Assembly: GCA_037379345.1 (NCBI GenBank)
Contig: CM074511.1
Location: 53,078,862-53,142,861, forward strand
Origin: Perna viridis
Lineage: Eukaryota
Direction: 5' to 3'
Length of the DNA stretch: 64,000 nucleotides
Part shown: one piece after another, positions 1 through 64,000 of the stretch
How positions within the stretch are numbered: position 1 is the stretch's first letter
How the letters are laid out: the number at the start of each line of letters is the position of its first letter
Made by a program: the position numbers and the translations under genes
Notes under the pieces: generated by a model
What the model was told of the DNA's origin: nothing
Database searches by the model: none
The model's input: only the letters and a program-made list of their open reading frames with translations

Positions 1-1438
1 GCAATTGAAAGTTTCTTTCTATCTATCACTGTTTCCGAGATCTTGGCAGAAAACTGTTTAAAAAAACATCATTTTTACCTTTCACAGGCAATAAATTTAA
101 CAAGGAATGGTCTGACAACTTTGATCCCTGCAAACTTTTGTAGGCCTTATAATAAGGATCATTTTGGCAGTGGAAAGAATTTGGCTAAAACTAACGGTTT
201 TGGAGAAGTATGAGAAAACCTTTGTTCTATTTTTAGTAACAGCAGCCATGTTTTTGATGGATCAAAAATCCCTACATCAGATCTATCCATAACACCCTAA
301 GGAATATTCAGAGTAAGTTTGGATCTAATTGGACTGGTAGCTTCAGAGGAAAAGATTTTTGAATGAAATAACATTTAAAAACGGGATAAAACGTCAAAAA
401 AGGGGCAATAACTCCAACATGGCATGACAGATTAAAATGATAATTTGACCACAGATAGATCTCATCATGCTGAACATTATTATGGTGCCAGAATTTGGCT
501 AAACCTAATTGTTTTGGAGGAATATGTGAAAAACTTTTGTTTGACCCCTATGTTCTATTTTTAGTAACAGCAGCATGTTTTTTGACAGTTCAAAAATTCC
601 CACAACAGTTCTATACAGAATAAACCAAGGAACATACATGTACATACCAATTTGATTCTAAATGGTCAAGTAATGTCATAAAAGAAGATTTTTGGAAGAA
701 AAAAACATATATATAAAGAAAAAAAATGTCAAAAAAAGGGCAATAACTCCAACATGGCTTAACATATTACAATGAAAATGTCAATAGATAGATTTCATCA
801 TACTGAACACTTTTATCTGTTTCAAAATTTGGTTTAACCTAATGGTTTTGGAGATATATGTGAAAAACTTCTGTCTGACCCCTACATTCTTTTTTTAATA
901 ACGGCAGCCAAGTTTTTGTACAGATCAAAAATCCCCATATCAGTTCTATGCAGAATAAACCAAGGAACATTCATACCAAGTTTGGTTCTAATTGGTCCAG
1001 TAAGGTCGGAGGAAAAGATTATTGAGAGAAAACACTTTAAAAATAGCTAAAAAATGTCAAAAAAGGGCAGTAACTCTGACATGGCTTAACAGATTACAAC
1101 AAAAATTTCTCAAAAAGTAGATCTCATCGTACTGAACACTATAAACCGCGTCAGAATTTGGCAAAACCTAACAGTTTTTGAGATATATGCGAAAAAGTTA
1201 TGTCTGACCCCTATGTTCTATTTTTAGTAACAAAGGCCATATTTTTCGACGGATCAAAAATCCCCATTACAGTTCTATGCAGGATACCCCCAAGGAACAT
1301 TCATAACAAGTTTGTTTCTTCTTGGTTAAGTAGTGTCAGAGGAGAAGAGTTTTGAAAAGTTGTTAACAATGACAGACAATGATGACAGACCCCAAGTGAA
1401 GGCAATAGCTCACTTGGCCTCTGGCCAGGTGAGTTGAA
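1..1438 (-). mobile_element. Helentron-associated non-autonomous element (HINE/DINE-like) with ~330-bp tandem core repeats; truncated by window edge
   Basis: About 4 repeats of ~330 bp (GAGGAAAAGATTTT-like anchor at ~345, ~682, ~1010, ~1339), a (GAC/GACA)n microsatellite at ~1370-1390 and terminal palindrome GCTCACTTGGCC-TCT-GGCCAGGTGAG at ~1408-1433. Same family as 32860-33935 and 42385-42980. Confidence 0.8.
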
Positions 1439-2010
1439 AATATGGATTTTCAGTATTATTCAAGTAATTTTTTGTGAATAAACTTTGACGGTCACCATAT
1501 CAAAGTATTGAATTTGAAAGCCTGTAATGGTTTGCACCTTAAGTACATCATTTGCCCTGGGAATTCAGAGTGAAACTTTGATAATTCCTATTTTAACATG
1601 TAAAGTATTGGAAAGTTTAGAAGTGGTTAGTAAGACCTGAAAAAAAATGGTTGATTTTTTTTCTTATATCTATGGTGTAAATGGTTGTGAAAAAAAAAGT
1701 AAATATGTACTTTACATGCTTTATGCAAAGTTCTTAAAATAGTTATTAAGGTCATTTTGTAAACTGGATCACCACCATCAACACATTTTATAAATCAGAA
1801 ATCCATAGACTGCCTTTATATGAATCCTATTTCAACTCAACTGAAAGTTTTAGAATGGAAATCCATTGATAGGTTTACAAAAAAAACTGTGTGAAGACAT
1901 TAATTCTTATAGTCCATCCTGTCCAGGTCTCCTTAAAACAAATTTATTCATTTTTAGAAAATAGTCATTCTTTTCTTCACTGATTCTTCATGAAAAATAA
2001 ATAAATTTAC

Positions 2011-5000
2011 CTTGAATCTGAAACACATCCCATATAGAATCAAAAAAGTTTATCAAATCACAAGTCTTTTTTTCAACATCACTACTGTTTGTACTGGTTT
2101 CTTGTGGCACAAATGTAAATACAACAGCTTCAGACTTCTTTTTTTCCTTCTGTCTTTTCTTTTTTAGTTTTCTCTTTTGGTTTTTAGTAAGTATTGTAAC
2201 AGGTTTATCATCATATTGAAGTTCTATGTCATTTACAGTGCCATCAGATTTTCTCTTTTTTCTCCGTCTTTTCTTTGCAGGCTCTTCTTCACCTGAAACC
2301 GAAGCAGTTGTAATGATTTATGTTAGTTGAAACAACAAAATCTATAAATAGCTTAACTAAATAAGAATTCACAATTTCAAACACAATTTAAGCATATTAT
2401 CATTCATCAAGCATTTTTGCTCTGGAATACACCTCCTTAACATAGACTAGTATGAATAGGTATGTTAAAATTGTGTCTTTGTGTAAGGCTTCTTTCTTTC
2501 TGATAAATGGCATAGGACAAAAAGTGAACATCAATTTTGTGACCCAAACAATGGTACATAAGACCAATGGAAAACAATGATATAGACAATAACAGTGCAC
2601 CAAGCTGTTATAAAATTGATATATGATATAACAAGAATAGGAATAGAGTATGACAAAGAGACAACAAACCCACTGGGATAAAAATGTCAGCCCAAGGCCA
2701 CCCAATGCTCTTAAATAAATGACAAGGCAATCCTCATACCACAGGGCAGGATGGAGAACCAGGATTGGTACAGTATCAGTACATCTTTACAGGAGAAACA
2801 GCATTGGTCCAGTATCAGTACATTTTTTTAATGGAGAACCAGGTTATGGTTGAGTATCAGTACATTTTTTATGAAACAAGGATATGTCCAGTATCAATAC
2901 ATTTTTATGGAGAACTAGATTGGTCTAATGACAAAAAACAACTTCTGGAAACAAGTCTTCACAGCACTTGCCGAATACTAACAAAGTCAAGATTCATTTA
3001 CTTCAAATAATATTCTAAGATGCTCCATATGGAGGAACTCGAAAATTAAAATCGATTAAAAGACCGTCTTTTTCAATAGTATGAAGCAGGAATATTTTAT
3101 ATTAGTGACCTGTTTAATGAAAATGGGAATTTTTTTCAGTACCAAGCATTTTGCAATATGTATGGTATCTACCCTGCCATTACAGTTTACTATGGTTTAA
3201 GAGATTCAATACTTGGAAAATGGGAAATATTAAGAACACTTTCAAAATCAGACATCCCAAAATATCCGTTAATTCCAATTGAAATGGAACAATTTATTGT
3301 ACATCTAAAAGGTGCAAACATGTTTTATCAAAGATTTATAAAAAATTTAAAGTTTCCTAAAAAATAAAGAGAAGTGGGTTGCAAAACTAAATATTCCAGG
3401 AGAAATAAACCAGAAATTGGTGCATAAATGTACTTTAAACACAACAAAGGACACCAAATTAAGGTGGTTCCAATTCAGACTTGTCCACAGAATTTTAGCA
3501 ACAAATAAACTTTTACACAAAACTGGAAAAAGACCAGACCCCATGTGCTCCTACTGTAAGGTCAAGAAGGAAACTACTGTTCATTTATTTTATGAATGTG
3601 ATGTTGTTTCTGATTTTGTACACAGCTTTGAGAGGTGGATATATAACAAAACTTCTGTTTTGCTCAACTTTTCCAACATTGAATGTTTATTTGGAAAAAT
3701 TGGTAATAGTAATAACACTTATATAGAAAACCTTTTAATGCTTACTTTTAAATTTTATATATATAAACAAAGATGTCGAGATGAACATCTTTTTCTACCT
3801 TATCTCAAGGCTGAAATCTATAATTGTTATAAGCAAGAGTGTTACTCATATTTGGCAAAAGGTAATATTACTTCTTTTAACAAAAGATGGCACAAATTCA
3901 AAGACCTAGTCCTGGAATAAAACTTTCTCTTTCCCTCAGTTCTTAAACACTTTTGACGCTCACACTGATTGTCTTTTTTTCTCTCTGAAATGCTCATGCT
4001 TGGACAATCTATATACATATTGTGCTATTAACATTTGCAACTTTTTCCAGAATGAAAGGATGTGTGAGAAACTGTCTTTGTATTAGTATTAATATTTGTA
4101 GAAACTTTCAAAAACAATGAAATTATAAAAAAAAAAATAAAAAAAATATTTTTATGGAGAACCAGGATTGGTCCAGTATCAGTACATTTTTAATGGAGAT
4201 CCAGGATTGGTCCAGCATCAGAACATTCTTTTTTATGGATAACCTTGATGGTCCAGAATCAGTGCATTTTTTATGGAAAACCAGGACTGGTCCAATATCA
4301 GTACATATTTTTTTATGGAGAACCAGGATAGGTCAAGTATAAGTACATTTTTGGTTTTAAACTAGAATTGTTCCAGTATCAATACATTTTCTTATGGAGA
4401 ACCAGGATTGATCCCGTATCAATACATTTTTCATGGAAAACCAGAATTGGTCCAGTATCAGTACATTTTAATGGAGAAGAAGGAATGGTCCAGTATTAGT
4501 GCATTATTTTAAGGAAAACAAGGATTGGTCCAGTATCAGTACATTTTTATTGGAGAACCAGGGTTGGTCCAGTATCAGTGCATTTTTATGGAAAATCAGG
4601 ATAGGTCCAGTATCATTGTATTTTTTAATGGAGAACCACGATTGGTCCAGTGTCAGTACATTATTTATGGAGAAACAGCACTGGTCCAGTATCAGTACAT
4701 TTTTTATGTAAAAAAAAGAATTGGTCCAGTATCAGTACCTTATTAATGGAATAACAAGGGTTGGCCCTATATCAGCGCATTTTTATTGGAGAACCAGGGT
4801 TGGTCCAGTATCAGTGCATTTTTATGGAAAATCAGGATAGGTCCAGTATCAATGCATTTTTTAATGGAGAACCAGGATTGATCCAATATCAGTACATTTT
4901 TATAGAGAACCAGGATTAATCCAGTATCAGTACATTTTTTAATGGAGAATTAGGATTGGCCAAGTATCAGTACATTTTTTATGAAACCAGGATTGTTCAG

Positions 5001-8000
5001 TACATTTTTAATGGAGAAACAGGATGTCCAGTATCAATACAATACTTTTTTGGAGAACCAGGGTTGGTCATATAGCAGCACATCTTTCTATGGAATAAAA
5101 GAACAGTGTTCCAATGTCTCCCTGTGAGAAAAAAAGTGCAGAAAACTTCAAATTCACTGAAGTCCAAAGGCCATACCTTCCATAAAAATCAATCAACCGT
5201 AACCAAAGTCGAACTTAATCTGTAACTTCTCATAGTAAGACTACAAACAAAATGTATAATCAATTGGTGAAAGCATTACAAAAAAAAGTGCTGAAAACTG
5301 TAAATTCACTGAAATTTTCTGTCCAAGGGCCATAACTTCTGTAAAAATCATTCAACTGTAACCAAAGTCAAACTTAATCTGTAACTCTTCATAATAAGGC
5401 CACATATCAAAAACAAACTTATTTGGTAAAAGCATAACAGAAAAAAGTGTGGAAAACGCGGACAGACAGACACCGGTATTTTCATGTCCCTTCGCCATGC
5501 ATTGCGGGGGACAAAAAATAGGACTGGTCCAGCATCAGTACATTTTTTAATGTAGAACCAGGATAGGTCTAGTATCAATATATTTATGAAGGCTTTTAAA
5601 GCACTTTCATAATAAATTGTTCTTTAATTCAGGAAGAGAAATTTCTCAACAAAAAGGGTCAGGATTCAGCTAGATTATTAACCTTACTAACCTCCATGTA
5701 CAATGTATAAAATTGTCTATTTGAACATTTGTTTAGATAGCAATCTAGAAGTCCAGAAGCTATTTGTAAAATATATGTTGAATTTACCATTTTTCCACTG
5801 AATTTGACCCCACATCTTAATTTTATTAGAACTGCATGCAAAATGTTTTATGTACAAACATTAAGGAGGTAGGTACTATAAGTACATTCAAATATGCAAG
5901 TTAATCAGCACTCTTCACGTTGACGTACTCCCAAACAGTTAGAGTGGGGAAACACTCTCGGACCCACGCTGAGTTTGGGAGTAGGCCAGAGCGCCAACAG
6001 AGCAGCCCAGCTGCTAGAAGGACATACTCAGACTGAGTTCTTCGGTCGAGTATCCTTAAGATTGGGCTTCGCTACCTCCAACTACTAACAGACATCTACT
6101 AACACAATCCTGCCTAGGGGTGGCTGTGCGAGATCCGCAAGGATAATCATGACTGTATAAACCACCAATCAGGAAAGTGAATCAGTTAAACCCAAACTTC
6201 TTATCATGATTATAACATATCTTAATTAAGTTTAACGACAGAAAAAGCTAGTCTCTAATCAAAGTGCTGTTAGAGGTTTTTGATCCTAGTGAAAACTGTA
6301 GCATGAAAAAACTTTCAAAGTTTACATGATGTAAAATAAAACTATAATCATACATTTGTGTTTCCCACTTCATTTAAAACTGTTTATTTTTTTTTCCGAA
6401 CTGTAGATACTAAATGTCAATTTTTACTACTGATCACTGAAGTATATACTGTAACCAATAGTTAAACAGTATCCAACTTCACACACATATACAAATTTTG
6501 TTCCTTTTCACCTTTTTCTAATTTTTTAAACCAGTCCAAAAGTTAATTTGCACAAACCATCAAAACTATTTTAAATGAGTATTTATCCTACACAGTAATT
6601 AAAATCAATTTCAGCTTTTAACAACATAAGATCTGGCAAAACTAAAATTTTCCCACCAATTTTACTTGGTTAAAATCACTCCTCTTCACTTCTGGTTTAT
6701 TCATCATAAAATATTAATGACTGGTTTTCAACAAATAAGTGTGTTCAATGGGACATTCTTCACACATTTAATGTTTCTTGACACATCACTGCAAGAACTA
6801 AATTCCCTAAATGCTATTTTACTACTCAACATCTTTCAACGCCAAAAAGGAGTCCCTCAAATCTTCAATTGATTTGAAGACTAGATCTCAATTTCATTTT
6901 GTAGAAATAATAGAACATTATTGAGCTGAACAATTGCCAGGAACATATTTACTGGTTTTAAAACAGACATTGAATGATAATAAAATGAATTACATTTGTC
7001 TATACTTTTGTGTTGATTCAGAAATGGTAAAGAAATGCCAGGCATAAACCAGTGACAGAACTTACTTTGTTAAAAAAAAAAAAACAAAAATAGTGAAATT
7101 CTTTAGATAGTCAGCAAATCTCAAACATGTTCTACTTAATCCTATTTTTATCTAGAAATACACATTCAATATGCATTATCTATTTTCACAATTACAATTC
7201 AGACTTCAGGAACCACTCTTATGTTAGAAAATATTTTTAATTACCAATACATGTAAATTTTTGGCAAAAATAAGACAATAATAGCCTGGACCCCCATTCC
7301 AAAATCTTTGGATCCATGTCTGCTATGCTAATTACCTTCTGATTCTGATGCTTCACTTTCACATTTTAGTTCAGCACAATCTGGAAGAACATAATCAGCT
7401 GGTGGAGGAAGTACACTGTATGTTTTCACTTCAGGTTTCAGAGCTGTTATCTTTTCCTCTACTTCTTCACTCTCTGATGAGTGTTCTGATGGCTCTTCTC
7501 TCCCATACATAATATTCCATACATTCTGCTTAAAAACTTCAATAAGAAACACACATTGTAATCATAATAAGAAATGACATATTTAATTCCAATAAAAAAT
7601 GTTATTCCTTATTCAAGACCTTAGTGAAAGATCCAGATATCTAATTCAGTGAGTACATGTAAACAAGGGAGTACTGTAAAACAAGTCAATAACTGCTTTG
7701 TCGCCTGAATATAGCTGAAATATTGCTGCTCAGGCGTTAAACCCCAACAAACAAACAAGTCCATAACTGAATTGTCGCCTGAATATAGCTGAAATATTGC
7801 TGCTCAGGCGTTAAACCCCAACAAACAAACAAGTCAAAAACTGAATTGTCGCCTGAATATAGCTGAAATATTGCTGCTCAGGCGTTAAACCCCAACAAAC
7901 AATCAAGTCAATAACTGAATTGTCGCCTGAATATAGTTGAAATATTGCTGCTCAGGCGTTAAACCCCAACAAACAAGTCAATAACTGAACTGCAACATTA

Positions 8001-11000
8001 ATGTTCTATAGTGTTTTACTGGTTTTGCTCTACAATATTAATTAAAAACATTCATGTTTCAGATAAAAATAAAATGAACAGTGGCAGTAAGAACAGACGC
8101 ACCACTTGATACAGATCTGAATTTTCACAACAATTAAATATTTGACATAGGATAAGAATTTGACCAGAATCAAAGTGGAAACTTTTTGGCCCTTGAATCT
8201 AATAAGGTTCCAGTTAGGATACCTAAAATTGAATCCTAGCCTTCCTTTGGAGATATGGCACAGTGTGGTACAAATTCACAGAGATCCGGTCATTTTTATA
8301 GTCAAGTTATTGTCCGGTTATGATGAAAATGCTTGTTTTGGAAACTTAATCCTAAGCCATTGAATCCATGCAAGTCTTCCTTTTGTGGTATGGCACCTTG
8401 TGGTATTATTTCATAGAGATCCATTTACCTACAATCAAGTTATTCTCCCAATATTATGAAAATGCTTGTTGTTACTGGCCCCTTTTTGGTGCCCAATTCC
8501 TAAAAAGTGACACTCCCCACAATCCCTGCCTTCCTTTTATGATATGGCACTTTTTGGTACTATTTCATAAAGATCCGCACACTTATACTCAAGTTATTGT
8601 CAGGAAATCAAATTGTCTACAGACTTTGGTTGATGATAACAACACCAATGACAACGACAAGAGCAAGATACCATTCTACAACCACAATGATTTTACGACG
8701 GTATAAACACCAGTTCAATCAGTTTGTTTCAAATAAAAGCTGAGTTAACATAAAAACTTCTATAACCTCTTGTCTGTTACTTGGGAGAAATTCTCAAGAC
8801 TGAATTTTTTTTTTCAAAATAGGGTGAGCGATGCAAATGAAAAATTTCACCTCACATGTGTAACAACACAGCTATTACATACAACAGAGGTAATCACTAA
8901 ATTGTATATTTACCCCTTATATCATATTCTCTGTTATGATTACTTGATTTATTGAGGTTAATGTTCAATGGCAGATATTTTATATATTTGAGAGAACAAG
9001 AACATTTGACCAATCAAGCTGACCCTGCTTTATACTAGACCAAAACTTTCAGCAAGGTCTTTAACATGCTAGCATACAAATACAACACACAGCAGTAAGG
9101 AATATCACCACATTCAAACCAATGATTTAAACTTCAGAATAACCATCATCACCCTAACTCACAAATGCTGTATACCAATGGGATAAATAGTGACTTCTAC
9201 TTTAAAAGTCTTAGTATGACTTGCTTTGGAATTGACCCCCACCACCTCTGACACTTAAGTTTAACACCCTGTCGCAAAACAACCAAGGCTAACCACATTT
9301 TTTTTTAATTTTGACATGCAACAAGTAGTAAAATGTAGTACCTAAATATCTTAAGATAGGGATATTTTCTCACTGAATTTTCTCTAAATGGTATAAGAAG
9401 TCTTGGGTGGACATTGTTTTTCTTTAATAATGCAGTTTAATTCATGTAAAATTCTAATGAACATAATGGAGCCAGAAACAAGACCAGTTTTATCTGTTAA
9501 GCTGTATTATTTAATCAAGCTATTTGAGCTTTACTTTAGAGGACTCGGTTGACTGTTATTTGTTTGCCTATGTATGTAGTTTTATCACCATTACATACAT
9601 TGTACAATTGTATTTGGAATTGACTTAAATTTAAGTTGTAAGATGGCAACCATATGAGGATAGAATCTCCTATTTTCAGTGGTTTTCTCTTGTCCTCCTG
9701 CTGAAATCTCAAAAATCAATCAAAATTTTTCTATAAGGGTATGGCATTGTGTGGTACAATTTCAAAAAGATCCATTTTCTTATACACAAGTTATCAGATA
9801 TCAGGGTTCGACGTTAACTTTTATATTCACTTGTCCAGTCGGGCAAGTGACATATGTGATTCACTTGCCCGAAATATTGAAATACTTGCCCAGAACTTTG
9901 TGTCACTATATAGTGCTTGGCCATGCTTACTCCCTCGACACTTGGGGAGAACTGATTAATTGCAAGCCAAATAAATCGAAAAGCCGTCATATTTTTTGCG
10001 GGAATAAGGGGTAAAACAAGAAGCAAAGAAATTACAAGTATTCATATGAGGAGTTTTTATTTCACATCTTTAGTTTAACAAATGGACAACAATAACTATC
10101 TTCAATAGAATTTTATTTCTCTTTTTCTCTCACATTTTCGAAGTTTTTGATACAGATTTCTTACAGTTTTCCAAAGTAAGAAATTCCATAAATAAATCGC
10201 GATGTTCAATTGGATAACGAAAATAGATGTACAATTGGACGCATTCGATTGGTCGACATTAATATCATACGATCTATTTTTGGCAAAGGGAAAATCAGAA
10301 AACTATCCAATGATAATCTAGGTCAGCAAGGTCGGGAAGAACAGCGAACTATACAGAAGTAATTTTCGATGTTTTAGAGCTGCGATGATCAGAAATAATG
10401 TAATTTGGGCACATATTTTTTTCACTTGCCAAGTCGGGCAACTTTGATGTCGTTTTTACTTGCCCAGACCGGCGATTTACTTGCCCCGGGCAATCGGGCA
10501 ACAGTTAATGTCGAACCCTGGATATACATCATGGAAATACTTGTTGTTGGCATCTTTTTTGTAACAAATTCCTAACTGGGTTCAAATCACAATGTCCAAA
10601 ACCAATCCAAGCTTTCCTTTGGTGTATGGAACATATACCTACATGTAGTGTTACAATTTCAAAGTTCCCTTAGCTCAGTCAACTTATTGTCCAGGTTTCA
10701 GGAAAATGCTTGTTTCTGATCCTATTTTTGGCCCCTAACTCCTAAATGAACCAGGTATAATTCCTAAAATCAATCCCAGTATGACCTTAATGGTATAGAA
10801 TATTGTGGAACTACATGTTCATGTATATCATAAACATATATGCTTTCACTGGATTTACATGTATATAGTTTTATGAAATGCTTGTTTTGGCCCCTTCAAG
10901 GCCTCTTATTCCAAAAGGGTTCGGGCCATAACCCCAAAATTCAACACAAACTTGGATACTTAAAGTGAACATTAACAAGTACATACATTGTATAATACTA

Positions 11001-11887
11001 CTGCATGAGAACCAAATATCTATGGAAGGCAACATGGGCAACAAGGAAAACTGATGACAGTCCTATAACATAATATAACCACAATATGTTTGTGGTTGTT
11101 TAGATTGTACTCAAGTCTCAATAAAACATCTTGTGAGTACTGAATGTACATGAAATAGATGCACGTAAACGTACCTAGTACTATAACATAACACCTTGCA
11201 TTCTATGTTTATCTTTCATGTTTTCATTGGATATTTTCATTTTTTCGTTTATAGCCAAAATACATTTCGATTATAAACAAAAAATGCATTTTGAATATAA
11301 ACAAAAACTGAAAATATCCAACGTAAACTTGAAAGATAAACAAAAACATGTGTGTTTTATGTTATAGAACTAGTATACTATCAATATCAGGGGCGGATCC
11401 CGGATTTGAGTTTAGATGGTGCGTATATTGAATTAAATGCCGTGCAAAGCAAGACAGAAAATATTAAGGGGTGAAACTTAAGGTGAATATTTTTTTCTTA
11501 CTGATTTAGAGGGGCGTATGCCCGGTACGCCAGTCCTTGGATCCGCGCCTGAATATTGGTGAGTAAAAGTTCTTATCAGCTCCTTCAAGTCAACCCATTT
11601 CAAACAGTTCGGAATTGATGTTTGAATTGAATTCAAACCTAAATAAAAAAACTAAAGATGACTTGTGATCGAATATTTAATTAATATTTCTAAACAAAGA
11701 CAAAGGCACAGACATGACAGAGACAACGTTTTAATATTTCTCTTCCAAAGTTATTTCAGTAATTAAGACGATTTCATTCCACATCAATGTTTTCAACGCA
11801 CTTACACTGAGAGTTTAATATTTACCAAAGTAGAGCAAGTGCATGTTAATTTCTAGCTTTATCATTTATACCTGAATCTTTTTCCAT
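2011..11887 (-). CDS. ERICH1: Glutamate-rich protein 1-like; 5' part. Exons 11887-11872, 7536-7336, 2292-2011; 3' exons lie left of the window
   Basis: Spliced frame MEKDS-V-FKQNVWNIMY...KTYSVLPPPADYV...EEEPAKKRRRKKRK...LTKNQKRKLKKKRQKEKKKSEAVVFTFVP...DLINFFDSIWDVF; all GT-AG with phase-1 junctions. Motif order matches ERICH1 as I recall it (VF.EKVL, LYT..PPEGY, SKNKKRKLKKK, VSFMY.P). Confidence 0.75.
2625..2745 (-). mobile_element. SINE 3' fragment (mussel Nin/Deu-SINE-like)
   Basis: GACAAAGAGACAACAAACCCAC...CAGCCCAAGGCCACCCAATG resembles the 3' body of a common mussel SINE (recall only). Confidence 0.45.
2926..4146 (+). mobile_element. 5'-truncated L1/Tx1-type LINE: degenerate ORF2 C-terminus (zf-RVT), 3'UTR and poly(A) tail
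   Basis: ORF 3417-3920 contains KLRWFQFRLVHRILATN...CSYC...ETTVHLFYEC (CCHC zinc knuckle of L1/Tx1 ORF2). Upstream frame GIFYISDLF is broken by stops. A-rich tail at 4124-4146. Confidence 0.85.
5100..5517 (+). mobile_element. HINE-like element (two ~145-bp cores, GACA microsatellite, terminal hairpin) inserted in the minisatellite
   Basis: Repeated AAGGGCCATA.CTTC...AAAAATCA...ACCAAAGTC.AACTTAATCTGTAAC; GGACAGACAGACA at ~5460; CCCTTCGC...GCGGGGG hairpin followed by an A-run. Confidence 0.7.
5865..6144. other. GC-rich, extensively self-complementary island; candidate structured RNA of unknown family
   Basis: Nested inverted repeats: GGAGGTAG 5865-72/CTACCTCC 6072-79; TACTCCCAAAC 5926-36/GTTTGGGAGTA 5973-83; AGAGTG 5941-46/CACTCT 5953-58; AGCCCA 6004-09/TGGGCT 6063-68; ATACTC 6024-29/GAGTAT 6048-53; ATCCT 6107-11/AGGAT 6140-44. 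Confidence 0.5.
7681..7989 (+). repeat. 4 x ~74-bp tandem of a SINE/LINE-type 3' tail separated by a 15-bp repeated flank
   Basis: Unit TTGTCGCCTGAATATAGCTGAAATATTGCTGCTCAGGCGTTAAACCCCAACAAACAA; ACAAGTCAATAACTG-like flank occurs 5 times (AACTG at 7691, 7765, 7839, 7913, 7983). Confidence 0.9.
8130..8706 (+). mobile_element. HINE-like element with degenerate tandem cores, (GACAAC)n microsatellite and terminal hairpin
   Basis: Recurrent ATGGCAC...GTGGTACAA.TTCA...GATCC...CAAGTTATTGTC...GAAAATGCTTGTTTTGG cores; related copy at ~9680-11100. Confidence 0.6.
8940..9292 (-). mobile_element. Degenerate tRNA-derived SINE (Meta-SINE-like)
   Basis: tRNA-like head remnant at ~9215-9290 (TTAAAAGTCTTAGTATGACTTGC..GGAATTGACCCCC..ACCTCTGACAC), central CTAGACCAA.AC body, and tail with TGATT repeats at ~8940. 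Confidence 0.5.
9680..11100 (+). mobile_element. Second degenerate HINE-like tandem-core element, interrupted by a hAT-like MITE
   Basis: Same core motifs as 8130-8706 on both sides of 9802-10520; terminal hairpin ACCACAATATGTTTGTGGT at ~11078-11097. Confidence 0.55.
9802..10520. mobile_element. Non-autonomous hAT-like DNA transposon, 17-bp TIR, 5-bp TSD GATAT
   Basis: CAGGGTTCGACGTTAAC ... GTTAATGTCGAACCCTG; subterminal CACTTGCCC/CGGGCAA repeats; GATAT on both flanks. Confidence 0.9.
11176..11375. mobile_element. Foldback (hairpin) MITE, ~200 bp
   Basis: TAGTACTATAACATA...GTTTATCTTTCA..TTGGATATTTTCA mirrored by TGAAAATATCCAA..TGAAAGATAAAC...TATGTTATAGAACTA. Confidence 0.75.
11388..11551 (+). 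mobile_element. MITE (CAGG(G/C)GCGGATCC TIR), 5-bp TSD AATAT
   Basis: CAGGGGCGGATCC...GGATCCGCGCCTG flanked by AATAT on both sides; inverted sibling at 14689-14877. Confidence 0.85.
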
Positions 11888-11999
11888 TTTTGTGTAGGAT
11901 TTTTTTTTTTTTTTGTCACTGTGACAAAGAAAACTCATAGTAGGTTCCGGGAATAATCCGCGGGAACAATTAAAAGATAAAATGAGTCTAACAGCCCCG

Positions 12000-12329
12000 T
12001 AATGACGGTTAAAAATATGCAATATATAAAAATCGATTATTTAGGAAATAAGAATGATAATAACAAATGTAAAATAACAGTTCAAAATTTCAACAATTGT
12101 AAAAGCTGTACAATTTCAAACAATTGTAAAATAGAAGCTCTACACTTTACATATAAACATCACAACCAGTAAAACCGTGTTCAGTAATTAGTAAACATCT
12201 TTTCTATTTTACATTTTTACAATAATATCTACATTTCTACAGATATGAATTAACATTTTTACAGATAAATCGTAATTCTTGAAACATATTGAACATGCAT
12301 TCAGTACATGCGCCCATGTTGCTTTGTGT
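12000..12329 (-). promoter_or_regulatory. Putative Mos 3'UTR with CPE-like and Pumilio-like motifs
   Basis: On the minus strand: UUUUUAU (12032-12026), UUUUACU (12174-12168), several UUUUAC, and UGUAGAUA (12233-12226). No canonical AAUAAA seen. Confidence 0.45.
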
Positions 12330-13400
12330 TTAAATGTAACTTCTCCACAACTTCAGCAAGTCTACAAGCTCACCAGAAGTTGGTCTGTCTAAAGAGGATG
12401 CTGACCAACATTGCGAATAGAGATCTTTGTAGCATTCTTCAAATGGATCAAGTTCAATCTCGGGGTGTTTTGGCCTGTGCCCAAATGAAACTACTCCAAA
12501 GATAACCACATGTTGGTTTTCGTTCCCATACGGAGCCGTTCTGGCTAACATCTGCCACATTGTCACACCTAAAGAGTAAATGTCTGCTCTCATAGAGGGA
12601 GCTTCTCCTTTTAAAAGTTCTGGAGCTCTGTAAGCGAATGTGCCAGTCAACAAAGATCTTTGAGTAGGACTCACAATTCCAGTGTCAATTTCTACTTTTT
12701 GCGAACATCCAAAGTCTGCAAGCTTGCATGTTTTACCATCTGAAGATATCAAAATGTTAGCAGGTTTTAAGTCTAAATGACAAATTTTGTTCCCATGAGC
12801 ATATTTCAAAGCACTGGATATTTGTAAAGAAAATCTTAACCTCTTCATAGGTCCAAATGACACGGTTTCATCATCAATGAGGGCCTGTAGAGTCTTATCA
12901 CCAGCATACTCCATAACTATCCAAGCACCTTTATCAAAAGAATCCAAAGATGTAGCAGTAATAGTTTTTACAATGTGCCGATGTTCAAACCCAATAGTAT
13001 TCAGTTCTGCCTTGAAACTCTCCAATTGAGCAGCAGGATTTTTCGATACCCTGTGCAGAACTTTCACAGCTACTTTATTGTTCTTATATTTTCCAACATA
13101 TACAGCACCAAACCCTCCAGAACCAAGATACGGCCCTAATTCCACGTCGTCTTTATTTAATGACGAAACTTGTCTTCTCCTTGAATGTGCCTTGCAAATG
13201 GGTCGTTTGAACTCATCCCTTTTCTCTGATTTGACCATTACAGGCATAACAATCCTCTTGGCAACTTTAGCAATTCTTTGGCGTAACGCAATGTACTTTT
13301 TCACTAAACACTGGCTTTGTTTTTGTCCATTAGAGCCACTGAAAGATCCTCTCCTCTTTCTTACATCACATTTTCTATTATATACACTTTTAATCTGCAT
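12330..13400 (-). CDS. MOS: Serine/threonine kinase Mos (oocyte MAPKKK), intronless
   Basis: 356-aa ORF with LGSGGFGAVY, VAVK, ESFKAELN, HLDLKPANIL (HLD typical of Mos), KLADFGCSQ, GTFAYRAPELLKGE, ADIYSLG; single exon as expected for Mos. Confidence 0.93.
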   Translation of the reverse strand: MQIKSVYNRKCDVRKRRGSFSGSNGQKQSQCLVKKYIALRQRIAKVAKRIVMPVMVKSEKRDEFKRPICKAHSRRRQVSSLNKDDVELGPYLGSGGFGAVYVGKYKNNKVAVKVLHRVSKNPAAQLESFKAELNTIGFEHRHIVKTITATSLDSFDKGAWIVMEYAGDKTLQALIDDETVSFGPMKRLRFSLQISSALKYAHGNKICHLDLKPANILISSDGKTCKLADFGCSQKVEIDTGIVSPTQRSLLTGTFAYRAPELLKGEAPSMRADIYSLGVTMWQMLARTAPYGNENQHVVIFGVVSFGHRPKHPEIELDPFEECYKDLYSQCWSASSLDRPTSGELVDLLKLWRSYI

Positions 13401-13999
13401 TTTGCATATTTCTCATCAAACTCAATCTAACGAACTAACTTGTTCAAAGCGACAATAAAAACAGTTCACGTTTGGGTTAAAGGTCATGATTTGAAAGTAA
13501 GAAGTAGAACTTCAATTGAGTAGTTTTAATTGTATTTTTTTTTCAATGATTACTGAATAATTATTGTTGTTATTAGTACCTCCAGACAATTTGGCGGTTT
13601 GGTAATTAATTAACATGGTTTGGACTATTTTAAATTTGTAAACTATGATTATGGAAAGTCAATAACGTGCTATAAGCGCCGTGAGCTATTAGATGATAGA
13701 ACAAGACATGGATTAATTATTCGAGTTAATCTGCACCTTTATTATAAAAAAATAATAACATCTCAACACACTCTGGAAATTATTTAAAATCTTTTTTTTT
13801 TTGCATTTGATAGGTTTGCATGGTTTATTATTTAGGTTATTAATCAATGGTGGGTCCTGGGGTGCAGCGGGTTGGCATCCCACTTTTTTATTGGAAAATT
13901 TGTCATTTTCATGTGTAAAATTGACAAAAAATGATAAATAATGTATTTGCACCCATTTTCGGACCACTTCACTAAGACAAAAAATACAATTTGTACACC

Positions 14000-14680
14000 C
14001 TGTTAATTGAAGCTTTCCCTGTTCCTGTTTGAATATTGTCGAAAAGTTTGCAAGTGAAGTAATACGCTGGACTTTTTGGAACCACTCACCAACAAGAGTT
14101 GGGGTGGACGCTGATCCATGAAGGTTGCTTTCTTTCTTTTGTAGATCGTCTCGGTATTTCCTGTGACGAAGTAGTTGATGAATCTACAAGACGGTCCTCT
14201 TGCTGCTCATCATTCTCTATCCCTTCAAATACATCTATCGAAGCGCTTCTGTGAACTTATTCGGTCTCATCCGCACTAGAGGCGTGAGAAATCCTGTTTA
14301 TTGTTACCAAGAATATATTTAACTCCTTGTTGTTACCAGTTGGTGACTTGCGTGATCGGTCCAACCACCAGTATCTAAAGGACCTTTCCATAAACCAAGG
14401 ACTAGAACACTACAATCTACACTTATCACGACGCAACTAAGAAGGTCGGATGAGACGAGGAACCACTAGAACTTATTTTTTGAGGAACCTGAGGCAGGTA
14501 ATAGCAGCGACTCAACCATCACTGTACGTAGTAACATCACAGCTAGAAGAATCCATGCACGATGGACTTAATTCAGATGAGTCCCCATCAGTTTCAAGTT
14601 CACCGAGCTAGGACTTCCCTGAACGATACTGTATACTGAGTCAAAAGCAGCTAGGACAGCAAGCCAACAGTGACCAGTTG
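14000..14680 (-). mobile_element. Decayed Gypsy-type LTR retrotransposon pol C-terminal tail
   Basis: Minus-strand translation ...ENDEQQEDRLVDSSTTSSQEIPRRSTKERKQPSWIS... (RRSxRxRKxPxW tail after integrase), multiple stops, GC content above flanks. Confidence 0.55.
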
Positions 14681-14688
14681 CATCAAGT

Positions 14689-14877
14689 CAGGCGCGGATC
14701 CAAGGACGGGCTTGGCGGGCGTACGCCCCCTATACATCGGTAAGAAAAAAAAAATGTTTGCATGAAATCTTAATTTTTCATCACAAGTTTCATCCCTAAT
14801 AGTTTTTACATTGCTTTGCACGGCATTTAATTCAATTAACGCCCCATCCCGAAACTCAAATCCTGGATCCGTCCCTG
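14689..14877 (-). mobile_element. MITE, inverted sibling of 11388-11551, 5-bp TSD CAAGT
   Basis: CAGGCGCGGATCC...GGATCCGTCCCTG; internal TTGCTTTGCACGGCATTTAATTCAAT is the reverse complement of the first copy; CAAGT on both flanks. Confidence 0.85.
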
Positions 14878-14889
14878 CAAGTTTCACTG

Positions 14890-15600
14890 TAGTAAATACA
14901 TAAGTCATTGGTAACCTATAGAAGTACTACAACAATGCTAGATGTTGTATGGCAAGCTATTTTCTGACTTTGTACCATCCTAATTTCAACCTATTACGTT
15001 GTAGGAGTACCTAGAAGCTGAAATAAAATCAAGGATAGTGTCATACTGGACAAAACTTATAAATTGAGAAAGAAAACGACCTATCAGATGTTGTATTCTA
15101 ATGTGTAAGCATAATTTTAGATAAGTGTGGGCTTTCATATCTATGGACAACATCAAGGATGTGATTAAACAAATATCAGAAGACCAATTTCAGCAGACCT
15201 GACCAAGCAGGATAATTATCGTTTATATAAAGAATCCGTTAAGTTTGAAGTTATTTTAATGTACTATTAAACAAAGACATGATTACGTTTATTTAATTCA
15301 GAACGTGGAGTTTATATTACAATGTGTACTCCCTGTTCAGAATAATGAACCACAAAGACCCGAAAAACTGCAGATTGAATAATATACCAAGAATATGTCC
15401 ATTATGAAGAAATGCAATCAGGGACAAATATCCCTATAAAATGGAATGCAGATCCTTACATAAAGACAGAACCAATCTAATTAAAAATAAATCTTTGGTT
15501 ACACTACTCTCCATAACAGATTTTAACTGGATTGAGACAGTTAAGAAATTCATCACACTGTCGCTGTTGAAGTGCAATATCATAAAATTCAAAGCAATAA
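14890..15600 (+). mobile_element. Highly degraded non-LTR retrotransposon RT C-terminal remnant
   Basis: Fragments AEIKSRIVSYWTKLIN, IKQISEDQFQQ, ICPL..IRDKYPYKMEC..RTNLI resemble a LINE ORF2 C-terminus with a decayed CCHC knuckle. Confidence 0.45.
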
Positions 15601-15814
15601 TGAATCAAAGCAATCGAAACTTAAAAAAACAGTGTCAGTTTAATAGGATAGAAAATCTCTCGAATACTTCATTGTCTTTTTAATATTCCTTTATAACTAT
15701 TGTTGCCTAACAATTCCTCAACAATCATGCAAATAATAAAAAGTAAAATAATATAGTTTCTGTATACCTTTGTACAACACAGGTTTGCCAGAATAAATAA
15801 TACTCATGTATATA

Positions 15815-16088
15815 CATATATCAAAATATTTGTTTTTGTCACATGAACTTAGGGTGGAGATTTATTTTTATTTTTTTTATTTATTTTTTTTTAAAGAAAA
15901 AAATTACAAAATCATGTGTTATAACAGCCCATATTGCACTTACACTATCTATATATCAGAAAACTTCATATGGATAGTATAAGTGCAGTATTTGTCTTTA
16001 AAACACATGATTTTACATTTTTTTCTTTTTTCACAAAAAAAAAAAAAAAATCCCAACCCCAAGTACCTGTGGTTTCTGTATGTATGTA
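15815..16088. mobile_element. Foldback MITE, ~270 bp
   Basis: AAAATCATGTGTT...TATTGCACTTACACTATC mirrored by GATAGTATAAGTGCAGTA...AACACATGATTTT; outer ACTTAGGGTGG/CCAACCCCAAGT arms. Confidence 0.75.
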
Positions 16089-16119
16089 AAGGTCTCTGTA
16101 TTCCATAGTATTCCATTAT

Positions 16120-16810
16120 AATCAGGTCTGTTAAGTGGAATCGATGCGAGACTGCAATTTGGTCGCTCCCTCAGTGGGATCGGAACCCCTTATCTGCTCT
16201 GACATATACGGCAATACCGCCAGATATGCAGATGGCTGGAAAGCAAAGGACAAACTATTTGACTAAATGTACAAACGCCGAAAATTGATGTATAAAATTT
16301 TATCATTTTACAGGAAAAAAAACATCAAACCCTTAAATCACTAAAATTGGAAAGTAATCATAGAGAAATGGAAACTATTTCAAACATTCTAAAACGACGA
16401 AGTGTTGACAAAACATCCAAGTCTTCTTACATAGAAAGAAAACTACAAGGAAGTTATTTCGACCTTAATCATATCTGAAAACCTTGAAGAAGTACATTGA
16501 TGAACTAAACTTGGAGTAGCTTGAAATAATTAAAAACAGTGTCCTGATCCTTCAATGTTAGCAGTACAGTAATTAGTTGTATTCTAGACCTAGGATTCTA
16601 TATAAAATAGGATATTTATGGTTATAACACCATTAGACTCAAACAACTGTGACAGAATGAAGGAACAAACACTAACCTAATTGAAAAGCCATGAGAAGTA
16701 AAATATAAACAATACAAAAAACAGAGGTTTGGTTTACATCTTTGGAATGTGTGGCTATCTTAAGAAGAACAGTGGAAAAGGGCAATAGGGTCACAGATCT
16801 AAAAAGACCT
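16120..16810 (+). mobile_element. Possible 5' end of an RTE-type LINE: GC-rich structured leader plus decayed APE endonuclease N-terminus
   Basis: Translation SLKLES..REMETISNILKRRSVD..YIERKLQG resembles RTE 'LKIGTWN..ELADVLKRRNIDI..QETKWKG'; many stops. Confidence 0.35.
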
Positions 16811-19406
16811 TAATCTGTGGTGGATCTAGCAAAAAAAGAAATGAAAGTTTTTCAATAATTGTCAAAACATTTTCTGATCTTTATTAGTACAAATATTTGT
16901 CATAATCATTATAAAGATATGAAGTTTGTTCTACTTTCACTTAACCTTCAACACAATGTCTTCACTATCAAAATAAAATGTAAAATAACTGGCTAAAACA
17001 AAAATTATTGATACCCCAAAATATATAACTAAATACCCTTTTGCAGAACACTTTTTCATATACAAAAAAAAATTCCTTTTTTTTCTGCATTCAGTGCTTC
17101 TGACCATTTAGTATACTACTACTACCAAGAAATTTTAAAAAATGCACAAATTATGAAGCCAAAGGGGGTCCTTACCAAACTTTCTCCTTTCATTTTTTTC
17201 AGCATTGATTAAACAAATGACAAAACAAAATGAACAGAATATTGAGTTATGAGTTTTCTTCACTTTATTCTTTCTAAAATATCTGTATCATAAATATCAG
17301 TTGATAATATCAACAAATGATAAAAATTAAACCATACTATATCTTTAGGCTTATTTCAGCTAACAAGTTTTTAAAAATATAGACTTTTTCAACCATGAAG
17401 AAAGTCTAAAGTTAAAATCAATACAACTGGGGAAAAGTAAAGTAGTCTACATGCTGGGTGATATTGTGATGCATGTATGTTTTGATTAATTTTATCTTCA
17501 TGATCTACCATAGTAAATTAATACTTAACAACCTATTAAAAAGTTAGTTAATTAGATAATAAAAAAGCTATCTATTTTCAAATCAACCTAATATAAACAT
17601 GGTTCCTTTTTTCCAGGAGTTTCGGTAAGTAGTCAGTGTATAATATAAAAAATACAAGACTTTTTTCTACATAATCAACCCACACAGGAAGTTTGTTGCT
17701 TATACAATCAATCATTAACCTCTGTCAATCTTTATAGTATATAAATATGACTTCAAGATTAATTCATATTACTAGCAAAACAAAAATCCTGAAAAATTAG
17801 CAACATATGATAAATTAATATAAGCATATTGTTATAAATCATATGCAAACAAAAGTTAAAATGCTAAGCAGAATAGTTTAATAATAAAATTAATAAAAAA
17901 GAAATAATAACAACTTTGCCTCATAGAAAAATGAACACTTTAAGACACAGAACTTTTTTCTCAGTAACAAAAATGAACACTTTAAAACACAGACCTAGCT
18001 TCTTATCTATTGCCACTTTATATTGCCATTATCAAAATTATGATGTATATTTTATTACTAACTAACTTAGACAAGACATTTTGAGAAGAAATAAGTGATA
18101 TCTAGTAGGACTAAAGTAATTAGGCTTATCTATATACCCTTATGAACACAACTGTATAGTAAGATACTACTGTGATATTTCATTAATAGGAATAAATGAA
18201 ACAAAGTTCATTCATAATTTGTGGTTTTTTTTTTCAATTAAACTATATTTCCTGAAATCACAAATAAACAAATCACACAATCACTAAGAACAACTGTCTG
18301 CAATATTATTTCATATAATAATTAGACATTAATTATATTATCCATATCTTTACTTTAATTCATTTTCAACACTTCAATAAATGATGAACAAGTCATTAAC
18401 TGTTTGTGCATTTTATCCCCCCCCCACTATAAAAAAATAATGTGTCATTTTTACACTTATGACAATGTGTAATGGTCGCTTTGTATATTTAAACATTAAT
18501 TTGTGACTAATCATTATAAACTTGCGACAAGCTTGTCTGCATTAATATTTATTAAGCAAAATGTTCTATTTCATTGTCAATTTTCTATGCAGTCTTCCAT
18601 AACATATTTAATATTAAAGATCTGAAGTCTTTCAAATATTGCAGAGATTTGTAGCAAGTTGAAATTCTTTAAAATGTTTTTTTTTCTATGTACATTGTAC
18701 TGACATGTGAAAGTAAAAATTAAGACAATTCTACTTAATGGTATGTAAAAATTTGTTACTACTAATTATAATCTATGATGCATTAACATTGGTGTTAAGT
18801 CTTCTGCTTTTGGCTGGATCCTCCCGATATTTTATTTAAAAAACTGATCAATCTCCTGCTTAAGTGCCTGTGTCAAAGCAGTTGATTTAGCCTAATTCAG
18901 AAATTACTCCTGTCTTACTTGAATTTTTGGCTTAAAATTGTAATAAATCACATAAATTCTTGTCAAAACAAATTGATCTCCAACCTGTGTCAAAGGTTAT
19001 AAATTTAGTATCATCTCTCAGGGGAGGTGATGTAGTGATAAATTGTGCAGTGAAACAAGAGTTGATTTCAAAATAGGTCTGTTGCTAAACAAAGAATATG
19101 TCGCAAAAACAAAGCCTCAGCAAATCTCCTGCTTTGAGATTTTGAAAGTAAGATCTCCCACCTATGCATTTACCTTTACTCTGACAGATATACTATTAGA
19201 TGTTATTAAAAAGATCTGTGTCTAAGGAATTTTAAGCATAATTGTGGTCCACAAAACCTACTAAGATACACATATGTACTTACTACTTCTAATCTACACT
19301 GACAAAACAACCCACACTTTTATCAAAAGATTCTTTATAACAACATTATGCATAACAGATATAGATTGCCAATTACTGCTACAGTTTCTGATAAAAGTCA
19401 TGGTCC

Positions 19407-22400
19407 TTAAGCATCTGGAGGACGGAGCTGGAACAGTTTTTCAATAACAGTTTCATCAGCCATTGTTGTGATGTCGCCAACATTACGATCACCGACAGCA
19501 ATTTTCCTGAGTACACGTCTCATAATTTTCCCCGATCTAGTTTTTGGCAGTCCTGGAGCATTCTGTACAAAGTCTGGTTGCGCAAAAGGCCCAATCTTTG
19601 TTCTAACTGCAAGGTTCAAACAACATTTAAAGATTAATTAAAAAATGGCTGTGAAATTCATGGTAGTTGGAAATCTCTTACACTATTTTCAATAAATTGG
19701 AACTTTTTTTCAGTCAAAAAATGTCATTCTTTACTATTAACAATAATGACAAAATATCTAATAATAATAATATAAAGCAGTTATTCAAGAAAACAAAAGA
19801 ATTAGAAATGTTTACATCTACTCTACCTTTTACTATGAGCTCTTTAACTAAATTGTCTGTAAATTCCTGACCCTAAAATTCAATGATAAAAATACAGTAA
19901 AAAGCAATATGTATCATCATATTATCATAGTAATCTTGATGACATTGGTTCACATATGTATCACCATAATATTGTAGTAATCTGGTTTGAAATCTGCATC
20001 ACCGAAATATTGTGCTAATTTTGATAACTTTGGTTTGACAAATGAATCACCACACAATATTATAGTAATCTTGATGACTTCGGTTTGACATGTATCACCC
20101 CAATATTGTTGTAATCTTGATGACTTTGGTTTGACATATGTGTCACCACAATATAGTAGCAACATTGATAACTTTGGTTTGATATCTTTCACTTAAATTT
20201 TGAATGTCAAAAATAAAAAATGTGTACATTACAATCTGGAATACCCCGCAAACAACTTGAAAGGAACAAGAAAATAACTATTCACATGCCATTTGGTTCC
20301 AAGCCATTTTTTATATGAAAAGCTATTCAACTTAGATTAACTAAAACTATATTCAAATGGATCCATCTTCATCTCAAATCAGGTCTAATTTATCTTTAAA
20401 TTTATTCTTTTTATTTACCTTAAGGAAAGATAATATTGCTTAAATTATCATGACTTTCTTTTTTTTATTCTTCCCAAATTCTTTGAAATTCTTACAATAT
20501 TATAACTACATGATTTAACCTAATGCCATTCACCCTACAATTTTAAGGACTGAGTTTTACCTCTTTTAGTGTAACAAAACAATATGTAGATTGTCCTTTG
20601 ATTTTATGAGGATGTGCCACCACAGCTGCCTCTGCTACAGTAGGATGTTCAACCAAGGCGGATTCTATCTCTGCAGTACTTAACAAATGGCCTGATACAT
20701 TCACCATATCATCTATTCTACCTGTTACCCATATATAACCATCTTCATCTCTTTTGGCACCTAAGTATAACAGGACATATATGTCAGGTACACATCTGAA
20801 GACTTGAGATAAAAGTAGATAAAAATCTTACAATAAATACCAAGAGCTTATTTGTGATCATCAACAATGTAAGCATATTTATAATCAGCAAATAAAAAGC
20901 ATTTTACAAACATGGGCAATAGTATGACAAGCCTTGTGGAATGCACTTCTTATTTATCACTTCATTCAATTTATCTACCCTTAATCTTTCCAACAAAAAT
21001 GTGCAGAAAAAAACTCCAATTCTTGTACTGCTTATTTAATCAAGTGTAGACCCTTTTGTGGTTAGTTGATGAGCATGCTCAATATACACTTCAATGAGGT
21101 AGGGCTTGGGTAGAACAAAAAAATTTCACTTGCGGTAGTGTATATTGAACATGCTATATGCATGACCATTGACTAACCCAGTTAGCACAAAAGGGTCTAT
21201 TCCTTTCAAATGTACAATGTACTTACCATCACCAGTACAGTAATAACCTGGGAACTTTTTAAAGTAAGTAGTTTCATATCTCTCATGGTTACCATATACA
21301 GTTCTCATTATACCTGGCCATGGCTGCTTAAACACCTAGAACAAAGAATGAGGAACTGACAGCAAACTGGATTTTCCCACTGACAAATTCCAAATGTTAA
21401 CTATAAAAAGATCTATAACTCAAAAATAAAAGTGAAAATTATGAACATCAACACAGACCTACCTTATATTTCAGGAATATTACATCTTATTTGAAAAATA
21501 TTCTGTCAAAGGCCATTAAAGTTACAGCACCATTAAGTTTTGGCAGCTGCCTGTACACGAACTAACTAAAAATCAAATCCACCTTACTTTCTCAAGACTT
21601 TAAGAGCATTCCCTAATGAAGTTCATATCAAAAATTATTAGTTTAACAAAAAACTAATAACTCACACAATACGTATGATCTTATTTTTACAATAGTATTG
21701 CTGATACCTACTAAATAACCCTCTTTGTTTGGTTCTGAGATCTCGACACCAAGTTCATCAAGTATAACTGGAACAATACCAAAGAATGGAAATGTCTGCA
21801 AAATAAACAAACCATTTCATATTACAAATGTATATAAACAGGAAGATAATATTGATTGACAAGAAATGTTTCAAATATGAACGTACACTCATTGAAACTA
21901 ATAAACTAATCCAGTTTAGCATAATTTAAGTACCATTACATCTTTATTACCATCATATTTAATAAGTCAAATGTTTTCAGAATTCATTTCACAAATTTAT
22001 CAAACCTCATGAAACATAGTCCTCATTGAAACTTTTCGTCAAGTTGGAATCATTTTTTTATTAATAGTTTGTCTGTGTAGAAGGAACTTAAAAAAACATT
22101 AGCTATAAATATACATTATATAAGACCTTAGCATTTTTTTTCGCACATGCATTTGCATAATTCAGGCAAACTACTGGTTTTAATAGCATTTTCCTCATAC
22201 TTTTCAATGCACTTTGTAAATATAAAAAAAAGAAGCAGTCCTATTTTTCTCTAGAATATGCACAATTTTTAATACTCAACTAAGTTCAGGAAGTCAATTA
22301 TTATGTCTTAGAAATTATAGTAGGGATCAAGCTTGAATTTTCTTTTGATTATAGAACACCTTCATTGATGGAAGCCTCAATTTGATCTTTCACAACTTAT

Positions 22401-25400
22401 GATACAAGAATATTGTACAAGTAAGTGTCCATTGCACTAGCTATACCTAAGTTTTTAGAGACAGCATAGCCTATAAAACTAATGCCAATTTCAGTTTTAC
22501 TTACTGCAGATCCTGGTTTAGTAGTTGTGGCACCAGGTAATGGCAAAACAGTATGTCCTCCCTGCATTTTAAAAAGAGATAATTCAATAAAAATGGCCAT
22601 AATGGATTAACATTCAAAAGAGAATAATCTGGATTGTACCTTCTACTACATTTACAGATTTTTCAGGTTGGTTTGTTATCATATAAAAATACAAAAGAAT
22701 TTTCAAGAACTTAAATAAATCAATGTTTTCCAAATTTATACACGACAAATCATTTTGGCTGATAACAATAGTTGTATTCTCTGAAAAAACATTTTTGAGA
22801 TTTTGCATGTACGTTTAGACCATCAGACAAGGGAACACTATAAAATGACCCCCACAGGACATACAATACCAATATTTGGAAGTATACACGTTAGAAAGTT
22901 AACTATTGCTTACAGTTTCTGTTTGCCAGAAGGTATCTACTATGGCACATTGTTTGTTTCCCACAACATTATAATACCACAGCCATGCTTCAGGATTTAT
23001 TGGTTCTCCTACTGTGGCTAAAACTTTCAGTGAAGATCTGTCATACCTATAGATGGAATATATTATCCAAAGAGTTACATTTAATCTCTTACAAGAGGCT
23101 GTCTGATTGAAAGCAAACCTGATTTCACACAAAGGAATTAGAACTGTGAACGATTCACTGCAGGAAGTGTTATTGAGGGTTCTTGTGAAGATACATGTGA
23201 ATTCCTAAATACATAGAAAAGAAGTTTGAATTTAAATAAACAAACTTTTTGTTGAAGATACTGGTGCATTTTGTGCACTTTCCAATATCAATCCTTTTTT
23301 CCATAAATAGAAATGGATTTCAAATAAATCTTAAAAACAAACATAACATTTTATCTAATCACAATGTATGCAACAGTCCCAACTTAAACATGACAACAGT
23401 GAAAGTCCCTATTTTTTGGAACAAAAATTGCCACCTTTCAGATACAACAAAAGCAATATTTACTGGTATATAAAAAAATACCTGACTCCCATTTTGCCTC
23501 ATGAAAAATTATAAAAGAATACATATTTTCTTACTTGGTAACATATTCATCTCCAAATCTCATCAATGATCTAATGGCAGTAGGAGCCGTGTAGAACTTT
23601 GATACTTTGTACTTTTCAACAACTGCCCAAAATCTTCCTGCGTCAGGGTAAAATGGAGTTCCCTCAAACTAAAAATAACAACTGAAAACTGTTAAACACC
23701 TGGAGGACCCAAAAGTAACAAACTCAAATAATGGTAAAATTCATATAAATACATAGATACCTTGGTCTGTTTGTTCTTATCTTAAAAAAAAATAAATGTC
23801 AGCCAACAAAAACAATTTTTTATTACTATTTTAGGATAAAATTATAAGAGTGGATCATCTGGTGCAGTTTATTGCAAATTGTGATATAGCCAAAAAAATG
23901 AAATGTACATGATAAAGACTTTTGATTTCTGTGGATGATATTATATTTACATTTCTGAACCAATATGAATCATGAAGAAATTGGTTTTTTTTTTATTTGT
24001 ATAAGTGATACTGAGTCAATGATTTTTTCCACTCACTATTATTCCAGTAGCACCATTATTGAGTGGTCCATAAGCTACATATGTGTGACCAGTGATCCAT
24101 CCTACATCAGCTGTACACCAGAACACATCATCAGGCTGGTAATCAAATGCATATTTAAATGTTGTTGCTGAGTAAAGCATATATCCACCTACAGTGTGTA
24201 GTACACCCTTAGGTTTTCCTGTTGATCCACTGCAAAAATTAAATCACTCTTCAATAATCAGTCAACAAGCTACTTAAACATGTATGTATATCAATCAAAA
24301 GCTCAATAGAGCTTATGCTTATTATCATGTATTTCATGCTGACTCTAAATAAAACTTATTTCTTTATTTATAATAATCTTTTCAAAAGTAACTCCAATTT
24401 TAGGTTACACACCAATAATTCAACCAAAGAGTATTTAGAATGTATGCAAAAATAGTCCTAAGTTTTAGTGCACTTGTGCTATGTTGCTGTGAATTGTGCA
24501 CATCAAATTTGCACAAGTAAGCCTGTTTTTGACAGAGAATCATATTTTCTTTATTTTTACATAAAATGGTCACTGTAACTTACTGAATTAAATATTTTCT
24601 AGAGTTCTGCATGAAAACTTGTTTTATGTGCAATGTATGGGAATTCTCATTCTACTTTTAGCTCATTGTCTTCTAGGTGCAGGTGTCACACTGCAAGGTA
24701 GTAAACCCCACATGATATTTTCAGTGCAGCTTTTAGGTGTTTTTTAGTCTTCTTCAGGTTAACTTAAGGTAGTAATGCATTGAATTTAGTAAAATTAGCA
24801 CTGGAGCCTACGGTTAGTGACATAAGTGGTTTGTAGCCTCCAATTAAAATTTTGTTTGAAACAAAAAGGTTAAAACTGATTTACCTCCCTTGTCTTAGGT
24901 TTAGCTAATCTATATCATGACCAACTTGGTCAAGTATGTCTAGATGACACTTACCCTACATGTCTGACAGTCTTAGTAAGCCTCATTTTGTGAGCAAATA
25001 TATACACATTGTTATAACCCTGTTTTCCTCTTAATTCACTCTAAATGTATCAAGGGATATATCTTAGAAGGCAAATATCTGACAAATTGTTTATGTCATA
25101 CATTCACATTGCAATGTATTATCATCCTAATACAATGTTTATCTTATTGCTTTGTCAAGTTTAACCAAACTAAAATAGGAAACAAAAGAAACCTTCGGCA
25201 GTTTCAATCTTCACACAGGGTTTCAGTTAATAGCTAACATTCATCAAAATGTCAAGTCTAAGTAAATTCCTCTTCTATACAAAATTTCTTGCCTATTCAG
25301 TTAAGTTCATGCTGCTGCTTTAGAAACAATACCTCGTATACAACATGAATAAGGGATCCTCAGCATCCATCCATTCAGGTTCACACTCTGTAGGTGCTGT

Positions 25401-28400
25401 CATTACTACATCATGCCACCAAATGTCTCTACCTTCAGTCCATTTTATCTGCAAAACAAATAAAAGTATGGTAAAAGACAAACTCTGTTCTAAAACTTTT
25501 CTTGTGTTGTTCACTTTTGGTTCATTTCAAATTTCAGTCATTATTTTCAATTGTAAAGTAGAGTAGCCAAGACCAAATCAATATGGAAGCCTTTCATTGC
25601 ACAGAAAAAAGGGGGAAGGATTTATTTTGGTTGGTTTCTATTGCAAGCACATTCTTGTAATGCATTGTAGCTATACCTCTGAGTATAAACATTTCTACAT
25701 CAAGCTTTCTTGAATGCCAGTGAAAGAACTGGGGGTCATAAAATTAAACCTATTTTTGGTATTGTATCTGCTCAACTGAGTTTTGGTCATGTAACCAATA
25801 TCCACTTAAAAACACCCAAGATTTATGCTGGTACATAAGGTTATGTTACAAACAGGAAGTTTTTCAGCGACACCAGGTACTGGTATACCAAATTTGACAT
25901 TGCTACAATATATTCCAGTCTTGTCCACTATGATTTGTATATGTACCTTTAAATTCTTGGTAGGTCTTTTTGCAGGTATGTCCATGCTGCTGTCACAGTC
26001 ACCATTTTCATGTACATTATGTCCCATAGGTAGGAGATGTTTTATAACAAAACAGTGACTAATTTTATGGTCACTTAAAAAAAAATAATTGTTATTTACA
26101 ATATCTAAATGACATTAATAAGTTTGTTTGTTGATATCTTTGATAATAAAAAGTTCTTAAATTCTGAATAGTCACAAAATTTTAAACCATGTGTTTATCA
26201 CATATTATACTGTCATATCTCTTATTTCTTTATTGAAGAAAATACAAGTACCTGTAGTGGGAACTGAAATTAAAATAAACATATCTTAGCTTTAAAAAAT
26301 GTGGATTAATGTATAAACTTGAAATAAAATAAGCCAAATAGGAAATATGTAAAACAAAAACACACCTCTTTGAGCAAATATCTAAAGATGCATCAACAAT
26401 GGATTTCAGATTTAACAACTTGCTGCCTCTCCATACTCCATCTAAAAGAATATTTTACAAGGTGATGATTTTAATACCTTCTAAGTAAACCAATAGGGTA
26501 CAAATATATATAAATTTTACTATTAATGAAAACTTAGGAAGACTATTTTTATTAAATTTTGATGTGTTAAGATGTAATTGGCTTAACTCAAAGTTTTAAG
26601 CATGATTGGCTTTATCCATGAAGACCCAAGTTCTAGTAGCCTTGGGACAAACTTGTCTGTGGGCTGAGTTGTTCCAAATGTACTAGCTTACTCAACATTC
26701 AATCTGTTATTTTTTTTCATTATTCAAAATGTTTTTGTTATTTTGTCTGCATTAAATTTATAAATCCTGGAAAGTTCAACTGAATGTTACTTCTTGTCAG
26801 ACTGAAATCAGACTCTAAGTGCTTCAAATGTTATTTCTTCAATTCATGTTTATTACCATTATGAGAACTTTGTCCTCTATTACAGTAATCTCTTCCTACT
26901 TTTCTTTTAAGAATAAATTTGTGTGTTTTTGTAATGTAATATACTAACCAGCAGTTACTATTGCACAACATTCTCCATCTAAGATTCTTTCAGCCAGTGA
27001 TTCTGCAGAGAAACCAGCAAACTGAAAATGTAAAACAGTATCTATAAGACTTTATCATTCTTGAAATGTGCTAGTATCAAAAATTTTGGAATCAGGTGAA
27101 TAACATAATGTCAAGGCAAAATATATATGGTACATGTATTGACACTGTATACCATGGTCACTAAATATGATATTATTGCTCCCCATTTTTTGCCAAAAAT
27201 AAACAATTATCTTTCAATTAATCCTTATCATTACTTATCTTTGTATTATTTTGGTTATTTCATGTTATTTGTTGTGTGTGTCCATTTTCCATGCCTGATT
27301 TTTGTCCCTGGATTACATTCTTTTGATTTCTGCTAGAATCTTGGTTCCCTTGATTACTCTTAATTCATTGTCATGCTTCTGTAACTTATGCATTAACCAT
27401 AACATTAATGCAATTTATCAATGACTCTTTTCCTTTATAAAAATACAACTTAAAGTTGGTACTCATCTTTCAACCAGTCTTAAATTCTTATTGTTAAGCA
27501 TGTAATGATGCAAGCTTATTGTTTCCTGCCACAAAGCCACAGTGACAAATAATAATGTCCACTGTCTGTCAATAACATGTTGTGAATGAATAATCTCTAA
27601 AACTGCTTTATGTATTTATAGAATGTATTTTTAGGGAGTGTACATGTGCCTACTTCGATGGTAAATGTATTTTGATGGTTTCATCAGCAGTGGGAGAGGG
27701 GCTATGGCTACAAAGCAATCTTGTTGAGTTGGAGGTAAATTTTCAGACATTATTATGTGTCAATTTATTTAAATTCAATTTGTTTCCATAATTCAATAGT
27801 TACTACATTACCACAATGGAATGTATGATACCAAGTCTTGCACATGCTAACAAAGCAACAGTCAGTTCAATTATCATAGGCATGTAGATGGCCACTCGAT
27901 CACCTTTTTTCATTCCTGAAGAAAAAAACAATGCTTCATACATTGCCATATAATAATAAAGTAAACTTTTTGTTGTTTTCAAAATATCAATTTTCATCAT
28001 GATTGTATGATGGCTTTTACCTGATACAAATGTTTTTCTCTTTATCATTTTTCGTTGCTGTTAAGTAGCACTCCGCCTAAGGATCATGCAAAATGTGATT
28101 CATGGGTAAAAAGCCTACATATTTATATTTTTGAGATTTTGTTTGAAATGTCATAGTAAACAGAAATTAACATATGGTTTTTCATATAACCCGTGCTCTT
28201 AGGAAATAAAAATTACATAGAATGCACTGTAGATTTCATAATTAAGGGAGATAACTCTGTAAATGGCACTCAAATACAATAGAATCTACTGGATTTTCAA
28301 TGTGGATTATCTCCTAAGAGCAGGCAGATTTGAATGAATAATTACACATTTCATAATATAGACCCATAAGACAACTTAATTACAAAAATAAAAATATGTA

Positions 28401-29509
28401 GCCTTTTTTGGGGTATATCACATTTTTCAGATTTTGTATGATTCTTACAAAGACAGCTACTTAATAGTTTTGACAGATGTGTTTACTTTACTTTACTGTT
28501 TATGACCTTTAAAAAACTAATAACAATTTACAATGTAATTTAACATACCACATTGCTTCAAAATATTAGCAAATTGACAAACTTTTTCCTTGAGTTCTGT
28601 ATATGTTGCTTTTCCATGATCACTAGGATCATTCCCTTCCCTGCAATAAAATTGATAAAAAGTTAGAATGCAAACTTAACATAAAGTTAATTTTAAGACA
28701 CTACCTTGAACATTGACGAAAACAATATATTTTCCTGATGTTTTCTTAATCAATTCTCCTTCAACTTAAAGATCAATGACATCACAATTTAAAATTACAT
28801 TGTATCATTGACATCAAAAAGTTATTCGGAAACAAATCTGAGGTCATTCGGACCAAAATGAAAAGTGTGAATTCATGTATACAATATGAATTTTTAAAAA
28901 TGCAGATAAATTTAGGAACATACCAAAAGCTTATTATTATAACAACTGTAGTCTAAAAAGCGATGACATAATGGAAATGGGATTACAATGAAATGGTATG
29001 TGACAAGAAATCTGACTAATTTTCAAAATACAAGTACAGGTACATGTACAATTTTTATTTATATAAATTGCATGACAAGAAATGTTTGCACAGTTCATCA
29101 TACATGCATTTGTATGACTAATTGTTGACTATAATTTAGAAGACTGTTACATATACTGAATGTACACACAAGTGTATGTACATGTATGTACTAACCAGTA
29201 AAATGCCACTTTGTCCCCATGGCCATTATTGATATGACGGTCTAAAGCATTATAGCAAATATTGGTTTTGGCTCCTTCCATCCATTTAACAAATATGCGA
29301 CCCTTTCTACAGTCAAAGTTGTAATCTAAAAATTTGCCAGTTTGAGGAGATTTCCAATAAAACTGCTTTGCAATTTCTCCCCAAAAGGCTTCAGGATCAT
29401 CTACTGATCTTTGATGCATTTGTTTGTATTCTTCAAAACTTTTAACATGAGATTCATTTAGGAGTCTGCTTGGTGGGGGGTATTTTAAATTATCGTGTGA
29501 TACGTCCAT
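19407..29509 (-). CDS. ACSS2: Acetyl-CoA synthetase, cytosolic/nuclear type, ~685 aa, 16 exons: 29509-29196, 28640-28549, 27915-27812, 27021-26949, 26441-26366, 26073-25947, 25448-25333, 24229-24037, 23668-23535, 23046-22914, 22561-22505, 21795-21712, 21335-21227, 20760-20561, 19872-19827, 19606-19407
   Basis: All GT-AG with consistent phases (2058 nt). Motifs: AMP-binding [54 protein letters not shown]. In-frame TAG 4 codons upstream of the ATG and no mitochondrial presequence. Confidence 0.93.
19905..20190. repeat. ~46-48-bp minisatellite in ACSS2 intron 14
   Basis: About 6 units of ATGTATCACC..AATATTGTAGTAATCTTGATGACTTTGGTTTGAC. Confidence 0.85.
28061..28463. mobile_element. MITE with long imperfect TIRs, TTAA-flanked (Kolobok/piggyBac-type target)
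   Basis: TTAA-GTAGC...AAGGATCATGCAAAAT / ATTTTGTATGATTCTT...GCTAC-TTAA; inner AAAAGCCTACATATTT / AAATATGTAGCCTTTT. Confidence 0.65.
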
Positions 29510-29707
29510 CCTTCTTTTCTAGCTTGAAATGGAAAACTATTTTCGGCCTGGTTCGGCAACATTAATTTTCAGTGTCAATAATAAACTTGATTATTTCTTA
29601 ACTCTGTTATTACAAAACAAGCATTTAGGTGACGTGACGCTGAAATCTAATACCAAGTTCAATAACAGTTTAAAGAAATCTCCGGAAAATATTGTAGTTG
29701 AGCAGAA
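29510..29707. promoter_or_regulatory. Bidirectional promoter region shared by ACSS2 and RCHY1
   Basis: Only 198 bp between the divergent ATGs; GTGACGTGACGC (tandem CRE/ATF half sites) at ~29629-29640 and CCGGAA (ETS core) at ~29682-29687. Confidence 0.65.
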
Positions 29708-32700
29708 ATGGCAACAGAGACTGAAGATAGAAATAAGAAATACGGGTGTCATCATTACAAGAGAAGATGTAGATTAATTGTGAGTTGAAGCAAAGTCTTT
29801 CTATGTGACTATGAACGAGGAATTAGTTTAAGTTTGGTTTACCGTTGCTCGTAATAAAAATGCATTCGTAAAAATCCTATCGAAATGCAAACTTTAACAT
29901 GTCAATGATTTTCATCAATGTATAGTGGCACATCTATGTAAAGTTGTTATTGTTGATTAAGTAAGTACGATATCTTGTTCCCTGCCGTGTGTTAATTTGA
30001 GATACCAGTTAGTTGCCAATCTCTTGTGTATTTATGTCTCTCAGACGTCATGTACATGTACATGTACATATACATTTTACCTCACTTAATATTATCTGTC
30101 TGCTGCAATAAAATGAATATAAGTTACTTTTTAGTTTGATGATTTTTCTTTAACTAAGGGGTAGTATACACTTCATGAACCACAAAGCAGTTAGTTGCCA
30201 AACATAAACCATCCCAAAGTTGTTAAAATGCTAGCATGTAAGTCTTTAACTTAGTCAAAAATTAGACTGTAGACTAAATGATGTCAAAGTACCTGTACCT
30301 GTACCTGTATATACATGTATGTAACACATACAATATAATGGGAATTTTTTTCCATAGGCATTTTTGTAGAGGGAAAAGTGCAAGTTAAATTTTGCACTGA
30401 GTTTAAATTTCACATTTTAACAAAAAGTAGGTGAGAATTTCCCAGAATATAATGTATATATCCTAACTTGGATTAAAGAATTACTGAAATAAAAAAGTAT
30501 CTTCACATTGATGTTCAATAAACCACAGTACAGAAAGAGACATGCCATGACTGAACTCTGAAATACTGTTGTACCACTTTAAAAGTGGTACCAAAGAACT
30601 TTTTTCAGTAGGAAATTTTTTGTTATTTTCTTTTGTATTTAGCCCTACCCCTTTCAATGCTGAAAAAAATATGAAAATATCTTGAAAGATAGGAGTGGTA
30701 CACCACTATGTCGGTGATCAGTCAAGGTATGTCTTTTTTTCTGTACTATATGATATGCTTAAAAATAAGTGTCATTTTTTTTAGCGCTGCAAGGAGTATT
30801 TGAATAAATGGGTAATGTGGTCTTTTGTTTAATTGGTTGGTCAAAGAAATAAATATTAACAACATGGTTTATTTACATATCATAAATCTGCCCAATTTTA
30901 TGTTTAATTATAAAAATTCATTTATATATTGCTATAATTCCATATGCATGATGTCATATTTTTTAATATATTTTGATGATCTGCACCCAAGCTGACAGAT
31001 CAAATACTGGCAATTCTTCCATGTGTCAAATTGACTTCTTTTTAGGGTGTCCTAGTGTATTGCTAAATAAACAATATAACATGTACATGTACCTGTAATT
31101 GGCCTATTTAAGTATACTTTATTTAGTCAGAGACCTGAGAGGGATAGGAGACATTAAATGTACATTTAAACACAGATTTTTCCCTAACAAGTTCAAATAC
31201 TCCAATTTTTTTGGAAAATTTTTGCTGTGTCTAATTGTAGCGATTTTGTTGCAAACACGAACATAGGAAAAATAAAACATGTGAAAGGAAAAAAAAAACC
31301 ATGTTGTGCAAAGAGAAACAGCCATTCAGAGTCCTTATTACAAGTCAAATTTAATTAGTAAAGGGTTCATTATTTTTGTGATTACAGTGTTCAGAAATTT
31401 ATTTTCATTCTTTACTTCTGTATATGCAGGGCCATTGTAAGAAGTTTAACAAAACCTTTATCTGCAGTTAATTTAACATGTTGCATTTTGAGCAGTTATA
31501 CAGATTATAAAAACAACCATTTTTTCCCATTTTCACTTCCAAATGCAAATCTGCTAAGTCAATGGAGTACTCATATTTTGCAAATTTATGCGTACACTGT
31601 AACTGTATCCATTTGTAGGGGCATTTTCTTTAAATCAATCAGCAAAGAATGTTTGATATGTATTTTCTAATTCTTTGGGGTGAATCTGCTGTGCTTTGGC
31701 ATTTCTCACAATTCTATACTCTAGTTTATATGACAGTTATATAAAAAGGTTCTTTTGCAATTATTATAAACTGTTTTGAACAGGCACCATGCTGTAGTAA
31801 GCAGTATCCATGTCGTATCTGTCATGATGAAGCTGAAAACCATGAACTTGACAGGTTTAAAGTGTCAACAGTTGCCTGCTCTGAGTGTGGTCAAATACAG
31901 CAGGTAATAACTGTATATGACGTGAATTAATGTCATTGTTTGATGGTGTCCAATTTAATAAAGTACATGTAGCTCCGATTTTTTTTTTTTTTTTGTTGAC
32001 CTTGATGATTTTTTCCCCTCCTTTTTATTAGTAGCAAATCCTTAAAAGTGGGTTTTGTTTTGACTAAAAACTTGCCTGACAAAGTATATATTACATGTTA
32101 TTGAATAAAATACTTGTAATGACTGAAATTCCTTCTTTCACAGAAACAAGAAAAGTGCACAAAATGTGGTGTAAAATTTGGTAACTATTTTTGTTCTGTG
32201 TGTTCACTGTTTGATGATGCGGACAAGAAACAGTTTCACTGTGAAGATTGTGGATTGTGTAGGTATGTATATAATTGTTGTGTGTAACATACATTGACTA
32301 TCTCAACACAACTATAACTTCATTTTTATGTTTTTATGAAACTTTGGGAAACTTTCATTATGGGAGACAGCCTTAATATAGCAATACTGGTAATTTAAAG
32401 AAAATCGCTGATATTCACCTTGAATGCATTTTTTTTATTAAACTTAAGCTTGTTAAGTAACTTCATGGACAACCTTTTTTGAAACCCAAAGTTTTCAGTA
32501 TGTATTGTATAAGGTTGTTTGCTCTATAAATAATACAAGTATTCATAAATATTAAGCCAAATGTTGGCTAACTACTGCCAGACATGTATCTGGAACAGAT
32601 CACCAGTAAAATATGTTTGCTTTAGAATGAGAAATAAACCTATTAGAAGCATTTATACATGTTCATTGAGTATTGTTTACTTTTGTATTATTTTTTAGGG

Positions 32701-35700
32701 TTGGTGGGAGAGAAAACTTCTTTCACTGTGAAAAATGTGATATGTGCTTGGGAGTTGACTTAAAGAACCAGCATAAGGTGTGTTTGTTTGTATTTATTTT
32801 ACAAATTATCTAGATCAGGATCAAATGTACTGGTATATGATACTTTTTAAAATCCCTACTTTTTAGCTCACCTGGCCAAAGGCCAAGTGAGCTTATGCCA
32901 TCACTTGGCGTCCGTCGTCATCGTCGTGGACAAATTTTAAAAAATCTTCTCCTCTGAAACTACTGGACTGACAGGTTTTAAACTTGGCATGATTGTTCCT
33001 TAGGGTGTTCTGCACAGAATGACTGTTGGGATTTTTGATCCATGAAAAAACATGGTCGCTGTTATTAAAAATAGAACATAGGGGTCAGATTGCAGTTTTT
33101 TGCAAATAACTCAAAAACCATTGCCTTTAGCAAATTTCTGGTATGGGTAATATTGTTCAGCATCATGATAGGACCTATGCCGAAATTTTCAAAACCATTC
33201 ATTGACTAAGTAGGAGTTACGGCCCCTGAAACAGTCTTTTTTTTGCATTTTTGGCATGTGCAACTTTGAAAATCTTATTCTCAAAATCCATTGCACAGAA
33301 TTCAATGAAAGTTGGCATTTATTTCCTTAGGGTATCCTACACAAAATGACTGTTGGGATTGTTGATTCATGAAAAAACATGGCCGCCATTACTAAAAATA
33401 GAACATAGGGGTCTGATGGCATTTTTTTGCAAATAACTCAAAACCGTTGCCTTAAGCAAATTTCTGGTATGGGTAATATTGTTCAGCATCATGATAGGAC
33501 CTATGCCGAAATTTTCAAAACCATTCATTGACTAAGCAGGAGTTACAACCCCTGAAACAGTTTTTTTGTTGTTTTTTTTCACATGTACAACTTCGAAAAT
33601 CTTCTTCTCTAAAACCATTTAAGATCATTGAATGAAAATAAGCATAATAGTTCTTTAGTGTATTGTGCTCAAAATGAGTGTTGTGATTTTTAATCCGTGA
33701 TCTGTGGCTGCCTATACTAAAAATGGAACTTAGGGGTCATAAGACAGGTTTTTGAAAATAATTCAAAAATTGTTGCATTTAGCAAATTCTGGTTCAGGTC
33801 ATGAAAATGCTATGAAAAGCATTTCTTGCATTTGACAATTTAGTTGGTTTTAACTTAGCCAGTCTCATTCCTCAAGTTTTTCCAATAAGCAAATGGTTAA
33901 CTAGGTGAGCGATTCAGGCTCTCTTGAGCCTCTAGTTTTACTTCTATGATAAGTTTCAGTGATTAAGTAACAGAATGATGTTGAGTCTAGTTAATATTCT
34001 AAAGGGGGAATTCAAGCTGCCTGCATAAATTATAACTAGATAAACTATGAGCAATGCCTACTAACTTGGTACCACCACTAACCTATTTAATAACATGTAC
34101 CTTCTGACCTCTATATTGATTTTGATCAAAATTTTAAATAGGAGGTGCACAATGGGAACACACAATAAAGATTCTGTAAAAGTTTAATTAAATTCCATTC
34201 AATGGTATAGGTGGATTAACAGATAAGAGATGGGTCCCCATGCCCCAATATTTGCAAATGACAAAGTCCATGTTTTGCTATGTGTCATTGTGACACCCCT
34301 AATTAATTTGGATCAAAACCTAAAATAGGATGTGCACAATGGGAACATGTAATAAAGATTCTGTGAAAGTTCCATTTAATTCCATTCAGTGGTGTAGGAG
34401 TAGTAATGGATATGAGATTGATTCTTCTTTGTCTCAATATTTACAAATGAAAAAGTCTATGTTTTGCTATGTGAAACCCCCAAATTGATTCGAACCAAAA
34501 TCTGAAAAAAATGGATGTGCACAATGGGAACATGTAATAAAGATTCTGTGGAAGTTTCATTAAATTCCATTCCGTGATATAGGAGGAGTAACAGAAAAGA
34601 GATGGGTCCCCCCCCCCCTGTGTAACGAAAGGAAGGAATTACGGACAGATGGAAGTTGGACACCCTCATCACAATATACCCCACTGTGCAATTGGGGTAT
34701 AAAAATGAACCATTAGTTCAGTAGATTTATTAAATTTTCCATCTGACTACAGCCTTTTCAAAAGTTACTATGAACTTTTGATGTTTCTTTTACAAAAAGA
34801 CAACTTTTCATGTCCAACTTAGCTTTTGGTTGAGAAAATTTGATCCCTTACTTTCATTGTTGTTTTAAGTACCAGTCCATATGAAATTCAGACACTGCCA
34901 ATAGTTAAGTTATTCATGGTGTAGAAAAACCCACCAAACAAACAATGCTTTTTCGGTCTATTTATGCTATACTTTCACATAACGGTAATTATTTCTGCAT
35001 TCAGATCTGCACTTTATAGGAAATTATACATTTATCTACCACTAGAATCAACCAAATTAAAACAAATCAAGAACGATAACTCCTTCATAGTGCCAGTTTC
35101 ATGTACAATCTATATGATTTTTATCTCAAAAGTACAACAACCAATTGAAAAACAAAGTCTGGTTATGTGATCAGTAACTGTTTCTGAACAATAAAAAACT
35201 GAATTTGGTGGGTTTTTGAATCCATGAATTACCTTCTGTCTGATTTTTATAGATATTGCTACTTAATAAGAACAGTCAGTACTTAACTTTAAAGTGAGAT
35301 AATTTTGTATAAGATGTGGCCCACTGCTCTTAAATTTATATATATATCAGTTATTTAATTCACCATCTTTGATGAAGAATTATGGTCATACATTAACTTA
35401 AGAATGGTTAGAAAAAGATGAGGATATGCTTTACCTGTAGTTTGATTCATTCAGTAATTCAGTAAATCTAGTCCTACAATATTGGTTGCCATGGTAACTG
35501 TAAAGCAGAGAAGTAGTAAATTTCATATAATTGCTTTTTTTGTGTGTTCTTCAGTATAAAACCATAATCAATAGGGTACATTGTGTGCATCACACCATCT
35601 GTATTTGTGAGTGTTAAAAGAGATGTAAACATGATATTGAAGATGTTCAGAAGAAAGTCCATTTTTTGGTGCTAATATGGTCATGGTCAAGAGATGAATT

Positions 35701-38700
35701 ATAGAAAAATAGCAAAAATTAGTACACTTCGAAAATTAATACTTTTACAGTAATAAAGAGGGACTTGAGCAAGTCTATGCTTACCTAACTTTTTTGGAAT
35801 CCTTTATTATATCAGGAATGTATGAAGAAAAACTTCATTGATTTAAACAAAGGAGATTAAAACTGGGTTGATGATTCCTTTTTTATGTTTCAGTGTATTG
35901 AGAAGTCCTCTCACTCCAATTGTGCTGTGTGCCTTGAAAATCTGCACTCATCAAGAATACCTGCTCATATACCCAGCTGTGGACATCTTATTCACAGGTA
36001 AGTTCATTAAGATTGTACCAATATTTGCAATACATTGTATTTTTTTATCTAAAGATATTGTACAGTTTCCATTAGTTTTGTGCATAGATAGAAATCTAAT
36101 ACATGTTCTTGGTCACCCTAATACTCCCTCTAGAAGTTTGGTTTAGTATTACATGTATTTTTCCTTTTTGCATTGGTAATTTGCTAAAATTACATTGTAA
36201 CATTCTCTCGCATTTTGTTCCCTGCTTTTTAATATGTAGTGATTCCATTTAATTTCAATTTCACATATCATGTTATTATAAAATATATAGTAATATATGA
36301 CTTTAACTTTTGTTTGAAGTGTGCTTTATCTTAGTAATAAGTGAAAATGTTTTGTTTGTCTGATGTATTGTATGTTTACTGTCATTTTCAGGGCATGTTT
36401 TAAAAGGATGCTGGAAACTAGGTATGTGAAATGTAATTTTCTTATATGTGTTTAAGAAATAGTGCAGCAGGTTTAGTTTCTTCATCTTGTTTAACTAAAT
36501 TTGTCAATAACATGTCATGTAGAAGCTCTGGGAAATATTTTCATCTCAACAAAGTAAAATCTTTCCTATAAGGCTTAATGTAATTTCAGTTATTTATATT
36601 TCTATAATTTTTTTGTATGCCTTAGAACTATTTAAATAAATAATCAGGCACACTCGTACACAACTAAGCCATGTGACATTCATTTAAAGATGTCAATTGA
36701 CTCTCACAAAACATTCTTTCTGTCTATACATATTAAAATTACTTGACGTGACCTAGCTTTAGTTTGAAGCCTGACAGCATCGATTTTTAAATGATCACAA
36801 AATATTTGCAGTCTTGTGTTGGTATGGTGCTGTCATCAACATTGTTGCGTCATTGTAGCCCGTAGACACTGAGGTTTTGTTTGATGACTTTAGTATAAGT
36901 TGGTTGAACTTTATAAAATATTATCAAAAGAAAGGTTGGTATTAAATTTGGGGGTTATAACCCAACCGTTTTCTAATGAGGGTCTATGAAGGGGCTTAAA
37001 ACAAACATTTCATAGAATTTGACTATTAAACTCTAGTAAAAATATAGGAATGCCGAAGATATTGTTTCGAAGTGTTCTATACCACAATGGTCAGATTTTT
37101 ATTGATTTTGGGGGTAAAGACTAGAATTTTTCAGAAATTAGGGGCCAAAAAAGGAGGCCAGAAACATGCATTTTTCTGATGTCAAGAAAATAACTTTATT
37201 ATATTTTGTCCAATTTTGAAAATTTTTTTATGAAAATCGCTGCATGAATTTTTTTCCTGCACTCCAAAGGGACCAAAAAATTGATATTTTGATTTTTGAT
37301 CTGAAAGTTCTTAATTGAATTTCAAATTTTGTGCAATATAGTGCCCAAATAAGTTGAAGTGTCCTTAATGAATTGTAAGTACCTATGCTTAAGTGTGTCA
37401 AAAACTAATATTGTGTCCACACTTGCCTCAACTGTTCAGGGTTTGACCACTGTGGTTGTATCATGCTGCACTATATGAAGCACTTTATTTTTATTTACAT
37501 CAACTGTTCAAATAGCTGTTCCAATAATTTTATTTAAATATTTAAAATTAGAATTGCATTAGGCCTAATGAAAATTCCTTAGGTCTGTGCTGAGATAAAA
37601 TTCTGGAAATATTTCTCAGAGTTCCTTTGCACTACAGAAAATCAAATGCAGTTAAAAATTTAAATCATTTTGAAAAATGATTTTGTAAGATTTTTTTTAA
37701 TGATTAATTTAACTCAAACAGACTACAAGAGAAAATTTGTAGTATCTGCTACTTTTGATGAAACTTTATACAGGTAAACACTTTAAGAAAGACACCTATT
37801 GAATTTGAGGTCAGTATTTCAAAGGTCAAGGTCACATATCTAATGACATAGAATTTGGTTTCCTGAGCATCAATTCGCCTTGACTTCATGGAATCATTGA
37901 CCAAATGAAGCATTATACAGGTTAAGTATTTACAAATAAGGTAGATTTTTTGGGTCACCAGGGCAAATGTCTAAGTCACACGTATATAATTGACTGGTTT
38001 TGGAGATGAATTTTGGTTTTTAAAACATTCCAAGTTAGTGGTCAACCAACATTTTGATTGGACTTATTTTTTCACTTGTGCTAGTGTCAAAACTTACATG
38101 CTAAGTTGGGAACACTGCTCTTGTTTGAATGATGCCCAACAAAAAAGGTATTTAACTTTGTCTAAATACTTCATCAGATCAAAGCCATCTTATTGGTGAT
38201 TATCAGTACAATGTATTATCAATTTGTCTTCCCCATTTATTTTTTAACGGTCTTTTTGCAGTAATTATGCCTGTCCAACCTGTGGTCAGTCAATGGTTAA
38301 TATGAATGAAGTTTGGCAAAATTTGGATGAGGAAATTGCCCATTGCCCAATGCCTGAAGAGTACAAAGACTATCATGTACAGATTTTATGTAAAGATTGT
38401 CATAAGGTAAGGTTAAAATATCATTCTCTAGCTACTTTGAATGTTGGAAAATTCATACTTTGTTTAAACATACATGTGCTCAAATATACATGTACCAGTA
38501 TAGTTGCACTGCATTTTTTTAATACATTTTGTGTATTTTTTTACTTTGTTTGTGTTCATAGTTAAATGAGCATAAATACACTTGTATAATTTTTGTATAA
38601 TTTTTAGCAACAGATTAAATGCATATAGTTGTTTAACCACTATATGGTGATCAAAATTATGGTAGTATTCTACAGTAATTTCATATTTTCCAAATCTTCT

Positions 38701-39157
38701 ACAATTTTCATGGGAGAAACAGATTCTTTATCAGATAAATATTGATTTATAAGATTTATCCATTCTGTGGAGTAACAGATTATATTTTACCACTTTGAGT
38801 GAAGAAATAACCACACCAGTCATCAGAGAACCTTTTTTTAATTGTGTATGTAACCAAAAAAAATACATGGGGACAATGATCCTATTTCACTTGATTCTAT
38901 CTTTCTGGAGGATGATCAATTTTATGTTTATTTCAGTTGGTACTGATAAGCTTTAATTCTCTCAAATGTATCATTTCCAGGAGAGTAATATAATATTCCA
39001 TGTACTTGGTTTGAAATGTCAATTATGTGGTTCATACAACACATGTCGTGCAGCAGAGCCTGATAGTGGAGCTGGTGGTGATTCTGACGAAAATAATACT
39101 CCAGAAGTGGTGACACCTGAGGAGCAGGATAAAAATAGTTCTAACAATAATGAATGA
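29708..39157 (+). CDS. RCHY1: RING finger and CHY zinc finger E3 ubiquitin ligase (Pirh2), ~281 aa, 8 exons: 29708-29779, 31784-31903, 32144-32262, 32699-32777, 35894-35997, 36392-36421, 38262-38406, 38981-39157
   Basis: [27 protein letters not shown] (CHY finger), CTCHY fingers, RING-H2 CAVC...CGHLIHRAC...CPTC, C-terminal PMPEEY...[22 protein letters not shown]; consistent phases (846 nt). Confidence 0.95.
30520..30755. mobile_element. Degenerate foldback MITE in RCHY1 intron 1
   Basis: AGTACAGAAAGAGACATGCCATGACTGA (~30527) vs TCAGTCAAGGTATGTCTTTTTTTCTGTACT (~30717-30748); inner GTACCACT/AGTGGTAC. Confidence 0.55.
32860..33935 (+). mobile_element. Complete HINE/DINE-like Helentron-associated element (~1.07 kb)
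   Basis: Inserted in a T-run; 5' GCTCACCTGGCC-AAA-GGCCAAGTGAGC palindrome, (GTC)n microsatellite, ~3 x ~325-bp cores, 3' subTIR AGGTGAGC and hairpin AGGCTC-TCTT-GAGCCT. Confidence 0.9.
34100..34706 (+). mobile_element. HINE-like element with ~190-bp tandem cores
   Basis: 3 x GGA.GTGCACAATGGGAACA...AATAAAGATTCTGT; GGACAGATGG microsatellite remnant; terminal ATACCCCA...TGGGGTAT hairpin and A-run. Confidence 0.75.
36800..37490 (-). mobile_element. Degenerate HINE-like element related to 8130-8706 (opposite orientation)
   Basis: GGGGTTATAACCC, GGGGCCAAAAAAGG..CCAGAAACATGCATTTT are reverse complements of the core motifs at 8130-11100. Confidence 0.45.
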
Positions 39158-39756
39158 GCGTTAACATGCAAGGGATTTTATTATTATTTTAAAGTTTAAT
39201 TTAATCTCAGATTTTTTTTATTTTATCATTAAGCAAAGACCCCTTCCTTGATTCTATATTAATATCTGTGGTTTTGCCAAAATGTATACTTTACATGCTG
39301 CTTCCAAACACACACTTATATTTGTATATTGTATGGGACTTTGGCAGCACCGAAGCATTTATCTACATGTACATATCAAACATTATTCTAATCTTATAAG
39401 AAATTCATTTAACTATTATGAGAAGTGAAATTAAATTAAATGAATACAATACCTTTATGACCTTTTTTATGGGATATTTAACATTCATTTCTCAAATTTT
39501 TAGAGTTAAAGATTGTTTTAATGAATGAACTGCCCTTTTTAATGGATTGAAAGTGGCATGTATTGAATTTAATTACTAGTAGTAAATTCTCATTTTACTT
39601 GATGAATGTATATGTCAGAAATAGTGAATACGAACATCAAAAGTGAGAAGCTATTACGCTTGTTTAAGAAGATTTTGTGACATTTTAGAGTTAACAAGTT
39701 ATTTGTTTAATTTATCTATCTTATAATTGCCAGTTTGTTTACTTGTTTTATTATTA

Positions 39757-39990
39757 CAGTGAAACCTGTCTAAACTGAACACTTGATAATCCAAAAAACC
39801 TGTCTAAACTGAACACTTGATAATCCAAAAAACCTGTCTAAACTGAACACATGATAATCCAAAATACATGTCTAAACTGAACACTTGATAATCAAAAACC
39901 CTTTCTAAATTTAAAACTTGATAATCCAAAAAACTGTCTAAACTGAACACTTGATAATTAAAACAATGTTCATTAATGACAGGTTTTTCT
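39757..39990. mobile_element. Tc1/mariner-type MITE with internally amplified ~34-35-bp unit
   Basis: TA-CAGTGAAACCTGTC start, ~6 x AACCTGTCTAAACTGAACACTTGATAATCCAAAA, partial opposite TIR GACAGGTTT at 39978-39986. Confidence 0.7.
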
Positions 39991-41554
39991 CTTTTAAGTT
40001 ACTTGTTATATTGGGCCAAAATTCTTGCCACAGAGCATTGTGAGCAGTGCTTTTTTACCCTGCCTTTTAAAGTAGTGAGGTATAATGTGGTACCCCCTGA
40101 AAAATTTGTTCGACCATATGTCCTTCTGTTTGCCCCTGAATGGTTTACAGATGATACCTTTAGAAGATTTTAATGGATCTTTTTCAAATCTTCTTTGAAA
40201 CTTCTCATTGGATCATTATCAAATTTGGTCAGTACACCTTTAAGTATTATGCTGATTCAATAAAAACATGGCTACCACTGCTGGTAAATTGTCAATTCCA
40301 ACATACATCTGTAAAACTATACAGGATACTGAAAAAAGTAATGTTAATTTCTTTCTTCAGGTTGAAAAGACACAAAAGTCCATTTGGTGGAAACTGAATG
40401 AGTTTTTGCTCTTATATGGCATAAATGATGGTTTTGCAGATTTTAGTTTATAATAGAGAGAAAAAGACTTATCTGAATGAAATGAGCTTTATGTTACTGC
40501 TTACAACAGTCTTGATCAGGTTAATGTTGTATGTCAACTCCTTGCTTGATTGAATGACCTTGAAATGCCAAAAATAACAATTTTGGAGTTCTTAGCTTTA
40601 TTCTTGAAAACCATAATACATGTAAATGAAAAGGTACATTCAGTTGATGAGAAGATCCTCATAATACATAATATAATTCGTTTTTCCCTTGAAAGGCCAG
40701 ACAAGACAATTTTTCAGTCTTATATTTTGGAAATAATTACAGAGAGACAATAATGTTCGATTGATCAAATTATTGTTACGATTGTTTTCCTCGAAAGACC
40801 AAAAACAAGAATGTATTCTGAAAACAATAAGATTTACAATGATAAATTAGTCCTTACAATAATCCACACAGAAGTGTAAATGTTACAGTTATACAACAAC
40901 TTCCTACATGAGTTATTGCCCTTTAAGGTACTGCTTCTGAACAGGTGAGCACATGAGGCTTGTCAGAGTTTCAAGTTCCATATGCCTGTTTATTTTTTTA
41001 TAATTTTTCTCCCATAACAAATTTTAATATATCGATATTTGTCTGGCAAAGCTTAACTCAGATCTGTGGTCAGGTTTACAGATAGTTGTAGTATAAAAAA
41101 TGATGGGACAATCTGATTTAACAATATGAATTGAAGATTTTGATGGTCAAACTTCCATAGATTCTAGTGACAACTTTTTGTGAAATTGACTGACATTTTA
41201 TGGGCATTTAAAAACTGCCAGTGTTAAGGTTATTGTATTTTTGTTTTGATAATTATTTACTTGTATTATATGATTGTATTACATTTTAAATTAATTTCAG
41301 AAATAAATTGATGGCATATAGGAGTTAAATTGATATGTATATGTATTATGTAATATATAATGAGATAACTCCTTTGATCAGATAGAATGGTGACCATCTG
41401 AAAAGCATAATTATCATCCATTTAATTTGTTTCCACATAGATTACATTTGCAAAACATTTTCGAATTCAGAGTTCCTTGTACCTGTTAAAGGGGGTAATA
41501 TAATGGGTATACAGTTGTTCAATTGCCATTCATTATAGGATAACTTATGAGTAT

Positions 41555-42010
41555 GTAGTGAAATATCCCGCATTTTATTAAATGTCTGTTTTGAAGCTAG
41601 AGAAGTATCGGTTTTAAAGCTAGAAAAATATCCCTAGTTTGGTTAAATGCCTGTTTTGATGCTTGAGAAAGATCCCTAATTTGGTTGAGTGTCTGTTTTG
41701 AAGCTAGAGAAATATCCCTTAATTGGTTTAATATCTGTTTGGAAGCTGGAGAAATATTCCTAATTTGGTTGAATATCTGTTTTGAATCTAGAGAAAAAAC
41801 CCTAATTTGATTGAATGTCTGTATTGAAATAAGAGAAATATTCCTAGTTTGGTTGAATGTCTGTTTTGAAGCTAGAGAAATATCCCTAATTTTGTTGAAT
41901 GTCTGTTTTTAGGCAAGAGAAATAACCCTAATTTGGGTGAGTGTCTGTTCTGAAGCTTGAGAAATAACCCTAATTTGGTCGAGTGTCCGTTTTGAAGCTG
42001 GAGAAATATT
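41555..42010. repeat. ~42-bp minisatellite
   Basis: About 10 units of GAGAAATATCCCTAATTTGGTTGAATGTCTGTTTTGAAGCTA. Confidence 0.9.
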
Positions 42011-42384
42011 GCTGGGTTATTGATGTTATATACACAAAATTTTAAGGTTTTGTGTAAATTTGCAAATTGACTAAAATATTTGAGCAATTTTCTTAATTTT
42101 TTTTGTCAAATTAGTGTTAACTTCAAGTTCTCTTACCTTTTCTGGTATTTCCCTGCAGTGTATAAAATCATTGTTTATATCATATTTTAAGTACAATGAC
42201 TATTTTTCCTAACTTTGTGAAATATGTTTTAAAGAAGCTCCTTTTTTTCATCAAAATCATATAATTAAAGGTGTTTTGGCACATTGTTGGTAGTGGTGCT
42301 AAGCATGTAGTAAATTGAGAAGAGTTAATTCTTTTCTTGTGGTAAGAAATTTTGCTTCAGACTGAAATTTTTATTAGTGCCATT

Positions 42385-42980
42385 TTTAGCTCACCTGGCC
42401 ATCGGCCATGTGAGCTATTGCCATCACTTGGCGTCCATCGTCTCCGTCGTCGTCGTCCGTTGTTTTTAACAATTTTTCTAAACTCTTCTCCTCCGACTCG
42501 ACTTGACCAATTGGAACCTAACTTGGTATGAATGTTTCTTGGGGTATTCTGCATAGAATTTTTGTTTTGATCTGTTAACCCATGTTGGAGTTATTGCCCT
42601 TTTTCTACGTTTTTTGCTATTTGAATGTTATTTCTTTCATAAATCTCGTCCTCTTATAGGTCTGTATCATGATGCTGCACAATATTATCCAATGCCAGAA
42701 ATTTGCTAAAGGCAACGGTTTTTGAGATTTTTGCAAAAAAACTGCCTTTTGACCCCTATGTTCTATTTTTAGTAATGGCGGCCATGTTTTTTCACGGATC
42801 AAAAATCCCAACAGTCTTTTTGTGCAGAACACCCTTAGGAACAATCGTGTTAAGTTCACATCCTGTCGGTCTGATAGTTTCAGAGGAGAAGATTTTTGAA
42901 AATTTGTCCACCACGACAACGACGACGGACGCCAAGTGATGGCATAAGCTCACTTGGCCTTTGGCCAGGTAAGCTAAAAA
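42385..42980. mobile_element. Chimeric double-headed HINE-like element (5' terminus at both ends, inverted)
   Basis: Left TTTTAGCTCACCTGGCC..GGCCATGTGAGC..CCATCACTTGGCGTCC(GTC)n; right (GAC)nGGACGCCAAGTGATGG..GCTCACTTGGCC..GGCCAGGTAAGCTAAAA; junction at ~42655. Confidence 0.85.
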
Positions 42981-44026
42981 CTAGTAGTACCAAGGAGTTA
43001 TCCTTATGGGTAGCAATTGCTAATAGTAGTCATGGCATTGTAACAGGTATGCATCTAGTTGATGTTTGGCCTATTTTTCATTTTGCATTTTGTATGCAAC
43101 TTTATCTAATCGCATGTACAGCAAGCCCTTTACAAAACACTTCAAAGCTTTTTTTTACACTTTTAAGAATAAAATTTTGCTTGAAATGTAGGTCACAGTC
43201 ACAGTACAGGATTTATATTTTTCGTCAAATCAATTGAAATGGACACCAGATGTATTTGCATATGAATCTCAAATTATATTAATTAGTTTACTCAGACAAC
43301 ATTTAACGGGCAACAAAGGGTTAACACCAGAGTTAATTACTATTTTGTAACTCTTCCACACCCACTTTTAGAACCATCCATAATTCACTAATTTCACACC
43401 TAATGTGTGTGTAATAAACATGTTGGTTGCGTAAATTATTGAATTCATCTGGATGGCGTTGACTAGTTACACAGCAGTAATATGTGAAAGGGACTGTTCA
43501 ATAAATCAAAACAATTACAGGCTGCATCAGCTTTTTTATTCAGACAAATCTGCCGAAATATTAACCATTTATAATTTAAATGATCATTAATTTAGTACAT
43601 AGCTAGTTTAATAATTGACTATGGTGAGAAAATTTAATTTTCCAAATGCAATTTGCATTAAAAAAAAATACATGCATTAATATGAGTGGTATTTTGTATA
43701 TCTTGATCAAAACGTGCTGGTGATTTTTTTTTCAAAATAAATCAATAGATATATTTTGGACTTGGGTTTCCATTTAAGCTTTTGTAAAAATTTAGCCTGA
43801 TTGAAAATTAAGAAGTTGTATAAGCCTATCATTGCTACATATTTGCATTGTCGCTTATTTCTTCAAGGAAATATAGTAACCAGATGCTTTTATCTTATGG
43901 TCATAGTTCCTATGTTTTGACAAAAGAGGTATTTGTGCTTCTGATTGAAAGATTTGCGTAAAACCAGTTTCTTTGGATGGATTATTGTGCATCTAATATA
44001 AGATTTTCTACCACAGCCTTTAAGTG

Positions 44027-47000
44027 TCACACATAGGTTTGTTGTGTTGTGGATCTAGGTATAAACTTAAGTTTGAGTGGCTGATTAGGAGTCATTACTG
44101 TATTCAACACTGGCTCTAAATCCTGGTGGTCATACTTCAACTGAAAATTTTGGACAATCTGAAAAATAGATGAAAAGAAATTAGCTAATTTGGCGATATC
44201 ATTATGAGTTTCTAAAACTATTGTAGAGTTACAGGTATGGTAATACATGTAGTTTCTCTAAATTTCTTTTTAAGAAAACAAGTCTCAATGTATTTGAAAT
44301 TTTAACTTCAGTATTTCTTTCCCTTTAATGTGATTTCTACAGACATATTTTAGTGGGAATGATGTAGGGGATTGTAAAATAATTGTTTGAAGTTAATTAT
44401 ATTTAGTTTTTTATCAGTCTTAACAGTTATTTCTGTGCTATTAGGAAGTTCATGTCTTGTATGCAAGTTGGTTCTATCGATAGCTTCCCGTATTTCAGCT
44501 TGGTTGGCGAATTTTTTTTAAAACACAGGATATGTAATGTAAGATCTATATGCACAGTTTTCTATCTACTGTAATTCAACATTGCTTCTTGCAATTTATG
44601 GTTTTCAAATATTTTCAGGAGTAGTTTAGTCAGTGTTATGTTGAAAGTTACCATATGCTTAATGCTAAATGTGCATATTCGCGGGTATTCATCTTCACAG
44701 ATAAAAACTGATGGCAAAATTCTTGAAATAAAATACACCACGAAAATATGTGCAATTACAGTAATATACATTGGTTAATCACTGTGAACATGGCTAATAT
44801 ATACATCATTACCTTGGATATCATAATATTCATTTCTTGTTCAGCAAGTCTTCTTCCTGTAAGGCAACAGTTTAATGTTCATAAAGCAACTTCTTTCAAA
44901 AGAGTTTTAACGTGCTCAAATTAAAAAAATATATATTTGATAAAATGTGATTTTTTTATCAACAAATAAGTAAGAAAAGCACGTGATACATTTTGCTCAT
45001 ATTAAACACTGGGGTCAAGCACCTGTAAAAATTTAATCCCAAATCAATAAAATTTAATAAAAGGTCTTGTCTTTACTAATCTGTACATTTGTTTTATAAA
45101 ATTTTGAATCTGACAATGCAAACCTATAGTAGTTATAGAAAAAGGTCTGAATTGTCAGCTTCAAAATTCTGATAAAATGCATTCATTAGAAAAAAAATAA
45201 ATGAATTTTGTTGAGCTATACTCTAATATTTTACAATCTTTGATCTCTATTACGACTGTTTTCTTTTTTTTTATCTTCTTTTAATGCCGCTAATGTGCAT
45301 TCTAAGATAATCTCGCTCCATAATAAATTCAGGGAGTGAATCACAAAGAGGACTGGCATCAAAGCATACCTATGCACATCCTAGCCCCGTGACCCCACAC
45401 TAAATTTGACAGAGACTTCAGTTTTCTGTCCATATCTCCGTCTAACCATCGTTCTGGTATGAAACTCTCTGGATCAGGATATAATGTGGGATCATGAAAC
45501 ATACCATATAGATTTGCCTGAACATGCGTCTACAAAATAATATTATAATTTTAATTTAAGGAAAAGTAAAATAGAAAAACTACATTTACTACTTAAAATT
45601 GTCTTGATGTTTTGTTTACTTCACCACTTCAATATGTAAATATGCAGCAATACGATTATCAGTGCTTGTGTAAATATTAACGGAAAGTGTACATATATAT
45701 ATCTCAATTTGCATACAATTAACGATTTAAAAAACTACAAAAATGTACTATTACTCACCGAGAAACAGTTTGTAATGATACGGTGTTTCTATAATAATAC
45801 AACGACGAAAGATTTAACAGAGATAAACAGTTCAGTAACGCGGAAACGGTTGATGTAGAAAATGGGAGGGTTTAAGTATTGCTTACCCCAGCTGGAAGCA
45901 TGTAACCTCCGACCTCCAAATCATCCTCTAGATGTCGACTTGTTGCAAATGTGATCGGATAGAGCCTGCAAAATACAATTAGTCTTGTAATCTTTAAATT
46001 CATATGATTTTCTTTCTTCCGCCATCCTACTATAAATGTCATATTGGAGGCAGTGGGTCAGATAAAAAGGCCCGAAAAGACACACGTGAATTTTTAAACC
46101 AGGAGCAAAGATTCTGTAATTACTAAATAATGTCATCTTAAAAGACTAATGACCTTAATATGAGTTGGCGCCAATCTTCATTTTTTTGCAATTGACATTC
46201 AAATCCGTTTACTCTAGTAAACATGGCACACAGTTTTTTTAAATTTGTTTTATTTACGGATCCACAGACCCGAGACAAGCTCATTCTAATAGCGAAATTA
46301 CTATGCAGTTTTTAACGCCCTTGGCTACCATTTTAGGTCCCGCACGGACGACCCAACTTTGTGGCCTGTACATTTATATTCGTATGTTATTCACAAACAC
46401 ATTGTGATAGTGAACCTATATTTAAGAGCTTAATACCACATTTATTGAAAAGATTTCAAGCTCCTGTGGTTGTGCTGCAGTTAACATTTTTTTACACGAA
46501 CATGAGCGGTTAATGGATAAGTAAAGAATAGATTTCAAAAACGAAACCTTTTATTATATCCAAACTCTTTCATATTTTATGCATGGACCGATTCCCGACG
46601 TTTTCTCAACGCTTACATATATTGAGAATGTTTATTCCGATGATTTTTTATGGAAATTAGTGGTCGCTGGTCTTTATATTGCTACGTATGCAAAACTCAA
46701 AGAGACATACACATATAAATATTGCTATCACTTTTTATGACAATTTATTAGGCTGGTTTATTCCATAAAAATTCTTCTATGGTCGGTGTACTTTTCCATT
46801 CTGTATTTTTATCTGTTATTTCTTAACAGGCTCGGTTGGTGCTTCCACGAGGAAAATCCTACACATTCCTCCATTTTTCAATCAAATTTTTACAGGGAAA
46901 TGTTGCAGCTATATATCTCGCGGAAGTATCAGAAAAGTAGCAGGAAAGGTTTGTTGCAACTATATACTACCTGAATGTTTCCTTTATCACAGCTTTAATA

Positions 47001-50000
47001 TACGGAAGATGGGTCAACTTCTCTGGTGTTATAGGTTCGTTGTTTGGCAAGACTTTATTAATTTCGCTGTATAGTTTTTCTTGGACGTCCTGGTTCTTTG
47101 CTAAGCAGTACAGGACCCACAATGAACCGGTCGTTGTCTATCAAAATTTCAAAAAAAGAGACCATTGTAAAATTATCATATTATGTCAATCCTAACGACA
47201 TGAAAGTTTGATTGGGATTAAATTTTAATGACACCTTTAAGACATCGGAAAATGTCTACGCTTTCAATGTGATTCAAAATCCCTACTTTCATTGGTTATT
47301 GGTCATGTGTAGTACGGGAGGCCATGTCGACAAACTTTTACAATCAAAGTATTTTTCTTGCTCCTTTTTTTCAAAATGAACCTCTAAGCACGCAAATGGA
47401 ACAAACCGAGATTTCAGCGTAAAATACATTGCATATGCTACACAATATAGTACGTGCTACACTTTTTGTAGCTTATGCTAATTTTTTTACAGCATATGCA
47501 ATTAAATATAATTTTGAACATCTTGGTACATAGTAACATAAATTGTGTTGATATTAAGAACATGCGTTGATAATTACACATCACGTAAATAAAGGTTAAA
47601 AGGTTTTCATAGGTAATATTTTGCTTCTTTCTCATAATACGCCAGTTTATACAATCTTTCATTTATAACCGACCTTTGATACATATTAATAATATATAAA
47701 ACCGTAAATACGGCACAATTTGAAATAAGTTTTTTTTATGCAATAATAAACCCGTAATTAAAAGTTCCAATTCTTCAATGTAGTTCAAAAAGTAGGAAAT
47801 GTATATGTACATTAATAAGTTATGGTAAATACGTAGTTATAATTGAAAGGACTCGGACGTCTGTCCAATTGTGCGACTATACAAAAATACAATACATATT
47901 AATATTGCAAACTGATGTATGCTATACATGTGTTTCAAGGAGTAACCCATCATCATCAGCATTAAAACCAAATACACGGAAGATCTTTATCCAAAAATAA
48001 ATTGTATAGAACAAGTACTCAAAGCGAAGAATATCGAAAGGGGAAGCCAACTACAGCACCGAGAAGTTCTACACAGTGTAATACGACACCGAGTAGTTCT
48101 ACAAAGTGCATATACAGCACCGAGAATTTCTACTAAGTGCAATATAAACAGCACCCAGAATTTCTGCTAAGTGCAATACAACACCGAGAAGTTCTACTAA
48201 GTCCAATATATACAGCACCGAGAAGTTCAACAAAGTGCACTGATTACAGCACCAAGAAGTTCTATAAAGTAGAGTACAGCACTATATATAAGTTCTACAA
48301 AGTACAATATATGCAGCAACGAGAAGTTCTACAAAGTGCAATACAGCACCAAGATGTTCTGCAAAGTGCAATACGAGGAATGAGGAATAACTTTTGTCTG
48401 GAATTTTCAAGAAATTTAATTTGGTTAAGAGAAAAAAATCAAAGCTAAGTCGCTAATCGTCAAATATTCTATACCACTGATTTTGGTTTACTTTCAACAT
48501 CCGAAAAGGCACAAATGCGATATGCTCTAAAATCGGGTGACTTCCGCTAGAATCTTGGTTCTCTTGATATGATTACTCTTTCGTAACCGTGATGACCCGA
48601 ATGTTTTTTTTTCAATCAAAACAACTGGTTACCTAATAATGTGTATGACCTATATAGTCAATTGTAATGAGTCCGTGCGCCTGAATCAGAAACTGGTAAT
48701 GTTCAATGCTAACCGATCATTTCATCTTTTAACGTAAACTTCCCGTTCTCATACAAGCAAAAATCACACGTAGAACACATTTGCATGATATTTAAAAGGC
48801 ACATTTTGATCTCGTATGAAGCCAGAACGATGAAGCTATGACGGTAAACACGACACGGATCTGCAACTTAATGTGGAGTAATAATAAATAATTATGCAAA
48901 TCATATGCGACTGTAAAGTACTGAAATTAAAAGAGCGGAAGTATTTTCTTAACGCTTTAAAAATATTCTTGCAGAGCACCAAGACGATTATGTTTACTCA
49001 TCTTAACTAACAAACCATTTTTTTAACCTGTCTAATTCTTATTAGTCTGTATAAAACACCCCGCATAGTAACCTATATTACCATTGTGTTCTGGCTTACC
49101 GTTTCTGTAGCGCCGACAAGTAAATCTACAGCAGTTGATAAAGCTTCATTAGGAGTCAAAGATTGTTGTGACAACAGGTAAATAAGAAGTGGTACATGTT
49201 CGCCCTTTTTTATTTCAGAAGATTCAAGCTGAGCTTTTTGCTAAATTGACAAAAACAATCGGGTATTTAGTGGTATAATGTGTAGTACTTAATTTTAAAT
49301 GTTACATTATCTATTTATGAAGAAAATCATGGCATGTAAACTATGAGCTGCTACTTTGAATAAATTGTTCATGCATGCATCTGAATCAATTTTTTAGAAT
49401 TTCTATTTGTTTATTTTTATTGGGTACTTTACACGACTCAACACGACTACGAATAATTAAACATTATAGTAATTCACTGACGAATCGATCAATAGCTTGA
49501 ACATGTACTGTGAATCCTTATTATACTGAACGTTCATCGGTATGTTATATATTTATTTTTACAAATGCACGTTTTAGCAGAAAAAAATGATGCCTTGGAC
49601 TATTTATTACCTTGTCCACGAATGACCTTCCAATTTTCAGTATGTTGTCCGCATATTGTTCATATTGTCGCCATTCCTTGGTCGGATATATTTTATATAA
49701 TGGAAGATTATACATCAATGGCTGCATGAGTTTGAAGAAGCCCTGGAGATTAGCTATGAAGTCTTGAGCAAGCTGAGGTGTCTTTTCCCCTAAGCAACCG
49801 ATTCTCTCTTCAAAAAGAAAGGTTCCTATGGCTGAAATTTAAAACATTAAATAATAACATTCCCTACCAATAAATCTGGTTTTATTTAGTCCTAGATATT
49901 GTTGCATCACAATGGTTTCGCATAGCAGTTGTGGAAATAAATTCTTGGCAAAGTATAAATATATATAAGGTGTGTTTTGTTTATAAACATGAAATTAACA

Positions 50001-52121
50001 AATTGAAATCCGACAACACGAGTCTAATTATTCAAAGGGTTTTTTTTTAATTTAATTACATGTGTCTTAAGTCAATTATTTGTACTGAAAAAAGACAGAA
50101 AACCACAGTAATGAAAAAATACTGAAATTTTCAGTACTAAAAAATGACTGAAATTTTCAATACTAAAATGTTTTGGGAAAGGAAAGTACTGATTTTATAT
50201 CGGCATTAAAAGTAAAAAAATCTGTAGTTAAATTCCTGGTAGTGTATTATATATATTTTTGCGTTTAAAAGCATGTCGCGTAATTGACATTAAACTCTGA
50301 ACATTTCTTTTATTTGTTCCGAAATAAGCATGCCTTGGTATGATAGCTTATGATGAATTTCTGTACAAAACAACAGACATGCTTTAACCCTAAAATATAC
50401 ATACATTCCATGGCCCATTTGAACAGCTCATTCTCGATGCCATTTATTTCGTGGTTATTATCACGTTTTCTCTGTAGGTGTCGTACGAAGTCATCTGCTA
50501 CGATGTCCATTTCTTCACAATAACTAAGCACTTCCTTAATCTTTAACATTTTCTTACTCACTACTGTTCTAAACTTGTACCATTCTTCGCCTTGTCTGTA
50601 CAGAAAACACGTCAAACGTTATAATAATGATCTAAATGTATTATGAACTAAATAAACTGTAGTAAAATCGACACGGCAAGTTGCAAATGCAAACAACAAA
50701 TACGTTTACACTATTTGCATCAACATTCTCAATTGCACACGATTTCACCGAAAAGTATAAAGTGAGACTTCAACACTGAAGTGCAGTTTGGATGAAAATT
50801 AAATATACTATCTGGATGTTTAAAACTGGAAGACAGATATTAGTACACCAGAGTACACTTCAAAAGAGACAGGAACATGAATATTACGCGTAGCAGACTA
50901 GCAAACTTATCTTCTGTACCATGCAAAAAGGGTAAAAGCATTTTTTTTCTAGCTTGGATTATACTTGTTATGGAACAGAAGTTCCTCTATAATAAAAGTT
51001 CCGGAAGAAATATTACAGAATATTTGTTACTGTGGAATTTTTATTGTAACATTTGTTCCTAACAAAATAAACCTAATATAACAAATGTTCCTACAGAAAT
51101 GTTCCATTAGAACTTCTGTTATTAGAAAGAAATGTACGTAGACATACTTACGCATATTAGAAAGAAATATACGTAGACATACTTACGCATTAACTAGTCC
51201 TAGACCAATGTTCTTTTTTCTTCTATAGTGAGCCATTGGTTCCATTTCTCTTCTGTTTGGGTACTTCCGCTCCGCTTGAATAACTTTGTTGTATTCAAGA
51301 GGGTCACTTATTACTACCGTCGATATTGTGGCAATATTTTCCTGGTATATCGGACCGTACTCTATTGCCCGTTTTTGATAAGCCTAAAATTTAAATGAAA
51401 ATAGTTGTGGAACCAACCACTTGCTTTTGTTTGGTATTATCAAGTTCATTAACTTATTCTGAACCAGTATATTCAAGGAGGTGCCAAATATTTCAATAAC
51501 TACTTTTCATCAAATAATTTTTGTATCACTGTTCGACGATCGCATTAATTCTGATTGTACAGATTTTTGTCATAGTTTATCTATAATTACATGTAGCTCT
51601 TTTCTTACACTCTACAGATCATTTGCAACTAGAATTTAAATCTTCCTTTGTGTAATGTTCTAGCATACCTCAAACATCTTATTAAACCGTAGTCCATCTT
51701 TTTTAAAGTAATCAAACAGAGTTCCTACGACTGGGTATCCTTTTGGTCCTGGTACTTCTTTAAATGGTTTTATTGTGCATTCTGTAATATTCTGTTCCTT
51801 TTGTCTATGTTGGTTCCCATTGAGTAAACTGTTTATTTTATCCACAGATTTCTTGAAAGGACACTATAGAATGAAAATACGCGAGTTAAATTCAGTTAAG
51901 GGACTTTCTAAACTTTGTCAGATTGCTGGATATATTAGGAAACTCTTATGGCATATTCATGAAAGCTGGACAAAAATATTATTATGACAGGGGGGGGAGG
52001 ATAATTAAACTGAAAACTTAAGGATACCCTTTAACAAAGGGTTTATACTTTGTATAAAGACTTATTGCTTGCAGATAGACATTTTTGGTAAGCCCTACTG
52101 AGTCAGAAAAAGAAGCATTAA

Positions 52122-52156
<35 letters not shown>

Positions 52157-53611
52157 GACAAAAAAAAATAAAGTTTATTATATTCTTGTTATCGGTCAGT
52201 TTTGGCAGTTCCTAAATTACCAATTTATAATAGTAAAGTAATACTTTAAACTGTTAGCGACAGGAACATATCTTAATCTGAACAAAGGAAACATTGCCTT
52301 TTTAAATGAAATGACTACTAATATTGTGTAGATTGGGGGCAATACAAAAGATAAAGGAGAAGGGGCGGTAAAGGGTCTTTTTGACCTAAATTCAACTAAA
52401 ATTAACCATAAAGTGTTGAATAATTCAGTTGTGAATTTGGAGACTTGACCCCATCACAAATAAGAAAACATGAAGATTTCTGCTGATTCTTGCATTGAAA
52501 GGACAGAAAATTTGCTTACAATGTACCAATATTCAGATATACTGTCAAATTTTGTACTTTTTGGTTACTTGCTGGTCATATTTTATGGCAAGGAAATGTT
52601 GCCCACATCCATTCAACAACTTCATAGTTGGTGAATACATTCATTATTACAAAGTTTATCATAATTGAAAATATAACTTTGTTTCTTGGGTGTGGACATA
52701 GTTTTCTTGATGTAAATACGTATGAAAAAAACAACAAAATTTACAATTCTCAGCATGTTTTGTTAAATGACATAAAATCATGGCACCATCATGCTGTCAT
52801 TACAATAAACTAATGCCATAATTTATCATTTTTCCTTATATTTATATATTTTACTATGTTATGAACAATTTTTATGTTATTACAACAAAGTTGATAATTT
52901 AGGCAAAATTCATATCTTTAATTGTCGATAGTACCGCATACAAGTTTGACGTCAACCGTCAATATATTTGTCAGCGCATGAGTATCGTTTATTCTGTATT
53001 TTTAAAACAATAAGCAAGTTGGGGAAAAACTATGATGTAGGTTAATGTTCTGAAGTAATACTGCTTAAAATGGCATATTCAATGTACTAAAAATGAGGGA
53101 AAGTTCAGTCGAAGTCCATGATCAGAGGTGACCATCTTCAACGTGTACATAAATACTGTGCAAAGTTCAAATAAATTTGGTTTAAAAACTTTTGAGAAAA
53201 TGGCTAAGTTCAACATGCTGAAAATACAGGAAAACAATAATCACATTTCTCCATAATAGGGGGTGCACATCTTAAAGATGTAAATTAAGATTGTGCAAAG
53301 TTTGAATAATATTCGTTCAATACTTTTTTGGAGTTACAGATTGCACAAAGTAGGTACCCCTAAGCGTGACGGACGAAGAGACATGGTATACGGAGTCGGG
53401 CGGCTACTAGACCTGCTTTCACCGTTGGTGACGCAGGTAAAAAGGGACATGATGACAAATCTTAATATAACACATGACCTACCGATGTTTCTGTTACTTC
53501 ATCTATTGCTATGACTTTTGCACTGGGTGGACTGGTGACTGTTGTTGATACTACCCGCTGTGAGCTTTTCGTTATTGCTTGAATCAGTTTGCTTCCGTTT
53601 CGAGTTGCCAT
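44027..53611 (-). CDS. CYP10: Mitochondrial-clan cytochrome P450, CYP10-like, ~551 aa, 11 exons: 53611-53483, 51863-51669, 51383-51187, 50595-50405, 49831-49611, 49240-49100, 47137-46971, 45965-45887, 45529-45370, 44856-44813, 44158-44027
   Basis: Basic/Ser-Thr presequence MATRNGSKLIQAITKSSQRVVST, CPFKKSVD, PGPKGYPVVGTLFDYFKKDG, QGEEWYKFR, I-helix LLVGATETT, K-helix KETFR, PERW, heme motif WGHGARMCIGRR; consistent phases (1656 nt). Closely recalls Lymnaea CYP10. Confidence 0.88.
48050..48375. repeat. ~30-32-bp minisatellite in CYP intron
   Basis: About 10 units of ACAGCACCGAGAAGTTCTACAAAGTGCAAT. Confidence 0.9.
52122..52150. repeat. (TG)n microsatellite
   Basis: About 14 TG units. Confidence 0.95.
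53030..53443 (+). mobile_element. HINE-like element fragment in CYP intron 1
   Basis: Two GGTG..CATCTT...TGTGCAAAGTT cores, GACGGACG microsatellite, terminal ACCTGC..TCACC.TTGGTGA.GCAGGT hairpin and A-run. Confidence 0.6.
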
Positions 53612-55659
53612 TCTTAAAAATTCATTATTTTCATTCTAAAAGTTCTCAATGCTTTATTTTGAAACTTTTGATAGTAAATAATTTTGATTCCCGTTGAAAT
53701 AATTCATAGAAATTCGTTTTATTCTAAGATATCAAAAAAGGAAAAAGATCTGGAGGCGCAAGCGTAAAAAAAATTTTCATCATTCTGATAAACATGTGCA
53801 TATCGAAATGTGAAGTAGAATATATGCACCACTTAGTTCCAGGTATCTTTCATGTACTAAACTTGATAATGGTAAAAAGGAAAAAACAATAGATAACGTA
53901 CTTTTGAAGTCTAATTCGGGAGTAACAAAGAATGTGCTTTGCTTTAAAAATTTTAAAACTTACGTTTTCAGTGAAATCTGTGTGTTAGCTCCTTAAGGTT
54001 GTTGATGAAGCGGGTTTCCAGCCTTATTCTCAGAAATGTTATTGTACCCACTCGTTTTATATCAAGTTCTATCACATTAATTATTGACTTGTTGAATCAT
54101 GCTGGTGTTGTCTGAATGGAAACACCTGATCTCTTGTAACACCACATATTGTGAGCATATCATAAGAAGATCATCCTTATTTTTTACATCTTTAAATGCC
54201 ATATACGGTAAAGACACGGCGTGATTTTAGACCAAAAGTTAAATCTTTCTGTTTTGTCTTTGACGTTAACAACTTATCCTCAAAAAGATGTTTTCCCCAA
54301 AAGCTTAAGTTGAGAAACATGAATCAGTATCATGGTAAAAGGTTTACTTTCTTTCTGTATCACTAATACTGAACGTGGCCAGTATCAAATATTTTAATTG
54401 AGTTCTTACCAAACCGTCGCGTTTTAGATTTCTTTAAATTAGATATACATGTACATAGCCCATGTCTTTAATGTTGTACGCATTCTTGTTTATAATTATT
54501 GATATAAAAACGAGTTATTGTTATTAAAAGAATCCAATTTCTGACATCAGAAAATAAAGTTTTTTTGGGAATAAAAAATATGAAAAAAACTGTTTTTCTA
54601 TATACATGTATAAAAACCATTATAGATAAAAGCATTTTCCGATATTAAAAAAAAACAAAAATAAACTTTCAAAACATTCAGAGGGTTTTTTGTATCAAAA
54701 TTTATTTTGTGATATAAAATACATTTTCAGATATAAAATCAAAGTACTCATGTACTGAATCAATTATATCGATCGTTTGAAATTTTACGCCTCAAATAAC
54801 GACAAATTGCAAAATTTGGAATAAAAGGAAAGTACGAGCACTGAATTCAAACGTATCTAAACTTAACCATATTGTTGTAAATAGTTAATGTTGAATTATT
54901 TGGTTTATTTTTAAATTCACCATTCTGTTAACGAAGGACAAAACAAAAGACACACACACACACCAATTTCATAATTTCATAATCGTAGCAGTGCGCCAGT
55001 TTGCGTAATGTCCGGGTTCGATGGTGGTTTACATGGAACACATAGATGAATGAACACAAAACTCTCCGAGATACTGTATGATTGAGCTGAAAACTACTAT
55101 AGTTGGCCTTTCCCAGTTTCTAAATATTTTCAAGTCGGAATTTAATTAAGGACCTCCAGGTTGAAACTGTCTGTCAAATCATTCAATTTTAAGCCGCCAC
55201 AATCACTGAAATAAATCCTTAGATACACACCCCTTTTAACCACCTACATTCCTCAGTTGATAAAAGCTTTATAGCTCAATTATCGCATTGACACCTATGT
55301 TTTAATTAAAGTGCTTAGTTTCTTAGGAATCTAGTTCCAGACACACGTACATTAATACAAACGCCAAAGTCTTAGAATACAATTTCAACAATTATGTTTA
55401 GTGCAGACAACACTAGCTATGCACTTTTAAGGCCCTTGAGTACCTGCAGCACCTGCAGCTCTATTATCTTTACACATGACCAAAATAACCCAATAGAACG
55501 ATTATTGCAAAAAGCAATATCATGACCACAGACTGACCGAATTCCCGAGAAATGCATTATCGAAATTCCTATGCCATCCTTTAAGCAACATTTCATTTTC
55601 AATTGTCATCTCCGATGTCATGAGGCGGTAACCGTAATAAATATACACGATACAGTGAG

Positions 55660-55893
55660 TTATACATCGGGGGGGGGGGGGTATGCTACCCTTTTTATAA
55701 AACATTTGTTAAAAAAATGAGTGGCTAATGATAGCATAGAAGTCCTTTCTTTATATAAATTTCTTGATCCGATCCACTGCCCCCTTTTTGTAAATATTTT
55801 GATCCGCCAGGGCCTGCGTGAAATATCAGAAATATCAAATATATCAGCTTTAGCATTCCGACAATTTATAGCCGCGCAGGTTTTCATTTCCAT
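55660..55893 (-). pseudogene. Degenerate THAP-domain-like coding remnant (probably DNA-transposon derived)
   Basis: MKTCAAINCRN...RP..W...THFFNKCF retains the CxxxxC, W and HF..CF positions of THAP; the third Cys is missing. Confidence 0.35.
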
Positions 55894-57610
55894 CTATATT
55901 ATGAGTCTGAAAATAAAAAGACAATTTGAATATATCGACAGTGAACGACTGTAGAAATAAACAGGCACTGAGATTAGAAGTCAACCATTTTAATCGGAAT
56001 GTTGTTACACAATTTACAATCCTAATTAATCTGCATATTAAACTCACAGTAAAACTTGTTTATTGGGTTTGTTTATTGGCGTAAATAACATAGAACAAAA
56101 GTTGACATACTTGAGATACCTAAAAATATATTTAACCGGTACGTCTAAATACCGCTTAGCCCCGGCTAAGTGCACTTAGCCCCAAATATTGATTAATATC
56201 TATATTTTTGAAGGTTGGGATGAAAAGATATGTCAGATATGGTTATATATTTGAACTTTGTTTAGAGATATTGTTATTTTATTTTAGGAAAAAACGGTTT
56301 TTAAAACGGCACGCGCTGTCTGTGTGTCGGCAATTTCGTGTGCTATCATGCGTATACAAATTAACAAGTTAATCAAGCAATATACGGCTTGTCAATTAAT
56401 TTATGATTAATTGTTTGTCTTCAATTTTATGCAATAATGACCTATTCAATAGAATTGGCGAAAAATAAATGTGCACTAGCTCGGACAAATGGTCTTTGAT
56501 GTTCATCTCATAAAAACATTTTAAGTTTAGACAGAGAACGATAAAGAATAAAATATAAAAACAGTCTTTTTTTGTCGCAATATTAAAAAGATTTCTTGTT
56601 TTGGTAAAATTTTGTGAGTAAAATTAAGTATCATTTAAATATGGAACATCGGTATTCTGGACATTCATAGCGAGCGCATTTACAATATACAATATAAATT
56701 TCACAAAATATACGAGATGTGGCGTCCTTGGGGATCACCAACTACGTCCGTTGATTATGACATGGTCTTACATAGATTGCAAGAGGTATATATATATTAA
56801 TTATTATTAATTTAGATGAAAGATTGTTGTTTCTTTTTTAGGTAATGCATTTATCACTTTCCGTATTTACAATATAAATTATAAAATTATAAGATATGGA
56901 ACGAAATAAATATCTGAACAAATTCTGACCGCTGAGTATATATATATATATCGCCCCCAATGTATCGCCCGTCGTCTTGTTGCACATTGGAAATTAACTC
57001 AGTTAGTAAGATTTATTTGATCATTGTTTCTTTTTTGTCCAGAAATATACCCCTTAAAAGAACGCAATGATCTGAATAACTTCTGAAAACTAAGTTTGAT
57101 TTTTGTCCGATGCTTGACCAGTAAGACTTTGTTCTTTTATTCATTTCGTTCCTAAAACACAAACAAAACAGCCATCAAAGTATCCTGGACATTTGATAAA
57201 TAAAACAGATACGGAACGAAATAAATATCTGAACAAAGTCTGACCGCTGAGTATTATTGCCCACATTCTATCTTACCGTCGTTTCCCCTCCGCCAGTAAG
57301 TCCACTTTGTACATTGAAAAAAATATCGTAAAAACTAAAAGGCATTGTTCTGTTCTTTATGTCGTTTTGGAAATACACACACAACAAAATCACCATGTGG
57401 GCCCTCTCAGCAGAAAGTCGGGATCTACCGTATTTGTATCATAGATCTTTTATAAAAGAATATCCAGATCGAACAAGATATATCTGAATCCTTATTCTTG
57501 CAACATCGTTTTCAATCATATAAAATGGCGTCAAGTTACGTGAAATAATAAACCATGCTCTGGTTACTTTTAAATAAATAGAAATATTTATTTTTTGTTA
57601 TTTATTTCAG

Positions 57611-58232
57611 GCCTGCCAGTATGGATTCCTACATTTACATGATGTTGCCATAGCAAAGCGTGACCGCTTACCACCTTTTCAGCTTCCAACTACAGTGACT
57701 GCACCATCACGTATTGACGTCTTATCACAGACCTATCTACAACAGTGTAATATGCAAAATATTGGTGTCCCTTACTATGTTCAAGATAATGGTAGTTGTC
57801 TTTTCAATGCCGTTTCGGTAGATTTATCCGGAACTGAGACATTATCTACAGAACTGCGTGTCCGTACTTGTATAGAAATGGTTACAAAGAAAGACATATA
57901 CATCTATGCCTAATGCAAACAAATTACTATGGGTTTCGCCTAATTACATCACATCTACATTTGATTGTGCACATGCACGTGGTTGGTCGTCCTTATGGAC
58001 ATTTTATGCATTAGCTGAAGTAATAGGTACAACTATCAAATCTGTATACCCTCCTTGAAATGGTGGCCAAGACATATATTACAAAACGCTTAATTTAGAA
58101 GCTACCACAAGAAACAACATGCATCCAAATGATATGGTTACGATTTTATGGACCCGATCAACTAGTCATAAAGGTTCAATGTGGGTTGCAAACCATTTCT
58201 CACCTATTATACTGCACGTAGATACATGGTAA
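57611..58232 (+). pseudogene. Vertnin-like OTU cysteine protease domain (frameshift ~57910, stop ~58056)
   Basis: After acceptor TTATTTCAG: DNGSCLFNAVS..LSGTETLSTELRVRTCIEMV, then in the shifted frame GWSSLWTFYALAEVIGTTIKSVYPP*..TILWT...WVANHFSP (Cys box and His box). Confidence 0.8.
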
Positions 58233-59193
58233 ACAATGACAGCTTTGTTCAAGAAGTGGTATATACACACGGCAACAACAAACCCCCGTCCATTATTTGT
58301 TACACTAAACAGCAACTAGATGATTTGAAACAATTTTTGATGACCAATCAAGATTGCATTCTAGGTATAGATAGAACTTTTAAACTTGGCGCCGTTTATG
58401 TCACAAATCTAGTATACAAAAACAAGAAGGTGGTGTCAAAAGAAACTGGTGATCATCCGATTTTCATAGGCCCTATGTTCTTACACTGGGAAGGTTCGTT
58501 CCTTTCGTACCACACATTTTTATCTCATATGAAAGCACGCATTCAGGAAAGTGTGAAATGCATCGATTTACGAATTGGAAGCAACGATGAGAGTGGTTTG
58601 ACAAAAGCAATTGACAGTGTCTTTCCTAACATAGAACGACTTTTGTGCACTAAACACATGAAAGACAATGTTTCCGATCACCTTAGAAATAAAATTGGAT
58701 GCAACGACCAATTGCGAACAAATATTCTAAATAACCTATTTGGGCCCAACGGACTGACATCGGCGATAGATCCCTCAGATTTTCATATCAAGGCTCGAGA
58801 TATTAGCAGAAACTACCCTGAATTTGATTCGTATTTTCAAACCCGTTTAAAAGACAGACTGTTTCATTATGTTAACATTCCAAACTGGCAACTGGACTAC
58901 AATCGTTTATGGACAAACAACAACTGCGAATCCATAAATCACGTCTTCAAGAAGGCAGTAAACTGGCAACCAAAGTCAATTTCGAATTTGATACAAGACT
59001 TACATGATATTGTTACCGTGCATTTCATAGACTTAAAACGTTCACTTTACGGTAGTGGGAATTATGAATTGTATGGCCGTTACAGAAAACACTTACATAT
59101 AAAAACTTTGAAGTTCCACAACCAAAAAGACTTGCTGCCAAACCATACCAAAGAATAAGACCTAGAAACTGCCGTACAAAGCCAAGATTTTAA
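58181..59193 (+). pseudogene. MULE-family transposase core (internally deleted; second catalytic Asp appears as Asn)
   Basis: LGIDRTF (D1), IGSNDESGL (expected GSD/GTD), LLCTKH (CxxH), WTNNNCESINH (E). Basic C-terminal tail AAKPYQRIRPRNCRT in another frame; AATAAA at ~59264. Confidence 0.85.
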
Positions 59194-60899
59194 CATGACA
59201 ATAGTTCTGCAAATGTCTTTATTTTGTTGATGTTTTACATGTTATTATACAATATAGAGCTACAATAAATCATTCAAAATAATTTACATTTACTTTGTTA
59301 TTTACACCAATTAATAATTAGTAATAAAATGTGTAGGTGTGATAAGCCTTCACGGTCTACTGAACTTGGAAATACAGGCACGTGTCATTATGATATCTTA
59401 AAACACGTTTAAATCAATAATTGCTGCAGCGATACTTACAAAAATCGAAATACAACATCTTCATAATTCAAATTTTGTCTATTGATACTAATATGCACAC
59501 ATAAGTGTTTCCATCCCGGGCTAAGAGCACTGTTAGGGGCTAAGTGCACTTAGCCCGGGCTAAGCGGTGTTTAGACAGACCCGTTAAATATGCATTTGAA
59601 CCTAATGGGGTTGCCAATGGGTCCTAGTCTACCATTCAAATGTATGGAGATTCGTCATTAACATAGCATTGTGTTCAATATTAAAAGCGAAGTATCATTT
59701 TTGGGTAAAAATACTGATTAAAAATGACAATTATCAAGCTCTAAGAGATAAAAATGTTTAGAATAGCATAAAATAGAAGATTTTGCATTGTGAAGCAGGT
59801 TTGAATTTCCGATCTAAATTGATAAAAATCTGATATCAGGCACGAAACCACAATTAATTTTCCCACTGTCTTCTTTATAGCCTTTCTGTAATTTAAAAAA
59901 ATTCCACCGGCGCAATTCAATTCAGATTTTCAGGGATGTTAATTTGAACCTTCCAACAACTTATATAAAAAATATAAAAAAAATTACCATTATTTTTTCA
60001 AATTTTATGCATAAACACAGAGATACCCTAAAAAATGACCCAAAATGGCTTCTGGATGTCACAAACTTGACCTTTTTTGACCTCACCAAATCACAACCTA
60101 AATGTCAAATTTCTCATTTCAACACATCTACTAAAATAATTTCATTATTCCTCTTCAATTTGAGCACAAAAAGTATGAGAAATTCTGAAAGGAAGTGTTT
60201 CTAACAAAATTTTGAAAAATCCCCTATTATTATATGAACTATATACAACGAAAAGCTAAGGGCAGATAATTGTGGTCTCGTACCATCAGAAACGTAAGAC
60301 AAAAACAGCATGAATAGTTATTATCAATGCGAAACAAGATTTTCTGATATCAAGAAATTATTACATGATTTATGTGTACATGTATTTCCGCTTCCGACAA
60401 ACTACAGGATTAAAACGTATAGACCCCAAAAATGTTAATTATTTTTTTTAAAATGTTTCACAACAAAGACATGGTGCATTTTCTTGCAAGATTCAGTCTT
60501 TAAGAAATTCTGACATTGTAAATTTCATCATGTGGACGTTGAACAATTGAATTTTGGAACAAAGAAGGCGAGCCTGAGATTCTCGTGAGAAAGCCAGTAT
60601 AAAAAAACCAACATGCCTAAAATTCTCTGTATCGGTAAGTTTAAAGTAACATTTTATTTTCTTTTTTTTTTGTGCGTAAAAAAAATTCAAAAATCAAAAT
60701 GTTGACCTTGAAAAAGGGTACTTTCAAATGACCTTTGTCTATTAACACCACTGTGACTTTTAAACGATTTTTCGGGCATACCTGGTTTTAAACTCACAAA
60801 TGTTTACATCATATATTTAGCTTTAAATATACCCTTTTATATCACATGTTTAGATAAAAATATACATTTTTGTATATGCATTATAAGTTTTTGTTAAAA

Positions 60900-61380
60900 C
60901 CCTATACCGTCTACCATATATCGCATACCCTATATCACACCTGTAGACCTTTATCGCATATCCTATATCACACCCCTTCAAACATCATACTTACAGTATG
61001 GTTAAAATATATGATATAATGAACTGTATCAACCCTCGACCTATATCGATGACCATTTGGGTAATATAGAAGTCTTGGGTTGACACAGCATGTTATACAA
61101 ATTTTGACATGTATTTTAAGTGTTTTTTTTTTTAAATCCTATATTGCTTACCTTCTTTCGCACCCATAGACTTATAACGCATATCCTATATGGCTTCCCT
61201 TCGCGGAACATACTTGAAGTATAGTTAAAATATATGAAATAATGAACATGACATGTCAAAATCTGTATCACGTGGTATTAACCCTCAACCTATATCACTC
61301 CGCGGGCCGGTTGCCCTTGGGGTATTATGGGAGTCTCGGGTTAATACGGCATGTGATACAGTTTTTGACATGTAATATTC
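60900..61380. repeat. Two ~220-bp degenerate direct repeats
   Basis: TAGAC.TTAT..CGCATATCCTATAT...CATACTT..AGTAT.GTTAAAATATATGA.ATAATGAAC...AACCCTC.ACCTATATC at ~60945 and ~61168. Confidence 0.6.
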
Positions 61381-61949
61381 AGTATGTATCAGGACCAGTA
61401 CGCTGTGACGAGCATTATCGATTTATTTACATCAAAGGCAAATGTCACAAATTACCCGATAAATATAAAATACAACGACTGTTAGCTGTCTAAAAAGCAA
61501 TTGAGTGGTTAACTGGGTCATGCTTGAAAAATCGTAACGTCAAAATGGAGTTGATTGACGCTCAAGGTCAAAATTTTGGGTTTTTTTTTTAAGTGTAGAC
61601 ACAGACTGGTATTGCCCGAAGGGCAAGTATGGACGCAGACTGGTATTGCCCAAAGAGCAGATTTGAACATACATACGTTTTGTCTTGAATATGTTTGCAT
61701 TGTCTAGAAAACTCCATTTATTGATAAATATCCATTAACATATGTTACTAAATATATACTAATATTAATAAATGGGGAATAAACTCCACAATGGCTTACC
61801 ATAACCATAAGACAAGTCTTATACATATTTTAATGCTTCTTTCTTGAAGGTGTACTTGCATGTGTTGAACTTGCCCATGTCACTTTATGTAGGTTAGCTT
61901 AGTAAAATTTTTTGCTCTAATTCTGGACTCTCAGTTTTTTTTAGATCAA

Positions 61950-62215
61950 CAGAAACCAACAGTGCGGTATCTGTCAGTTACATGGATGCCCCTATTTTTT
62001 AAATTTGTTGGGGCCATGACTCCAATTTAGGAAGTAGGAGCCTTCCTTAATTATATAAATTTCATTAAAAAAATTCATAACAATTGATCAACCATAACTA
62101 AAGTCATCGCACGAAAAGCAAGTGAGTATGGACGACGACGACACGGACATCGCTGTCAGCACCATACCAATATATATGGACGATCGCAATTTTTTAAGGT
62201 GTCATTATTATATTA
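61950..62215 (+). mobile_element. HINE-like terminal fragment
   Basis: GGGGCCATGACTCC core, AACTAAAGTCATCGCACGAAAA, (GAC)n microsatellite and decayed terminal hairpin. Confidence 0.5.
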
Positions 62216-64000
62216 AATATATAAATATATACATATATATCGGCAGATTCTGGGTCTGGACATACTCCATTTCCAATTCCCTAAAAAGCCTGTCAATTAC
62301 TCTTCCTTAAGACAAAATTAGTAGTGTGTGATTAGCTAAGAATTTACATCTATAAGGTCTTTGTTCTTACATTCGTCCAAGTTAAAACAGTTCTCTAGCA
62401 AAAGAGAATAAAACTGCATAATGGAATATTTCTCAGTTACAGTCATGTACTCAACAGAAAACATTCGAAATTCATATGAAACAAAATTACAATACCGATA
62501 TACGAAGGACTTGAAGGCTAAATCATTCCATACTGTCTCACAGCTAGCACTTTAAAATCAATATTTCAACTAAATCTTGTATCAAACAATTTCATCAACT
62601 TCTAAATAGTTATATACATTTGTAGCCTGAAAAATGTTTCCTTGAAAAAAAATGTATTCTACAGTACTTATTTTGCAGCTGTATACAATATATCCAGAGG
62701 TACTGCAAGTATTATTTGGTTTCAGAACCAATATTACCTACATGTATATTCAACACTTCACAACACTGTCATTAACTTTTCTTTAGAATCTCTTTATCAT
62801 TAAATCCTATAAATCTTCTTCATAATTTAACAAAACTTAATTATTTTTACGTGTACAGTATTTAAGTATGAATGAGACTAAATTATATCAATATACATGT
62901 ACAAACTTTACTTTATTGGCACGAAGTCATAAACAGAAAATGGTTAAATTAAAAATCATTTTAAGAGTTGTCAGTACATGCAATCTGACATGTACATATA
63001 TAGCAAAACTAAAAATCGTCGGAGCTCCTAGGAAATGTACTTACATGTACATTGTACTTTTACGTGTACATAACCTCTATATGTATAATGTAGAGTTCCT
63101 GAAACTTCACGTTACAGTAATGGGCAGCTAATGGAACTACCCCAACTTAACAGATTCCTCAATGCTATGTGTTTTGCAACAAAACGTTAAAAAGTTCATA
63201 GGCATGAAATAAGCACACGTATATGGAACATAAACTAATAAAAGATGTGTAAAAGGAAGGTCCTATTTAACCTTGGACCCCAAGTTTTTCCTCCAGCAAA
63301 ATGTGAAGAAATATGGACCATATTCAACTTAATAAAATGCAATTTTGAAGAAGAAAATAAAGACTTTTTTCTATCCTAGGCGGAAATAGAGAGTTAGAAA
63401 TATTTATAATCGATTGTAAACACACATGCCGGGAGTGTGCTCTTGGTCGTGGATAATCCCTTTTTCGGATTCGGTGCCGGAGATATATTTTTTTTGTTTT
63501 TCTACTCCTACAACGTCAGAGGTTTGAATTTCGTTCCTCCATACCCCAACCTCTTACTTCCGAGCGCCATATTGCATAACGCTTGTTCCGACAATGTTTG
63601 AAATCGGCAGAATTATGGTGAACTGTTTACCATTTAAAACGTTTTATACAGTTTCTTTACCATAACACGGAAATAAATCCCTATCTTCCGACTCTACTAA
63701 ATTTTAGAATGGTGATCGGAAACGTAACGTTATTTTTTGCACTGCAAAGTGTTGATTTTATCCCAAATAGTATTTCGGTGGGTTCAAGATTTGAATCAAA
63801 TGCTGTCGGCTATACTATGTGCAGATCACAAATTGGATCACTAGGTCACGGATCAACATTAAATCACGTGTGATGCTTTTAATGAATTCAATGAATGAAC
63901 ATGACATCTAATTTCCCCGAATACACCATGCCCCTCAGTCACGGGTATGACTATGCCGGGGACTATGCTTTACACCGTCCATGAGGGACCCTAAATAATA

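Follow-up and report, generated by a model that had tools for sequence, protein, structure and literature searches.

An element in an intron of the window (the whole 64,000-nucleotide stretch of Perna viridis DNA that was analysed) is, with near certainty, a copy of a LINE-mobilised non-autonomous retroposon, and the dispersed family to which it belongs probably combines a predicted HDV-like ribozyme as its head with a LINE-related tail. According to the proposed mechanism, a source copy would be transcribed by RNA polymerase II, which either reads through from a host gene or starts at an Inr/DPE-like promoter in the head. The ribozyme would cut just 5′ of base +1 and would leave an RNA of unit length whose 5′ end is compact. 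A LINE protein would then bind the tail stem-loop, nick the DNA and reverse-transcribe the RNA at a new site.

Boundaries and strand of the window copy

The first-pass annotation, made from the sequence alone, had described a multi-branched structured RNA candidate at 5865..6144 within a GC-rich island. Every sequence motif that it listed was found where it had been placed, and the island is real, with a GC content of 0.42–0.51 versus 0.27–0.37 in the flanks (200-nt windows). The proposed comparison with shuffled sequences was in its favour on both strands (z = −3.7 on the + strand and −3.1 on the − strand, equalled by 0/200 shuffles on either). The bounds were wrong, as the repeat extends from 5909 to about 6174 (Table 1). 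The 8-bp outer helix and the small hairpin at 5873-5885 had to be given up: the 5′ arm of the helix (5865-5872) and the hairpin are flanking DNA and are absent from 29 other copies, and the closure of the outer helix is therefore a chance pairing. The long arm is present with its perfect 11-bp helix and its hexaloop hairpin, but it is strengthened by substitutions that most copies lack. The second arm turned out to be a genuine hairpin of the family; in 95 copies 85–99% of the cells were paired at each of its 24 pairs, with one-sided variation only (G-C/G-U). The 3-way junction survives as a decayed form of the tail stem-loop of the family. It is true that the element has no ORF, TIR or poly(A), yet it is flanked by a target-site duplication (TSD). 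G·U pairs had been thought to leave the strand undecided; it was now settled as the + strand by the tail, the TSD position and the fit of an HDV descriptor, which was obtained on one strand only. The exons of the host gene (about 7337-7540 and 2010-2296) lie on the − strand, and thus the window copy is antisense to the host gene, for which ERICH1 is a weak lead (score 0.77).

Table 1. Features of the retroposon copy in the window.
Feature	Position	Strand	Remarks
Retroposon copy, subfamily A, non-coding, about 265 bases	5909..6174	+	84–88% identity to other copies; sharp 5′ edge common to family copies
Left TSD, 11 bp	5898..5908	+	10/11 letters equal 6175-6185
Right TSD	6175..6185	+	pairs with 5898-5908
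Flanking intron DNA outside the element	5865..5897	.	unrelated in 29 other copies
Predicted HDV-like ribozyme head, decayed in this copy	5909..5998	+	HDV geometry in part from papers
Head, P1	5909-5915/5940-5946	+	one mismatch
Head, P2	5919-5925/5992-5998	+	one mismatch
Head, P3	5927-5929/5937-5939	+	
Head, L3	5930-5936	+	
Head, P1.1	5931-5932/5947-5948	+	
Head, P4	5954-5965/5971-5982	+	one mismatch
Head, candidate catalytic C in J4/2	5987	+	placed by geometry alone
Possible Pol II core promoter lying within the head	5909..5941	+	motif positions same in A–C and D
Inr-like motif; DPE-like motif	5909-5914; 5937-5941	+	putative function
Body hairpin (second arm of the first-pass annotation)	6004..6068	+	kept in all subfamilies
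A/C-rich linker with two TACTAAC motifs (6083, 6097)	6069..6117	+	varies by tail type
LINE-related 3′ tail, decayed in this copy	6118..6174	+	fold same as in LINE, A and C tails
Tail contents: stem with inner GNRA hairpin, A/C run, start of short-repeat end	6133-6144 (GNRA hairpin)	+	

A dispersed family with four subfamilies

A copy-number search, also suggested by the first-pass annotation, revealed many dispersed matches in the genome. From 40 scored of 1169 first-look candidates at least 45 matches were obtained, including the window copy itself; the 44 non-self matches were 72–88% identical, and nearly all of them started at window position 5909. The flanks of 30 fetched loci were unrelated, save for a few inside shared larger repeats. 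An exact 20-mer of the head occurred at 186 sites, while exact or near-exact tail sites numbered 242 for the A/B type and 161 for the C/D type, and all reversed controls gave 0. On these sequence counts the family is estimated to comprise roughly 400 copies, which is a lower estimate, in four subfamilies. The family was also present, with an identical 5′ edge, in a run labelled as a second organism.

A TSD of at least 8 bp, mostly 10–13 bp, was found in 72 of the 108 complete copies (swapped flanks: 0–4), and it adjoined base +1 in 48 of these 72. About 16/19 and about 26/30 of the tail-selected copies reached the 5′ end (up to 3 edits). The variable TSDs, the LINE-related tail, a 3′ end made of a short CAT-type repeat and the lack of an ORF are traits of non-autonomous retroposons mobilised by LINEs. 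A classical Pol III SINE with a tRNA, 5S or 7SL head was considered and rejected, as neither ARAGORN (0 genes in 8/8 loci) nor Rfam revealed a small-RNA-gene head. Subfamilies A (the window type) and B have one common tail, subfamily C shares its first 168 nt with A/B and has a different tail, and subfamily D combines a diverged head with mostly the C-type tail. As one head is thus joined to two different tails, at least one tail must have been swapped.

Spreading in the manner of a retrozyme, via tandem repeats and circular RNA, is highly improbable. Two to three tandem copies do occur at some loci, but the units belong to different subfamilies and are spaced by repeats of the target sequence, and the majority of copies stand alone and have a TSD as well as a tail of LINE type. 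Rfam searches gave no hammerhead match, and the class of non-LTR retrozymes, with its type I hammerhead, was rejected on the same evidence.

Two groups of D-type copies were multiplied by other means. A copy with a broken P1 and an A-rich insertion was passively amplified inside another repeat, with flanks shared on both sides (L240, L251, L252, L257, L266, L275, L280, L281, L284, L285, L308 and L311). At G000:C13 21.9-35.5 Mb (L270-L272) there are about ten D copies that are nearly alike and whose flanks are identical; this cluster is a segmental or larger-repeat amplification.

A predicted HDV-like ribozyme in the head

The nested double pseudoknot of HDV-like ribozymes is very probably the design of the family head (first 90 nt). 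The informative test was a descriptor anchored at the TSD-defined start (+1) and scored against 3000 dinucleotide shuffles. The intact copy L112 fitted it with zero mismatches (0/3000 shuffles), with helices of 7 (P1), 7 (P2), 3 (P3), 2 (P1.1) and 12 bp (P4), and L091 fitted it with one mismatch in P1 (0/3000). The window copy fitted only at the loosest setting, with one mismatch each in P1 and P2 (1/3000), and the antisense strand gave no anchored fit. P1 starts exactly at base +1, the expected cleavage site. A loose, unanchored descriptor run over the whole window also found 5909, yet this match carries no weight, because shuffled windows gave 9–22 starts each.

The first-pass annotation had matched the structure to none of the known RNA classes that it considered, and Rfam agreed: the whole window gave nothing at gathering thresholds, and with values up to E 10 allowed it gave only two lncRNA fragments, both chance matches. 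The HDV-like models of Rfam gave no match up to E 5–10, intact copies included. Hammerhead, RNase MRP/P, 7SK, telomerase RNA and snoRNA, all judged by eye, were unsupported by Rfam and were discarded.

Base changes were followed in an alignment of 83 of the 112 heads; 29 were omitted, mostly for large indels, plus a duplicate and the chimeric-looking L201. At the third pair of P2, 64 rows had U-A and 14 had A-U, and 5 were unpaired; the change to A-U was one event that was inherited by subfamily D. In L201 the 5′ strand of P2 is of the D type, but the change in the 3′ strand that would match it is missing. Two wobbles in P4 were replaced in subfamily D by C-G and A-U, in 10 and 14 rows. A clear double change in P1 was confined to L013, and the 77% pairing of P1 across the alignment is a figure distorted by a misplaced gap in the D rows. 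P4 had one-sided changes as well, and P3 and P1.1 had no informative variation among the 83 heads. An alternative rod fold, which has P2 in common with the pseudoknot, paired 92.5% across copies versus 89.7% for the pseudoknot. The covariation that might speak for the pseudoknot is thin and comprises few events.

Folding energies of the first 92 nt favoured P2+P4 in intact copies. For L112 the rod and P1+P3+P4 were nearly equal (−27.1 vs −27.2 kcal/mol), while for the window copy the values were −25.3 and −14.9 kcal/mol. The substitutions of the window copy thus favour the rod over the pseudoknot, and for this reason it is likely to be inactive. As it is antisense, the ribozyme strand would moreover be absent from the pre-mRNA of the host gene. 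The window locus itself is of little importance and likely a dead copy. Self-cleavage of the source copies is rather likely.

HDV-like ribozymes have a P1 of 7 bp, and in J4/2 their catalytic C is followed by N-R-A. The commonest form of J4/2 was identical in subfamilies A–C and in D, with a C followed by N-R-A. The base preceding the candidate catalytic C is a C, and in HDV a G is found there. The seventh P1 pair is mostly U·U in A/B and D. The most specific HDV-like sign in the sequences is the composition of L3. In subfamily D it has 8 nt, with U, C, C at positions 1–3 and G at position 6, and the exact U and G at positions 1 and 6 were found in 16 of 28 D copies. In A–C, including the window copy, it has 7 nt, with C, C, C at positions 1–3 and A at position 6. 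U23/G28 is the signature pair of HDV-like ribozymes, and in HDV C23/A28 is reported to be the only active double mutant, 232-fold slower (PMC3386971). The switch between D and A–C is not a plain double substitution, because a one-base indel is involved: J1/2 is shorter by 1 nt and L3 longer by 1 nt in D, and the P1 span is kept.

A 4-nt deletion in alignment columns 30–34, bordered by short direct repeats, was observed in 10 of the 83 heads, which belong to A/B, C as well as D. It removes the 3′ strand of P3 together with the DPE-like motif, and repeated polymerase slippage is its likely cause.

A possible internal promoter and transcripts of the family

The head starts with an Inr-like hexamer in 88/123 copies and has a DPE-like pentamer at 29–33 in 82/123; in D, where two indels compensate each other, the pentamer has kept this position. 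The match was noticed post hoc. DPEs at +28 to +32 have been described in insect LINE promoters and in Pr77 of L1Tc (PMC4748587).

It would follow from a different reading that the head serves solely as a Pol II promoter inside the element (Inr + DPE), with hairpins for protection, and that the HDV fold is a non-cutting relic in the spreading subfamilies. This is fairly unlikely, although the motif frequencies fit it and the pair of indels in D keeps the spacing between Inr and DPE. The U·U in P1 of A/B and D and the lack of U·G in A–C also fit it, and RNA reads cross the 5′ edge uncut. However, changes in P2, P4 and L3 that preserve the geometry of a ribozyme would be needless for a promoter, the same indel pair also preserves the span of P1, and the match rests on motifs that were noticed afterwards. 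Furthermore, promoter and ribozyme functions coexist in L1Tc Pr77, according to PMC8190864.

The ribozyme-headed retroposon remains the preferred reading, and its RNA was sought in two RNA-seq runs (X21 and X22) at 80% likeness; exon reads indicated that a first mate on the + strand stands for RNA of the − strand. Over the element, antisense depth was about 60 in X21 and 77–88 in X22, and sense depth was 33 in X21 and 45–67 in X22. Most of these reads must derive from other copies, because most were less than 90% alike. RNA starts did not pile up at +1 in either run, and 82 reads of X22 ran past 5909 into unrelated flanks. In these runs the family occurs mainly as a passenger in host transcripts. 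The RNA-seq data neither support nor refute cleavage, because such libraries may lose short uncapped RNA. A search of public sequencing runs listed no RNA run as containing the element.

It is extremely improbable that the window copy was adopted as a functional intronic ncRNA or a regulatory structure of the host gene, as the first-pass annotation had suggested with an intron-hosted ncRNA. Its folding is better than that of shuffles, and DNA contigs of the public run X2 cross both of its junctions. However, the folding is inherited from the family (z of −4.2 for an intact copy vs −2.5 for the window copy), the copy has drifted like the others, its 5′ flank has zero RNA depth, and the reads over it are mostly too divergent to be its own. 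The discrete RNA that was to be looked for was not found in the two RNA-seq runs, which had no spot rich in starts or ends. The element is a multi-copy dispersed repeat with TSDs, antisense to the host gene and without an RNA of its own in these runs, and this speaks equally against the UTR of an RNA virus. Two further proposals, a ribozyme and an unrecognised retroelement, are both supported, and they combine in one short retroposon that is non-autonomous and has a head predicted to be HDV-like.

The tail and its LINE relatives

The tails of a LINE family and of subfamilies A and C have an identical fold, with pairs in both stems altered by compensatory changes, and in 4/4 comparisons the alignment score of element versus LINE tail was higher than that of all 2000 shuffles. 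The type copy of this two-ORF LINE, L153:1443-8300 (+), is about 6.9 kb long and full-length but decayed. It has APE, RT and RNase H domains, a 1.4-kb 3′ UTR and a 12-bp TSD, and a protein search revealed about 50 relatives. The domain layout suggests an I/Nimb-like family. L153-type tails were found at 598 genomic sites, and they adjoin 7/123 element copies, where about 0.02 would be expected from the 598 sites (the thresholds are not identical). Repeats of one target sequence lie between the LINE tail and the element at L241 and L007, and this suggests that LINE and element use the same insertion machinery. LINE and element tails are about 75% identical and have different end repeats, and therefore the true partner may be a relative of the L153 LINE.

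The copies that directly adjoin very short L153-type 3′ ends are L004, L007, L014, L241, L249, L275 and L278. At some of these seven loci the LINE end and the element are split by target repeats, as if the site had been hit repeatedly.

The search for a partner LINE covered the best 150 candidates per family search and a part of the head and tail sites. No LINE ORF belonging to the element was found beyond 40 head sites, 49 tail sites and the D-type sites examined, and no head match was found in the fetched LINE loci. Two candidates for a partner were rejected: L031, with head and tail 5.6 kb apart, is a single element split by insertions, and two tail-only sites are short truncated ends with an upstream motif that occurs at 3 sites only. 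Searches by endonuclease family led to three LINE families that all lack the head: one that is abundant and has two ORFs, one that is Ingi-like, and that of L153. A relaxed core pattern matched 33 sites (control 14), and its 13 new sites were D-type copies or chance matches. The Ingi-like LINE family (L158:2585-6845 (−) and L160) contains APE as well as stretches that resemble RT and RNase H, terminates in (GAA)n and has a TSD, and its 5′ end contains a long-range stem resembling P2.

The family could also be an ordinary bipartite product of internal deletion, derived from one autonomous LINE with both head and tail, as is the case for NARTc, RIME and R2 SIDE. This is possible, though on the unlikely side. 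Such elements usually retain the 5′ end and the ribozyme of their LINE (PMC5786205), and the partner search described above covered only some of the genomic sites. Against this origin stand the lack of an element-owned LINE ORF and of the head at the sites searched, and also the one head that carries two tails, at least one of them swapped. In the available part of PMC5786205 bipartite elements are reported for RTE, Ingi, Vingi and R2 only, whereas the related tail found here belongs to a two-ORF LINE. If the family were a deletion product, the ribozyme reading would be unchanged and the novelty of a chimera would be lost.

With a chimeric retroposon as the preferred reading, a further-reaching model can be put forward tentatively. 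A portable module of promoter and ribozyme might take the place of the tRNA at the head of a SINE-like animal family and might ride on I/Nimb-type LINEs that lack this head. Tails would be swapped, and the commonest subfamilies would carry a natural C·A in place of the 'invariant' U·G of HDV and would nevertheless self-cleave.

Relation to known systems

By analogy, the family would work like NARTc, RIME and SIDER of trypanosomatids and like R2 SIDEs. NARTc, RIME and SIDER, with Pr77 (L1TcRz), are also short non-coding retroposons with TSDs (PMC3185411, PMC4035085, PMC4748587). The ribozymes of the Pr77 class resemble the predicted head in their HDV-like fold at the extreme 5′ end, a C at +1, an internal DPE-like motif, a 3-bp P3 and a P1.1 of 1–2 bp. 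In contrast, the present family has an animal host, a head of 90 nt, a P4 of 12 bp and a ribozyme activity that is predicted. No autonomous LINE with the same head was found at the sites searched. The tail of the family has its relative in a LINE with two ORFs and RNase H, and it was exchanged between subfamilies. The R2 SIDE of Drosophila (PMC3414825) is likewise non-autonomous and has a ribozyme at its 5′ end and the 3′ end of a LINE, but the family described here is dispersed rather than rDNA-specific and has an APE-type partner. The genomic and antigenomic HDV ribozymes (PMC3386971) share the order of helices, the CC/GG P1.1 and the J4/2 cytosine with the family; in subfamily D only, their U and G also recur at positions 1 and 6 of L3. 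Unlike HDV, the family has a C-G first pair, and A–C carry the C/A combination, which in the available text of PMC3386971 is a laboratory mutant only.

Gastropod and bivalve LP-SINEs (Matetovici et al. 2016, PMC4758252) are similar in length (about 255 nt), in their non-tRNA head, TSDs and short-repeat end, in the proposed Pol II transcription and in that no partner LINE is named in the available text. Their head (Fig. S2, Nimb-17 homology) is unrelated by eye to the head described here, and no ribozyme is presented in that part of the paper. Membership was rejected, as eye comparison with Fig. S2 and a motif search revealed no homology to the first ~70 bp of Nimb-17_LMi. The motifs of the family had 0 matches in the available supplements of PMC4758252 and PMC5786205. 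Ribozyme folding is absent from the available text of PMC4758252, and the LP-SINE head, a putative promoter, is a parallel worth a look. The tRNA-derived HCD SINEs of bivalves, which have Nimb-related tails (PMC11481361), also show tail homology to I-superfamily LINEs (35–61 bp, 72–95% identity) and tail shuffling, and they differ in their tRNA head; the word ribozyme is absent from the main text as available.

Some SINEs use HDV-like ribozymes (PMC6765202), and thus the general idea of a ribozyme-bearing SINE is already known. The literature searched, outside subscription journals, contained no description of the family, which may already stand in Repbase or Dfam, and no HDV-like ribozyme in a molluscan SINE or Nimb element. 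If the reading is true, ribozyme-headed non-autonomous retroposons, known from trypanosomes and R2, would also include an animal family that is dispersed and has a tail of the I type; this combination is not among the ribozyme-bearing or bipartite-forming clades in the available part of PMC5786205. The subfamilies would form a series provided by nature (D with U·G, A–C with C·A, P1 either perfect or with a mismatch), in which one could ask how much cleavage is required by a retroposon. They also suggest that descriptor searches with a fixed U·G overlook genuine HDV-like RNAs. Intronic copies in sense orientation could cut host pre-mRNAs.

Further features of the window

Four additional features were observed in the window. 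A LINE ORF2 3′ fragment at 2990-4146 (+) ends near an A-rich run and includes an open stretch of 189 codons (3351-3917); it is followed by a minisatellite of about 39 bp at 4150-5100. A tandem repeat of about 62 bp at 7690-7985 ends in CAAA units and looks like a multiplied SINE tail. An intronless ORF of 360 codons with protein-kinase motifs, which by eye we take to resemble Mos, lies at 12333-13412 (−), on the same strand as the host exons.

Follow-up and report, generated by a model that had tools for sequence, protein, structure and literature searches.

The element at positions 56137-59582 of the window, that is, the whole 64,000-nt stretch of Perna viridis DNA analyzed here, is best explained (probability of about 0.8) as a decayed copy of a Mutator-like element (MULE) family that encodes a one-chain transposase composed of an OTU domain, probably a deubiquitinase, a CG-1-like domain, and a DDE core. 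The OTU and MULE segments are parts of a single fused transposase and not cargo or the result of nesting. The window copy itself is a non-functional deletion derivative, an ordinary dead insertion, and is described below by reference to P0001, an 848-aa family protein encoded in a single ORF that is 98% identical to the window core.

The first-pass annotation placed the coding segments between one pair of terminal inverted repeats (TIRs) at 56136..59583; the pair was confirmed, but both ends lie one base further inside. The inverted arms (56128-56191 and 59528-59591; 64 nt, 88% complementary) are the longest such pair within 50-64 kb. The element ends were set at 56137 and 59582 because of the termini, 5'-[C/G]GGT...ACC[C/G]-3', common to four family loci (L012, L017, L022, and L041). 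The resulting TIRs are ~55 bp long, with weak sub-terminal similarity at the left end reaching ~140 bp, and the element spans 3,446 bp, compared with ~4.5 kb for the intact family form. The GGGCTAAG motif occurs at 59518, 59537, and 59557, at the right end of the element. Its features are as follows.

56128..56136, no strand: left flank 9-mer, the exact reverse complement of the right flank 9-mer and not a direct target site duplication (TSD)
56137..56191, plus strand: left TIR, beginning CGGT and containing the CTTAGCCC/GGCTAAG palindrome
56717..56785, plus strand: probable first coding exon, 23 aa, ending YDMVLHRLQE at a phase-0 GT donor
56786..57610, plus strand: probable intron, 825 nt, GT...AG, phase 0
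57611..58228, plus strand: N-terminal helix and vertnin-like OTU domain with the upstream Asp, Cys box, and His box (PF02338 in intact relatives)
58226..58228, plus strand: junction of a 1,000-nt deletion with 3-nt microhomology (contig 13 of DNA run X2), P0001 aa 160-492 missing
58226..59099, plus strand: MULE/IS256-type DDE core with D541, D612>N in the window copy, CxxH, and E727 (P0001 numbering)
59096..59193, plus strand: C-terminal basic tail following a 103-nt deletion, stop at 59191-59193
59528..59582, minus strand: right TIR, terminating ACCC
59583..59591, no strand: right flank 9-mer, the reverse complement of the left one

No direct TSD was found at the window copy, where the flanks are reverse complements of each other (the probability of a given 9-mer by chance is about 3e-5). 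Against the 8-11 bp expected of Mutator/MULE TSDs, a perfect 9-bp TSD is present at the relative locus L022 and absent at L012, that is, in one of the two loci having both ends and flanks; L012 and L017 have repeat-built ends. A TTAA TSD, as in piggyBac/Kolobok-like elements, would fit the window copy with the ends moved by one base, a placement opposed by the 9-bp TSD of L022 and the four-locus termini. Neither a second copy nor an empty site was found within the window.

All of the protein motifs that had been reported from the DNA, namely, NGSCLFNA, WVANHF, ELRVRTCIEM, W..YALAEV...IKSVYP, and ILWT, are found in the window, as is the proposed splice acceptor before the OTU (tttcag followed by GCC, at 57609-10), and the ORF of the relative P0003 reads continuously through the same 'FQA' junction. 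The putative first exon aligns, with a non-significant HMM score, with the helix C-terminal to the PHD finger of relatives; a PHD finger was not found in 56137-57760 of the window element. The two broken OTU halves alone gave no Pfam match. The window DDE core matched PF00872 at 23.5 bits (cut-off 21) and PF10551 with an E value of 0.017, under the cut-off; PF10551 is above the cut-off in the relatives P0014, P0017, and P0021. In RNA run X21 (19% read), depth over the element was at most 5, with all reads first-mate-plus, which, for a stranded library of the common kind, would make them antisense; there was no splice joint among the X21 rows listed, and no spliced read for 56785/57611 among the matches listed.

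That this copy is dead, as first suspected, is evident from comparison with the majority contigs of two DNA runs, against which the lesions were called. The OTU has lost 2 nt at 57895, causing a frameshift, and carries a stop codon at 58057; in the core, the catalytic D612 is changed to N (58583) and the invariant N545 to K (58384), and a 103-nt deletion at 59096-59099 removed P0001 aa 784-816. The 1,000-nt deletion took out the linker, the CG-1-like/GCM-fold domain, and the helical domain. The OTU seems to adjoin the DDE core in the window because this deletion removed the middle, so that the initial description of the core as following the OTU 'immediately' reflects an artefact.

The intact form, represented by P0001 and a near-identical, high-depth contig of 3,873 nt, is a single ORF encoding the OTU, a linker, a GCM/WRKY-fold (CG-1-like) domain, and the MULE DDE core. 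The depth of the element contig is 720 versus 38-61 for flank contigs (X2), depth being only a rough copy guide, and the nearest named relatives are Mytilus proteins. In the window, the OTU and DDE segments lie in different frames with stops between them, as would be expected had nesting or a one-off capture made them chance neighbours, with the OTU as neutral baggage. This explanation is exceedingly improbable and was rejected, given that one ORF spans both domains in P0001, as it does in relatives with identities as low as 33%, that the majority contigs lack the window copy's breaks, that the OTU has a dN/dS of about 0.14, and that it lies upstream of the core in 34 of the 37 loci in which the core is preceded by 1,800 nt or more (from 80 loci ranked against full-length P0001, a ranking that favours OTU-bearing loci). 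The co-occurrence surmised from the one copy therefore extends across copies, and so does the catalytic dyad: of the 30 full-length OTU domains of these loci, all have the Cys and 29 the His. In the two divergent pairs that were not saturated, dN/dS was 0.14 for the OTU (against 0.17 and 0.06 for the DDE core), which shows purifying selection on the OTU in these two close pairs. Across 24 loci, OTU identity is correlated with DDE identity (Spearman 0.51, permutation p 0.0005), a pattern that relatedness alone can yield.

Fusion of the two domains is also apparent among 21 proteins retrieved with the DDE core alone, 15 of which match the OTU profile, 13 with both boxes and 2 with an ORF that begins inside the domain. 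Four of the other six begin downstream of the OTU, a fifth begins at the His box, and the sixth, P0011, has a different N-terminus and indicates that the OTU can be absent within the lineage; a by-eye reading of that N-terminus as Ulp1-like was dropped, with Pfam and PDB searches giving no confirmation. D541, D612, C633, H636, and E727 are invariant in 15/15 aligned rows. Thus, what stands of the original proposal is an animal MULE lineage with an OTU that keeps Cys and His and co-occurs with the DDE core; the OTU is an N-terminal domain within the transposase itself and not separate cargo. Among viral contigs, 80 pattern matches yielded none that was confirmed, and the genome-contig matches comprised four MAG contigs, three measuring 2.6-4.6 kb and the fourth 2 Mb; we interpret these as host DNA in bins, with no transfer claimed.

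Structural models of P0001 are consistent with these assignments. The OTU model superimposes on OTUD3 (Z 14.6, rmsd 3.3, 130 aligned) and VCPIP1 (Z 12.3, 145 aligned), and PF02338 is above the cut-off in the close relatives P0003, P0005, and P0006, while not being listed for P0001. The best Foldseek match of the DDE model is the ISCth4 transposase (E 6e-7; Z 10.6). For the middle-domain model, GCM (Z 6.9, 99 aligned, rmsd 4.1), WOPR (5.9), WRKY (5.5), and NAC (5.0) are within the top six matches of 48,161 chains, Z values of 5-7 being middling, and the profile of this domain matched no solved structure by sequence. Pfam CG-1 (PF03859) was detected in 3/15 members with a best E of 0.002, below the Pfam cut-off (17.7 bits for member 1; cut-off 23.5). 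The linker after the OTU is modelled with low confidence (pLDDT <50 at aa 157-239), and PHD fingers are present in the relatives P0016, P0029, and P0033.

An Asp is found 25-29 residues before the catalytic Cys in 18/24 MULE rows; in the other six, the ORF begins past, or nearly past, this position. The residue at His+2 is Val, Ser, Ala, or Thr in the MULE OTU rows; in OTUD-type triads, this position is Asp or Asn. The triad of A20 is Asp70/Cys103/His256 (PMC11311569, in the part consulted). The position of the conserved Asp, ~27 residues ahead of the Cys, points by spacing rather than superposition to an A20-type triad. With an Asp-Cys-His triad of this kind, the most likely role of the OTU is that of an active, tethered deubiquitinase or Ubl protease. 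A protease that instead cuts its own transposase polyprotein in cis, as proposed for Medicago MULE-OTU fusions in the part of PMC1702500 consulted, would be compatible with the long, variable, low-confidence linker behind the OTU; it appears quite unlikely, with no conserved cleavage-site-like motif in the linker (alignment A1, by eye), an OTU at either end of other transposases (C-terminal in P0061, P0156, and P0159), and all close solved relatives being ubiquitin/ISG15 proteases.

The intact family is best explained as a young, multi-copy Mutator-superfamily cut-and-paste transposon encoding a single spliced protein with, in order, a PHD finger (in many relatives), the OTU, a disordered linker, a GCM/WRKY/NAC-fold (CG-1-like) domain, a helical domain, the DDE core, and a basic tail. 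The CG-1-like domain would bind GGGCTAAG within the TIRs, and cutting and pasting would fall to the DDE core. Acting locally, the OTU would probably deubiquitinate either its own transposase or chromatin or repair proteins at the donor and target sites, which would help transposition. The role may be one of anti-silencing or transposase stabilisation, as suggested at the outset.

The first-pass annotation also considered the element a candidate relative of the donor of vertebrate vertnin (VRTN). In a by-eye comparison with human VRTN (published alignment in PMC3024977 suppl. 9), 19/46 residues of the Cys-box-to-EM block are identical to P0001, and both proteins contain the motifs ELR.RT..EM, W..YALA.V, I.S.YP, and I.W, as well as the upstream Asp, located 26 residues before the Cys position in VRTN. 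Human VRTN has Leu and Tyr at the catalytic Cys and His positions, both kept in the window family. Judging by this alignment, the OTU-like domain of VRTN is a relative of the family OTU. With OTU clusters skipped, vertnin ranks second among the Pfam-named clusters nearest to P0001 aa 1-160 (score 0.77, a lead only), and in the OTU tree, the window clade joins long-form OTUs with support of 88/91; VRTN was not included in this tree, the rows of P0071, P0123, and P0085 were shortened by a motif rule, and the outgroup lies on long branches, so that the root is unsure.

These similarities would fit the window's MULE lineage being the direct donor of VRTN, but such descent is doubtful at best. The Cys-to-YP spacing of VRTN, 107 (counted by eye), falls outside the 81-95 range of MULE/CG-1 OTUs (28/28; 85 in P0001); its IYS.YP..IRP block matches P0144 at 11/22 positions and P0001 at 6/22 (by eye, ungapped); and its C-terminus consists of HTH_Tnp_1/Vertnin_mid and not of CG-1-like or MULE domains. 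Spacings of 104-126 occur in 105/123 other OTU proteins, a set largely retrieved with the long-form profile. Such long-form OTUs sit on hAT-like (DUF4371, zf-C17orf113), DUF7869, and other transposases, and the same OTU clade occurs on hAT-like, FLYWCH-MULE, and other transposases; 'hAT-like' is our label, taken from DUF4371/zf-C17orf113 matches, and the groups that we take to be Sola2-like and CMC-like were named from motifs. The OTU is a module swapped among DNA-transposon superfamilies. The vertnin-like kind of the OTU stands, and VRTN is probably a dead member of this clade, more likely derived from a long-form OTU carrier than from the window family. CDD includes a vertnin-OTU model. HTH_Tnp_1 had no Pfam match in P0001-P0021, the VRTN-type motif was seen in none of the 230 proteins examined, and the VRTN protein was absent from 64 matches among 8,000 scored candidates and from the best 150 of 5,384.

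Protease-bearing MULEs are already published. We found no literature description of an N-terminal vertnin-type OTU on animal MULEs, of a transposon origin for any part of VRTN other than its IS3-like HTH, or of a link between CG-1 and MULEs, although Repbase, CDD/InterPro, or the supplements of PMC6446971, PMC1702500, and PMC10318531 may record such. Ubiquitin/SUMO proteases recur on DNA transposases, with a role that is a proposal only in the cited papers; an intact young element with the OTU and transposase in one chain (P0001; high-depth contig) makes the effect of a single Cys>Ala change on transposition assayable. By their residues, the family OTUs are catalytically intact relatives of the dead OTU domain of VRTN, a vertebra-number gene, and support its transposon origin, directing the donor search to long-form OTU carriers. 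As to the origin of the CAMTA DNA-binding domain, the weak CG-1 match offers a lead. A still broader scenario, speculative and on balance improbable, is a single-chain 'eraser-binder-cutter', in which the A20-type OTU strips silencing or degradation ubiquitin at transposition, the MULE lineage served as the reservoir of an OTU clade that spread to hAT-like and other elements and, by way of one of these, to vertebrate VRTN, and the CAMTA DNA-binding domain has its mobile counterpart in the CG-1-like domain; if true, one obscure MULE lineage would tie two host regulator families to transposons.

The family resembles Mutator/MULE elements (relatives of IS256; ISCth4 structure 6XG8/6XGX) in its DDE core with CxxH, PF00872 above the cut-off, TIRs, and the 9-bp TSD of L022, and, like many MULEs (PMC1702500, in part), has a WRKY-GCM1-fold domain before the core. 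It differs in the N-terminal in-frame OTU, the large CG-1-like middle domain, and the lack of a SWIM or FLYWCH match in P0001. In PMC6446971, OTU is in no group of the table part examined, and the word is absent from the main text; per the same source, FLYWCH/SWIM is variable in Phantom, and neither has a Pfam match in P0001-P0021. Rehavkus, a MULE-related group marked by a PHD finger and a 3' minisatellite and compared by its description in part of PMC6446971, shares the 9-bp TSD, the PHD in the transposase (of relatives), and repeat-built ends (L012/L017), whereas the PHD was not found in the window element. The Medicago transposases (Babu et al. 2006, PMC1702500, in part) likewise combine a MULE core with an OTU-superfamily protease, but there the host is a plant, the OTU is C-terminal, and a WRKY-GCM1 zinc finger and SWIM are present; here, the host is an animal and the OTU is N-terminal and of the vertnin-like clade. 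Transposases with ubiquitin/SUMO proteases also include Ulp1-bearing MuDR of plants, hydra, and lancelet, Ginger1 with OTU or Ulp1, and OTU-bearing Helitrons (Bao et al. 2010, PMC2836005, in part), for which a protease role in transposition or repair was proposed; in that account, the Mutator protease is Ulp1, not OTU, which is assigned to Ginger1 and Helitrons. Vertnin (PMC10318531 and PMC3024977, in part) shares the OTU motifs and upstream Asp, but its OTU-like domain is inactive and has a core longer by ~22 residues, and the protein carries HTH repeats and lacks a transposase core. Finally, the A20-like human OTUs (A20, Cezanne, VCPIP1, and TRABID) share the Cys box PL...GDGNCL, a structural Z of 10.6-12.3, and, probably, the upstream acidic third residue, in contrast to which the family domain is compact (~150 aa, OTUD-sized), with 12-18% identity and its best Z to OTUD3/OTUD1.

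The longest inverted repeat within 50-64 kb of the window (56128-56191 and 59528-59591; 64 nt, 88%) brackets the Mutator-like element (MULE), and because the termini of its relatives read 5'-[C/G]GGT...ACC[C/G]-3', we place the element itself at 56137-59582 (3,446 bp). The 9-mers immediately outside its TIRs (56128-56136 and 59583-59591) are exact reverse complements rather than a direct target site duplication (TSD), with a chance of ~3e-5 by composition; one idea is template switching between the paired TIRs. Among relatives in metagenome contigs and genome bins, locus L022, itself nested inside another TIR element, has a perfect 9-bp TSD and L012 has none; both, like L017 and L041, have foldback-like TIRs composed of short tandem repeats, and several loci show intron-sized gaps within the DDE core. 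Very high-depth repeats lie on both sides of the window element (55100-56095 and 59616-60284), and the following gene features were seen elsewhere in the window:

49548-53635, minus strand: cytochrome P450 gene exons (PF00067); the first exon probably lies near 53600, at ~2.5 kb distance from the element
20.5-29.5 kb, minus strand: acetyl-CoA-synthetase-like gene, by eye only
12333-13412, minus strand: long kinase-like ORF, by eye only

All motifs quoted in the first-pass annotation were found in the element, and its judgement that this copy is dead holds: the OTU domain is frameshifted and interrupted by a stop, the middle domain is lost, and the second catalytic Asp is Asn. The DDE core scores above the PF00872 cut-off (23.5 bits versus 21), and a Pfam scan of the broken OTU halves alone gave no match. 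The window core, used alone as query against proteins of 547-2,000 aa, retrieved 21 matches, the top one being P0001 (848 aa, 98% identical), a single ORF from the OTU domain through the basic tail, relative to which the window copy lacks aa 160-492 and 784-816. Mytilus supplies the closest named proteins (56-60% in the core); others belong to Branchiostoma, Mercenaria, and Mya. In DNA run X2, one 3,873-nt contig spans 56787-59555 with 1,000 and 103 additional bases at the two deletion points, at a depth of 720 versus 38-61 for flank contigs; contigs 12 and 13 of this run differ from the window at 24 positions over ~3,400 aligned bases, and neither X2 nor a second DNA run, X3, shows the 57895 frameshift, the 58057 stop, or the substitutions at 58384 and 58583. 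We read the family as young and made up of near-identical copies, roughly ten or more of them; depth serves only as a rough guide.

Upstream of the OTU domain, a probable 23-codon exon (56717-56785) with a phase-0 donor is probably spliced to the acceptor at 57610; no spliced reads joining the two occur among those listed. The exon aligns, with a nonsignificant HMM score, to the helix following the PHD finger of relatives, and a search of 56137-57760 found no PHD finger. The probable intron contains a 59-nt direct repeat (56881-56939 and 57196-57254; 88%) and an inverted partial copy (57121-57152). RNA run X21 gave few reads over 56137-59582, some of them bearing the letters of other copies; in every case the first mate lies on the plus strand, possibly reflecting antisense transcription, depending on library strandedness.

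The OTU-MULE arrangement is a fusion, not nesting. Of the 21 core-derived proteins, 15 match the OTU profile, five begin at or after the domain end, and P0011 has another N-terminus. The locus set comprises 84 members, namely the 80 top-ranked of 368 matches in metagenomes and four from genome bins; 37 of them have at least 1,800 nt ahead of the core, and the domain is present in 34 of these 37. The ranking of loci is biased toward OTU bearers, a bias that the protein set does not share. The co-occurrence proposed initially is thus borne out, as is the catalytic dyad, with Cys kept in 30/30 full-length domains and His in 29/30. Over 24 loci with both domains open, OTU dN/dS is 0.14 in both divergent pairs whose synonymous sites are not saturated and 0.16-0.35 or saturated in more distant pairs, and OTU and DDE identities are correlated (0.51, p 0.0005), as relatedness alone can produce. 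P0011 is nested among OTU-bearing relatives in the DDE tree; its N-terminus resembles an Ulp1/C48 SUMO protease by eye, a reading confirmed by neither Pfam nor PDB, and a protease swap within one lineage is possible. Locus L048 (2495-4649) carries several OTU copies ahead of one core, the first with His>Tyr, as in vertebrate vertnin (VRTN), and L084 (CBDDAE010000001.1) is a frameshifted member without OTU in a 2-Mb Paracoccaceae MAG contig as assembled.

In the AlphaFold model of P0001 (pLDDT 73.5), the OTU domain matches OTUD3 (Z 14.6) and VCPIP1 (Z 12.3), and the core matches the IS256/Mutator-type ISCth4 transposase (Foldseek E 6e-7); D541, D612, CxxH, and E727 are invariant across 15 aligned rows. 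The middle domain (aa 243-430; L001:2203-2754), absent from the window copy, has a predicted fold (pLDDT 87) with GCM, WOPR, WRKY, and NAC among its top six structural matches (Z 5.0-6.9) and below-cut-off matches to Pfam CG-1 (CAMTA) in 3/15 members; a preprint assigns the CAMTA domain to the same fold class (10.1101/2022.11.22.517060). Its invariant motifs are DDCG.W, QP, RYY, EY.G, and HGN. At His+2 the OTU has Val, Ser, Ala, or Thr, and an Asp 25-29 residues ahead of the Cys is retained, with few exceptions, where the ORF extends that far; judged by spacing, this Asp would fit the A20 arrangement (Asp70/Cys103/His256; PMC11311569).

The OTU of the intact family is most likely an active deubiquitinase. 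MULEs bind their TIRs and transpose by DDE cut-and-paste, producing ~9-bp TSDs. The TIRs of the element contain repeated GGGCTAAG motifs, which the CG-1-like domain may read, and the tethered OTU would deubiquitinate the transposase, or chromatin and repair proteins at the site, a role similar to that put forward for the Ginger1 OTU/Ulp1 domains (PMC2836005). The main rival, raised in PMC1702500, is that the OTU processes a transposase polyprotein. Because of its lesions in all three domains, the window copy could perform neither role.

The first-pass annotation had also proposed the MULE as a candidate relative of the element from which VRTN, a recognised inactive OTU-like protein (PMC10318531) with an IS3/IS911-like HTH (PMC3024977), was derived. 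Read by eye from supplement 9 of PMC3024977, human VRTN shares with P0001 the downstream motifs and 19/46 residues of the first block, and carries Leu in place of the Cys and Tyr in place of the His; vertnin also appears among the Atlas listings for P0001 (0.77, a lead only). OTU kinship is therefore credible. The Cys-to-YP spacing, however, is 81-95 in 28/28 MULE/CG-1 members versus 107 in VRTN (by eye) and 104-126 in 105/123 other OTUs, a set retrieved largely by a long-form profile, and just past YP VRTN matches long-form P0144 at 11/22 residues versus 6/22 for P0001. In an OTU tree of 46 rows, three truncated, VRTN not among them and the root unsure, the window's clade (95/97) and the long forms join at 88/91. 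A transposon origin of the VRTN OTU is reasonably likely; direct donation by the window's MULE lineage is improbable.

Profile searches place this OTU clade also on FLYWCH, zf-C17orf113/DUF4371 (hAT-like), DUF7869, and other transposase-like proteins, the MULE and other-carrier OTUs being homologous over 152 columns (hhalign 99.9%), and the long-form profile finds 5,384 representatives at E<=0.001. N- or C-terminal fusions include P0052, P0061, P0068, P0071, P0075, P0144, P0156, P0159, P0162, P0183, and P0184. Two long-form proteins in non-transposase settings, P0085 (three tandem OTUs, an LRAT-like domain, and a hydrophobic tail) and P0229 (OTU plus two Death domains), are possible further domestications.

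Our literature search, with Repbase, CDD, and several supplements outside its scope, found no description of an N-terminal vertnin-type OTU/CG-1-like MULE, and OTU does not come up in the main text of a survey of MULEs from 2019 (PMC6446971). The OTU-CG-1-like MULE is a real, well-conserved architecture. Published systems include MULE-Ulp1 and OTU on Ginger1/Helitron (PMC2836005), as well as a Medicago MULE-OTU (PMC1702500), in which the OTU is C-terminal, whereas in the family described here it is N-terminal and of the vertnin type.
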